Assembly: GCA_002269645.1 (NCBI GenBank)
Contig: NIVC01000389.1
Span: 44,665-108,664 of the forward strand
DNA length: 64,000 nucleotides
Direction of reading: 5' to 3'
Origin: Macrostomum lignano
Taxonomy: Eukaryota
The notes under the pieces are model-generated. The model did no database searches. It worked only from the letters and a program-made list of their open reading frames with translations, and had not been told where the DNA came from. Made by a program: the position numbers and the translations under genes. Shown piece after piece: positions 1 through 64,000 of the stretch; within the stretch, counting starts at the first letter, position 1, and every line of letters starts with the position of its first letter.

Positions 1-1813
1 ACGGCCGGCCAATCTCGCGGTCGGAGTTCGGGGAGCAGTTCTGGCGGCTGCACGACGATCTGACGGCTGCCACGGCGGCCACTTCCGGCTTTGAGTTCCC
101 GAGGTACTTCCGGTTTCTCACCTTCATGGCGCTGCGACTGTTTGTCGAACAGGCGGTGGACGTCGCCATCGTGGAGGTTGGCATCGGTGGGCGCTACGAC
201 AGCACGAACTTCATCAAAGAGCCGTGGGTGTGCGGCATCGCGTCGCTGGGACACGACCACACGGCGCTGCTGGGCGGCACGCTCGATAAAATTGCCTGGC
301 ACAAGGTGGGCTTAATAATAATAACAGTTGCAGTAGGGCTGCGGGCACCCTGATGCAACGCCTTCGGCGACATCGTTCCACAGCCAGCGGTGACAGCGTA
401 ATGCCTCTCGCCGGTTTTGTGACAATGTCGCTTAAAGTGCGCCAGGCCGGGTGCTCACAGCCCCTGGCTCTAATAATGAAATTGCCGAATATTACTAAGC
501 TAAGTGAGTTCCTAATGGCATTTAAACTCATCAATCCGCAGGCGGGCATCCTGAAGCCGGGCTGCATTGGCGTTACCTCGCCCGAACAGCCGGCCGAGTG
601 TCTGCCGGTGCTGGCCAGGGCGGCCGCGGCTGCCGGCTGCCCCATCCGGGTGTCGCCTCGCCTGACGGCCTTCGCCGGCTTCGAGCGTCTGGGCCTTGAC
701 GGCTACCAACAGCTGAATGCGGCTCTGGCGCTGCAGCTCGCTCGCCTGTGGCTTCGTCGGTACTCAGATGAGGCTGGCAGTGCTGGTAATAGATTTGAGC
801 CTTCCATCCGTGACGTCATCCGCTCTGTCAATGAAGATGACGTCAGTTTGAAAAACCTCTCTAAAAATTTCATACAATTTTCCAATAATGACCGCAATCG
901 CTGGACCTCCGCTAATGATAGCATCGTCAGCAGCCCAACGTCTTCCAATGGTGACGTCACAGATTCAGTTTCTAAAAATAGAGACGTTATACAGCTTGTA
1001 TCGCCGAATAATGACGTCATAGATCGAGTATCCACGAATGATGACGTTATAGATCTGAAATCAACTAATGGTGACGTCATAGATCCAGTATCAACTAATG
1101 GTGACGTCATAGATCCGGTATCAACTAATGTTGACGTCATAGATCCGGTATCAACTGATGGTGACGCCATAGAAGCACCGCGCACGCTGTCGATATTTGC
1201 TCTACCAGAAGCATTTGTTGACGCAATTTCGTCCACCCGCTGGCCGGGCAGGAACACCATCATCGTCAGGAAGGTGCCCACTGGTGACAGCTCCGAATGT
1301 ACCATCACCTTTTATATCGACGGAGCGCACACTATTGAAAGCTGTCCATTGGCTGGGGAATGGTTCTCCAAGTTGACATCCGGCTCGCCAGCAGTGGATG
1401 AGCGGGTGCTGATTTTCAATCGAACTGGGAATAGAAATCCCAATGAGCTGCTTGAGAGCTTGATCGGTGCTCGCAGTGGACAGTTTCCGTTACAATTTTC
1501 GGCCGGTCTGTTCTGTCCGAATCTCGTGGACGCTGAACCGGCCGCCCATCCGGAGCTGGTGAACCTGATGGTGTCGCCTGAAGCGGCCGAGACCGCTACA
1601 CAGCAGAATGCAAGCGCTTTCGCCTGTCTGATGCCGGCTGGCACAGAAACTGTTCAACTGTCTTGTCTTCGAGACGCTGTCGAATGGCTTCAATGCAGAG
1701 CGATGGCTGGACATCTTCGGTCTATTGCTGTGCTGGCAACTGGCAGTCTGCATCTGGTTGGCTGCCTGCTGGCCGTGCTGCAGCCTGAGGTGGCCGACGG
1801 TTGCGATGCTTGA
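1..1813 (+). CDS. FPGS: Folylpolyglutamate synthase, 3' part (5' end outside window); exons <3-305 and 542-1813, with a possible extra in-frame intron 786-1172
   Basis: Frame from base 3 reads ...PRYFRFLTFMALRLFVEQAVDVAIVEVGIGGRYDSTN...SLGHDHTALLG...IAWHK. A GT donor at 306 and a CAG acceptor ending at 541 join it to AGILKPG. Downstream motifs: QQLNAALALQL, TRWPGR, FYIDGAHT, C-terminal LATGSLHLVG. All are hallmark FPGS/FolC motifs. Confidence 0.95.
940..1170 (+). repeat. 30-bp degenerate tandem repeat (STNGDVIDPV) inside the FPGS reading frame
   Basis: Units such as TCAACTAATGGTGACGTCATAGATCCAGTA, about 6-7 copies, most containing TGACGTCA. Confidence 0.85.
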
Positions 1814-1831
1814 CTGTTAGGGATGGAGATC

Positions 1832-3806
1832 GTTGCATCCCCCATTCTTCACGTCCAAATCTTTGCATCCCCCATTCTTCACATCCAAATCTTTGCATCC
1901 CCCATTTTTCACGTCCAAATCTTTGCATCCCCCATTCTTCACATCCAAATCTTTGCATCCCCCATTTTTCACGTCCAAATCTTTGCATCTCCCATTCTTC
2001 ACGTCCAAATCTTTGCATTCCACATTCTTCACGTCCAAATCTTTGCACCCCCATTCTTCACGTCCAAATCTTTGCATCCCCCATTCTTCACGTCCAAATC
2101 TTTTCACCCCCCATTCTTCACGTCCAAATCTTTGCATCCCCCATTCTTCACGTCCAAATCTCCTCACCCCCCATTCTTCACGTCCAAATCTTTGCATCCC
2201 CCATTCTTCACGTCCAAATCTCTGCACCCCCCATTCTTCACGTCCAAATCTCTGCACCCCCCATTCTTCACGTCCAAATCTTTGCATCCCACAATCTTCA
2301 CGTCCAAATCTTTGCATCCCCCATTCTTCACGTCCAAATCTCTGCACCCCCCATTCTTCACGTCCAAATCTCTGCATCCCCATTCTTCACGTCCAAATCT
2401 TTGCATCCCCCATTCTTCACGTCCAAATCTCCTCACCCCCCATTCTTCACGTCCAAATCTCTGCATCCCCATTCTTCACGTCCAAATCTCCTCACCCCCC
2501 ATTCTTCACGTCCAAATCTCCTCACCCCCCATTCTTCACGTCCAAATCTTTGCATCCCCCATTCTTCACGTCCAAATCTCCTCACCCCCCATTCTTCACG
2601 TCCAAATCTTTGCATCCCCCATTCTTCACGTCCAAATCTTTGCATCCCACAATCTTCACGTCCAAATCTCTGCACCCCCCATTCTTCACGTCCAAATCTC
2701 TGCACCCCCCATTCTTCACGTCCAAATCTCTGCACCCCCCATTCTTCACGTCCAAATCTTTGCATTCCACATTCTTCACGTCCAAATCTCTGCACCCCCC
2801 ATTCTTCACGTCCAAATCTCTGCACCCCCCATTCTTCACGTCCAAATCTCTGCATCCCCATTCTTCACGTCCAAATCTTTGCATCCCCCATTCTTCACGT
2901 CCAAATCTCTGCACCCCCCATTCTTCACGTCCAAATCTCTGCATCCCCATTCTTCACGTCCAAATCTCTGCACCCCCCATTCTTCACGTCCAAATCTCTG
3001 CACCCCCCATTCTTCACGTCCAAATCTTTGCATCCCACAATCTTCACGTCCAAATCTTTGCATCCCCCATTCTTCACGTCCAAATCTCTGCACCCCCCAT
3101 TCTTCACGTCCAAATCTCTGCATCCCCATTCTTCACGTCCAAATCTTTGCATCCCCCATTCTTCACGTCCAAATCTCCTCACCCCCCATTCTTCACGTCC
3201 AAATCTCTGCATCCCCATTCTTCACGTCCAAATCTCCTCACCCCCATTCTTCACGTCCAAATCTCCTCACCCCCCATTCTTCACGTCCAAATCTTTGCAT
3301 CCCCCATTCTTCACGTCCAAATCTCCTCACCCCCCATTCTTCACGTCCAAATCTTTGCATCCCCCATTCTTCACGTCCAAATCTTTGCATCCCACAATCT
3401 TCACGTCCAAATCTCTGCACCCCCCATTCTTCACGTCCAAATCTCTGCACCCCCCATTCTTCACGTCCAAATCTCTGCACCCCCCATTCTTCACGTCCAA
3501 ATCTTTGCATTCCACATTCTTCACGTCCAAATCTCTGCACCCCCCATTCTTCACGTCCAAATCTCTGCACCCCCCATTCTTCACGTCCAAATCTCTGCAT
3601 CCCCATTCTTCACGTCCAAATCTTTGCATCCCCCATTCTTCACGTCCAAATCTCTGCACCCCCCATTCTTCACGTCCAAATCTCTGCATCCCCATTCTTC
3701 ACGTCCAAATCTCCTCACCCCCATTCTTCACGTCCAAATCTCCTCACCCCCCATTCTTCACGTCCAAATCTTTGCATCCCCCATTCTTCACGTCCAAATC
3801 TCTGCA
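1832..3806. repeat. Minisatellite A, 30-bp unit (29-bp variants) with a 745-bp higher-order duplication
   Basis: Consensus CCCCATTCTTCACGTCCAAATCTTTGCATC. Identical artefactual ORFs at 2582-2950 and 3327-3695 are offset by 745 bp. Confidence 0.97.
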
Positions 3807-5915
3807 TCCCACAATCTACACATCCCAAATCTTCACATTCCACCATCTACACATCCCAAATCTTCACATTCCACAATCTGCACATTCCACAATCTGCACA
3901 TCCCACAATCTTCACATCACAATCTTCACATTCCACAATCTTCACATCACAATCTTCACATTCCACAATCTTCACATCACAATCTTCACATTCCACAATC
4001 TTCACATCACAATCTTCACATTCCACAATCTTCACATCACAATCTTCACATTCCACATTCTTCACATCACAATCTTCACATTCCACAATCTTCACATCAC
4101 AATCTTCACATTCCACAATCTTCACATCACAATCTTCACATTCCACAATCTTCACATCACAATCTTCACATTCCACAATCTTCACATCACAATCTTCACA
4201 TTCCACAATCTTCACATCACAATCTTCACATTCCACAATCTTCACATCACAATCTTCACATTCCACAATCTTCACATCACAATCTTCACATTCCACAATC
4301 TTCACATCACAATCTTCACATTCCACAATCTTCACATCACAATCTTCACATTCCACAATCTTCACATCACAATCTTCACATTCCACAATCTTCACATCAC
4401 AATCTTCACATTCCACAATCTTCACATCACAATCTTCACATTCCACAATCTTCACATCACAATCTTCACATTCCACAATCTTCACATCACAATCTTCACA
4501 TTCCACAATCTTCACATCACAATCTTCACATTCCACAATCTTCACATCACAATCTTCACATTCCACAATCTTCACATCACAATCTTCACATTCCACAATC
4601 TTCACATCACAATCTTCACATTCCACAATCTTCACATCACAATCTTCACATTCCACAATCTTCACATCACAATCTTCACATTCCACAATCTTCACATCAC
4701 AATCTTCACATTCCACAATCTTCACATCACAATCTTCACATTCCACAATCTTCACATCACAATCTTCACATTCCACAATCTTCACATCACAATCTTCACA
4801 TTCCACAATCTTCACATCACAATCTTCACATTCCACAATCTTCACATCACAATCTTCACATTCCACAATCTTCACATCACAATCTTCACATTCCACAATC
4901 TTCACATCACAATCTTCACATTCCACAATCTTCACATCACAATCTGCACATTCCACAATCTTCACATCACAATCTTCACATCACAATCTTCACATCACAA
5001 TCTTCACATTCCACAATCTTCACATCACAATCTTCACATTCCACAATCTTCACATCACAATCTTCACATTCCACAATCTTCACATCACAATCTTCACATT
5101 CCACAATCTTCACATCACAATCTTCACATTCTACAATCTTCACATCACAATCTTCACATTCCACAATCTTCACATCACAATCTTCACATTCCACAATCTT
5201 CACATCACAATCTTCACATTCCACAATCTTCACATCACAATCTTCACATTCCACAATCTTCACATCACAATCTTCACATTCCACAATCTTCACATCACAA
5301 TCTTCACATTCCACAATCTTCACATCACAATCTTCACATTCCACAATCTTCACATCACAATCTTCACATTCCACAATCTTCACATCACAATCTTCACATT
5401 CCACAATCTTCACATCACAATCTTCACATTCCACAATCTTCACATCACAATCTTCACATTCCACAATCTTCACATCACAATCTTCACATTCCACAATCTT
5501 CACATCACAATCTTCACATTCCACAATCTTCACATCACAATCTTCACATCACAATCTTCACATTCCACAATCTTCACATCACAATCTTCACATTCCACAA
5601 TCTTCACATCACAATCTTCACATTCCACAATCTTCACATCACAATCTTCACATTCCACAATCTTCACATCACAATCTTCACATTCCACAATCTTCACATC
5701 ACAATCTTCACATTCTACAATCTTCACATCACAATCTTCACATTCCACAATCTTCACATCACAATCTTCACATTCCACAATCTTCACATCACAATCTTCA
5801 CATTCCACAATCTTCACATCACAATCTTCACATTCCACAATCTTCACATCACAATCTTCACATTCCACAATCTTCACATCACAATCTTCACATTCCACAA
5901 TCTTCACATCACAAT
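3807..5915. repeat. Minisatellite B, 30-bp unit (16+14 subunits), almost perfectly homogeneous and G-free on the + strand
   Basis: TTCCACAATCTTCACATCACAATCTTCACA, about 67 copies. Transition zone 3807-3900. Extra 14-mers at ~4981 and ~5549. Confidence 0.97.
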
Positions 5916-6534
5916 CGTCGGAAAGTTTTCTGTTTTCAATCGTGTCAAAAATTGAATTTAACAATAAAAATTAGCTATTTGCATTCTGAATTGCTGCCAA
6001 ATAGCATTTTACATGCATGTCTTTACCAGTAAATTTAAAGGCTAAAGTGCTTTATATGCTACTTTTATCATCTTAGAGATACGCCAGTATGTCAGCATTC
6101 GACATGCTTTGTTGTGGCTGTTGAAAATATCACTAATATTAATTCATGCAGCACTACTTTACAAGTAACTTATCTAATAAGCATTTTTATTGGATTTCTA
6201 ATTTTAATTGTATTGCTTTTGGCTATGCGTGTACTTTCCGATTTTTGTAGCAACTGTTTTTGTATTTTTTCACTCTTATTCAATATTCTTTAGTTAGTTG
6301 GATTTTTATGCTAGCAAGACCGAAAATCTTTTTATAAATTGACGGCAAGGAGTGATTTTTTGATATTTTATTTTTCAAAGAAAATTAAATCGCCTATAAT
6401 TGAACAAAATAATATTTGCTACTTATAGTAGGTTACTGTGTCTCTGAGTTCTTTCATCTTTTCTGTCTGCTAAGTTTAGAGTTAAGTAGAAGATGAGGGA
6501 CTTGAAACCTGTATAGTTGAGACAGAATGAGAAC

Positions 6535-6830
6535 TTGGGATCCTTAGAGACTTGGGATTTGGGAGGGACTTGGGATCCTTCAGGATTTGGGATTCGGGAG
6601 GGACTTGGGATCCTTAGAGACTTGGGATTCGGGAGGGACTTGGCATCATTCAGGATTTGGGATTCGGGAGGGACTTGGCATCATTCAGGATTTGGGATTC
6701 GGGAGGGACTTGGGATCCTTCTGAATTTGGGATTCGGGAGGGACTTGGGATCCTTCGACCGCGATTTGGGATTCAGGGGGAACTTGGTATGATTCAGGAT
6801 TTTGGGATTTAAGACATGGGATCCCGTTAG
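6535..6830. repeat. G-rich ~36-bp degenerate tandem array with G-quadruplex motifs
   Basis: Units like GGGATTCGGGAGGGACTTGGGATCCTTCAGGATTT, about 7-8 copies. Confidence 0.85.
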
Positions 6831-7054
6831 ATGATGGATTTTGCTAGACTTCATTACTCAGAACCTAAGAATGTTTAAATATTCGCTAAGTATTCAAAAT
6901 TTCGTCATCATTGCAGGTTTGCACACTCCAAATCGCTAACGCCGCTTCCAACTTTGGCGGTTTAAAACAAAATTCCAGGCAAAGAAGACTTAAATAAGCA
7001 AATATTCGATTTCTAATTGAGGCTTAAGGCAAATATTACTTATTGCTTGTTGCT

Positions 7055-9256
7055 ATGGCCGCCGCGGCCGCAGCAGCAGCCGCCGCAGCATCTGCGGGCC
7101 CGCCGGGTCCCAGCGGCCGTGGCCTGGTGCTGTTCCAGAGCACCATCCAGAATGCCAGCATGCTGCTTGGCCAGCTGTCCGAACTGCAACTTCTGGAGGC
7201 TGTGCGCACCATCCACTCGTTGCAGGACCGGGCGTTGAGCATCCTGCTGCCCAGGTGTGGCAGGTCGCTTCAGATGCTCATGCAGCAGCCGCAGCATCAG
7301 CTATCGACACAGCCTCCTGCGCCACCACATCAGCAGCAACAACAGCAGCAACAGAAGCAGCAACAGCAACAGCATCGACAACTTCAACAACCGCGACCGC
7401 CGGCTCCTAGACCTTCGGCGCCAAGGCCGCAGCCGCCTCAGCAGCAGCAACAACAGCAGCAGCCGCCGCCACCACAGCAGCGTTTGGCTCCGCCAAGCTC
7501 CAGCCAAATGTCGGACTACACCGCCGCCTTGCCAGCTGTAGGCATCAAGCGATCTAACAGCGTGCCGGATCTGGCAGCAGATGAACCCGCGCCCAAGACG
7601 GCCAGGTTGTTGCAGGCGCAGCAGCAGCAGCAGCCGCCCCCGCCTCCTCCTCCTCCAACATCGGCTTCTTGCCAGCAGCGACCGCCAATGCCCGGCTTCA
7701 GCCATCAGCAGCGCCCGCCTCTGCCTCGGCCTCCACCGCCGCCGCCACCTCCGCTGCAGCATCTGCAGCAGATGCAACAAATGCAACAGATGCAGCACCG
7801 GGCCCAGCATCCTCAGCAGCATCCTCATCATCATCCTCCTCCTCAGCATCAGCATCCCCAGCATCCGGCAACTATGTCGCCTCATCGGCCCAGGCCGCCG
7901 TTGCCGCCGCAGTCGCCCCAGCAGTTGCCGCAGATGCCAACTTCGGCGGCAACAACGCGATTTCCGTTCGGTCTGCCGCCAGGCATGCCGCAGCAGCAGC
8001 CGCAGCACCGGCCGCCGCAGATGTCACCACATCATCTTGTGCAGCATCAGCAGCAGCCTCCGCATCCTCATCAGCATCCAGGAGTTCCTTCAGCTCAGCA
8101 GCAGCAGCAGCAGCGGAATACAATGTCTCCCGGCAAAATTCCGGCTTCGTCTTCTGCCGCCGCCGCCACCTCCTCCGCCGCCACTGCCGGAATTTTGACT
8201 GGCGGCGGCGGCGGCTATCGGCCGGCCCAGTCGCCTCATCAGCTACCGCCGTCTCAGCATCCGCAGCAACCAATGCCGCCGCCTCCGCCGTCGTATCAGC
8301 AGCAACAGCAGCAGCAAAGCCAGTACCGTCCCATGCAGCCGTCCTGCGATCTAGATGACGCCGACCAGCAGCAGCAGCAGCAGGACCGGATGATGTTTCA
8401 CCGATTCCGCACCGCGCAGTACCTGCTGCACCGGCCGAACTGCATGTCAGCTCCTGACAGGGACTTCGACAACCGACTGTTGCAGGCCTGGTTCAGCTGC
8501 CCGCCGAGGGAGCGGCCGAGGCTCTACCGTCAGGCTGACGCTATTATTTCTGACGTTGATCCGACCGGATGCCGACGTCGGCAAGCTCACGCCTTGATGT
8601 CGCATGTGCCGCATCAGCAGCATCATCAGCTGCATCAGCAGCAGCAGCAGCATCAGCAGCCTCAGCACTCGCCAATGCCCAGCCTGCCCAGCCTAGCAGC
8701 CCTAGCCAGTTCACCTACCCACGATCTCATCCCGCCTTTGGTTGTATCGCCGCGTCCTCAGCAGCAGCAGCAGCCGCAGCAACAGCGGCAACAGACGCAA
8801 CCAAACTCTGACGACGCCTCTGGCGGCGGTGGCAGCGGCTGCGCCAGCTCCGACTCGGTGCTCTCAGCCGCCATCGTCAAATCCGAGGCCACATTTGGTG
8901 CCGGCGCTGGCGGCGGTCTGGACGACGGCTACTGCCTGCAGCAGATGCACCTGCCGCTGCTCATGGAGCTGGAGCCGCCCGCTTCTGCCCAGCCTCCCGA
9001 CGGCGACGGCGACAACGGCAACCATGAAGGCGACGGCGAAAATCGATCGACAGCAACACCGAATATTGTTGCCAATGGCAACGGGGACAACAGCAACAAT
9101 GACAGCGGCGAGCAGCAGCAGCACGAGGAGCACCGGCCGACAGCAGAACCAGCCGAGGCACCAGCTGATGCCGCCGAAGCCGCCGCCACAACTGCCGAAT
9201 CCAACAACAACAGCGGCAACAGCAGCTCAGCGTTTAACGACAGCTCAGATGCTTGA
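7055..9256 (+). CDS. Intronless Q/P/H-rich nuclear-type protein (~733 aa) with an N-terminal helical motif and a divergent HMG-box-like segment
   Basis: ATG at 7055 (ctATGgcc) opens a 2.2-kb stop-free frame with GC3-rich codons and polyQ/polyP tracts. The segment MMFHRFRTAQYLLHRP...DFDNRLLQAWFSCPPRERPRLYRQADA has HMG-box-like W/EK-Y-A spacing. SUMO-type site VKSE and an acidic tail are present. Confidence 0.75.
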   Translation: MAAAAAAAAAAASAGPPGPSGRGLVLFQSTIQNASMLLGQLSELQLLEAVRTIHSLQDRALSILLPRCGRSLQMLMQQPQHQLSTQPPAPPHQQQQQQQQKQQQQQHRQLQQPRPPAPRPSAPRPQPPQQQQQQQQPPPPQQRLAPPSSSQMSDYTAALPAVGIKRSNSVPDLAADEPAPKTARLLQAQQQQQPPPPPPPPTSASCQQRPPMPGFSHQQRPPLPRPPPPPPPPLQHLQQMQQMQQMQHRAQHPQQHPHHHPPPQHQHPQHPATMSPHRPRPPLPPQSPQQLPQMPTSAATTRFPFGLPPGMPQQQPQHRPPQMSPHHLVQHQQQPPHPHQHPGVPSAQQQQQQRNTMSPGKIPASSSAAAATSSAATAGILTGGGGGYRPAQSPHQLPPSQHPQQPMPPPPPSYQQQQQQQSQYRPMQPSCDLDDADQQQQQQDRMMFHRFRTAQYLLHRPNCMSAPDRDFDNRLLQAWFSCPPRERPRLYRQADAIISDVDPTGCRRRQAHALMSHVPHQQHHQLHQQQQQHQQPQHSPMPSLPSLAALASSPTHDLIPPLVVSPRPQQQQQPQQQRQQTQPNSDDASGGGGSGCASSDSVLSAAIVKSEATFGAGAGGGLDDGYCLQQMHLPLLMELEPPASAQPPDGDGDNGNHEGDGENRSTATPNIVANGNGDNSNNDSGEQQQHEEHRPTAEPAEAPADAAEAAATTAESNNNSGNSSSAFNDSSDA

Positions 9257-9379
9257 CCGGTTCAGTTCCGTGCGCACTGTCCTTAGGATCGCTAGTAGTA
9301 TAGCAGAGACAGGGCAGTTCAACTTTATCGGAAGCATTCATTCAAGGCTAGCTTATGCATCGGTTTTCAACTCCTGATA

Positions 9380-9524
9380 TGAAAGGTGTCCAAAAAGTAA
9401 AGTGGGAAATTTCAACCTAGCTTACAGTTGGATTCAGATTCAGCTGCCGGCATTCACAAGTTACATCCAATCTAGTACGTTCAATCTAGGTTGAAACTCC
9501 CCACTACTTTTTGGACACCTCTCG
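9380..9524. mobile_element. Tc1/mariner-type MITE (145 bp)
   Basis: Imperfect TIRs of ~40 bp: left TGAAAGGTGTCCAAAAAGTA...TTTCAACCTAG, right reverse complement CGAGAGGTGTCCAAAAAGTAG...TTTCAACCTAG. Flanked by TA at 9378-9379 and 9525-9526. Confidence 0.75.
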
Positions 9525-10084
9525 TAAATTTGACGGCATTGTCCTTCCTCCTCTACTGCAAGCAGTTTTTTGCTATTTTATTTTCTCTGTCGATATCGAT
9601 ACAATCGTCACATCTTGTCACATTATATACTACTGCTATTGTTACTCAGTAGGCAAGTAGCGCATTTTTTGCATTCGAATCTTTTCCGCTTATTTTTTTA
9701 AACTTCCCTCGGTAGGTAATGATCTTTATGCAACGAAAAAAAGCAGCAGCATTCGAGCTCCTGAGATTAACTACAGTTTCTCCTACTAAATCAGCAGAGA
9801 GTTTGCTTTGTTGCATAAATTCCTTCCTTGTAGTTCAATAACAGCTTGAGAAGTTTTGTTGTTTTGTTATATATATTTTTAATTTTCAATTTAGGCCACA
9901 TATTTCTAAAGAAAACATTGCTTCTCCTCGCGTCCTTATAGTGTTATCCCTTCCAGTTGCCATGCTTCCAACAGTAACAGTTTTTGGCTGTAGTTTTGCG
10001 GGAGAAATTTTAATGCTCGGTTGCTGGCATCTATATACCTCAGCTAACTTATCTTGGTCAAACTCTCAAATCCTCTTGTTGAGT

Positions 10085-10985
10085 TGTCAGATCATCAGCT
10101 CACGCTCTCAGATCCCCAGCTCACACACTCAGATCCTCAGACTACACTCCCAGATCCTCAGCTCACACTCTCAGATCCCCAGCTCACACTCTCAGATCCT
10201 CAGCTCAACACTCTCAGATCCTCAGATCAAACTCTCAGATCCTCAGCTCACACTCTCAGATCCTCAGCTCACACTCTCAGATCCTCAGCTCACACTCTCA
10301 GATCCTCAGCTCACACTCTCAGATCCTCAGCTCACTCTCAGATCCTCAGCTCACACACTCAGATCCTCAGCTCACATTCTCAGATCCTCAGCTCAACACT
10401 CCCAGATCCTCAGATCACATTCTCAGATCCTCAGCTCAACACTCCCAGATCCTCAGATCACATTCTCAGATCCTCAGCTCACACTCTCAGATCCTCAGCT
10501 CACACTCTCAGATCCTCAGCTCACACTCTCAGATCCTCAGCTCACACTCTCAGATCCTCAGCTCACACTCTCTGATCCTCAGCTCACACTCTCAGATCCT
10601 CAGCTCACACTCTCAGATCCTCAGCTCACACTCTCAGATCCTCAGCTCACACTCTCAGATCCTCAGCTCACACTCTCAGATCCTCAGCTCACACTCTCAG
10701 ATCCTCAGCTCACACTCTCAGATCCTCAGCTCACACTCTCAGATCCTCAGCTCACTCTCAGATCCTCAGCTCAACACTCCCAGATCCTCAGATCACATTC
10801 TCAGATCCTCAGCTCACACTCTCAGATCCTCAGCTCACTATTCTCAGATCCTCAGCTCACACTCTCTGATCCTCAGCTCACACTCTCAGATCCTCAGCTC
10901 ACACTCTCAGATCCTCAGCTCACACTCTCTGATACTCAGCTCACACTCTCTGATCCTCAGCTCACACTCTCAGATCCTCAGCTCA
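10085..10985. repeat. 21-bp minisatellite
   Basis: CTCTCAGATCCTCAGCTCACA, about 43 copies with 19/22-bp variants. It explains the DPQLTLS ORFs. Confidence 0.95.
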
Positions 10986-11894
10986 CACTTCCAGTCCCTC
11001 AGGCGGACATTGCCACACTCAGATTCACAAATTGGGCAGAATTATTCAATCTTTCTTGCTTTTAAAATACTTGTAGCTTTTTCTGAACGTTCTTCCCAAG
11101 CTAGTAACATGTTGCGGCATTTTCTCAACTGATGAGAAAACTGACGTGATTGGCCCCCGATTTCTCAAAGCAAAGCGCAAGAAGTCCAGCTTTTTGGCAT
11201 AATAACAGCTAGCAACAGTTTATTAATTTGGTTAGTCTAGGTTGAATAGCATCAAATAATTGTGTATCAATTCGATCTATAATAAATTTCTCTTTTTTAT
11301 GTTGTTTTTTGTTAAATTAACAGAAAATTTTGTAAATAGCGTTCACTCTGATCGAGTCACAATACTGTCACATCGATGTCGTTCTTCTATAAACGCATCA
11401 TACATGCGCTAATGCTTGGACTTACCAATCTGTTAATAGTAAAGTACTTTATCGCAACAACTTGTGTAAAATATCCGAGTATTACCAAACATATAATTTT
11501 GCTTCTTATATAGTGATTAAATAAACACGTTAAACTCTACCAATTTTTGCTGAGGTGACTGACACAATCAGAATTCAGTTTTATAGTTGTAGTCTGAGAA
11601 AATATTCTGTTTTTCTTTACTTTTGCGTTTTTCTCCGTTTAATTTCGAGCCTTTTGACCATAGACTATGGAAAGCAATGGTTGGGCCACCCCCCTCCCCA
11701 CGATTGCTTTTTTCCATGGCTGCTCGATGCATTGTAGCTGTTGGGTTGTGATTAGTCTATGGCCGAGCTCCCCGTCTCCTAGGCTAGATAGCTAGTCTGT
11801 TGAAGTCCATAGAGGCGATAGAAAATTTTGTCTCTATCTCAGTTGTTTAGTATTTTAGCTACTTTTACTTGATTTGGCAAATCTCACATTAACT

Positions 11895-12912
11895 ATGGCC
11901 GATAGATCAACAACAACAGAAGACAAACAAGTCTTCATAGAGCTGGCGCAGTTCCAAGACACCCTGGCCTGCGCCTCGGCCATGCTGCCTAATCTAGACC
12001 AGTCTGACTTGATGTCCGCCCTGCTGCTAGCTATGCAACTGCAGAGTAGAATAGTTGGTATTATGATGATGCCGGACGCCAGTAGCAGGCCAGCTGAAGA
12101 CGGTCGGTGGTCTTCGACGACTGAGGCTTCTACTGAGTCGTCAGTGATGCCGGCAGAAGCGGAGGCTGAGCTAAATCAGGATCGTGTTGACGATGTTGCC
12201 ACTGTCGCTATCGAGTCTGAGATTCTCAGCGGTGAGCTGGGCGGCGGTGAATTGCCGCAAGAGTCGCCGAGTCTCGATGATGCTGACGAGGACTCTCCTC
12301 CATCAGCAACAAAGCGAATCAAGCTCGAGCTGGCTGGCCAGCGAACGCAACCGCACGAGGAGCTCGGATTCTTCGTAGCCCAGGTTAACAGCGGTGAGAA
12401 CGAATCGACCACAAGGGACGAAGAATGCGACTTTATTGTCGATCCGGAGGATGGGGTGAGTTAGTAGACAAGAAATTACCTATCTCTAGCCAGCAATCGG
12501 CAAAGACCTGGTCCATAGATAATTACTTAATTTCATCGATTGATAGATTGGGTGCAAATCTTATAACTTGTGCCTACCTTGACCCCACCTTGAAACTTAG
12601 CATGAAAGTGCACGCATGCGAAGCCGCGAAAATGCGACGAAACCAATAATTCATTACTTTACTTCTTCCACGATACAGGGCTTCATTATTCCCGGTTTCA
12701 CAATTGTCGATGGAAGCAGCCACTGTCAAGACTTCTCATCAGCTGAGCAATCTTCATCTTCACCTTCTTCAAGTTATTCCACGAAAACTGGGCCACCATC
12801 ATTGCCTTTTTCTACTGGTCAACTGTTGCTCAACAGCCGAGTGGTGTCTGCCCTAACTAGGGCCGCCGTATTCGCCGCCGCCAACGGGAAAGTTCGAGAG
12901 TCAGGAAATTGA
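11895..12912 (+). CDS. Orphan acidic nuclear-type protein (~264 aa), exons 11895-12455 and 12679-12912; shares its N-terminal motif with the 7055 gene
   Basis: ATG at 11895 (ctATGgcc). Phase-0 GTGAGT donor at 12456; phase-0 acceptor TTCTTCCACGATACAG ending at 12678 joins an open frame to TGA at 12912. NLS/SUMO-like PSATKRIKLE. Confidence 0.65.
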
Positions 12913-14739
12913 AATTTGAATATACGAGTATTTTGTGCAGTAGCTTGAAACTGAAAGCTTCAAATTCAAATTCAAGTGTTGAGTGTTGAAGTAGAGTATC
13001 GTGTGCATGTGTGTACTGTATGTGTCGTGTACATGTACATAGGTATGAACATTTTTAGCTTACAAGGTTATTTAATACGGATTATTCAGAGTACGTTTTG
13101 TGTTAGAGCAGGTACTTTTGTAAAACATGTTTACGCATACACGTTTCGCGTATTGTATTTCATGCGCTGTTATGTAGGCTTACATGTGCAACACGTTCTT
13201 TAATTAATCATACTGTAGATTGTTTACATTAAATAAAGCTATACCTCTTTCGAATAACTGCAGTTTAATTTGAAAATGTTGATTTAAACTACTGGCTGCC
13301 TTGTTAATTACTTTACCACCGAGTTGTTGACAATGAAATCTAAAATACACGGCATTTGCGGTTAAAACGAATTACATAATCATAGAGTTTTTCTCGAAAC
13401 TACAGTTTATGTTCTCTTATTGATATCTTTGAGACTCAAAGATATATGCTACGTCGGCGTAAAATGTGAGCCAATAATGATAAAAATACGTTTTTGCGCG
13501 CGATTTCAAAAAAGAAAAAACAACCTAATCGGCCCGGCGAAGCGACCTCGGTCGTGACTTGTGTGGTAGTAGCTTGGTACAGATTACCATGTTAAACCAA
13601 TGTCAAAGCTGGCGGGCTGTACCTGTTTGTACCGCTATCACAAATATATCATATTGAGCTGGTTTTAACATTTTACAACCGTTTCATGCTCTACTAGGGC
13701 CTATTTAATAATAATATTTTGATGCTTCACTAAATGACTGAATTCTTTAGGTCCAATTTTAAACGTATGGCCCATTGTGCTCTAAATTTGCTATACTTTT
13801 ACAATGCAAATAGTAGAGTTTTGTACTAATTGTTTGCCTAGAAGCATTATCTGGAAGCATTAACACTAATATTAATAACTTTATACTATTAGTATTAATT
13901 ATAGTTGTTAAAGTTAAAGCTTTTACTAGGCATGCAACATGAATTATAAGTATCTATTTCTATTATTAGCATTCATTGCTAATTGAAAGTAAATGATAAC
14001 TTTAACTAGTATCATTAAAATTTAAGGTTAGGTTTTTTGTTATATTATAAAATTTATAGCATAGGCACATAAGCTATTTCTTTAATACATGATATGATAG
14101 ATATGTAATAAATAAATTTGTTTCATTCTTTATGTCATAAATAAGTCTCAAAATTAATTTAAAATCTAAATAAATAAAATGTGACTGGGTGCTGACCCAT
14201 TTGGTAATAAACAAATTTGGCAACAATAAAGGAAGAACAATTGTGTATTATCATTTTTTTAAATAGAGCCTAGGCTATTTTAGTATAACAGTATTAGGCT
14301 AGTCAATGCATATAAGTTAGGCTTAGGCCTAGATTTTCTATTTTAATTGAGTTTTTATTTATAGGCCATCCTGTGCTTTTTAAATATGCTTATTTCCAAG
14401 AAATGTTTATTTGTGCAATGTTTAATTATTTTAATCAAATACCTTTTTTCTATTAATATTAGGCCTAAAGGTTATATCATATAAGCCATACTCTGGATCA
14501 ATAGATCATATTGTATATGTCCAAAAAATCAGGCATGCATTGGCTTTGCATGCCAAAAGTAGGCATCTAAGATGGAAAGAGAAGATTTCTTTTTTAAACA
14601 GTAAATATTGTTGAAAAGTTGGGGTTTTTCCTTCGAAACTGGTTAGCATTGCATTCGCACGAATCAAGCCAGAAATCACACAGACTAATCACAACGGAGC
14701 TAGGGGCCAGCCATAAATGCGCAGTTGGCTGTCAATGAG

Positions 14740-15192
14740 CTATAGTCTTTTGGGATATATCTCCATGGTGGCATCCCAGTATGCTTTTAGATGGAGGTCC
14801 CAGCCATTCTTGAGGAGGCCGGCCTCCATGTAGGCAAGGGTCAATAGTAAAGCTAGGGCTAGTTGGGGGCTCTGCCCTTGGTAGAGGCTTTCCTCCACGC
14901 TGGCTATATAGCTGTCCAAAATCTCCTTGGCTGCAGATGGCTGCATTAAGCCGCACATAGTCTGCCATTGGGCGTCGATTCTTATGCGGCCTTTGCTCAC
15001 TGCCTGGAGCACAGCTGCATCAAGTGCTTGTTGCAATCGGATTTGGGCTGGTGCCTTGCCCTCAGAGGTAGAGGTCAGGGCGCGCAGAGTGAGCACTTCC
15101 TTGGGCTGGAACCAGGAGGCTTGGGCAAATGCGGCCTCGAGGTCCGGGGTCCAGCCAGTAGCACCTTCAGATGCCAGGTTGCTGGACATCAT
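14740..15192 (-). other. Orphan ORF remnant (150 aa), probably an accessory ORF of the adjacent Gypsy relic
   Basis: GC-rich coding-like island in AT-rich DNA, on the same strand as and downstream of the Gypsy pol relic. Weak colinear motif similarity to ORF 59752-61221. Confidence 0.4.
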
Positions 15193-15367
15193 GTTGCAGA
15201 TTGAACAAATGATAAAGCAATTAGGGCAACAATGAAAAACATATACAGGAAGATGATTAGGACAATAGAATATTATAGGAGGCAGATTGGATTTTGGCTA
15301 AGTGCATGGAGAAAATTTATAAAATTAACAACAATGAGGGGCACTTAGCTGCCTTATATATGCAAGT

Positions 15368-16942
15368 GGCTCATTCCATATAAGATGGACATATTTGGAA
15401 AATAGAAAAAAGTCAATATTTTTGCTTGCCATTGCCTAATTAGCCGGCTCATTCCATATAAGATAGACATATTTGGAAAATAGAAAAAAGTCAATATTTT
15501 TGCTTGCCATTGCCTAATTAGCCTATTTTTTACCAAATGTTTATATTGTGCAATATATACAATCTAAGAATAAAGGAATGGTAAAATGTTGGATTAGTAT
15601 GTTATCAATTGGCAAAAAGTCATTTTTGTAAAAATTTGGACATTTTTCGAAGCAAAAGACATCATTAAGATTTTGTACCTTTTAAAAACAAATAGAAAGC
15701 TTTTGAAGGTTGAAACAAACTATAGATAAAAGTATAGTACTTGCATCATCAGATAAAAGCATTGGTGACCAAATAATCTATTATATTTTTAATGTATTAG
15801 TACCTCAAAGTTACTGAATTGACAGAAAAAAATATGTTACGACCATAATGTTACGACCATAAGGCTGCCTTTTCTTTTGTATCTTTGTTGCCTTTTGAGT
15901 TTATATATTCTAATAAAAGAGTATGATTTCTAAAGATGTTCTTAGTCAAATTTTAAAAATGTATTGCAAAATATCAAAAATGAAAAATGTTATAAGACTT
16001 TTACCTTTTAGTTTCTATATGTCAAAAATCCTGTCGTTACGACCATAAGTGTCATTTAAGGTTTAATAGCATCTATACTAATAATGATATCTATATGAAA
16101 CTCTATAAATATATTCTAGACAAAATAATCTTTCATTTAAAATATTGGTTTAGTATATTCTATTATTAGATTTCATTTTATAAGTAAAAATAACCTGTCA
16201 TGTTACGACCATGCTTATATGGAATGAGCCAGCCTATTTTTTTACCAAATGTTTATATTGTGCAATATATACAATCTAAGAATAAAGGAATGGTAAAATG
16301 TTGGATAAGTATGTTATCAATTGGCAAAAAGTCATTTTTGTAAAAATTTGGACATTTTTCGAAGCAAAAGACATCATTAAGATTTTGTACCTTTTAAAAA
16401 CAAATAGAAAGCTTTTGAAGGTTGAAACAAAGTATAGATAAAAGTATAGTACTTGCATCATCAGATAAAAGCATTGGTGACCAAATAATCTATTATATTT
16501 TTAATGTATTAGTACCTCAAAGTTACTGAATTGACAGAAAAAAATATGTTACGACCATAATGTTACAACCATAAGGCTGCCTTTTCTTTTGTATCTTTGT
16601 TGCCTTTTGAGTTTATATATTCTAATAAAAGAGTATGATTTCTAAAGATGTTCTTAGTCAAATTTTAAAAATGTATTGCAAAATATCAAAAATGAAAAAT
16701 GTTATAAGACTTTTACCTTTTAGTTTCTATATGTCAAAAATCCTGTCGTTACGACCATAAGTGTCATTTAAGGTTTAATAGCATCTATACTAATGATGAT
16801 ATCTATATGAAACTCTATAAATATATTCTAGACAAAATAATCTTTCATTTAAAATATTGGTTTAGTATATTCTATTATTAGATTTCATTTTATAAGTAAA
16901 AATAACCTGTCATGTTACGACCATGCTTATATGGAATGAGCC
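15368..16942. mobile_element. Outer copy of a ~786-bp non-autonomous TIR DNA transposon (4-bp TSD AAGT)
   Basis: TIR GGCTCATTCCATATAAG at 15368 and its reverse complement ending at 16942. TSD AAGT at 15364-15367 and 16943-16946. Interrupted by a second copy. Confidence 0.9.
15446..16230. mobile_element. Inner intact 785-bp copy of the same TIR element (4-bp TSD AGCC)
   Basis: Same TIRs. TSD AGCC at 15442-15445 and 16231-16234. Subterminal GTTACGACCAT motifs are repeated. Confidence 0.9.
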
Positions 16943-17759
16943 AAGTGGCTGCCCAAGCAATGAATGAGGGGAATTCACGCATTGGAACAGGGCACCAGTC
17001 ACTGCCCAGAATGCACTCTATGGTGGGCACACATGGAGGTGGGGTAGGTGACAAATTGTAGAGTAATAAAACAGATAGCTAACCGCAGCAGGGGGTCTAA
17101 CTTAGAATGAATTAGGGCCTTAAAAGCCTTAAACAGCTTACATCAAATGGAGGAGAGCAATTAAAAAAGACTGGTTAATGCATAAACAACAGCTAAAATA
17201 AAATAAAGTAGTAAGGGAGCAAAGGCGGGCTCCTTACTATTGATAATGTTAGAATAAAGTAGGTTAGCTACCGATATGGCATGCAGAGGCTCCATAGGGA
17301 GTTATAATGAAACAGGGGCTACCTCTGGCACTGGGAGAGGGAAGCCAAAATTGGAGGCCCTTACAGTGTTCCCAGGCTCAAGCAAAATCAAACAAAGAAC
17401 AGGGGTCAAATCACCTCAAATGCCCTCCGCTGAGAACAAGGCCTAGATCCGAGGCGCTTGACCTGAATGGGGCACAGACAAAATTGGCCCTTAGACAGCA
17501 GGCTCACCAAATAGCAGAGAGAAAAAAAGGACCTTCAGTTTTAATTGAACTGGAAGGTTTACAATAATTAACTGCTTTTCTCCTGAAAGCATAAGGAAAA
17601 AGGGGGATACCTCTGCACTTTGGTTGTGTGCGAAGAAGTTTACAATGAACAGGGATTCGCAGAAGCAGATAAAACACAAAATACTGTATCGCATTGATTA
17701 AAGATTGACGCGTTGAATAAATATCAATCGCATTGGTTAGATGAGAATTTCACTATACA

Positions 17760-17995
17760 TGAGAACTAAAAGATTCAAAACGCTGCTTTTAGCCAGAAAG
17801 CATAAGGAAAAGAGAAATTGCTTTTATCCCTGAAGCAGAAGGAAAAGTACATTGAAAGTAAAATTTAACACATGCTTTTATTCAGAAAGCATAAAGAAAA
17901 AAGAAATTGCTTTTATCCCTGAAGCATAAGGAAAAGTACATTGAAATTAAAATTTGATGCCTGTTTTTTTATCCGGAAAGCATAAGGAAAAGAGA
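17760..17995. repeat. About 2.5 copies of an ~89-bp AT-rich tandem duplication
   Basis: AGAAAGCATAAGGAAAAGAGAAATTGCTTTTATCCCTGAAGC... at ~17795, ~17884 and ~17975. Confidence 0.7.
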
Positions 17996-19335
17996 AATGG
18001 ATATTTCAACGTAGTATTGATGTAGGTTATGATGTACTTATTGCCTTAGTCTGTCGGGTCTCCAGTGGGGCCCATGATATCGATCGCGCATCACCCATAG
18101 ACTTCGCAGACCGGAAATGACTACATGCACTGGGATACATCGCCATCCTTTGCTTTGAGTGCAGGTCTAGCAGGAAGCGACATAGTCAGACAGGGCAAGG
18201 CAGGGCAGGTTGCCAGAACCTCTCGCGCACCTCTGCAATAGTAAGATCTCGGCCCATGTGTCTGCAGTAGGGCAAACCATGCAGGTTGGCAAACACCGTG
18301 GCATCGAGACTCTTTGACAATACAATCCTCGCTTTGTCCTCCTTGCCAATATCGTCGAGATGGATGACTAATAGTCTGTCGCCTCAGACTTCCAATTGCT
18401 CATAGAATGCTACAAAGAGATTTTGCTCTTCTCTTGTTAGATTTAAATGCTGATTTAGTAGTGGCTTCGGTAGTCGACTTTCGATAAGGTTGATCATCAT
18501 CCCCATGGCAGAGTCAGCACATTGATGAGTCTGGAGCTCCTCTCGAGTGACTGGTCTCGGGATGTGATCAGTTAAGTTCAAGGTTTGGCATCTGTTAGTC
18601 AAACTAGTTGACCCGGCTTCGGCTGTGGCTACATGGTTCAGGGTCTGGAGCTCGACGCACAATCACTACTCTGGCCAGTTGCCGGGTCATTGAAAAATTT
18701 GAAGGCCGATCCTTGTTGGTCATTTCGGCATCCCTTTTGTCGGAATTGGACTCGTCAGCAGATGAGAGTGAGTTAGCAGAACTGTTAGCATCAAGGCTGA
18801 AACTCACTTTCTTGAACTTAGGATGGCAAGCGGGTTGGCAGTGGTCGTTATTGGCTGCGCTGTGGTTGCTGTCCTTGTTGCCTTTAGCTAGTAGATGGTG
18901 GCTCCTTGAAGGGCAACATGTTGTGCTGCTAAAGCTAGTAGGCGACCTCTGTGAGTCTCGAAAACGGCTGGCTGATGGCCTCGGCTTTGTCGCTGGCGGG
19001 TGCAGCGCTATCAGCGGCTTGCTGTCAGCTGTCGATGTTGCTGGCGGCATAGCCTCACCGTTGGACTCCTTTGGCTTCATTGGCAGTTTCCGTCAAGTCC
19101 AGCAGGTTGGTTGCTTCTTGCTTAGTGGTAGGCTAGGGTGGCCACTGTCATGGACCTTCGGCGCTGCTGTGCCAGTTATTGCGGCTGGCTGCTTACTTTG
19201 GTCCTCATCAGCTGCCTCATGTTGAGCCTCCTCTAAACATTTGGCGTCGTCCTTGGGCTGTCTCGAGAGACTGTCGGCATTCTGATGCTGACTTGATTTT
19301 TGATGCTGGATCTCGAACTCAAATTTTAGTGTTCT
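17995..19335 (-). pseudogene. Decayed Ty3/Gypsy pol fragment (RNase H end, linker, integrase HHCC and start of core)
   Basis: KFEFEIQHQKSSQHQNADSLSR (RNase H C-terminus); LHGLPYCRHMGRDLTIAEVRERFW...YVASC*TC (HHCC); AIDIMGP and GNKYII (integrase core start). Stops and frameshifts present. Confidence 0.88.
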
Positions 19336-20179
19336 GCCACCGCAAGTTTTGACCTCCGTAACTGTAACCGTAGCCGTAAGAAAGAAGCAACTTCTGTAGC
19401 CGAATTTTGCCGTCATTACAGGCTAAAAAAGTCCGTAACCGTAATTTGCCATAACTATAGCCATAATGTATAACAAAAATTGATATTTTTGCATGAAAAG
19501 TGGGGCAGACAGAAAAGGACAGATAAAAAGGATAAAAGGATAGCAATAAAACCTACTTGTTGTTTGTTCATGCATTAATATTGATTTATTTTTTTCGTAA
19601 ATATAATATCTCTAAGTATTCTATAGTATTGTTGTATGCAATTGTGTGCTTGGTGCCTTTTTCAGTTTTCTGTCTTGTGATTCTGTTTTGTTTCGCTACA
19701 ATATGAATCTATGACTGACGTGCCAAGGTCAATGTGTATGTTTAATATCATTAGATAAATATATGAATTTGTTCAAATAAAGCTGTTTCAAAATTTCCAA
19801 TGACTAAGAAATTGCATGTTACATTTTTTTCTTTTTCATTTTATTGCATTGTCTATTGTCTTCTTTGGTTTCAATCAATTTTCAATCATAATCATACAGC
19901 AAAAAGATGGTAAAAATAAAAAGTAAAAAACTTGCTTTCAACAAAATAGTGGCAGCAGAACAAGATACATGTAGTGGCAAAAAGATAATGCCTAATGGGC
20001 TATATGGCAAAACTATGAAACCAGAACAATGAGATAGTAAAAATAAAAAAATTAAAAACATTACTAAAGGTAAAGATAGCACCAGGCTATAGCTATAAGG
20101 TACTAGCACCTAATAATCACCTACTGCAGCATGCTTATTGTGGAGAAATACAGTTGAGTTAATCATAGTTATTTTAAAT

Positions 20180-21159
20180 TTAAATTGTTCTCAATAAAAA
20201 AAGCCTCTTGGCTCCCTCTGGACTCAGTCGGTTATGCTTCTTTGTAACCGTACTGCCTGCTGCACTGAAAAGGCGTTCAGCATCTGCACTGGTAGGTGGC
20301 ACGGCCAATAGGCAGCGGGCAAGAATGCCCAAGACCGGAAATCGCACATGGCCAAAGCCGGATGTCGCCCAAAATCGGAGTGTTGCTGCTGCTTGTTGTT
20401 TGACACCTCTAGCTAGTATTGGAAACACTGTATTAGAAATATGTATATAAGTATAAGAACTTAAGTAAAATGTGAAATTGATTTCAGTTTCTCTATTACT
20501 TTCAATTTGAGTTCTTTAGATTCCATTGTACAGAAAGGATTTGCAACAGGGTTTAACTTAAGTGTATTGGAGGCCCTATGTACATAAAATTAAAAAAACG
20601 AATGCAAAAATAACCAAGTACAAGTGAAAGTAAAAACTTACCTGGCTCACCAAGGTAGCGCTTAAATTGTTCGGCAAACTCTACTTCTACCGGTTGCTGC
20701 TCCTTGCTGTTCTCCCTAGGCTGCTCAGAGGACTATTTTATTGGGTCGAAATCTTCCAGCATCAATGGTCGGAGCCTTGGTTGGTTGGATGGCTAAAATA
20801 GCTCATTGTCTTGAGTAGCAACTGTTGTACCACAGCTAGATCTAGATGAATTGTCATCAATAATAACGGTGTCAGAGGCAGAGGCATAGTCACCCTGGAA
20901 GCTCATGTGGTTGCGGAGAAAAATCTGCTGGAGCTTAGCATTCATTGCGGCAGTAGCTTTAGCTGCAGAGACAGGATCGCGAATGCCTGATATTTTGTAG
21001 TGTGGGTCTAGCACTGTTGCAGCAAGGAGCAGATCATTGTCCAGCTGAAGGACATCCCGAAATCGACTCTCAACTTCCTTCTTAAGTCCCTTAGCCAGTG
21101 TTCGCACACCAGTTGCTCCTCACTTGCACAGTCCAAAAATGCTACGAGTGCAACAATCT
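20180..21159 (-). pseudogene. Decayed hAT transposase, C-terminal half, two exons (21159-20642; 20427-20180)
   Basis: LLAATVLDPHYK motif. Phase-1 intron (GT at 20641, AG at 20429-20428) joins FKRYLGEP to VFP...FWA...FPVLGILARCLLAVPPTSADAERLFS (hAT dimerisation domain). Two in-frame TAG stops at ~20793 and ~20733. CCGTA-type repeats at 19355-19460 may be subterminal motifs. Confidence 0.88.
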
Positions 21160-22468
21160 GAGAAAAAAAATGAGAAAGGTTGATTAGAATTATTTAGTTA
21201 GCTTTTTGTTTTAGTAATATTGTACTTATATTGTATCTAGAAATAAAAATATAGACCTATAATTATTTCCTATAAGTATAAGTTACTTTTACAAAGTTAC
21301 AAAAAGTATTGCTGAGAGTGCATAAAAATAAACCAAATTATTTCCCAAAAAAGGTCTATTACACAATTCAAAAGAGGTCATTTACTTAAATTAATTAAGA
21401 AATAACAATTTACTTAAATTGATTTAAGAAAATCATTTAAAAGAGGTCATAAAGAGTTCATGCCAGGTATGCACATACAATATTTTCTTAGGAGTTATGC
21501 ATGTCAATTGTACACCGAAATTTTTGGGCATATAGGCCTACATTACTACATGATCTAAAATATGGCTTTGAATAATTTTTTATTTTAGTTTTAAAAAATA
21601 TTTGTATAGGCCCTATCTAATTAAGTATATTTCACATTCTATCATTCTTGCACAAGCAAGGGTTTATTAGGATGTAAGAAAATGTTAATATATCAATAAT
21701 TAAAAAATAATAATTGGTCAAATTAGCTTTGTTTATTCATATTTCACATTTTTTGTCTATAAATCATTTAATTCTGTAAAACTGTCTTATATTTAAAAGG
21801 CAACTTCATGTGAAGAGGTCTACTTTGAAGTGCAGTGGTTTTTACTGACACCAAGTTTTATCAATGTTTTAGCAAAATTAAAAAATATTGTTTTATTATA
21901 TTTTGGAGTTCCAGCCATAGATTTATAAAAATAATGAACAGAAACAATTTAAAAAAATAGTTATGAATAGTTTTACTTCAAAGTCTGCTTGATCAGTGTC
22001 AGATATTACTTTATAATATCAGTAGAGGATTAACAAGTCTTTTGCATATTGTCATTAGATTGACAAGAAACTACCACATAGCCACTAGCAAGGGTCATGG
22101 ATATATAATTATACGCAAAAAATTGATTCATTTTTTAAACTGAGTGATATGTGTCTATGGCCACAACTCTTAGCTCAGTGCTAGTTTCATACTTTAATAT
22201 AACTTGGGTGTCAAAAAGCATAGATAAATGTTCTGCAAATGGCTTTGCAATAAGACTTCTATAGTCTGAGCTATGCTCAATAAGAAAAGACTTATAGAAC
22301 ATTTACCTTGTATAACTATTAGGCATAGATATAATGTAAATAAGCTATTCCATATAGTTATTATAGAGTAATGAACTTTAGTCTTAACTTTAGTCTTAAA
22401 TTGAACTTATATAGATTTAACCATATTTAAATAAATGTATCATTTAAAAATCATAATTCTGTCTAGAG

Positions 22469-22520
22469 CAGGGGTTAGCAAACTTCAGCCTATGGCCCAT
22501 GGGGGCACATGCGGCCGACA
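22469..22520 (+). mobile_element. Probable left end of a Charlie-like hAT element (other end not found)
   Basis: CAGGGGTTAGCAAACT...GGCCCATGGGGGCACATGCGGCC is preceded by GTCTAGAG, matching the NTCTAGAN target preference of Charlie/Buster hATs. Confidence 0.45.
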
Positions 22521-22689
22521 AAGCCTCCCTATCTATCTAACTCAAGATCTCTTCTCAACTCTCAACTCTCATCAAAATTCCATATTAGAATTAATTTTGC
22601 CATTCCAGATTAAGCACTGCTTAGCCAGATAGCAGCCAGGGTGTAAGCCTTAACAATCAAATTTGAGTCTTACTCCAGCCAAGCCGAGT

Positions 22690-25600
22690 ATGAACATGTT
22701 TAAACTGGGCCGGCAGAAGACGCCTAAGGATTTGGTTGTCCAGCTGCACAACGCGCTGAGGGTGCTGGCAGCCGACGGCGGCGGAGGTGCCAGCGGTGCT
22801 CGAGATTTGAAGAAGGCCCAGGAGGACGTTGCCAAAGCGCTGACTTCGATCAAGACTCTACTAACGGAGCGAGTGGATCCCAGCTCGAAGGAGGCCGAGG
22901 CCAACTCGGAGAAGGCTCGGATTAGCGACGCCCTGACTGACATCTCGCAGGAGATATTCAGCTCGGAGTGCCGCAACACCATTCCCCTGCTGCTGGACAA
23001 CATCGACAAGATCGACTTCGAGTGCTCCAAGTTTGTTGAGCACCTGTTTACCCACCTGATGTCCAAGAAGGTGGCTAATCGTCACCCGGCTATTGAGTAC
23101 ATCATCGAGAACATGACTGTGCTGTACCGCTTAGTGGAGGGCTACAACCGGCCAGAGCACGCCATCAGCTTCGGAGGCATGCTGCGCGAGGCCTGCAGGC
23201 ACGAGAAAATCGCCGAGAAGTTTCTCTGGGATCAGCGATTCTATGACCTGTTCGCCCACGTGCACGGCACCGCCTTCGACGTGAGCAGCGACGCCTTCAC
23301 CACTTTGAAGGATCTGCTGACCCGGCACAAAGCTATGGTGGCCAAGTTCCTCGAGGCAAATTTCAATCATTTCTTTGATAATTATCGGGGCCTGATTGAG
23401 TCTGAGAATTATGTTACTAAGCGGCAGGCTTTAAAGGTGAGTAACTCGGTTGGCGTTGTCAATATCAAATATCCTGCTTGAGGAGGCGACCTTAAGTTAG
23501 TACCGCTTAATAGAACTGGTACCGCTGCTTTGTCGTGCGATGCAATGCCCATGAGGCCCTTTAGGCCATACAGGGTGCCTTAAAGCAGCACTTCAAAGTT
23601 CAATGATTTTTTGTCAACTGGAACTTCCGTTTAGATATAGGCAGAGAAAATGATCCCATCCAGTCCATTAGCTAATGATCCCATCGCGTAGCTAATTATC
23701 CCATCCTGTACCCAATAATCCCATCTAGTAGCTAATGATCCCATCCAGTTTCTAATGATCATATGCAGTAGCTAATGATCCCTTTCAGTTTCTAATGATC
23801 ATATGCAGTAGCTAATGATCCCATCCAGTAGCTAATGATCCCATCCAGTTTCTAATGATCATATGCAGTAGCTAATGATCCCATCCAGTTTCTAATGATC
23901 ATATGCAGTAGCTAATGATCCCATCCAGTTTCTAATGATCATATGCAGTAGCTAATGATCCCATCCAGTAGCTAATGATCCCATCCAGTTTCTAATGATC
24001 CCATCCAGTTTCTAATGATCATATGCAGTAGCTACTGATCCCTTTCAGTTTCTAATGATCCCATCCAGTAGCTAATGATCACAACCAGTTTCTAATGATC
24101 CCATCCAGTAGCTAATAATCTCATCCAGTTTTTAATGATCATATGCAGTAGCTAATGATCCCATCCAGTAGGTAATGATCCCATCCCGTAGCTAATCATA
24201 ACATTCCGTAGCTAATGATCCCATCCAGTACCTAATGATCCCATCTAGTAGCTAATGATCCCATCCAGTAGCTAATGATCCCATCCAGTATCTAATGATC
24301 CCATTCATAGCTAATTGCTTTCCAACATTACTAGGGCTCATTGTGCTCTCAGACCTGCAGCCACAGCAGTGCAGCGGTCAGAGGTTTGCACAGAGACTGG
24401 GCCCAGATCAGGAGCTGCCCCAGCCTGCCTAACTGGAAGCGCCAGCTCTGCGCTGCTCATGCAGCTCTCACGGGCTGGGGCTTTTACCAAGCATGCCACA
24501 CTTGAAATTTGCTGATCCCATCCCGTAGCTAATGATCCCATCCCTAGGTTTATGCTCCCATCCAGTAGCTAATGATCCCATTCATAGCTAATTGCATTCC
24601 AACATTACTAGGGCTCATTGTGCTCTCAGACCTGCAGCCACAGCAGTGCAGCGGTCAGAGGTTTGCACAGAGACTGGGCCCAGATCAGGAGCTGCCCCAG
24701 CCTGCCTAACTGGAAGCGCCAGCTCTGCGCTGCTCATGCAGCTCTCACGGGCTGGGGCTTTTACCAAGCATGCCACACTTAAAATTTGCTGATCCCATCA
24801 CGAGTTTTATGATCCCATCCCGTAGCTAATGATCCCATCCCTAGGTTTATGCTCCCATCCAGTAGCTAATGATCCCATTCATAGCTAATTGCATTCCAAA
24901 ATTACTAGGGCTCATTGTGCTCTCAGACCTGCAGCCACAGCAGTGCAGCGGTCAGAGGTTTGCACAGAGACTGGGCCCAGATCAGGAGCTTCCCCAGCCT
25001 GCCTAACTGGAAGCGCCAGCTCTGCGCTGCTCATGCAGCTCTCACAGGCTGGGGCTTTTACCAAGCATGCCACACTTGAAATTTGCTGATCCCATCACGA
25101 GTTTTATGATCCCATCCCGTAGCTAATGATCCCATCCCTAGGTTTATGCTCCCATCCAGTAGCTAATGATCCCATTCAGTAGCTAATGATCCCATACAGT
25201 ATCTAATGATCCTATCCCGTAGCTAATCATTACATTCCGTAGCTAATGATCCCATCCAGTACCTAATGATCCCATCCATTAGCTAATGATCCCATCCCGT
25301 AGCTAATGATCCCATCCAGTAGCTAATGATCCCATTCATAGCTAATTGCATTCCAAAATTACTAGGGCTCATTGTGCTCTCAGACCTGCAGCCACAGCAG
25401 TGCAGCGGTCAGAGGTTTGCACAGAGACTGGGCCCAGATCAGGAGCTTCCCCAGCCTGCCTAACTGGAAGCGCCAGCTCTGCGCTGCTCATGCAGCTCTC
25501 ACGGGCTGGGGCTTTTACCAAGCATGCCACACTTGAAATTTGCTGATCCCATCACGAGTTTTATGATCCCATCCCGTAGCTAATGATCCCATCCCTAGGT

Positions 25601-28600
25601 TTATGCTCCCATCCAGTAGCTAATGATCCCATTCATAGCTAATTGCATTCCAAAATTACTAGGGCTCATTGTGCTCTCAGACCTGCAGCCACAGCAGTGC
25701 AGCGGTCAGAGGTTTGCACAGAGACTGGGCCCAGATCAGGAGCTTCCCCAGCCTGCCTAACTGGAAGCGCCAGCTCTGCGCTGCTCATGCAGCTCTCACG
25801 GGCTGGGGCTTTTACCAAGCATGCCACACTTGGAACTTGCTGATCACATGTAGAATTAATAATGACGTCATCGTTTAGATAATTATCCCAACCATCCACG
25901 ATAAAGAAGCCACGAATAATGGAGTTGTCTATCAGTATTTTTATTTGTGTTAATATTTATTTATAGAATCGATTTTCATAAAACTTGCACCGTTTTATCA
26001 GAAATTTTCTAAATTTTTCGATATCACTTTTTTGCAAAGGTCAAGCAGAATTTACACCCTAAATGTAGTATGCCTATTGTAGAGAGAAAAACTGACTGAA
26101 TCCTGATTCTGAAAGAGACAGTGTGAAAGTGTGACAGTGTGGAAAACACAGTGTGAAAGCATTGCAACTTAGCGTAACCATACTGTTCCTTTTAATCAAC
26201 GGCGACGAGACCGTCTGGGTGTTCATAACTGACTTGATGTGAGTGTTAAAATATAGGTGCTGCAATTCATGTCAGCGTCATGTCAACCATCAAAAAGCCT
26301 CACGTCAAACATACTAGAAGCGTCATGTCAACCATAAAAGAAGCCTGACGTCAACCATAAAAGAAGCCTCGCGTCAAGCATAAAAGAAGCCTGACGTCAA
26401 GCATAAAAGAAGCCTGACGTCAAGCATAAAAGAAGCCTCACGTCAACCATAAAAGAAGCCTCGCGTCAAGCATAAAAGAAGCCTGACGTCAAGCATAAAA
26501 GAAGCCTCACGTCAAGCATAAAAGAAGCCTCACGTCAAGCATAAAAGAAGCCTCACGTCAACCATAAAAGAAGCCTCGCGTCAAGCATAAAAGAAGCCTG
26601 ACGTCAAGCATAAAAGAAGCCTCACGTCAACCATAAAAGAAGCCTCGCGTCAAGCATAAAAGAAGCCTGACGTCAAGCATAAAAGAAGCCTCGCGTCAAG
26701 CATAAAAGAAGCCTGACGTCAAGCATAAAAGAAGCCTGACGTCAAGCATAAAAGAAGCCTGACGTCAACCATAAAAGAAGCCTCGCGTCAAACATAAAAG
26801 AAGCCCCACGTCAACCATAAAAGAAGCCCCACGTCAAACATAAAAGAAGCCTCACGTCAACCATAAAAGAAGCCTCGCGTCAACCATTAAAGAAGCCTGA
26901 CGTCAACCATAAAAGAAGCCTCGCGTCAAACATAAAAGAAGCCTCACGTCAAACATAAAAGAAGCCTCACGTCAAACATAAAAGAAGCCTCGCGTCAAAC
27001 ATAAAAGAAGCCTCACGTCAAGCATAAAAGAAGCCTCACGTCAAGCATAAAAGAAGCCTCACGTCAAGCATAAAAGAAGCCTCACGTCAACCATAAAAGA
27101 AGCGTCACGTAAAGCATAAAAGAAGCGTCACGTAAAGCATAAAAGAAGCCTCACGTCAACCATAAAAGAAGCGTCACGTAAAGCATAAAAGAAGCGTCAC
27201 GTAAAGCATAAAAGAAGCCTCACGTCAACCATAAAAGAAGCGTCACGTAAAGCATAAAAGAAGCGTCACGTAAAGCATAAAAGAAGCCTCACGTCAACCA
27301 TAAAAGAAGTGTCTGTAAACCATGAAAGACTCGCGGGGGAATTGCTAAGTTGTCAGGGTTTATAGGGGGGAATAAAGGTTAAGATTAGGATTAGCTAACC
27401 TATCTCGTCTAACAATAAATGATCCCATTCGGTAGCTAATGATTTTATCGTTTAGAAAATTATCCTATCTAGTTAATAATATTAAAACTACCTATCCAAG
27501 CGTCCCAACATTCCAGATCCGTAAAAAGTTTAACTAATGCATCTATTTTTAACTGCTAATTTTTTCCGATCCTAAAACTGTACTGCCTCGTGTATCGAAC
27601 TGGACCCTGTGGCCTGAAGTTTGTGACCCAATTTCCAACTATACAGATCAGCTGTATCCATGCTTGATCCATCCCTCTTGCATCTTCCCAGCTACTTGGC
27701 GAGCTGCTTCTGGATCGCTACAACTACAAAGTGATGACTCTCTACATTACCAATGCGGAGAATCTCAAACTGATTATGAATGCACTCAAGAGCCGACAGA
27801 AGCAGATCGCTTTCGAAGCTTTTCACTGCTTTAAGGTTAGTTACTGAGATCTGTTAAATTTTGTGTCCCTGATCTTAGCAAGGGTTTCATTTAATTGTTG
27901 ACTCTGACTTCACTGTGTCCTTGACCCGGTGTCTTACCCGGTGTCTAGCCTGGTGTCTTTGACCTGGGTGTCTAGCCTGGTGTCTTTGACCTCGGTGCCT
28001 AACCTTGTGTCCTTGACCCCGGTGTCTAACCTGGTGTCTTTGATCCCGGTGTCTTACCTGGTGTCCTAGACCCCGGTGTCTAACCTGGTGTCGTTGACCC
28101 CGGTGTCCTACCTGGTGTCCTTGACCCCGGTGTCCTACCTGGTTTCCTTGACCCCGGTGTCCTACCTGGTTTCCTTGACCCCGGTGTCCTACCTGATTTC
28201 CTTGACCCCGGTGTCCTACCTGGTGTCTAACCTGGTGTCCTTGACCCCGGTGTCTAACCTGGTGTCCTTGACCCCGGCGTCTTACATGATGTCGTTGAGC
28301 CGTAATTTTGGCTAGTCTTTATCGATAGTCCTTTGTCAAGTTTTTTAGCTCTTTTTGGCCTCACTAACGCCTGGATCGGACACCCCACTGTCCTCCCCTC
28401 CGTCGCAGGTGTTTGTGGCCAACCCGAACAAGCCCCGCGCGGTGCACAACATCCTGGTGCAGAATCAGGACCGCCTAGTAGAATTCTTGCAGAACTTCCA
28501 GACAGACCGGCAGTGCGACAACCAGTTTAGCGAAGAGAAGCAGTACCTGGTCAAGCAGATCCGAGACCTTCGCCCGCTGCCGCCTCCGCCGCCAGCCGCC

Positions 28601-28654
28601 GCGACCCCGGCATCAGCAGCTGCTGCAGCCTCCGCTGATGGGGCCGCCATGTAG
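22690..28654 (+). CDS. CAB39: Calcium-binding protein 39 / MO25 (378 aa), exons 22690-23436, 27692-27835, 28409-28654
   Basis: Motifs [46 protein letters not shown]|[11 protein letters not shown]...[10 protein letters not shown]|VFVANPNK...FQTDR...[16 protein letters not shown]. Both introns are phase 0 GT-AG. Confidence 0.96.
23650..25850. repeat. Composite array: 20-bp minisatellite interleaved with five ~200-bp GC-rich cassettes
   Basis: AGCTAATGATCCCATCCAGT units. Near-identical cassettes at 24315, 24592, 24889, 25346 and 25643 (spacings 277, 297, 457, 297). Confidence 0.93.
26318..27310. repeat. 23-bp minisatellite
   Basis: CGTCAAGCATAAAAGAAGCCTCA and variants (CCTGA/CCTCG), about 43 copies. 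Confidence 0.95.
27915..28285. repeat. 27-bp degenerate minisatellite in CAB39 intron 2
   Basis: ACCTGGTGTCCTTGACCCCGGTGTCTA-like units. Confidence 0.9.
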
Positions 28655-28925
28655 AACGGAGGTCCCAGCAGAGCGCGCCTCATCAGGAACTCCTGAAAGT
28701 TTCATAGGTCTCGCCGCGTGCATATCCTTGTTCCTTGGTCTGCTTTAACTTTGTTTACTTCTCTTTAATTTTGTATTTGTCTTTTTCGCTTGTTGCCGTC
28801 GGCTCTGTCGCTTGGTAATGTTTTGGGACTTTGTTTGGCTGCCTTCTTTCAATGGCTTCTTGTGCGGAATGGGCTGGCTGGAGTGGAGGAGGGTAGACAA
28901 TCAGACTCTAAGCATATCAATAATC

Positions 28926-29355
<430 letters not shown>

Positions 29356-30149
29356 ACGGCAGATAAGCAGCAGGCACAGAAGCCCTGCCAGCCCAGTCGC
29401 ACCTGTCCCAGTCTCATCATCAATAGTTCAGCACCTTAGAAAATCCGGGGCTGTCTGTAATCTGGCCTGCCGCACTGACTGCCGACACCTCTGCCTTGTG
29501 CGGCTCAGCCCCGAGAGCTGCAGTACTTTCCGCGTCAATGCTCTGTCAATTATTATTTGTTGAACACCGCTAGCTAATGCTAAGCATATTCCAGGCACTT
29601 GTCAGGGGGGCAATCTTTAATCCGCTAACTTCATACTGACGCTGCCTGGCAACTCTCAGCTCACTATTGAATTCGCAAAAATGCACCAGAGCATTCTCAG
29701 CTTGATCCTGTGCCATGCAATAAAGTTTATTTATACATGTACATTTCCTGTGCTTCGACAAATAGGAAAAGCAGAAAAAATGTACTCTTTGTTTTGCATT
29801 GCTTGTATTCGTCTCAAAGATAATTAAAGCCAAGTTTATATATTATTTTTTAGTTCAGATTCACTTCGGCTCTCCTTCTTTCTTGAGTCTCTCTGCTTTT
29901 GTCACGCTTCTGTTTAATTCCAATTGCTCGTATTGCTGCTTCAAGTCAACCACTGTGTCTCTGTGATTCTCATGTCACCCCTGAGCTTCTGGCGGTGCCG
30001 CGCGCCTCTGCCAGCTCGATGAGTCTTCCCTCCCTGCTTTGCCTCCCATTCTCCCAGTTCCTCTTCTTTCATATCCGCTTCTTGTTCTCACTCAGTCCCT
30101 ACTTGTCTCTCATTTTCTGCTCCCTGCCCTAATTTCCACTGGCTACTCT

Positions 30150-30400
30150 TATCTTCCGCTCTCTGCTCTTATCTTCCGCTCTCTACCCTCATCTTCCGCT
30201 CTCTGCTCTTATCTTCCGCTCCCTACCCTCATCTTCCGCTCTCTGCTCTTATCTTCCGCTCTCTACCCTTATCTTCCGCTCTTTACCCTTATCTTCCGCT
30301 CCCTACCCTTATCTTCCGCTCCCTACCCTCATCTTCCACTCTCTACCCTCATCTTCCGCTCCTTACCCTCATCTTTCACTCTCTACCCTCATCTTCCGCT
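30150..30400. repeat. Pyrimidine-rich degenerate minisatellite
   Basis: Repeated ATCTTCCGCTC(T/C)CTACCCT(C/T) units. Confidence 0.8.
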
Positions 30401-31130
30401 CTCTCTTTGCAATCAGGTCTCTCCCTCTCTAAAAAGCAATTTTTTTATTTCCCTGCAATCGCGCGGCACACCTGCTGTTCCTGAATTGCTGCCATTTGCC
30501 TTTTGCCATTCGTCTGTGTGTTGACTCGCTTAATTAGTGATGGTTTATTCCGGAGTTATCGCTGCTAAGGATGGTTGCTATATACTTGTATATGGGAAAA
30601 CTATTAATTACAATAAAATTTAAGCCGGTTATATATATTCATGATATATTAATTATTAATTATTAATGATATACCCGGTTGTCTGTGCAGGCCGTTCTCA
30701 GAAACTCAGTTTTGTCGCTTATTTATCAGATTTATAAAAAGGACACACATTGCAGCCCCGTGCAATGAAGTTGATATAAAAATAGTTACACTAATCCCAA
30801 TAGACTAATTGTTATAATAATTACTAGTTTCACCCAAACCACTAATTTGTGATCAGCTTGTAAAGTTTGTGAATTTACTTCGGGGGCTCTCCCACCTTTA
30901 CTAATTAAATTGTTTAATTGCAAGTGCAACTGATTGTTTAGTTTGTTTTAATTTGCTCCGCAATTTTTAACCCGCTTTCATTGGGCTCGTCTGTTATTTA
31001 ATATATAAATATATATATATGAATTTATATTATATGCCACATATACGCATAAAGCTCTACTGTCAGTAAAGATATTTTATCACTGCATTGTCTGCCTTCG
31101 CTACTTTAATAGTTGTTAATCGCTGAGCTG

Positions 31131-31330
31131 CCAGCCTCCCAGATCCTCAGTTGCTGTGCCAGCCTCCCAGATCCTCAGTTGCTGTGCCAGCCTCCCAGAT
31201 CCTCAGTTGCTGGGCCAGCCTCCCAGATCCTCAGTTGCTGTGCCAGCCTCCCAGATCCTCAGTTGCTGTACCAGCCTCCCAGATCCTCAGTTGCTGGGCC
31301 AGCCTCCCAGATCCTCAGTTGCTGGGCCAC
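31131..31330. repeat. 28-bp minisatellite
   Basis: GCCAGCCTCCCAGATCCTCAGTTGCTGT, about 7 copies. Confidence 0.92.
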
Positions 31331-31825
31331 AGAAACTTAAAAGTCCATTAGCTTTACATAATGGTGGCTCAGATCATATCAGATCAGCCATGTATATTCA
31401 TATAAACATGGGAGCAGTCTCAGCTGCATGTATGCACAGCGGGCACAAAATCGACAGCGAATTGCAAGTGAGCATTCTTGCGTAAAAAATTAGCAATTAT
31501 AGACGACAAAAGCAGATCGCGTGTTCCTGTCAGAAGTGACTTTCCTATGATGAAAAAATCAATGAAAGAAAAATTTTGTAAATTAATTGCAGTTACATGT
31601 ACTACTCGTATAACGCTACTTTAGGTAACAATTGCAAGAAACGCATCTTTTCATTTAATTTATATACTGTATGCATATATTAGTATGCAGAGATTCGTAT
31701 TTCATTCTTGAGGCCTTCCGTCAGCAAATATCAACAGTCGATCTGAAATCAATAAAGCGTTATAAATTTGTTAACTTAGTCTTATATTACAGGTATAAAT
31801 TAGCTTCGAAAAGCCAACCGATCTG

Positions 31826-34800
31826 TCACAAAGACTTACACGGCTTGAGCTTCCAGACCTCCTTGAAGTAGGCGGGTGGCAGATGGCCCGTGTCGTCACC
31901 CTCGCACAGAATCACACTGTTGCGGGACACGCAGAATTTGAAACCGTCTGAAGGATTGAAGAAGCCGTTGGAGCTCAGTAGCGGATTTAGAGGGGGGCGC
32001 ACAGGGCGCGCCCCCCCCCGTTGAGTTTGTTTTTTTATTTTGTAAATGGAAAATACACATTATCATGTACATATACTTGGACATGATATGAATATATATG
32101 CATGTACCTTAGTAGTCTGCGCCCCCCGTTCAAAATTTTCTGGATCCGCTACTGTTGGAGCTGTTGTTTCGACTCCCAGCCTCAAATCAAGTTTCACTCC
32201 TGCATCAGTCTCTTGAATCCAGGTTCTCCACCCCTGCATCAGTCTCTTGAATCCAGTCTCACCCAGCTGCATCAGTCTCTTGAATCCAGGTTCTCCACCC
32301 CTGCATCAGTCTCTTGAATCCAGTCTCACCCAGCTGCATCAGTCTCTTGAATCCAGGTTCTCCACCCCTGCATCAGTCTCTTGAATCCAGTCTCACCCAG
32401 CTGCATCAGTCTCTTGAATCCAGTCTCATCCAGCTGCATCAGTCTCTTGAATCCACGTTCTCCACCCCTGCATCAGTCTCTTGAATCCAGTCTCACCCCT
32501 GCATCAGTCTCTTGAATCCAGTCTCACCCAGCTGCATCAGTCTCTTGAATCCAGTCTCATCCAGCTGCATCAGTCTCTTGAATCCACGTTCTCCACCCCT
32601 GCATCAGTCTCTTGAATCCAGTCTCACCCAGCTGCATCAGTCTCTTGAATCCAGTCTCACCCCTGCATCAGTCTCTTGAATCCAGTCTCACCCCTGCATC
32701 AGTCTCTTGAATCCAGTCTCACCCAGCTGCATCAGTCTCTTGAATCCAGTCTCATCCAGCTGCATCAGTCTCTTGAATCCACGTTCTCCACCCCTGCATC
32801 AGTCTCTTGAATCCAGTCTCACCCAGCTGCATCAGTCTCTTGAATCCAGTCTCACCCCTGCATCAGTCTCTTGAATCCAGTCTCACCCCTGCATCAGTCT
32901 CTTGAATCCAGTCTCACCCAGCTGCATCAGTCTCTTGAATCCAGTCTCATCCAGCTGCATCAGTCTCTTGAATCCACGTTCTCCACCCCTGCATCAGTCT
33001 CTTGAATCCAGTCTCACCCAGCTGCATCAGTCTCTTGAATCCAGTCTCACCCAGCTGCATCAGTCTCTTGAATCCAGTCTCACCCAGCTGCATCAGTCTC
33101 TTGAATCCAGTCTCACCCCTGCATCAGTCTCTTGAATCCAGTCTCACCCAGCTGCATCAGTCTCTTGAATCCAGTCTCATCCAGCTGCATCAGTCTCTTG
33201 AATCCACGTTCTCCACCCCTGCATCAGTCTCTTGAATCCAGTCTCACCCAGCTGCATCAGTCTCTTGAATCCAGTCTCACCCAGCTGCATCAGTCCCTTG
33301 AATCCAGTCTCACCCCTGCATCAGTCTCTTGAATCCACGTTCTCCACCCCTGCATCAGTCTCTTGAATCCAGTCTCACCCAGCTGCATCAGTCTCTTGAA
33401 TCCAGTCTCACCCAGCTGCATCAGTCCCTTGAATCCAGTCTCACCCCTGCATCAGTCTCTTGAATCCACGTTCTCCACCCCTGCATCAGTCTCTTGAATC
33501 CAGTCTCACCCAGCTGCATCAGTCTCTTGAATCCAGTCTCACCCAGCTGCATCAGTCTCTTGAATCCAGTCTCACCCAGCTGCATCAGTCTCTTGAATCC
33601 AGTCTCACCCCTGCATCAGTCTCTTGAATCCAGTCTCACCCAGCTGCATCAGTCTCTTGAATCCAGTCTCATCCAGCTGCATCAGTCTCTTGAATCCACG
33701 TTCTCCACCCCTGCATCAGTCTCTTGAATCCAGTCTCACCCAGCTGCATCAGTCTCTTGAATCCAGTCTCACCCAGCTGCATCAGTCTCTTGAATCCAGT
33801 CTCACCCAGCTGCATCAGTCTCTTGAATCCAGTCTCACCCAGCTGCATCAGTCTCTCCTCTCCTGCATCACCCAACCGAGCTCACCAGCCAGCGCTTTTG
33901 GCAGGTCAACGAAGATCAGCACATCGGCCGACTGCCTCAGCCCGGAGATGGCCCCCCATCAGAGCCGCCAGCCTCGCTACTGACGGCAAAGTGGATGTGG
34001 GTCCTGTTCATCCGGCTCAGACCCTGCGCAGAAATACTTCGCCAGTGCCTCATGTACGTGCCGTGCACCGCAACCGGGAACTGGTGACAGTTGTCAGCTG
34101 TTATTGGCTGCAGGTCGAGGCCGTCCACCTCCTTGATGGAGTGGCCCTGCACTGCTCGGATTTGCAACGCGCCGTCATCTGCTGACCGCAGCTCGAAGCG
34201 CTTCTTGCTGTTTGTTGACACAACTCTGCGATATAGGTCAAAGTGCTCGAGGGTCAGGCTTGACGTGGGTCAAAGGGTCAGGGTCAGCATGGAATTCCGA
34301 GGGTCAAGTTGTCCGGAAGTGGGTCAAGGTGTCCGAGGATCAGAATTGAAGTGGGTCAAGGTGTCCGAGGATCAGAATGGAAGTGGGTCAAGGTGTCCGA
34401 TCAGGATCAGAATGGAAGTGTGTCAAGGTGTTAGAGGATCAGAATGGAAGTAGGTCAGTCAGGTTGGGCATCCATAGGTCAGTGTGGCCAACAAACCTTT
34501 GAATGTCATCCAATGTATACCCTCGGAATTGTTGATGCGCAAGAACGTCAGCCACATTGAGGTAGCAGCCATCGATGAACTTGAAGCCTTGCTCAGTGGC
34601 GCCATGTCGGAGCAGCCAAGCAAGCCTTTTGCTTAAGCGAGAATCACCTCGCCTCTAAAAATGGTAAGCTTTATATTTACTTAATATATATGGAACAAAT
34701 CAGAGCAAAAAAGCTTTGTTCCATGGAAACTAGTTAAAATTATTGATATAAATACATTTCTATTTATTTAACTTGCACTAAATATATAAGGTATATAATT

Positions 34801-35377
34801 TAGTTGTGCTATTCTGAAGCTAGTCTAAAATGAGGTAGCCAAAACAAGTCTCTAAATAATTTTGACAAAAATATAGTCGTATTTGTTGAACTTGCAGATA
34901 TTATTTAGCTATGCTTTTTTAAAGCCAAACAAAAATTGTTTACAATTTTTTCCATAGAATCTTTGTCATTATCTTTATTGAATAAAAAAGGTCTTTATGC
35001 AAACACAGTCTTTAACTTTTACTAAATGTTTTTATAGTGTTTCAATTAATTATTGCTAAAAGATAAAAATATTTTGATTAAAATAACAAACAGAAGAAAT
35101 AATCCAACAGAAGGACAATAATAAATAAATATAAAAAGGATGAGATTGATTAAAAAGCTAAAAGTGCCTTGAATGTTAGAAAATTATTTTGTGTTGACAT
35201 TTCATTCCTCCTCTAATTCCTTTTGAATATAGGAATTATTCTTGCAACTGGGTGAACTTCTTGAGTAAATTAATAATTTTTCAGAAACATAGCCTCAAAA
35301 GAACAGAATAGCAGAGCTGCAGAGGTAAGTGTATATAATTTACTAATCTGCATTTTTAAAGAACTTACCTCAGCCAT
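31826..35377 (-). CDS. TRPT1: tRNA 2'-phosphotransferase (Tpt1/KptA family), exons 35377-35369 (tentative), 34654-34497, 34225-33886, 31947-31826; one-base frameshift at G6 run 33952-33957
   Basis: RLSKRLAWLLRHG, IRAVQGHS, VHGTYMRHWRSI...GLSRMNRTHIHFA, then (+1 base) AISGLRQSADVLIFVD...AL|ADGFKFCVSRNSVILCEG...LPPAYF. Both catalytic R-H-type motifs are present and splice phases are consistent. Total 629 nt, or 630 nt with one extra G. Confidence 0.93.
31976..32154. mobile_element. hAT-type MITE (179 bp)
   Basis: TIR CAGTAGCGGAT at both ends. 8-bp TSD TTGGAGCT at 31968-31975 and 32155-32162. It lies ~25 nt from the last TRPT1 acceptor. Confidence 0.92.
32197..33855. repeat. 31-34-bp minisatellite filling TRPT1 intron 3
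   Basis: CTGCATCAGTCTCTTGAATCCAGTCTCACCCAG with 31-bp and 34-bp variants, about 50 copies. Confidence 0.96.
34255..34450. repeat. ~32-bp degenerate repeat in TRPT1 intron 2
   Basis: GTGGGTCAAGGTGTCCGAGGATCAGAATGGAA-like units, about 4-5 copies. Confidence 0.8.
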
Positions 35378-36399
35378 AAATAAAAGAATAAATCGATTGT
35401 TTGTTTTTAAGACGAAAAAATCAGCAAACTTTAGCTTTATTGTCGCATATATACTTTTTCGTTATTTTTATAATTATCGCGTCGGTAGCTTACGCTTTCT
35501 TGTGCAATTCCTTGAATGTAATTGATTTAAAAATGACGTAAGATAGCATTTGATTAAAACAGTAAAATAAGATAAAATAAGACAAGATCCGTGGATTTTA
35601 TTTAGGAGCTCGTATCAAAAGCTTATTAATTCACAATAATGTGTAACCAGTAATGTGTAATAGTATTTTATGGAACAATATTCCCATACTCTTTTGCCAA
35701 ATTCCGGATTGCTATTCTGTTGATACCTGTAAAATATGCTAAAGTCCTGAAAATGTTGCACTGTATGTTCTTGAAGTTACGAATTAAAATATAAAGTTAC
35801 TTATTTAATATTTTAAAACGGTTAAAATTAAGCGTGTATATGCGACATACTTTTGTTAATAAGCTATAGATTTCGTACCAAATAAATCTCAATTAACTAA
35901 CATAATATGTGTATATAGAATTGTACATGTAATATGTGTGCTGTACATGTACCATGTACTATACGGAGCGCCAGGCTAGTTAAACGTATAACATTGTATA
36001 TGAATGTAAATTGGAGAATTAGAAGAATTTGTTCGTAGCCTAAAGATATACGAGTAGCTAGGTAGCTGCACGCATGTACCAGTAATTTTCAACTACAGAA
36101 CGCAAACGTTTTATGAATAATTAACTAGTTTTTTTAACTTAGCTATTGAAATTGTGCAATTTCTATAAAAATCAATACACTCAGAGATTAGTAGCAAGTC
36201 TCATTACGTACGTAAAAAATTCTGACCTGAATACTTAATGCAATCATGTAATGGCGCGTACATGAGCTTATACACACTCGATTTTTAATGCGAGCCGAAA
36301 AAAAATTGCCAACAATTATTAACTGTATCTCTTATGCTGCTGAAAATATGCCTGCAAGTCGTACACTGCTGTAATTGTGAGTTTCATTCATATATTAAT

Positions 36400-39300
36400 T
36401 TACACTATAACAGCAGCCTGCGGAGCTTTGTTGACTCGACTCGCTGATCTCGACTCCTCTTCAGCTTTTGATCTCCTATACGATGATTCGTCGTTATTAT
36501 TCTTGCCATCGCCACTGCTGGATCCGCAAGTCAGAGCGTGCTTAGCAACCAGCCAAAGTAGCTCGGCGATCTCTGTGACGCAGATGACCGTGATGCCGCT
36601 GAACAGGGACAGCAGGCCGCCAATCTGGCTGACAAAGGCTGCGAGGCCAAGAATGTAATTCTCGGATACTCGCTTGGCCTGGCGTGAGTTGAACTGCAGC
36701 GTCATGCTGATCAGGTTGTTCTGAGAATTTGGCGCGGGTCAGGAATGGGCGTCAGGGATCCTAAATGGGCGTCAGCAGGGATCCTAAATGGGCGTCAGGG
36801 ATCCTAAATGGGCGTCAGGGGTCCTAGATGGGCGTCAGGGATGCTAAATGGGCGTCAGGGATGCTAAATGGGCGTCAGGGATCCTAGATGGGTGTCAGGG
36901 ATGCTAAATGGGTGTCAGGGATCCTAAATGGGTGTCAAGGATCCTTAATGAGTGTCAGGGATCCTAAATGGGATGCTAAATGGGTGTCAGTGGTTGCTAC
37001 TAGGGTGTCAAAAATCTCTGTATGCATCTGCACACACAATGCAATGAATGCTCGATAACAATATGCAACCATCAAAACCTGCAGATAGGAGCTGTTGGCC
37101 AGGAGGCTGCGCGCCTCATCATCTCTGCCGGCCTGTCGGAGCCGCAGGGCCGCCTCGTACTGCGACAGCCGGTCGCGCAGGCGCCAAAATGCGCTGGTGT
37201 TGAACACGTAGCGCTCGAAAATGTCCAGCGCCGAATTGGCGTCAATTCCGCGCGCCTCGCTTCGGGCCACGGTGAAGCTGACCTGACCAACAATGAGTGC
37301 AGCCCAAATCAAACCGTCAGATCAAAACGAACTGCAATCGAAAACTTGAAGAAAATGAGGGCCTGCGGCGCTAATATGAGTGCCTGTGGCGCTAAATAGA
37401 GTGCCTGCGGCGCTAAAATGAGTTCCTGTGGCGCTAAATGGAGTGCCTGCGGCGCTAAAATGGTACTTGCGGCGCTAAAATGAGTGCCTGCGGCGCTAAA
37501 ATGAGGGCCTGCGGCGCTAATATGAGTGCCTGTGGCACTAATATGAGTGCCTGTGGCGCCAAAATGAGTGCCTGTGGCGCCAAAATGAGTGCCTGTGGCG
37601 CTAAAATGAGTGCCTAGGCGCTAAAATGAAAGCCTGTGGCGCTAAAATGAGTGCCTAAGGCGCTAAAATGAGTGCCTGTGGCGCCAAAATGAGTGCCTGC
37701 GGCGCTAAAATGAGTTCCTGTGGAGCTAAAATGAGTGCCTGCAGCACCAAAATGAGTGCCTGTGACGCTAAAATGAGTGCCTGTGGCGCTAAATGGAGTG
37801 CCTGCGGCGCTAAAATGAGTGCCTGCGGCGCTAAAATGAGTTCCTGTGGCGCTAAAATGAGTGCCTGCGGCGCTAAAATGAGTGCCTGCGGCGCTAAAAT
37901 AAGTGCCTGCAGCACCAAAATGAGTGCCTGTGGCGCTAAAATGAGTGCCTGTGGCGCTAAATGGAGTGCCTGCGGCGTTAAAATGAGTGCCTGCGGCGCT
38001 AAAATGAGTGCCTGCGCCGCTAGAATGAGTGCCTGCGGCAAAATAATGCTTATGTATAATTCTTGACTTTGTCCCCCCCCCCGACACCATAAAATCCATG
38101 GCGACGCCCCTGCAAGCTGGCATCCCCTCTGTGGTTTTCCAGCCGACTACACCGCCTTGTTGTGCGGCAGCCCTGCAACTTTTCAATTGAAGACTGTAGA
38201 TCCTTTCGAAGCAAAGCATCAAATGACGTCATCGCATATGACCCCCCTCGACAAACTTGCCTGAATGCATGGCCTCGGACAGGCCCTGTCGACTATCGGC
38301 GGCATCCTGTCGCCCTCGCCGCCGTCGTTATCAACGTCAGCATCGCCGTCCGCCGCTGCCTCCCACAGGCCGGCCGCGCAGCTCATCAGCGTGACGTTCA
38401 GCTGCGGTCGGTCCAGGTCCTGCAGCCGGCAGGGCGGCAGCGACTGCCAGGTGTCGTTGGTGTCACTACTGCTGCTGCTGCTGCTGTTGTTGCCATCCTC
38501 ACCATCGTCTGGCAGCGGCTCCCAGGGCATCACGCAGCCGCAGGAGCTCCGACGCAGTTTCTGTCGGAACAGCGAGTGGCACAGCGGCCTGGAGTACTTC
38601 ACGGAGTGCGCCGGCTGCAGCCGCGTCGGTTTTAGGCGAAGTCGCATCGGCGCATCCTTTGCGCAGCGCTGGTGCTCGGACAGAGTCGCCTTGATGTGGA
38701 TGAAGCTCTGCGTCCCCGGCGACAGCCGCACACCGTCGCTGATGTCCACCGGATGCCCGCCGGCCTCGTGCAGGTAGGCGATGGCTCCGGTTTTGAGCGA
38801 CTCAACGTGCTCGTCGATGCACTTGCCGCAGCGCAGCGGGTCGGTCTCCGAGTCCAGCAGCAGGTGCAGCTTCATTGTGCACGCGTGCTGGCTGCTCTCC
38901 CTGGGCACCTCGACGGTCGTGCAGGCGACGTAGCCGGGGACCCTGGCCCTAGTTGCCAGGCGGCACGGCTCGCTGCGGATCCGACCCAGATGGTGCTCGT
39001 CGGCCAGCTGAACTTGGCAGCTCTCCAGCAGCACCAGCTCGCTGTCTGCCGCCACAGCCAGCAGCTGCTGCTCTGGCAGGTGCTCGTGGTAGGTAGCGGG
39101 AGTGAGCAACTCGCTGAGCAGGTGGGGAGCCACAGGCTCATTGCCAGATTTTGACAGCTGCTTGATGCGCCTGGTGTAGGCTCGGGGCGTTAGCGACAGG
39201 CGTTGCATGCCCAGATAGGGCATCGGGCTGGGGGGGGGTTGGTGACTCGGGCTGCTGCAGTGCTCAGAGTGCTCAGATTGGGTGCTTAGATTGATTGATC

Positions 39301-41675
39301 CGATTAATAAACTGGTCATAGATTTAGCTACGGTCATTCAAACTGGTCATAGATTTAGCAACGGTCATTCAAACTGGTCATAGATTTAGCTACGGTCATT
39401 CAAACTGGTCATACATTTAGCTACGGTCATTCAAACTGGTCATAGATTTAGCTACGGTCATTCAAACTGGTAATAAATTTAGCTACGGTCATTCAAACTG
39501 GTCATACATTTAGCTACGGTCATTCAAACTGGTCATACATTTAGCTACAGTCATTCAAACTGGTCATACATTTAGCTACGGTCATTCAAACTGGTCATAG
39601 ATTTAGCTAAAGTCATTCAAACTGGTCATAGATTTAGCTACGGTAATTCAAACTGGTCATAGATTGAGCTACGGTCATTCAAACTGGTCATACATTTAGC
39701 TACAGTCATTCAAACTGGTCATAGACTTAGCTACGGTCATTCAAACTGGTCATAGATTTAGCTACGGTCATTCAAACTGGTCATACATTTAGCTACGGTC
39801 ATTCAAACTGGTCATAGATTTAGCTACAGTCATTCAAACTGGTAATAAATTTAGCTACGGTCTTTCAAACTGGTCATACATTTAGCTACGGTCATTCAAA
39901 CTGGTCATAGATTTAGCTACGGTCATTCAAACTGGTAATAAATTTAGCTACGGTCATTCAAACTGGTCATACATTTAGCTACGGTCATTCAAACTGGTCA
40001 TACATTTAGCTACGGTCATTCAAACTGGTCATAGATTTAGCTAAAGTCATTCAAACTGGTCATAAATTTAGCTACGGTCATTCAAACTGGTCATAGATTT
40101 AGCTACGGTCATTCAAACTGGTAATAAATTTAGCTACGGTCATTCAAACTGGTAATAAATTTAGCTACGGTCATTCAAACTGGTCATACATTTAGCTACG
40201 GTCATTCAAACTGGTCATACATTTAGCTAAAGTCATTCAAACTGGTCATAAATTTAGCTACGGTCATTCAAACTGGTCATAGATTTAGCTACGGTCATTC
40301 AAACTGGTAATAAATTTAGCTACGGTCATTCAAACTGGTCATACATTTAGCTACGGTCATTCAAACTGGTCATACATTTAGCTACGGTCATTCAAACTGG
40401 TCATAGATTTAGCTACAGTCATTCAAACTGGTCATAGATTTAGCAACAGTCATTCAAACTGGTAATAAATTTAGCTACGGTCATTCAAACTGGTCATAAA
40501 TTTAGCTACGGTCATTCAAACTGGTCATAAATTTAGCTACGGTCATTCAAACTGGTCATAGATTTAGCTACAGTCATTCAAACTGGTCATAGATTTAGCT
40601 ACAGTCATTCAAACTGGTCATAAATTTAGCTACGGTCATTCAAACTGGTCATAGATTTAGCTACAGTCATTCAAACTGGTCATAGATTTAGCTACAGTCA
40701 TTCAAACTGGTCATAGATTTAGCTACAGTCATTCAAACTGGTAATAAATTTAGCTACGGTCATTCAAACTGGTAATAAATTTAGCTACGGTCATTCAAAC
40801 TGGTCATATATTTAGCTACGGTCATTCAAACTGGTCATAGATTTAGCTACAGTCATTCAAACTGGTCATAGATTTAGCTACAGTCATTTAAACTGGTCAT
40901 ACATTTAGCTACGGTCATACAAACTGGTCATAGATTTAGCTACGGTCATTCAAACTGGTCATACATTTAGCTACGGTCATTCAAACTGGTCATAGATTTA
41001 GCTACGGTCATTCAAACTGGTCATAAATTTAGCTACGGTCATACAAACTGGTCATACATTTAGCTACGGTCATTCAAACTGGTCATAGATTTAGCTACGG
41101 TCATACAAACTGGTCATACATTTAGCTACGGTCATTCAAACTGGTCATAGATTTAGCTACGGTCATTAAAACTAGTCATAGATTTAGCTACGGTCATTCA
41201 AACTGGTCATAGATTTAGCTACAGTCATTCAAACTGGTCATAAATTTAGCTACGGTCATACAAACTGGTCATAGATTTAGCTACGGTCATTCAAACTGGT
41301 CATAGATTGAGCTACAGCCATTCAAACTGCTCATACATTTAGCTACGGTCATAAGCCTTGAGCTCACCTTGAGTCGCAGACGGTCAGACTGGGAAACGGC
41401 GGCCTTGGCAGCAGGGGCTTCAGCGCGATGACCACGTCGCCCCGCCGGTACACCACCGCGATCCTGTAGATGTTGAACACCATCAGGCTGAAGAAGGCCA
41501 ACACGCTGCAGGACCACAGCAATTTTAGCGCTTTTGAATTGGTGCTAAAAATTCTCGGCAAACCGCGGACCGAACTTTTCATCAGGCAGTCCAAGAGCAG
41601 GCTTGTCACCGCGCCTGGCTGGGAGCCGGCCGAGCTTTGGCCTGTCTGCGAGTTCTCCTCGGGTTCGGCGGCCAT
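36400..41675 (-). CDS. DEG/ENaC (amiloride-sensitive channel family) subunit, 599 aa; exons 41675-41368, 39227-38261, 37282-37079, 36720-36400
   Basis: N-terminus SSVRGLPRI...W + TM1 + FPSLTVCD; GVRLSPG; YSRPLC...SCGC; CPRPC; pre-TM2/TM2 NYILGLAAFVSQIGGLLSLFSGITVICVTEIAEL. Exon lengths 308+967+204+321 = 1800 nt with consistent phases. Intron 2 uses a GC donor. Confidence 0.9.
36740..36990. repeat. 20-bp minisatellite (DEG/ENaC intron 3)
   Basis: GGGATCCTAAATGGGCGTCA, about 12 copies. Confidence 0.92.
37350..38040. repeat. 21-bp minisatellite (DEG/ENaC intron 2)
   Basis: GCCTGCGGCGCTAAAATGAGT, about 32 copies. Confidence 0.95.
39318..41350. repeat. 31-bp minisatellite (DEG/ENaC intron 1)
   Basis: CAAACTGGTCATAGATTTAGCTACGGTCATT, about 65 copies. 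Confidence 0.97.
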
Positions 41676-41959
41676 TTCCGGACGGCCGGGGTTAAAGCCA
41701 GGATTAGCGAGCTGTTAAATAGGAGTTTCTGGTAGTTCTGCCGGCACTGAGATAACGGCAGAATTGAGATCTATCAGTCTCGTCTGTTTGTTCGCGATAA
41801 ACCGGCATGCGGCAGGGGAATTGAAATTGCGGCATCCAAAAACTGACTCGTGCTCTTGTTTCTTGTAAAATTTCTCCTGGAAGCAAATGATTTCAATGAG
41901 ATTGGTCTAAGGATCTCAAATTCTTGGAATCATCTGTGCTTCTCAAACGTCATAAATTC

Positions 41960-42450
41960 TTGTGACCAGCTCCGATCCCAGTTGCTTTCAGCTCTGCTTC
42001 TTGCTGCTTCCAGCCCTGATTATTGTTGCTTTCAGCTCCGATTATTGTTGCTTTCAGCTCGTCTTCTTGCTGCTTCCAGCTCTGATTATTTTTGCTTCCA
42101 GCTCCAATCCCAGTTGCTTTCAGCTCTGATTCTTGCTGCTTCCAGCTCTGATTATTGTTGCTTTCAGCTCTGCTTCTTGCTGCTTCCAGCTCTGATTATT
42201 GTTTCTTTCAGCTCTGCTGCTTGCTGCTTCCAGCTCTGATTATTGTTGCTTTCAGCTCTGCTTCTTGCTGCTTCAGCTCTGATTATTGTTGCTTTCAGCT
42301 CTGCTTCTTGCTGCTTCCAGCTCTGATTATTGTTGCTTTCAGCTCTGCTTCTTGCTGCTTCAGCTCTGATTATTGTTGCTTTCAGCTCTGCTGCTTGCTG
42401 CTTCCAGCTCTGATTATTGTTGCTTTCAGCTCTGCTTCTTGCTTCTTCCT
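41960..42450. repeat. ~44-bp degenerate minisatellite upstream of DEG/ENaC
   Basis: CTTCTTGCTGCTTCCAGCTCTGATTATTGTTGCTTTCAGCTCTG-like units. Confidence 0.88.
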
Positions 42451-43231
42451 ATAGTGCTTCCAGATCTGACCTCAGTGGCTTCCAGCCCCGACCCCTCAAG
42501 GCTTCACTCAGCCTGTGAGCCACTGTTTGGGAACAATTAAACAGCGAATCCGCGGTCCCCTCGCATCCGCAGTGCTACGACCGGAACCGGGAAGCCACAA
42601 AGATTTTTTTTTATTGTTTGGCAGCCATCTTTGAATGTCCAGAGGCAGCAGCTCTAAATGCTGCAGATACTAATGCACTCATTTTCCCTGGAACCGGAGC
42701 GCAGAGCCGCTCAAATCGATCCCACAGCTAACTGCAAGACTAGGGGATTAACACAGCTCCCTCCGAGGCCATAACATTTATCCCCCAAGGCGGAGTGACT
42801 ATCCGAAAATTCTCGAGCCGGATAAGGGGGGCTTTTTTTGCAACACTTCGTGCTCCCGCTTCTGCGTCTTCTTTTGCGGCAGAAATACTTCTCCTCCGGC
42901 CATGGATCAATGGGAGGCCGAGAGGGGCCGCTCTCGCGGGGAAAAATAAAGTAGCTTTTCTTCGCAGATCGCCAAGATGGCAAGATTGGTCACGTGACCT
43001 CAGTATTGGACACTTGTGATTTAAGATACGCGCTTTTAGAATGGCGAAGATATTCTGACTTGTTTTTTTCGTTTTCCAATTAGCTGATAAATTAAAATTC
43101 TTAATGATTTCAGCAAGCCGAAACACGCAATGCTTCATCAGCTCTCAGGTACCCTTGGGATTCTGCAGCGATGATAAAGAGCCGAAATCAGCAGCTTCTG
43201 TGTGCATTACAATAGAATAGAGAATGCTCCC

Positions 43232-43366
<135 letters not shown>

Positions 43367-43809
43367 CACTGCAGTGGCTAATAACAAAGTCAATTCAACC
43401 TCTGTCTCATCCCAAAGCGGCAGTCAATTGTGCCGAAGACGCCCCCCCCTTTTGCGAGCTTTGAAGCAGCAAGCCAGCCGATATGGACTCTTTGTAAATC
43501 GAGTCCTCGTGCCGTTGCTAAGAGGCTGAACCGAGCTTCAGAAAGCAGCAGTTCCTCTTAGCTAGGCTCCGAACTCTTCCTTCGGCACAGTCTCAGTTAC
43601 CGTGCCTGTTGCTACAGTCAATAGCAGTAAGCGCAGCGAACTTCACAGGCCGAACGCTAAAAAGGACAAAAAGGTAGCGAGTAAGGGCTGAGGGAGGTCG
43701 GCTGCTGGAGGATGCTCTGTGTTGACGGCTTGCAAAAAGATAAAGGTCCCGGGATTTTTGCTTTAAATCTGCTGTTTTTGTTTACCCAGGATAGTACAAG
43801 TAGCTAAGT

Positions 43810-45620
43810 CTGTAACAGTCACGGTTCTGCAAGCCACGGGTATAACAATCACAGATATACCAGTCACAGATATAACAGTCACAGATATAACAGTCTCAGA
43901 TATAACAGTCACAGATATACCAGTCACAGATATAACAGTAACAGATATGCCAGTCTCAGATATAACAGTCACAGATATAACAGTAACAGATATGCCAGTC
44001 TCAGATATAACAGTCACAGATATAAATGTCCCAGATATAGCAGTCACAGATATAACAGTAACAGATATGCCAGTCTCAGATATAACAGTCACAGATATAA
44101 ATGTCCCAGATATAGCAGTCACAGATATAACAGTAACAGATATGCCAGTCTCAGATATAACAGTCACAGATATAAATGTCCCAGATATAGCAGTCACAGA
44201 TATAACAGTCACAGATATAGCAGTCACAGATATAACAGTCACAGATATAACAGTCACAGATATACCAGTCACAGATATACTGTAAATGTCCCAGATATAG
44301 CAGTCACAGATATAACAGTCACAGATATACCAGTCACAGATATAACTGTCACAGATATAGCAGTCACAGATATAACAGTCACAGATATAACAGTCACAGA
44401 TATAACAGTCACAGATATAGCAGTCACAGATATAACAGTCACAGATATAACAGTCACAGATATACCAGTCACAGATATAACTGTCACAGATATACTGTAA
44501 ATGTCCCAGATATAGCAGTCACAGATATAACAGTCACAGATATACCAGTCACAGATATAACTGTCACAGATATAGCAGTCACAGATATAACAGTCACAGA
44601 TATAACAGTCACAGATATAACAGTCACAGATATAGCAGTCACAGATATAACAGTCACAGATATAACAGTCACAGATATACCAGTCACAGATATAACTGTC
44701 ACAGATATAGCAGTCACAGATATAACAGTCACAGATATAACAGTCACAGATATAACAGTCACAGATATAGCAGTCACAGATATAACAGTCTCAGATATAG
44801 CAGTCACAGATATAACAGTCACAGATATACCAGTCACAGATATAACTGTCACAGATATAGCAGTCACAGATATACCAGTCTCAGATATAACAGTCACAGA
44901 TATAAATGTCCCAGATATAGCAGTCACAGATATAACAGTCACAGATATACCAGTCACAGATATAAATGTCCCAGATATAGCAGTCACAGATATAACAGTC
45001 ACAGATATAAATGTCTCAGATATAGCAGTCACAGATATACCAGTCTCAGATATAACAGTCACAGATATAACAGTCTCAGATATAACAGTCACAGATATAC
45101 CAGTCACAGATATAACAGTAACAGATATGCCAGTCTCAGATATAACAGTCACAGATATAAATGTCCCAGATATAGCAGTCACAGATATAACAGTCACAGA
45201 TATACTGTAAATGTCCCAGATATAGCAGTCACAGATATAACAGTCACAGATATACCAGTCACAGATATAACTGTCACAGATATAGCAGTCACAGATATAC
45301 CAGTCACAGATATAACAGTCACAGATATAAATGTCCCAGATATAGCAGTCACAGATATAACAGTCACAGATATACCAGTCACAGATATAACTGTCACAGA
45401 TATAGCAGTCACAGATATAACAGTCACAGATATAATAATCACAGATATTACAGTCACGGATATAATAATCACAGGTATTACAGTCACGGATATAATAATC
45501 ACAGGTATAACAGTTACGGATATAATAATCACGGATATAACAGTCACGGATATAATAATTAATCACGGATATAATAATCACGGATATAACAGTCACGGAT
45601 ATAATAATCACGGATATAAC
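43810..45620. repeat. 15-bp minisatellite
   Basis: CAGTCACAGATATA(A/C/G), about 120 copies, degenerating at both ends. Confidence 0.96.
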
Positions 45621-47019
45621 AGTTGCAGATATATGCTATAAATAGAATATAGCAGAATAGAAGTTACAGACATAAACATACGCTGATACAACAGTCCATT
45701 AGCCTCATCAATAAGTGCTTTTTTCATTTGCGCCCGGTTAGCAAACGCATAAAAAAATTTTCTGCCTGGGCCTGAGAGAATCGACCAACTCATTAACTTG
45801 CAAGTGCTCACTCAGTCGGTTGGCCTGATGTCATTAACTGTTGATGTGGCAACTACAACAGAAACATTTGACTATCTGCTGTAGCCTCGAATTCGCATTT
45901 TCAGCTAAAAAATGCTCGATTTGTGCATTGGAATCAGAGGGAACGCACGCACACACGCGCACATTTCTGCATGCTTTTTTTGAGCAGTGGTAGTAACCCG
46001 GGAGGGCAGGGAGGCTTAAACGAAATGGCTGGGAAAGCGCGCTTGTGTGACTGACTTCTAGAGGCCACCAGCTATATGCATAAGGCACATGAGCAGATCC
46101 TATTATTGTGAGCCGGGACTGCCTCCACCCTCTTCCCCCAGTAGTACCTCTCTCCCCAGTAAACACTGTGTCCTCATCTGTGCAGCTCGCCCCCACCCCC
46201 CCCCCCGCAGCGGCGGCACAACGGCCTCAGTTCGTATTAAAAAAAATATGACCCGGAAAAAAATTGGGAAAAGCAAGAAGGGGCCAGTTCTGTGTGATTG
46301 TGTCGGGAAGCGGCCGATTGCGGCCCAGCTGTGAACATGAAATCTAAGGCGGGTGGACACCCCAAGCCCCCGCCCCGGCTCCCCCAACCCTCCCTCGTTA
46401 TCTCAGCGCGGAGTGTGAAATCCGAGCCGAGCCGAATGCCGGCATTGTTGGCCCGAACTGAACAGAAATCGCTGCAACTGCTGGTAGAGGCTCTTGTCCA
46501 GCGAATTATCCCCAAAGTTGATCTTCCCTATCAAGGTGAGTTTGCGCTTCCTGATGTAGGAGTTCGCAGAGTACTTCTACAGACGGATGCTCAGACCAGA
46601 GCATATTATAGTCCTACCAGAAAAATTCAATTGAGGAATATTTTTGGCAGCCACATGGCCGGGCTGTTCTGTTCCTCATATTTCCCAATATCCCTTTCCC
46701 TCTCCTTCTCAACACCGCCGTCCCCATTGGCTGGGAGAGACTCCCAGCTCAACCCTGCCGGCTCCCGTCTCCCTTTCTCTTCCCTTCGGCTCGGGGCTCT
46801 GATAAAAAGTAATTATTCCCAATCCCCTGTCTCCCTTCCACACTCCGCACTCGCCTGCAGTTCATTCATTCTTCCCAGGTTGAGGCGATTTTTGTCCAAA
46901 CCAAAGTCTCCGAAGTGAAGCAGAACGAACACCCCCCGTGACCCCGAGGACCTCGCTGTTTTGCGATATACACTTATTTATCGAGCTGCATTGAGTTTGG
47001 CAGGTGAGGTCGCTTATTT

Positions 47020-47640
47020 CCCCCATAATTCCTCCATAATTCCTCTATAATGCCTTGCAAATTCCTTGATACGAGTAATTCCTTGATAATTCCTCGATAA
47101 TTCCTCTATAATTCCCCTATAATTCCTCCATAATTCCTCTAAAAGTCCTCCATAATTCCCCTATATTTTCTCTATAATTTCGCTATAATTCCTCCATAAT
47201 TCCCCTATAATTCCTCCATAATTCCCCTATAATTCCTCCATAATTCCCCTATAATTCCTCCATAATTCCTCTATAATTCCTCCATAATTCCCCTATAATT
47301 CCTCCATAATTCCCCTATAATTCCTCCATAATTCCCCTATAATTCCTCCATAATTCCCCTATAATTCATCCATAATTCCCCTATAATTCCTCCATAATTC
47401 CCCTATAATTTCCCTATAATTCTTCCACAATTCCACTATAATTCCTCTATAATTCCTCCATAATTCCTCTAAAAGTTCTCCATAATTCCCCTATATTTCC
47501 TCTATAATTCTGCTATAATTCCTCCTATAATTCCTTCAAAATTCCTCTATAATTCCTCGCTAATTCCTCTATAATTCCTCTATAATTCCTCTATAATTCC
47601 TCGCTAATTCCTCTATACTTCCTCTATAATTCCTCTATAC
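47020..47640. repeat. 11-bp (22-bp dimer) minisatellite
   Basis: AATTCCCCTAT/AATTCCTCCAT alternation. Confidence 0.92.
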
Positions 47641-48632
47641 TTTACTACAATAGTAAAGCCTATCTTTAAGTCGTGCAAAACGAATGACCCAAACAAATTT
47701 ATATTAATGATCGTTTAGAAAGTGAAAGTTCAGCGACTCTTGATTCAGAATAATCTTTCTGAAGAGATAATAAACTACCGCTCAAATTCCCATGTCTAAG
47801 AAAATGCTTTCCAGCCTCCAAGGCATTCTTCATCTTCCAAAAGCTCGCGCCACTTGGCACGTGCTGCTGACATAAAGGTGCACCGAAAGTCTCCTGCTCC
47901 GACTGCCCCGGGGGCTGAGGCAGGACGACCGGCTATTGGGGAGAAAAAAACCCAGGCCAGGTTGGGCTACGAGCTGCAGTACAGGAGGCTGTGGACTTAT
48001 CAGAGCCCCGTGGCCTCGGCCTGCCCTGTCAGGGGGCCAAACAGCAGCTGCAGCTGGGCTGGAGGGGCAGGCAAGGGGGCTGGGGGTGAAGCGAGAGAGC
48101 GGGAGAGTGGAAGCATGAATGCAGGGACCGAGCGCTTCTTCATTCCGCACGGGGGCAGCGACTGGAACGGTGGGGGGAGGAGGGGGCAGCTCGTGTTTTG
48201 CTTCGGCCAGCGGCTGCAATGCCCGGCTTAAAGCAGAGGTGGGAACAAACAGACAGGGGAAGAAGGGGACAGGGCCGGCAGAAGAGCTCCCGGGGAATCC
48301 CCAGAATCCTCAAAAAAAATTTTGCAGCCCATTTCCAAATCTCTCTCAGGTTCCACGAGTGCCTTCTAGTGCAGGGCCTTTTTTACCTCCCAGCCTCCCT
48401 AATCCCTGTCGATGCTCACTGTCAGCATCCTTAGTTCGTCGTCAGTTCCGGCCAACAATGTCGGGTTTGAATAGCAGCTTGAGAAGAATAATATTGAACG
48501 GCTAGTTTAGGAGGCTGCTATTGGGGCTTCATCAAGTTGTCGAATACAAGCCGGCCCCGGCACATTTTTCAGTCTAGAGGCACGCCAAAGGCTCGACTGC
48601 AGCCTCCGCGCCTCATCGCACGGGACTCAGAA

Positions 48633-51600
48633 ATGGCGGACGCAAAACCGGGTATCTATGCCAGCCTGCTCAAGCACCCCAACGTCTCCAAGCAGCTGAT
48701 TGACGGCTCCAAGTTCCTGCACTGGGACGATGTGAGAAGAAACTTGAACTTGCCTAGAATAGTACACTGCAGTTTGTATCCTTCGCCTCTTAGGAATGCA
48801 TAGTGAGATCTGTTTGATTGTGTAATCTCTGAGTACACAGTGATCAGTTTTATTGAGCTGTCCTGAGCACACAGTGATCAGTTTGATTGAGCAGTCCTGA
48901 GAACACAGTGATCAGTTTGATTGAGCAGTCCTGAGCACACAGTGATCAGTTTGATTGAGCAGTCCTGAGCACACAGTGAGGAGCATCAGCTTCCACTCCC
49001 CCGCTCACATCCGCAGGAGTCGCCGAGTCCGCAGGCTGTCACCCTGCGCGTGGATCCCAAAGGCCACCTGCTTCACTGGCGTGACGGCAGCGGGGTGAGC
49101 AGCCCCCGGAGGCCGGGGTGGGGGTTGGTGCTGATCGCCAATCAACTCCAAACTGCACAACAATGCTTTTTCTTTAGGACTTCTCCCACCCAGTCATTAA
49201 TCCACTCGCAGCAGCTCAGCTCTTCTCCTTTCATGCCTTCAACCCGGCCCTTTCTCCTACCACGCGGGCCTCCGGTCCTCCTTTTTTCTGCAGGCTTCAA
49301 CTTTTCCATTCTCAGCCTCCCTCAGCCGCTTCATCATCATCTCTCAGTCTGGTTGGTCGGGTAAAAAGAGAGCTCCAGTATCCTTTGTTGGCCAGCTGTA
49401 GTCCCGTCTCCCCCTCCCCTCTGCTGCGAGGGGGTCCGCGAATGCCACTTCCTTTCCTGTCGGGCCGGCTCGCGGAGGCCAGTGAGCGGAAATCCCAGTC
49501 ATTGTGGCCGGCGTAGCGGCACCCCAGCCGCCCCAGCCAAGTCAATGTTGTTCATAGCAAAAGTTCACGCATAGCGGGCTCAGAAGGTACAGAGAGAAAC
49601 TGATCTCTTCGTGCCCGCTAGATTCTGCTTTTGAGCGTCTGTTCTCGAGCGCAGAATTGGCAGCTCAAGTGCGAGACTGTCGTTTCCGTTGGCTGTGAGG
49701 GATCGGTAATGTCTGTCCATGGACTACTACTGGACTAGACCAGTCTAGCCTATAGCGGTCCTTGATAAGAGTTACTTGTGAAATCACCTGGGTTCATGAG
49801 GCTCGAGCTTAGTTGCGATGTAGTTCTTTTACCTCACAGTACCCGCTACCCACCCCCTACAGTACCCGCTACCCACCCCCTACAGTACCCACTACCCACT
49901 TCCTACAGTACCCGCTACCCACCCCCTACAGTACCCGCTACCCACCCCTTACAGTACCCGCTCCCTACCCCCTACAGTACCCACTACCCACTCCCTACAG
50001 TACCCACTACCCACCCCCTACAGTACCCGCTCCCCACCCCCTACAGTACCCGCTACCCACCCCCTACAGTACCCGCTCCCCACCCCCTACAGTACCCGCT
50101 ACCCACCCCCTACAGTACCCACTACCCACCCCCTACAGTACCCGCTCCACACCCCCTACAGTACCCGCTCCCCATCCTTTAGTGGCCTTCCCATCCCCTG
50201 CAGCTTGTAAATAAGCAACAGGGTCACAATAAGCTACGAGCGTACTAACAAAATTTTCAGTACATCGATTCGCTGGAGATTTCCAACATCCGGGACACTC
50301 GCACAGGCAGAAGCGCCCGCGTCCCGAAGGTTAGCGGATCTCTAACAACTGTGTTCTACCGCAGCTGCGGCTACAAGACCTAATCCTGACCCAAAAAATT
50401 TTCTGTTGCAGGACACCAAGATGAAGGAGTCCTGCGCCCTGTTCGGCTCCTCGGAAGCCTTGGTCGAGGACCGCACAGTGTCGGTGATCTTCGGTCAAGA
50501 TCTGGTGAACATCCAGTGGCAGAACTTCGTTGCCACCAGTAAACCAATTGCTCAGGTAATAAAGCTTAGATGAGTCTCAGTGTCTGCTCATTAACCATTC
50601 AGACAGTCAGGGGTCGCATGAAATATTCACAATTTAATCAAGGTGCCAAGATGATTCCTAATCAGACACTCAATCGAAGCTTATCCGTTGGGGACCTTTC
50701 TTTATTGGCAAAAATGTACTCAGTTAGAAAATTATCCAGCCAACTCGCGACTCGAATGAGATGATGTCGTTCTCAAATTACCGAGCATACTGAGAGCTAG
50801 TCAAACATTATACTCGTAGACTCCGCCCAACGTTGATCCTTCGAAATTGTATCATGGACCAGCGCTGACTCCTCCTCCCGGTGAGGCCCTCCCGATCTGT
50901 GTCTCTCAAATCAGGGCTGGGCGAGTGTTGGTTCATTCACTTCCGAGTATCGAGTAACGAGCAGTCTAACCCAGGGATGACCGAGTACTCACCGAGCCCC
51001 GTTATATAATTTATATCGTACAGATGCAATACTGCTTGAATTATGAGCAAAATAAAAAAACGTACTGAGCTGTCCAGCTTCTTATTATTATTTTATTATA
51101 ATTCGTCTAATATTCGCCAAGACCTGCTCTCGATCCCATCGACCGTCCCGCCCCTCGCGCAGGAGTGGTGCAGCCAGCTCTTCACCCTGGCCACGAATTC
51201 GTTTGTGAACAATCCGAGCTTCTACGACTTGTTGGAGAGGACCTGGACTAAACTCAGCGTTACTAGAGACACTGAAGGGTTCATATCGTTGAAGAAGTGA
51301 GCTATGCTCCCGCTGAGAATACGAATACCCCACTGCTTACGCTCTATACTCGTATTTATTTGCCTGCTAAATAGGGCTTTTGTTGACAGATTAGTGAGTT
51401 AAAGTATTGATTGTTTGGTGAGTTGGGTTATTCATTGGCTAGTGAGTTTTGACATTGATTTATTGGTGAGTTGGGATATTGATTGGTTAGTGTATTGATT
51501 GAGATGAGTTAAGCCTATGCATGTAGACGCAATCATGACTCTCTGATGACTCACTATTGTCACTAATAACCTTCAAATGACCCTGCAGCTTCTACAAGCC

Positions 51601-53809
51601 CTTTGCCAGTCACAGGGACGACAAAAAGCGGATTGACATGGCACTTTCCAACTGCGGCTTGCTGTCAAAAAAGGTAAGCGACGAATTTTGTATTACATCG
51701 ACCTACTAAATATTATTGGCTGTTAAACTGGGAACGGGCAGACAATTTAGAGGAAATTTTCAAATCAAAATTATTTATCGCTATAGTTTATTCAGATTTT
51801 CAGCGCCTAAGGGTTTTTTCGAGGTACAAAAACGCAAGTATGCTCAGCGTCTGAGTCCGGATCACTTCACTGCCTGGAAGGACAGATGTGGCTCTATATT
51901 CGCCTCGTTCTCTGCTTTGGAATGAAACTTCCATATTTAGTATATGTAGACTAGCGCACTCAGCCCCCTATGAGGGCCTAGAATGAAGCCTAAAGTAGTA
52001 ACATTACAGAATTTCGCCACTGTGTAAACAAACCAACCACTAGAAGAAGTCCTTGTGCGTTAATTGATGTGTCAGTCTGTGCGTAAATTTGTAGAAGTAT
52101 TCAAAATTACACTACGACACTAAGGCAGGTCCTGAGACAGACAGGAACTTGAAACATTCTAATAAGACAGACATCCAGATGGAAGCTGAAAGACGCTAAG
52201 ACGAGAGACACAAGACAGATTGAAGAGCAGACACGTCCGGTTTGGAGCTGGGGGTGCACATGTTTGTCGATGAGAAGGCCCCTGAATACCCTATTGGAGT
52301 GTTTGCCCGCGTACCAAGGATCAGCGGAATGAGCATGGCTGGCTTCGAGTCAACTGTCGCCTTGTTTTTCGGCACTGTTCAAGGCCTTCCCTCGAACTGA
52401 CTATTTACGTGTTACAATAGACACTATTATGTTAAAAATACTAAATCGCACTAAGAAAGATGCAAAAGCAACCCAGAGTCTCTTACTTCGAGCCCGTGTA
52501 TATGATAATATGCTGGCTGCCTTTCTTAGAATTGGAATCCTCGTCAAAGCCGTTTCAGACCCAATCACGCCAATCACTCGCCGACCCTCCCGCTCGATCC
52601 CGGCAGAAGGATGCGGTGGATTCCAAACTGTTCGACATGCGCGCCTTCTTGAAGTTCTACGCCTGTTTAGCGCCGCGAGGTGACATTGACCAGATCTGCC
52701 AGGAGCTGTGAGCGATTTTTTTAACTACAGAAATCTTTCGTCTAGAAACAGTGCAGGTTCAATAGTCAGTTTCTACTGCTCAAATGTTTATGACCGAGAG
52801 ATCGAGCGGCATTTTCATCTCGATAAATTTCTCGACACATTCAGTAACTCTGGCTAATACACGAGCCGTTTAAGCATGCTTTTAGCGTTTCGGCTGAATC
52901 GTGTTGCAATAGGCTTTCACACCCCATAGACATGCGCGCTGTGCATATATAAATAGAAATATAGAAATGGATACCAATTTTTTGCGTCGCATAATACCGC
53001 AGAAAACATGCAAACTTTTACTAGTAGCAATCTTGCTCCCGCTAGCTGTGTCACTCAGACAGTGATAAAGAGAGAGCTGGCTAGAATTTAGGATGTGTTT
53101 CCCCAGTTCAGACTCTTCAAGCTGCCGCGTCACTTATCCACAATCCGCAGCCTCCACCCGCCTCTCTCCCCCTCCCTCATCTCCGGCTCTCCTTCCATCT
53201 GTTGAGCGTCTCACGAGAAAATGCCTCCTCAAAACTCGCTGCTCACAAAGGCATTCAGGGCAGCAGTTCTTGTACAGCCCGTCTGTCTGTCTTGCCTCAT
53301 TTCTCTACACTGCTCTGCTCAATGCCTAGATGGCAACAGATCTGCAATACAATAATGGATGGGACGACAGATTAGAAGGAAAATCGTGAACAGACTGTGC
53401 GACGGCAAAGTTGTGCAATGTACGGAACGGTGTTGAGATGTTTTTTGAGGTTTGTACTTTATCTGAAGAATGCAATGATGAAGATTTGGTATCATTCTGG
53501 CAGGAGGAGAATGGAGGGCCTGAGGGTACAATGGAGGGCAGATATATGGATGATTGACCCGCAATAACCTGAGATCAAAGTGCTCAAAGCCCCGGTAAAC
53601 TGACAAATTAGCCAACCCCTCCTTGTCCAGGAACCCGAGCTGCGCGTCGGACTCCAGGGCCTACATCAACATCGACCAGTTCATCCGACTGCTAAACGAA
53701 AAGCAACGAGACCCCAGGCTGAACGAGATTCTGTATCCCTACGCGAACGAGGCCAAGGCCAGGGAGCTCATTCAGAAGTTCGAGCCGGACAAGACGCTGA
53801 TTAACAAAG
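48633..53809 (+). CDS. PLCB: Phospholipase C-beta, N-terminal PH and EF-hand exons 48633-48731, 49017-49094, 50261-50329, 50412-50555, 51163-51296, 51589-51673, 52607-52707, 53631-53809; remainder beyond window
   Basis: MADAKPGIYASLLKHPNVSKQLIDGSKFLHWDD|..LRVDPKG..|..IRDTRTG...PK|D...|EWC...LATN...|...|...LAPRGDIDQI|...LLNEKQRDPRLNEILYPY. All junctions are GT-AG with matching phases. Exon layout resembles vertebrate PLCB1-4. Confidence 0.95.
48820..48980. repeat. 34-bp tandem repeat in PLC-beta intron 1
   Basis: CAGTGATCAGTTTGATTGAGCAGTCCTGAGCACA, about 4 copies. Confidence 0.88.
49840..50175. repeat. 23-bp C-rich minisatellite in PLC-beta intron 2 (G-run rich on the - strand)
   Basis: TACAGTACCCGCTACCCACCCCC, about 14 copies. 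Confidence 0.92.
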
Positions 53810-53999
53810 GTAAAAATAAAAACAGGGCGTTTGATTTCGGGAAGCAACTGGAAATGCTAAGACAGACGAGACGGCGGCATGGTTGGTGGCTTCTGAGCTT
53901 TGTGACAAATCAGGATCACAGTTAAGACACAGGGCGTACAGCGGCCCTGACTTTCTAATCGTCCGGAATGTCCACTCTCTGCGCATTGGGGGCTGGCTG

Positions 54000-54457
54000 G
54001 CAGACAGACAGACAGACAGGCACACAGACAGGAACACATACAGGCGCACAGACAGACAAACAGACAGGCACACAGACAGGCACACAGACAGACAAACAGA
54101 CAGGCACACAGACAGGCACACAGACAGACAGACAGACAGACACTCAGACAGACACTAAGACAGACACTCAGACAGACACTCAGACAGACACTCAGACAGA
54201 CACTCAGACAGACACTCAGACAGACACTCAGACAGACACTCAGACAGACACTCAGACAGACATTCAGACAGACATTCAGACAGACACTCAGACAGACATT
54301 CAGACAGACACTAAGACAGACACTCAGACAGACACTCAGACAGACACTCTGACAGACACTCAGACAGACACTCAGACAGACACTCAGACAGACACACAGA
54401 CAGACAGACAGACAGACACTCAGACAGACACTCAGACAGTCACTCAGACAGACATTC

Positions 54458-54530
<73 letters not shown>

Positions 54531-55530
54531 CTCTGACAGACACTCAGACAGACATTCAGACAGACATTCAGACAGACACTCAGACAGACACTCAGACAGA
54601 CACTCAGACAGACACACAGACAGACACTCAGACACACACTAAGACAGACACTCAGACAGACACTCAGACAGACACTCAGACAGACACTCAGACAGACACT
54701 CAGACAGACACTCAGACAGACACTCAGACAGACATTCAGACAGACACTCAGACAGACGTTCAGACAGACACTCAGACAGACACTCAGACAGACACTCAGA
54801 CACCCAGACAGACACCCAGACAGACACCCAGACAGACACTCAGACAGACACTCAGACAGACACTCAGGCAGACACTCAGACAGACACCCAGACAGACACT
54901 CAGACAGACACTCAGACAGACAGTCAGACACCCAGACAGACACTCAGACAGACACTAAGACAGGCTCACAGACAGACACTCAGACAGACACTCAGACAGA
55001 CCCTCAGACAGACACTCAGACAGACACACAGACAGACACTCAGACACACACTAAGACAGACACTCAGACAGACACTCAGACAGACACTCAGACAGACACT
55101 CAGACAGACACTCAGGCAGACACTCAGACAGACGTTCAGACAGACACTCAGACAGACACTCAGACACACACTAAGACAGACACTCAGACAGACACTCAGA
55201 CAGACACTCAGACAGACACTCAGACAGACACTCAGACAGACACTCAGACAGACACTCAGACAGACACACACACACTAAGACAGACACTCAGACAGACACT
55301 CAGACAGACACTCAGACAGACACTCAGACAGACACTCAGACAGACACTCAGACAGACACACAGACAGACACTCAGACACACACTAAGACAGACACTCAGA
55401 CAGACACTCAGACAGACACTCAGACAGACACTCAGACAGACACTCAGACAGACACTCAGACAGACACTCAGACAGACACACAGACACTCAGACAGACACT
55501 CAGACAGACACTCAGACAGACACCCAGACA
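54000..55530. repeat. (CAGA)n-derived 12-bp array in PLC-beta intron 8
   Basis: CAGACAGACACT, about 120 copies, mixed with pure CAGA runs. Confidence 0.96.
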
Positions 55531-56239
55531 GAGCCAGCGTATGCCTGCCAGATAAAATCTGAGCCAGCCAATCCCCCAGGGGCTCTTGAAACCAAGGAAG
55601 ACAGGAGAAAGGGTAAAATGGGGAGATGGCCGGCAGAGAAAAGAAGAGAAAGGCTTCTTAAATCCCCGGCTTCCCCTTTCTCTCCCCAGTCCATCTCATC
55701 GATTCCAGACCTAAGCTAGTCGTCATCTTTGGTGTGTGAGCACGTACTCAACACTGTTTGAACAGGGACCTTTCCTGAGCTCCTTCCCAATTCGCACCGT
55801 TCCCCTCCTCCGCAAGTCCGTCTCGTTTTCCCCTCCCGGATCCTCAATGTCGGGAGCGCGTTTCTCCCCCACCCAGCCACAGCTCATTTTCCTACTTATA
55901 TTTCTTTTCCCTGGGCAATGGCTGGGTGGCAAGTCGCGGGCCGCTGAGCAAAAAGAGATGAAAAAACGAGGGCCGGCATCTCGGAACCCCCCCCCCCGTT
56001 CTCCAGCGGTTTTCGAGTGATTTCGCGACGTGTTTTTTATATTTGAAAATAATATATGAATCCGCTAACACGGAATGGCGACTGGCTTCTGACTGGCTGG
56101 TTTTTGTGGGAATTGGAGTGATGCAGTAAGTGTGCTTGCGGTATTGTTGAGCAGGAAACCTGAACGGGCTTTAATTTTGTATAGGTTTTTTGAAGGTAAA
56201 CTGCTTTATTTCAATGAATTTCGATGATTTGATAGTATT

Positions 56240-56465
56240 TCAAGATAATCTCACTGGATTTCAATCTAATCTCGCCAAGTCTCAATCTAATCTCACTGAA
56301 TTTTATCTAATCTCACTGGAATTCAATCAAATCTCACTGGATTTTATTCCGATTTCCCTATATTTACATCTAAACTCGTTGGATTTCAATCTAATCTCAT
56401 TGGATTTCAACCAATCTCATTAGTTTTCAATTTAATCTCATTAGATTTGAATCTATACTCACTAG
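56240..56465. repeat. Degenerate ~21-bp repeat abutting the LTR
   Basis: Recurrent AATCTAATCTCACTGG(A)TT. Confidence 0.75.
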
Positions 56466-56481
56466 ATGTTAATCTAATTGA

Positions 56482-58691
56482 TGTAACCGCCCTTGTCGCC
56501 TGTCCGCTCCGTAGAGAGACGAACGCATGGCTAGAGGGGGCAATGACCGTAGGCTGCCTAGGACCGGGCAATGACCTGACGGACCTCCAGCACCAGACTG
56601 TCCCGCCCACATGATTAGTAGCTTTGGTAGCGCTTCGTGACCAGAGGGCCAAGGACCCACATGGACCCCACCTGTAGCCAAGGTGCAATAGTTGGTCACT
56701 CGGTCATGGTATGACCGAGTGGCTGCCACCACTCTATGTGACCTGGCGCACCTGGATCTTTCTACCAGACCTCTCGAGGCTAGAGCCCCGCCTGGATTGG
56801 TTACCAGGGGATTTAGGCTAACAGGGGAGACGCATGCAGCCGAGTACAGGGACTCTGCTTGGGGCATGATCGGGAACTCTGGGCTCAATCCTGGAGGATT
56901 TCTCAGCAGGGGATCCTTTGTGGCTGTGAGCGAGGCTGACTTGCGACTTTGATTACTAAGAGTAGTATGAGGCGAACATGTACTATCTACAGTTTAGATT
57001 GCTCAGGGCGAAGGGACGCGTTAGCATGGGGTTGCAACCTTCCTACTGCCATTCTGTGCCAAGACTCGCTAATCCCTCTACTGCACGCACACGCGGCCCC
57101 GCAGCACGCACTCACAGGCGGGCTGTGCACGGGGAGAGGCCATTAGCTTACCCAAACTTCCTTATGCTTTGCCACCCCGGGGAAAGGCTTAGCAAGCCAT
57201 GAGTGAAATGATGGTGAAAGATTGAATAATGATGAAGTTAGTTAATAGTTAATAATTAGGCCCTTAGGCAAATAAGCAGGCAATTAGGCGGCTTCACTAT
57301 TGAGTAAAATACAGCAAAAGATACGGTATCACAATTGGCTCAGCTCTCTAATCAGACAATGGAAAATAGGCAAACCCCGGATAAGCAAAGGCAATTAGAG
57401 CACAAATTAGTAGCAGGAACTTACCGGCAGCTGCACAGAGAGAGAGAGAGGCGGAGTGACCGAGGGCGGCTGTAGGCTGCAGTCAGGCAGACGGTGAAGC
57501 GGCGATGCGCTGGAGCGACGAGGCGCTGATGTAGATCAGGCGATGCTGATGATGCTGGGCGGTATCAGACCGCTGGCCGATAGGCGAGCTCACTTGGGGA
57601 GCTAAGGATAACTTGGCGGTAACAGACCGCGGACCGGCAGGGATTCGTCTTATAGACGAATGGGTCAGAACTCAATCTGACAGCAAGTCCAAAGAAGGAC
57701 GAGGAGAGGAACAGAGATAAACTCAGTTGAGTATTCTCATGCCGAAATCGCTTCCTTTTATAGACCTCACAGCCGCCTCCTCAAGGTCGTTACCATGGCT
57801 CCCTCTCTCTGATTGGCTGCCGGCAGAATGACGTCAGAATGAGTCATGATGAGAAGCATGAGACCGGCATAGCAACATGAGAAATCGGGAAATTGCGCAA
57901 TCCGGAGGTGGGGTGGGGGGATAATTGGCGCAGCGGGTGGTCGCGAAAGTGTTGCGCAAGCAAACATTGAGAACAATAGGGCTGGGGTCGAGAACAAAGG
58001 AATTGGAAATCGGGGATAATTGGGGAAAACTGAGAACAATGGAAAAGTAAACATTGGAGAAAAGGTGATAATTAGGTGCGAAAACGAGAACAAAAGAAAG
58101 AGAAAATCGGAGAAAATGTGATAATTGGTGGGGGTCGAGAGAACAAAAGAAGCAAAAACGAGAACAATAGAAGCGGAGGTGGGGTGGGTGTCACATGAGA
58201 AATTTGGGAAGGAGAACAATAGCGTGAGAAAAGGTTGCGCAAGAGAGGGGGATGAGTCATCGATGAGTCACCGAGGGGGAGAAGGGGTCACACGACTTGC
58301 GTCACCGTTTGGGAGTTTGAGAGGGGATGGGGAGACGGTGAGCACACAAAGTACTGTAAGTAGACACAGGGAAAGAGGGGACAGCGCAGGAAAAGAGTGC
58401 AGAGGGAGACAAAAAAAGGAGGAAGTAGAGAAAGTACAGGAAGAATAGGGCGGGAACAGAAGAGATAGGGTAGAGGGGGAGGTACAGAAAGGGGTAGGGG
58501 CTCCGGAAAGGCAGGTGTGGCGGCAGGAGAGACGGGACCAAGGCAGCAGGAGGGGTGCAGCAGAGCGGGAGTCTCCAGGCCCGGTCGGAGACCTGGCCGA
58601 GTCTCGACAGCTCTGTGCAGAGGGTGCACGGGATAGGAGGCACTTTCGAAAAAGTTCCCATGCCCTATCCCGCGACCAGAGCGTGGTTACA
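56482..58691 (-). mobile_element. 3' LTR (2210 bp) of a Ty3/Gypsy-type retroelement, antisense to PLC-beta
   Basis: Ends TGTAACC...GGTTACA (7-bp inverted termini). On the - strand it is immediately preceded by the purine-rich PPT AAAAGGCAGTGGGGGTGTGA (58692-58711). Internal promoter cluster and TATA are on the - strand. Confidence 0.72.
57755..57846 (-). promoter_or_regulatory. LTR U3 promoter cluster: AP-1, CRE, CCAAT, TATA
   Basis: TGAGTCA 57840-57846, TGACGTCA 57829-57836, CCAAT (ATTGG on +) 57812-57816, TATAAAAG (on -) 57762-57755. Order is correct for - strand transcription. Confidence 0.65.
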
Positions 58692-59297
58692 TCACACCCC
58701 CACTGCCTTTTGTGACGGAACTGGTTCCGTCATCATCACTGCCCAACATGGAACCACACAGACGGGAGCGGGATCTCAACCGAACGTGAAATCACAGAAT
58801 TAACAAACCGCGAGCGGGAATGGAAAAAGGCGATAAAATAGAGGGATAGCAATAAATTCACAAAACGAGATACATAGGTTGGAGTGCAATACAGAATTTC
58901 AAAAATTTCAACTGTTGCTGTGGCTAAAGTGGGAGGGGGGAAACACAGACAGCGCAATAGTAGGGAGAAAAATAGCGAATTGTCAACAATAAATTATCAT
59001 AATTGGATAGAAGCGCAGCTGGGAAAGAGAGGAAACGGGGAAGGGTGAGGGAAGTGGGGAAAAAGAAGGGGGGAAGGGTTGCTAGCACACAGCCAAGGGC
59101 AGAGCCTCGGGAGAATGACGATTACACAGGGGAAAAATACTAATGCAGCGCAGTAAATTAATAAGCTAATTTCGCCGGGAGTTCAACCGCACGGAGGCCT
59201 AGCGTCCTTGAAGGCTCGGACCCCGCTTCAGCCAGTCAGAGGGCTTCGGGGCGATCGGTTGTAGGCTGGGAGGCGCCGCGCCGTGCGCTGGCCACTG

Positions 59298-59410
59298 TAT
59301 AAAAGGCGCCACTGATAACGGGAGCCGGCTGCCTGCAACCTACACGGAGTCGCAGTTTCCAACCAAGGCACTCAGCGCGATTTTCCAAACTATACAACTA
59401 CTCGGTAAGT
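59298..59410 (+). promoter_or_regulatory. Candidate internal antisense promoter and first exon of the retroelement
   Basis: TATAAAAG at 59298-59305 after a GC-rich stretch; consensus donor G|GTAAGT at 59405. Confidence 0.4.
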
Positions 59411-59751
59411 CCCATCACCAACCTGATTTCCTTTCGCCTATACGTTAAACGAAATCTACCCACTCGCCATGCCTTTCGTTTTAAACTGAGCCAATTGCAG
59501 TAATAATATATGGCCTTTCTTACGGTAAAAGTAGTGAGCAGCCACACAGAGCCATTTTTAGGAATTTTTAGAATAATGACACAACAATGACTCGTATATT
59601 GGTTATTAAAGTTTAAAAATGAATATTATGGAAGAACCGAATATTAATAGGATAATTTCACACACACACACACGACAAACACACAACGCAAGGGGGCGGA
59701 AAGGCGGGTCGGACCGGCCGGCGGACGTCGCTCAGCAGGCAGTCAGCATCC

Positions 59752-61221
59752 TTACTCGAAATGGGCCTCTTGATTTAGCTGGTACGGGCCATATGCCGCC
59801 ACCTGAGCCATGGCACTTGCCCATGCTTCCACATAACGTTGGGCTGCCGCGGCCGTGAGCACCACTCGGTGCCATCGGCTAGGCAAGATGTCGTTGCGCA
59901 GCACGCCCCTCAACTGCGGCAGAGTCGGGATGCCCAGGGCTTGGCATTGGACGACGAAGGCCGCATTCCGTACTTGTTGCAGCCGTGTCAGAGTTGGTGC
60001 AGACAGGGGCGGCTGCGCGATTGCAAAATGCTGCAAAGTGCCACGGGGCACCTCGGCCAGGCCCGCGTAGCCGGGCTCAACGTCGCCCAGGGCCGCCAAC
60101 ACCCACCCACAGCGGCGATTGAACCGTTGCGAGAGAGTGGCGGCCCAGGCCACTGTGGCAAACGGCGCATAGAGGAGGGGCGCAGAGGCCGGCGCGGAGG
60201 CCGCAAGAATGCCGTCGTGGATGACGAGAGCCTCTTCCCATTCGGCGCCCTCGCTCAGGAAGCCCCAGAGCAGCCCTGGCAGGTCCGCAGGAAGCATGCC
60301 CCAGCGGCTGGCCAAGCTGGCCAGGCCAATCAATAGCCGGGCTCTCTGGGTTGGCGTCAGTTGTCTAGTCATCTGAGAGGAGGCTGCGCAGCTGATGATC
60401 ACCTTCTTGTAGACCGGCCGATCGCAGGTGCTGAAGATTGCTGTGATGGGGGCACAGGACGGCGGCCGGGCTGTCAGGTGTGATGGTTCCTCATCCACAA
60501 CCTTGCGGAGGAACTTGGCGGCCTGCCGGACTAGGTCGCCGAGGGCGTATTTGTAGGCGCTCTGGGCCGCTGCCTCGATGTACATTAACAGCGTATTGTC
60601 AACCAATCCCAGCAGGGCCGCTTTTGACAGGATGAGCAGACAGGGCCGGTCCAGGTTGTCGCGAAGTTGGCGCTCTAGAGTCGCATGCCTGTCCTCGGCC
60701 TGGAGTGGGCCATGATAGGACTCAGGCCCGACCCAGTGCACCAGATCCATAGCTGTCGCCGAAGGTTCGCCAGCCACCTGACCCCAATCGACTTCTTCTC
60801 TTTGCAGGGCGATGTCCACACTTCGGCGGCTGTTGGGCAGAACATCACGCAGGCGGCGGCGCCGCCTCGCCGAATTCGGCCGCCATGTCCGAAATGTCCG
60901 CGGTGTCGCCCCCAGCATTGGCCGGGTCGATTGTCTCGTCACCTTCTTCGACCCTGGCGGAGGCCGCCGCTGGCGGCTCGGGGCCGTCCTCCGCCTCTTG
61001 GATGGCGTCACGGGGCCGCTTTCGGCTAACTGGGCTGGCAGGACGCTCAGACGGTAAGCTGGAGCATAGCTGAATTCGATTGATGGTAGGCTTCGTGTCC
61101 ATGTCAAGCTGGATAGTTCATAGAATGCTTCAGCGATTGAAGGACAGAATGATTTCTCTGATTGATGATTTCCAGCTCTGGCAGGCGTGGGTCTTCTTAT
61201 AGTGCCGGGGCTGGCTTCCAT
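59752..61221 (-). CDS. Orphan accessory ORF (up to 489 aa) inside the LTR element; true N-terminus may be the frameshifted 61102-60845 frame
   Basis: 1.47-kb open frame, non-repetitive, globular-looking C-terminal ~370 aa. No RT, RNase H, integrase or Env-like motifs recognised. An overlapping frame gives the acidic, NLS-bearing MDTK...RKRPR. Confidence 0.6.
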   Translation of the reverse strand: MEASPGTIRRPTPARAGNHQSEKSFCPSIAEAFYELSSLTWTRSLPSIEFSYAPAYRLSVLPAQLAESGPVTPSKRRRTAPSRQRRPPPGSKKVTRQSTRPMLGATPRTFRTWRPNSARRRRRLRDVLPNSRRSVDIALQREEVDWGQVAGEPSATAMDLVHWVGPESYHGPLQAEDRHATLERQLRDNLDRPCLLILSKAALLGLVDNTLLMYIEAAAQSAYKYALGDLVRQAAKFLRKVVDEEPSHLTARPPSCAPITAIFSTCDRPVYKKVIISCAASSQMTRQLTPTQRARLLIGLASLASRWGMLPADLPGLLWGFLSEGAEWEEALVIHDGILAASAPASAPLLYAPFATVAWAATLSQRFNRRCGWVLAALGDVEPGYAGLAEVPRGTLQHFAIAQPPLSAPTLTRLQQVRNAAFVVQCQALGIPTLPQLRGVLRNDILPSRWHRVVLTAAAAQRYVEAWASAMAQVAAYGPYQLNQEAHFE

Positions 61222-62956
61222 TGGTTGAGCACATTGGGAGGCACACCTGCTGCGGCCGGGGTCGCCGTTGGCTTGGGACCGCTCGCTCTAGTCTCCGTGC
61301 GCTCTGATTGGCTGGTTCCGCCGCTTCCTGTTTCCTCACCTGTGAGCAGGGGGCAGACCCGAGACCACCTCCGGTCGCGCCCGCGGCAGATCCGTACTCC
61401 AGCCGACAGAGATCGCACTCCCACCTCACATGCACACATTCAGATCAGGCACACAAATTAATTTGGTTAATATGAATAGAAGAGGGATTTGGGAGATTAG
61501 ACTCCGGAGGATAAATGATGATGCGGCCCAACTCCCTTCGATTTCTTCCTTCAACGCCACGCGCACGCAGTTCTCATCCATGCCTCCGAGACCCTCATAA
61601 ACTTAACAGCCGAAAGAATTCGAAAGAGGAATTAATCATTAATTTGACTGCCACCAGTTTGATGTACTATTATAAAAGAGAAAGGGGAACCTACCACCAT
61701 CTTGGCGCATTACCAAAGAAAAGAAAAGGAGGATCAGCCACCATTTTGAGAGAGGTTGCTAGGGAAAACTGCCACCAATTGCCCTTCTACCAGAGGAGAG
61801 GAAGACGAAAAACTGCCATCCTTAGAGGTGTATCATTAAAAGAAGGCGGGGAAGAAGGCTACCACTACTTGATCACCTAGAGCTCAAGGAAGGAGAGGGA
61901 ATGAAGAAAGGAAGAAACCCCCAGGAAGGCCACTACCACACGCCATAAAGTTAAAATCCCCATCTATCTACATCCTAATACCCGGCTAGTTCCCTACTTC
62001 TATTTCATCCCTTAAATTCTCATTTTCAGGATTCCGGCCGCTAGTAGCCGAGCCCATCCTTGAAGAGGAGTCCGACTACGAAGCGCCCGAAGACAGCCAT
62101 TCAGAGCCGGACGCCCCCTGATTCTGGGCCGGCTGCGCCATCTGGTGACATAGGCGCCGCGGCTCCCGGGCCATGCGACCGCCGGGCCGCCAGCGAACCA
62201 GCGTCCGGGGCCGGTTGGCATCCGGTACCACCGCCGTTGTCAGCCCGAGCGCACGCTCCGCCGCCGGTCGCCGCGGTGACGCCCGTGGCTGCCGCTCCAC
62301 AGCCCTTGCCAACCCCTGTGGTGGAGACCGACGGCTCCTGGCATTTGGTCGTGCTGTCGACGGCCCTAATAGCCGGTCTCACAATGCACTGGCTACTGCT
62401 CTTGGAGCTATTTCTGCGGCTTCCCAACTGCTGATGCTGGTGGTTCTTAATGCTTACTTACTAATTCTGAACTATCTGTCCCATAACTTGACTTTAATTA
62501 CTTACCTGACTTTACATTGACTAAACCACTGGCCTACTCTAAACTAATTGCTGCCCCATTTGCCTGATAAACTTAATTACATTGAATGCCCCCCCCTATT
62601 GCCTCATCGAAACCAATTAAAAGTTTCCCAAAATCGGACTTTCACAAAGTGTGAACAAACACACGAAATCAGACCTAAAGGTGCTAATTTCCTACGGTCC
62701 CAGACTTCCCTTGTTCCCAGAAAATCTTAAACAGCGGGGCAGGACCTCCTGTGGAGCAGACCCATAGAAGCTAAGAGCTAAAATCTTAGATATTTAAACA
62801 ACACCAACGAGCACGAGGTCACAACATAAATTCGAGTAATAGAGGGCATACGTAAATACGCGAAAAGCGGTCTCCAACGGGGCAACACGAGCAAAATTTC
62901 GACACGCGAATCGGGGGGGGAATTAAGCAATCACTGGCTAGCTACCGATCTGTTAC

Positions 62957-63290
62957 TCAGCGGGGGTCGAATGGGAGACTCACACCTAGCAAGTAAACCT
63001 TTTCTGTTCGATAGTCTATGATAGCATGCGTACTGGCTAGAAAAGCACTACCCAGGAGGGAAACTGCTGCTGAATTGCCAACGACCAGAAAGAGGATTCT
63101 CACCTCTTCTAGCCCAATAACTGCTGTGAGGGTGGCCTGGCCTAGCATCTCTAATTCATTGCCCGTGTAGGACACGGCCTTCACACATGGGGGCTCCAGG
63201 GCCTCCACACTCTGTCCGGTAATTTTAGTAAAGTCTTTGACTGTTAGCAAAGACAGCGCACTGCCCCATCTACCAGGAGGCGGGTGGGAA
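62957..63290 (-). pseudogene. Retropepsin (aspartic protease) remnant
   Basis: LLVD/GSALSLL (one-base shift at the active site) followed by the LLGSAFLASTHAIIDYRTEKVYL flap/ILG-like motif. Stop right after; no RT follows. Confidence 0.75.
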
Positions 63291-63594
63291 CATTCTCAAT
63301 TGGCAACTCTACAACAATATCTCTCCCGCGTTGTCCTCTAGCTGGTCTTGGCTGATAGAAATCGGTACCTTCTCAAATCTAAACTTCTTGCTGGGCGGAC
63401 GTGGCAGGTTAAGCTGGGCCCTAGAGAGGGAACGGGGCTGAGTTCGGGCCGGGCCATTCAGCCCTCCCACGGGTTTCCCGAACCCGGGGCTCTTCAGGCG
63501 TGGAAGGAGGAGGCATCAGAGCTTGCGCGCGCAGCTGGGAGCCTCTCCTGCCTCTCCCTGGTAGCCTCGTCTAACATATCTCTGCCCCACTCCT

Positions 63595-64000
63595 CTAAAT
63601 CTTGCCTATGGCGATCAGGTGGCGCACGAAGCTGCAATTGCTGCTGCTGCACACCCGGCGCCGGCGGCGTGGGCGCCTCCTGAATTGCAAGCGGCGGGGG
63701 CTGGGGTTGGCGCCAGTTCCACTGCTATTAGAGCCGCCCTGCCCCTGCCTCCAGTTCCTGTTGGGAGTGGCGGGGCGAGGGGGCCTCATCTGCTGGGGCA
63801 GCTGGGCAACAGACTCTGCTGTCGCCTTCATAGTTTCATTGAGCTGCACCAGCTGGTTGCGCAGATCCTTTTGCGTTTGCTCTAGCGCGCCCAACCTCTC
63901 TTGCATCTCTGATAGGCCGTCACCGTCCTCCTCGCGTCTCGTCAGCTTCCTGGTTCACCATCCTGACCACTTGCGAGGGGGCCTGGTGTGGCTGCTGAGG
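63595..64000 (-). pseudogene. Gag-like remnant (coiled-coil plus R/G-rich C-terminal part), continues beyond window
   Basis: MQERLGALEQTQKDLRNQLVQLNETMK...RNWRQGQGG, located directly upstream of the protease on the same strand; frameshifted. Confidence 0.5.

What the first reader, a model, noticed from the sequence alone, without database searches (positions are those of the whole stretch)
56482..64000. Pol-less LTR retroelement carrying a large orphan ORF in the env position
Seen on the - strand: gag-like and protease relics, a non-coding stretch where RT/RNase H/integrase should be, a 489-aa non-repetitive ORF (61221-59752), a PPT, then a 2.2-kb LTR with TGTAACC/GGTTACA ends. Established: animal Gypsy elements with a third ORF normally encode Env-like fusogens with a signal peptide and TM helix. 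This ORF shows neither obviously and has an NLS-like RKRPR in its probable N-terminal frame. Inference: a non-autonomous (TR-GAG/LARD-like) element that keeps an uncharacterised accessory protein.
Basis: partly seen in the sequence, partly recalled or inferred. Interest (0 to 1): 0.7.

Follow-up and report, generated by a model that had tools for sequence, protein, structure and literature searches.

The report
Retrotransposon split into two halves
This is one half of a jumping gene that is split in two: it carries the capsid, the protease and a conserved protein of no known family, while a partner with near-identical ends carries the copying and inserting enzymes but no protease, so each likely needs the other to move.

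Summary
The pol-less element is real. The contig ends at 64000, but sister copies show a 13-kb element: near-identical 2.2-kb LTRs, PBS-Leu, 4-bp TSD, gag, a protease behind a -1 slippery site, ORF3, PPT. ORF3 is 449 aa (the 489-aa frame comes from a frame break in this copy), open in 16 copies, dN/dS 0.10, not Env-like, with no family or fold match; 22-30% homologues exist. A 10-copy partner shares the LTR, 2.3-kb leader, gag start and 3' UTR at about 99% and encodes capsid-RT-RNase H-integrase, but has no protease; 20 of 20 other Gypsy ORFs tested from this genome have one. The same split pair occurs in a second family with unrelated LTRs. The two RT-bearing halves form one clade, and so do the two protease-bearing halves. 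Best reading: an old two-component LTR retrotransposon whose halves complement each other in shared particles (inferred, 0.7). A spliced antisense ORF is also under selection. One-way dependence is known (wheat Sabrina/WHAM, rice Tos17); I found no two-way split in the library searched.

The parts
63458..64000 (-). 3' half of gag (481 aa in a whole copy; capsid-like domain, coiled coil, no CCHC knuckle); cut by the contig end; several frame breaks in this copy
   Evidence: breaks at the places listed table 4
63473..63479 (-). Slippery heptamer G GGA AAC in phase, followed by a predicted hairpin; predicted -1 frameshift from gag into the protease frame
   Evidence: -1 frame open 174 codons through the protease in 6 of 8 copies; family 2 has G GAA AAC plus hairpin at the same place; position
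62957..63336 (-). Retropepsin-type protease (DGG at the catalytic motif; DSG in family 2), ending in a stop with no pol behind it
   Evidence: (50.9 bits on a profile from 32 relatives)
62030..62434 (+). Antisense exon 2: 134 codons in most copies, acidic then Pro/Ala-rich, hydrophobic C-terminal stretch
   Evidence: pN/pS 0.23, 0 stops; KD19 2.02
61054..62029 (+). GT..AG intron on the strand opposite to gag/ORF3; donor lies 48 nt inside ORF3
   Evidence: joint in 3 of 4 runs; 0 exact matches to the joined form in G000; donor kept in the diverged copy; GTGAG at the like place in 3 of 3 family-2 loci
61197..61311 (-). CCAAT boxes and a TATAA motif upstream of ORF3: possible internal promoter (weak inference)
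   Evidence: CCAAT at -210 and -123 kept in the diverged copy, not seen on this strand in family 2
59752..61102 (-). ORF3, 449 aa in whole copies; frame break near 60860 in this copy; soluble, predicted mostly helical, no known family
58712..59751 (-). 3' untranslated region; the part from about 59525 to the LTR is shared with the RT-bearing partner
58695..58711 (-). Polypurine tract
56479..58694 (-). 3' LTR, 2216 bp, TGATGT...ACATCA, with CCAAT (57816) and TATAAA (57762); 0.4% from the LTRs of the RT-bearing partner

Best explanation
The window holds the gag-protease-ORF3 half (B) of a Ty3/Gypsy LTR retrotransposon whose capsid-RT-RNase H-integrase half (A) lies elsewhere in the genome with the same LTRs and leader but no protease, and the two halves likely complement each other in shared particles. 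Shown: anatomy of both halves, the reciprocal gaps, the shared shell, recent insertion of both, and the same split in a second family. Inferred: identical LTRs would co-express A and B; B would supply bulk Gag and, by -1 frameshift, the protease; A's single capsid-Pol protein would co-assemble through its own capsid domain, be cut by B's protease and copy and integrate both RNAs, which carry the same PBS, leader and PPT; template switching in mixed particles would keep the shell alike. The split likely arose once, by duplication of a whole element and reciprocal loss at the protease boundary. ORF3 is most likely a soluble accessory factor that works in trans (regulator or anti-silencing protein; about 0.5 for that role), not a fusogen, and is dispensable in cis.
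For: Shared shell: A and B match 99.1-99.2% over about 4.8 kb (LTR, PBS, leader, first gag codons) and 97.9-99.0% over 3.05 kb (3' UTR, LTR); identity steps down from complete through about 70% to none across the gag start. LTR divergence A-B 0.38% (180 pairs) against B-B 0.41% (66 pairs), with shared polymorphisms; an older B copy is 2.75% from all. A lacks protease: no D[ST]G or DGG[ASC] motif in P0010 or P0011; a profile from 32 relatives scores about 50 bits on B1 and B2 and at most 6.4 bits in six frames of 16 of 17 A loci, the 17th hit lying in an unrelated inserted element, and nothing in 9 further A loci; in a profile of the region before RT, B's protease fills positions 78-193 and A begins at 200-211; 20 of 20 other Gypsy ORFs of this genome have the protease. 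B lacks pol. A is mobile all the same: 10 copies at 100% over 1 kb of pol, 4-bp TSDs in 3 of 3 copies with both ends. Second pair: A2/B2 share their own LTR and leader, alike with family 1 only around the PBS. Trees: A1+A2 RT 100/100, B1+B2 protease 99; capsids of A and B form one clade, A1+A2 95. Selection: ORF3 dN/dS 0.10 in both families; family-2 protease pN/pS 0.09 in 3 of 4 comparisons. PBS matches tRNA-Leu genes of the genome.
Against: No biochemical or genetic test: complementation is read from anatomy. Complete Gypsy families with their own protease are abundant in the genome and 6 of 20 loci fetched show the same Leu PBS, so A could borrow a protease, and B an RT, elsewhere. A and B capsid domains are only 22-27% identical, so co-assembly is not assured. 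B1's protease has DGG in place of D[ST]G and its activity is untested; it met Pfam only weakly (E 0.0079). The capsid tree came from a profile seeded with the four A/B sequences and carries long-branch warnings; the protease and capsid trees are quick trees. Family-2 A rests on two near-whole copies. 9 of 41 database relatives also lacked my protease motif (not looked into). A complete element of this lineage missing from the assembly is not excluded. ORF3's role has no positive evidence; its RKRP motif is not kept in P0007 or P0008.
Confidence: 0.7

Rival explanations
1. One-way parasitism: B is an ordinary non-autonomous rider on A, and A needs no protease from B because it gets one from other Gypsy families or the host, or works uncut.
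For: Many protease-bearing Gypsy families are in the genome, some with the same PBS; B outnumbers A about five to one (52 protease matches at 96% or more; 10 A copies), as riders often do.
Against: B keeps exactly the domain that A lacks, open, behind a conserved frameshift site and under selection, in both families; only B shares A's promoter and leader; the loss in A is clean and older than the family 1/2 divergence. That Ty3-type RT and integrase need protease processing is recalled, not tested.
Confidence: 0.2
2. A and B are both defective derivatives of a complete master element that the assembly has collapsed or lost.
For: The assembly is fragmented and many contigs end inside the element; the LTR search found 664 candidates of which 40 were scored.
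Against: A and B capsids are 22-27% identical and each groups with its counterpart in family 2, so they are not recent deletions of one master; all 10 matches to A's pol belong to the A type, 9 testable for protease and none has it; loose ends in read contigs at the gag junction lead into B sequence only.
Confidence: 0.05
3. B has been kept by the host for ORF3 or Gag function (domestication in progress) rather than for the element's own cycle.
For: Strong purifying selection on ORF3 over dS 1.4; old ORF3 alleles sit in young shells; contigs of RNA-like runs cover it.
Against: ORF3 was found only inside mobile copies or their remains, is absent from 10 B copies examined, and no stand-alone host copy turned up; selection at this level is expected of element genes between insertions.
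Confidence: 0.05

Closest known systems
Wheat RLG_Sabrina_SA and RLG_WHAM with RLG_Wilma (PMC9744471; passages read)
   Same: Gypsy elements that encode only GAG plus protease, share the PBS with an RT-bearing partner, co-evolved for a long time; some Sabrina variants carry orphan ORFs; described as a cooperative complex.
   Different: Wilma is called autonomous with the complete canonical set (the passages read do not single out its protease) and shares almost no sequence with its riders; here the partner lacks the protease and shares about 99% of LTR, leader and 3' UTR. ORF3 comes in addition to gag-protease, not in its place. Animal host.
Rice Tos17 with Lullaby (PMC3977881; part 1 of 2 of the text read)
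   Same: An active RT-bearing element with a clean loss of an essential domain that must come in trans.
   Different: Copia; gag is lost and the proposed donor is a complete element, so dependence is one-way; similarity limited to the internal sequence and PBS.
Soybean SARE/SNRE LTR swapping (Du et al. 2010; title seen in a reference list; text not held; content recalled)
   Same: Autonomous and non-autonomous partners exchange LTRs by recombination.
   Different: As recalled, the autonomous partner is complete.
TR-GAG elements (PMC4350172; abstract read)
   Same: Non-autonomous, GAG kept, recently active.
   Different: Under 4 kb with a single GAG ORF; this element is 13 kb with protease, ORF3 and an antisense ORF.
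Plant Retand elements with antisense extra ORFs (PMC11963269; abstract read)
   Same: Gypsy elements with extra ORFs, some antisense, before the 3' LTR; a regulatory role is proposed.
   Different: No TRP28 or other Pfam match for ORF3; the antisense ORF here is spliced; Retand extras follow pol.
Env-bearing Gypsy elements (errantiviruses; PMC13524379, one passage seen)
   Same: A third ORF before the 3' LTR.
   Different: ORF3 has no signal-peptide-like start, no shared TM-like stretch, 0-1 N-glycosylation sequons, and the element has no pol.

Membership tests
Ty3/Gypsy LTR retrotransposon | Two LTRs with TG..CA ends, PBS, PPT, short TSD | tested here: met
   Sister copies: 5' and 3' LTRs 0.05-0.4% apart, PBS-Leu, PPT, 4-bp TSD in 3 of 4 B copies with both flanks
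Ty3/Gypsy LTR retrotransposon | pol in the order RT - RNase H - integrase | tested here: met
   Met by the partner A only; absent from B
Ty3/Gypsy LTR retrotransposon | Assignment to a named clade (Mag, CsRN1, Gmr1/Osvaldo) | not tested
   No named reference set on hand; A1+A2 form their own long branch among 29 RT rows
Autonomous LTR retrotransposon (partner A) | Own aspartic protease between gag and RT | tested here: not met
   controls 20 of 20
Semi-autonomous GAG-protease elements (Sabrina/WHAM type) | GAG and protease kept, RT and integrase absent, PBS shared with an RT-bearing partner | tested here: met
Semi-autonomous GAG-protease elements (Sabrina/WHAM type) | Partner is a complete autonomous element with little shared sequence | tested here: not met
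   Partner lacks protease and shares about 99% of the shell
TR-GAG | Under 4 kb, single GAG ORF | tested here: not met
   13,069 bp with gag, protease, ORF3; definition
LARD | Long internal region without coding capacity (definition recalled) | tested here: not met
   Open ORFs under purifying selection
Env / errantivirus third ORF | Signal peptide, C-terminal TM anchor, glycosylated cysteine-rich ectodomain | tested here: not met
   Hydropathy only (no dedicated predictor): first 25 windows at most 0.49; maxima 1.32-1.71 at unaligned places; 0-1 sequons; 2-7 cysteines, in 5 homologues
Env / errantivirus third ORF | Fold of a class I, II or III fusogen | tested here: inconclusive
   Models of mean pLDDT 54.7 and 62.6, mostly helical; no match with E up to 0.001 or Z of 8 or more
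Two-component (mutually dependent) element | Each half fails to move without the other | not testable with these tools
   Needs knock-down or biochemistry

The most novel reading that the evidence does not exclude
An obligately two-component (segmented) LTR retrotransposon in an animal: an ancestor split at the protease boundary into a capsid-RT-integrase element and a Gag-protease-ORF3 element, which have stayed mutually dependent through at least one deep family divergence (A1/A2 RT 70% identical, LTRs unrelated) while swapping a common shell, and the structural half carries a new family of accessory proteins plus a spliced antisense gene.
Probability: 0.65. Interest if true: 0.9.

Novelty: new variant of a known kind. 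Interest (0 to 1): 0.8.

Why it matters
Known helper/rider pairs are one-way: one partner is complete. A reciprocal split would be a retroelement counterpart of a segmented virus, would show that cooperation between selfish elements can be stable over long times, and gives a testable case of setting the Gag:protease:Pol ratio by copy number and not by one frameshift. It also marks a blind spot: RT-seeded surveys would count A as complete (RT, RNase H, integrase, LTRs) and never seed on B. ORF3 is a selected protein family with no known relatives or fold.

Tried and rejected
ORF3 identity: Pfam none; PDB sequences only E about 1; word-seeded protein searches none for P0001 and P0008 (near-length proteins only); full HMMER search gave 3 hits, two real homologues (P0004, P0006, unnamed Logan proteins) and one repeat-protein hit rejected as spurious (P0005); viral and metagenome contig scans none; Atlas gave no result; fold searches gave only generic helical matches, best Z 6.0-6.2, which shows neither a new fold nor absence of relatives. 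ORF3 next to a complete pol: at G000:C100 near 603-609 kb a protease-bearing pol lies upstream of a family-2 ORF3, but it matches another family (L149, 88-90%) that ends about 2 kb before ORF3 and has no ORF3 itself, so it is read as a nested insertion. Family-2 gag pN/pS of 0.82 was dropped: the two frames were mis-anchored (2 stops, pN 0.52). Expression: no holder is on record as RNA; depths of contigs were not used to rank A and B; A-specific sequence had cover in X1 (patchy), X15 and X19 and none in X9, which proves nothing either way. Genomic deletion as the cause of the 976-nt joint: no exact match in G000 (exact pattern, incomplete assembly). Literature: searches listed no paper on a protease-less RT element paired with a gag-protease element; the library lacks most subscription papers and Repbase was not on hand. 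PMC12801592 (passages and sections 6, 14 read) has no mention of protease or non-autonomous elements and seeds on RT; its supplementary family tables were not read and may list A's domain structure. Earlier scan notes: none by sequence or words; the 8 shown of 47 by place concern gag-env-pol elements.
Full report
Observation. The minus strand of 56479-64000 reads gag (3' half), protease, a 1.85-kb spacer, a long ORF, 3' UTR, PPT and a 2216-bp LTR. The contig G000:C389 ends at 64000, so I studied sister copies. A DNA search with the ORF gave 38 matches: 33 at 97% or more over at least 600 bp, 2 at 76%, 3 short. Whole copies are 13 kb, with 5' and 3' LTRs 0.05-0.4% apart, ends TGATGT...ACATCA, a 4-bp TSD in 3 of 4 copies with both flanks, and a PBS complementary to tRNA-Leu genes of the genome. 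A 2.3-kb leader precedes a 481-aa gag. A pol profile finds nothing in six frames of 9 B-type stretches and over 1000 bits in 2 controls. The host is likely the flatworm Macrostomum lignano: an RT of another family in G000 (L151) has branch length 0 to a public protein so named.

ORF3. Natural copies hold a 449-aa ORF from 61102 that includes RKRPR; it is full-length and open in 15 near-identical copies and one copy at 77%. dN/dS is 0.10 (bootstrap 0.07-0.14; dS 1.45), 0.07 in the body, against 0.71-1.21 in control frames. Homologues: unnamed Logan proteins at about 30% and, at 22%, the ORF in the same slot of a second pol-less family in this genome, also at dN/dS 0.10. Shared residues centre on H.G..A and YAP...WA. 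No Pfam, PDB or viral-structure match; models are mostly helical with mean pLDDT 54.7 and 62.6. Hydropathy gives no signal peptide and no shared TM stretch, so it is not Env-like. Ten B copies lack it, 8 with one shared junction: it is not needed in cis. I read it as a soluble accessory factor acting in trans; the role is inferred and has no direct support.

Gag and protease are not relics. 52 matches at 96% or more to the protease were listed (150 of 987 candidates scored). An in-phase G GGA AAC heptamer with a hairpin opens a 174-codon -1 frame through the protease in 6 of 8 copies; family 2 has G GAA AAC and a hairpin at the same place, in that frame in 5 of 6 loci. The family-2 protease has pN/pS 0.09 in 3 of 4 comparisons, the fourth having only 3 changes. 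The frame breaks of the window copy are not in short-read contigs and may be assembly errors.

The partner. Weak gag hits (27%) in long ORFs led to elements that share with B the LTR, PBS, leader and gag start (99.1-99.2% over about 4.8 kb) and the 3' UTR and LTR (97.9-99.0% over 3.05 kb), but hold one 1542-aa ORF with capsid, RT, RNase H and integrase. There are 10 copies at 100% over 1 kb of pol, with TSDs in 3 of 3 copies with both ends. At the 5' junction identity is complete for 44 codons, about 70% for some 35 more, then lost, as repeated template switches would leave. Among 37 LTRs, A-B distance (0.38%) equals B-B distance (0.41%) and polymorphisms are shared, while an older B copy is 2.75% away. 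Family 2 has its own RT-bearing partner with its own shell; the shells of the two families match only over 38 bp around the PBS.

The partner has no protease. Neither A protein has a D[ST]G or DGG[ASC] motif. A profile from 32 database relatives scores 49.6-50.9 bits on B proteases and at most 6.4 bits in 16 of 17 A loci; the hit in L116 lies in an unrelated element inserted in integrase. Nine further A loci gave none; one of the 10 A1 copies is cut by its contig end before the site. In a profile of the stretch before RT, B's protease covers positions 78-193 and A starts at 200-211, whereas all 20 control ORFs start at 16-72 and run through, and 20 of 20 carry the protease. The two halves thus meet at the protease boundary. 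A1 and A2 RTs (70% identical) form a clade at 100/100; B1 and B2 proteases at 99 (quick tree); the four capsids group together with A1+A2 at 95, with long-branch warnings and a profile seeded on them. Cores follow type, shells follow family.

Antisense gene. Contigs of 3 of 4 RNA-like runs, from three studies, skip 61054-62029, GT..AG on the plus strand, opposite to gag; the joined form has no exact match in G000. The donor lies 48 nt inside ORF3, is kept in the diverged copy although the ORF3 residues change, and a GTGAG stands at the like place in family 2. Exon 2 is open for 134 codons in most copies, pN/pS 0.23 with no stops (shadow frame 0.32, 2 stops), and ends in a hydrophobic stretch. 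Family 2 has an antisense ORF of about 200 codons in the same slot (pN/pS 0.37, shadow frame 0.46 with 7 stops) without that stretch. The runs are only guessed to be RNA and contigs give no strand; start codon and function are open.

Mechanism. Shown: reciprocal domain content, common shell, recent insertion of both halves, repeat of the pattern in a second family, selection on ORF3, protease and the antisense exon. Inferred: co-expression from identical LTRs; B gives Gag and, by frameshift, protease; A's capsid-Pol, which has no frameshift of its own in the two A1 copies with a single 1553-codon frame, joins the particle, is processed and copies both RNAs; switching between co-packaged RNAs keeps the shell alike. 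That Gypsy Pol needs its protease is established knowledge recalled, not tested. Main rival: A borrows a protease from one of the many complete families, some with the same PBS, and B is a plain rider (0.2).

Comparison. It works like wheat Sabrina_SA/WHAM (GAG-protease only, shared PBS, orphan ORFs; PMC9744471, passages), but their partner is described as complete and shares little sequence. Tos17 lacks gag and leans on a complete element (PMC3977881, part 1 of 2). It fails TR-GAG (PMC4350172, abstract) and LARD (recalled). A survey of LTR elements of the likely host seeds on RT and counts RT, RNase H and integrase as complete; its main text does not mention protease (PMC12801592; supplements not read). 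Ten searches listed no reciprocal split, within a library that lacks most subscription papers.

Verdict. Real, and more interesting than first read: a new variant of helper/rider pairs that may be the first two-way one. Interest 0.8; probability 0.65 for obligate two-component replication, which would deserve 0.9.

Noticed in passing
G000:C598, C2790, C181, C3058, C2146, C3228, C546, C2503, C2291, C237 (L076-L085): B copies without ORF3; 8 share one junction sequence, so an ORF3-less subfamily has spread while keeping the protease and, in 7 of 10, the open antisense exon.
   Followed up: partly
G000:C100:356192-369227 (L022, L023): Mosaic copy: LTR, gag and protease 96-99% like young copies, ORF3 only 77% (dS 1.4), so ORF3 alleles move as modules between shells.
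   Followed up: partly
G000:C3095, C1757, C621 (L106, L107, L115): Family-2 RT-bearing copies keep the last 36-39 codons of ORF3 right behind pol, a trace of recombination with the B half.
   Followed up: partly
G000:C254:427000-427271 (L026): The 5' LTR is preceded by the element's own 3' UTR and PPT: a tandem array sharing one LTR.
   Followed up: no
window 62769-62775: This copy lacks 68 bp that sister copies and contigs of 4 of 4 runs have.
   Followed up: no
G000, (e.g. C566, C1237, C1651): Dozens of older protease fragments at about 80% identity and 664 LTR candidates point to further deleted derivatives and many solo LTRs.
   Followed up: no
L074:1323-2658, L075:1195-2530: An unrelated element with an integrase-like ORF is inserted just upstream of ORF3 in at least two B copies.
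   Followed up: no
L122:1-8500 region and L123:5028-8497: ORFs resembling a Maverick/Polinton-type element (polymerase-, ATPase- and integrase-like; label recalled, not tested) flank a family-2 copy.
   Followed up: no
window 1751-6000 and 53800-55560: Long simple tandem arrays (30-bp unit; CAGA-type microsatellite).
   Followed up: no
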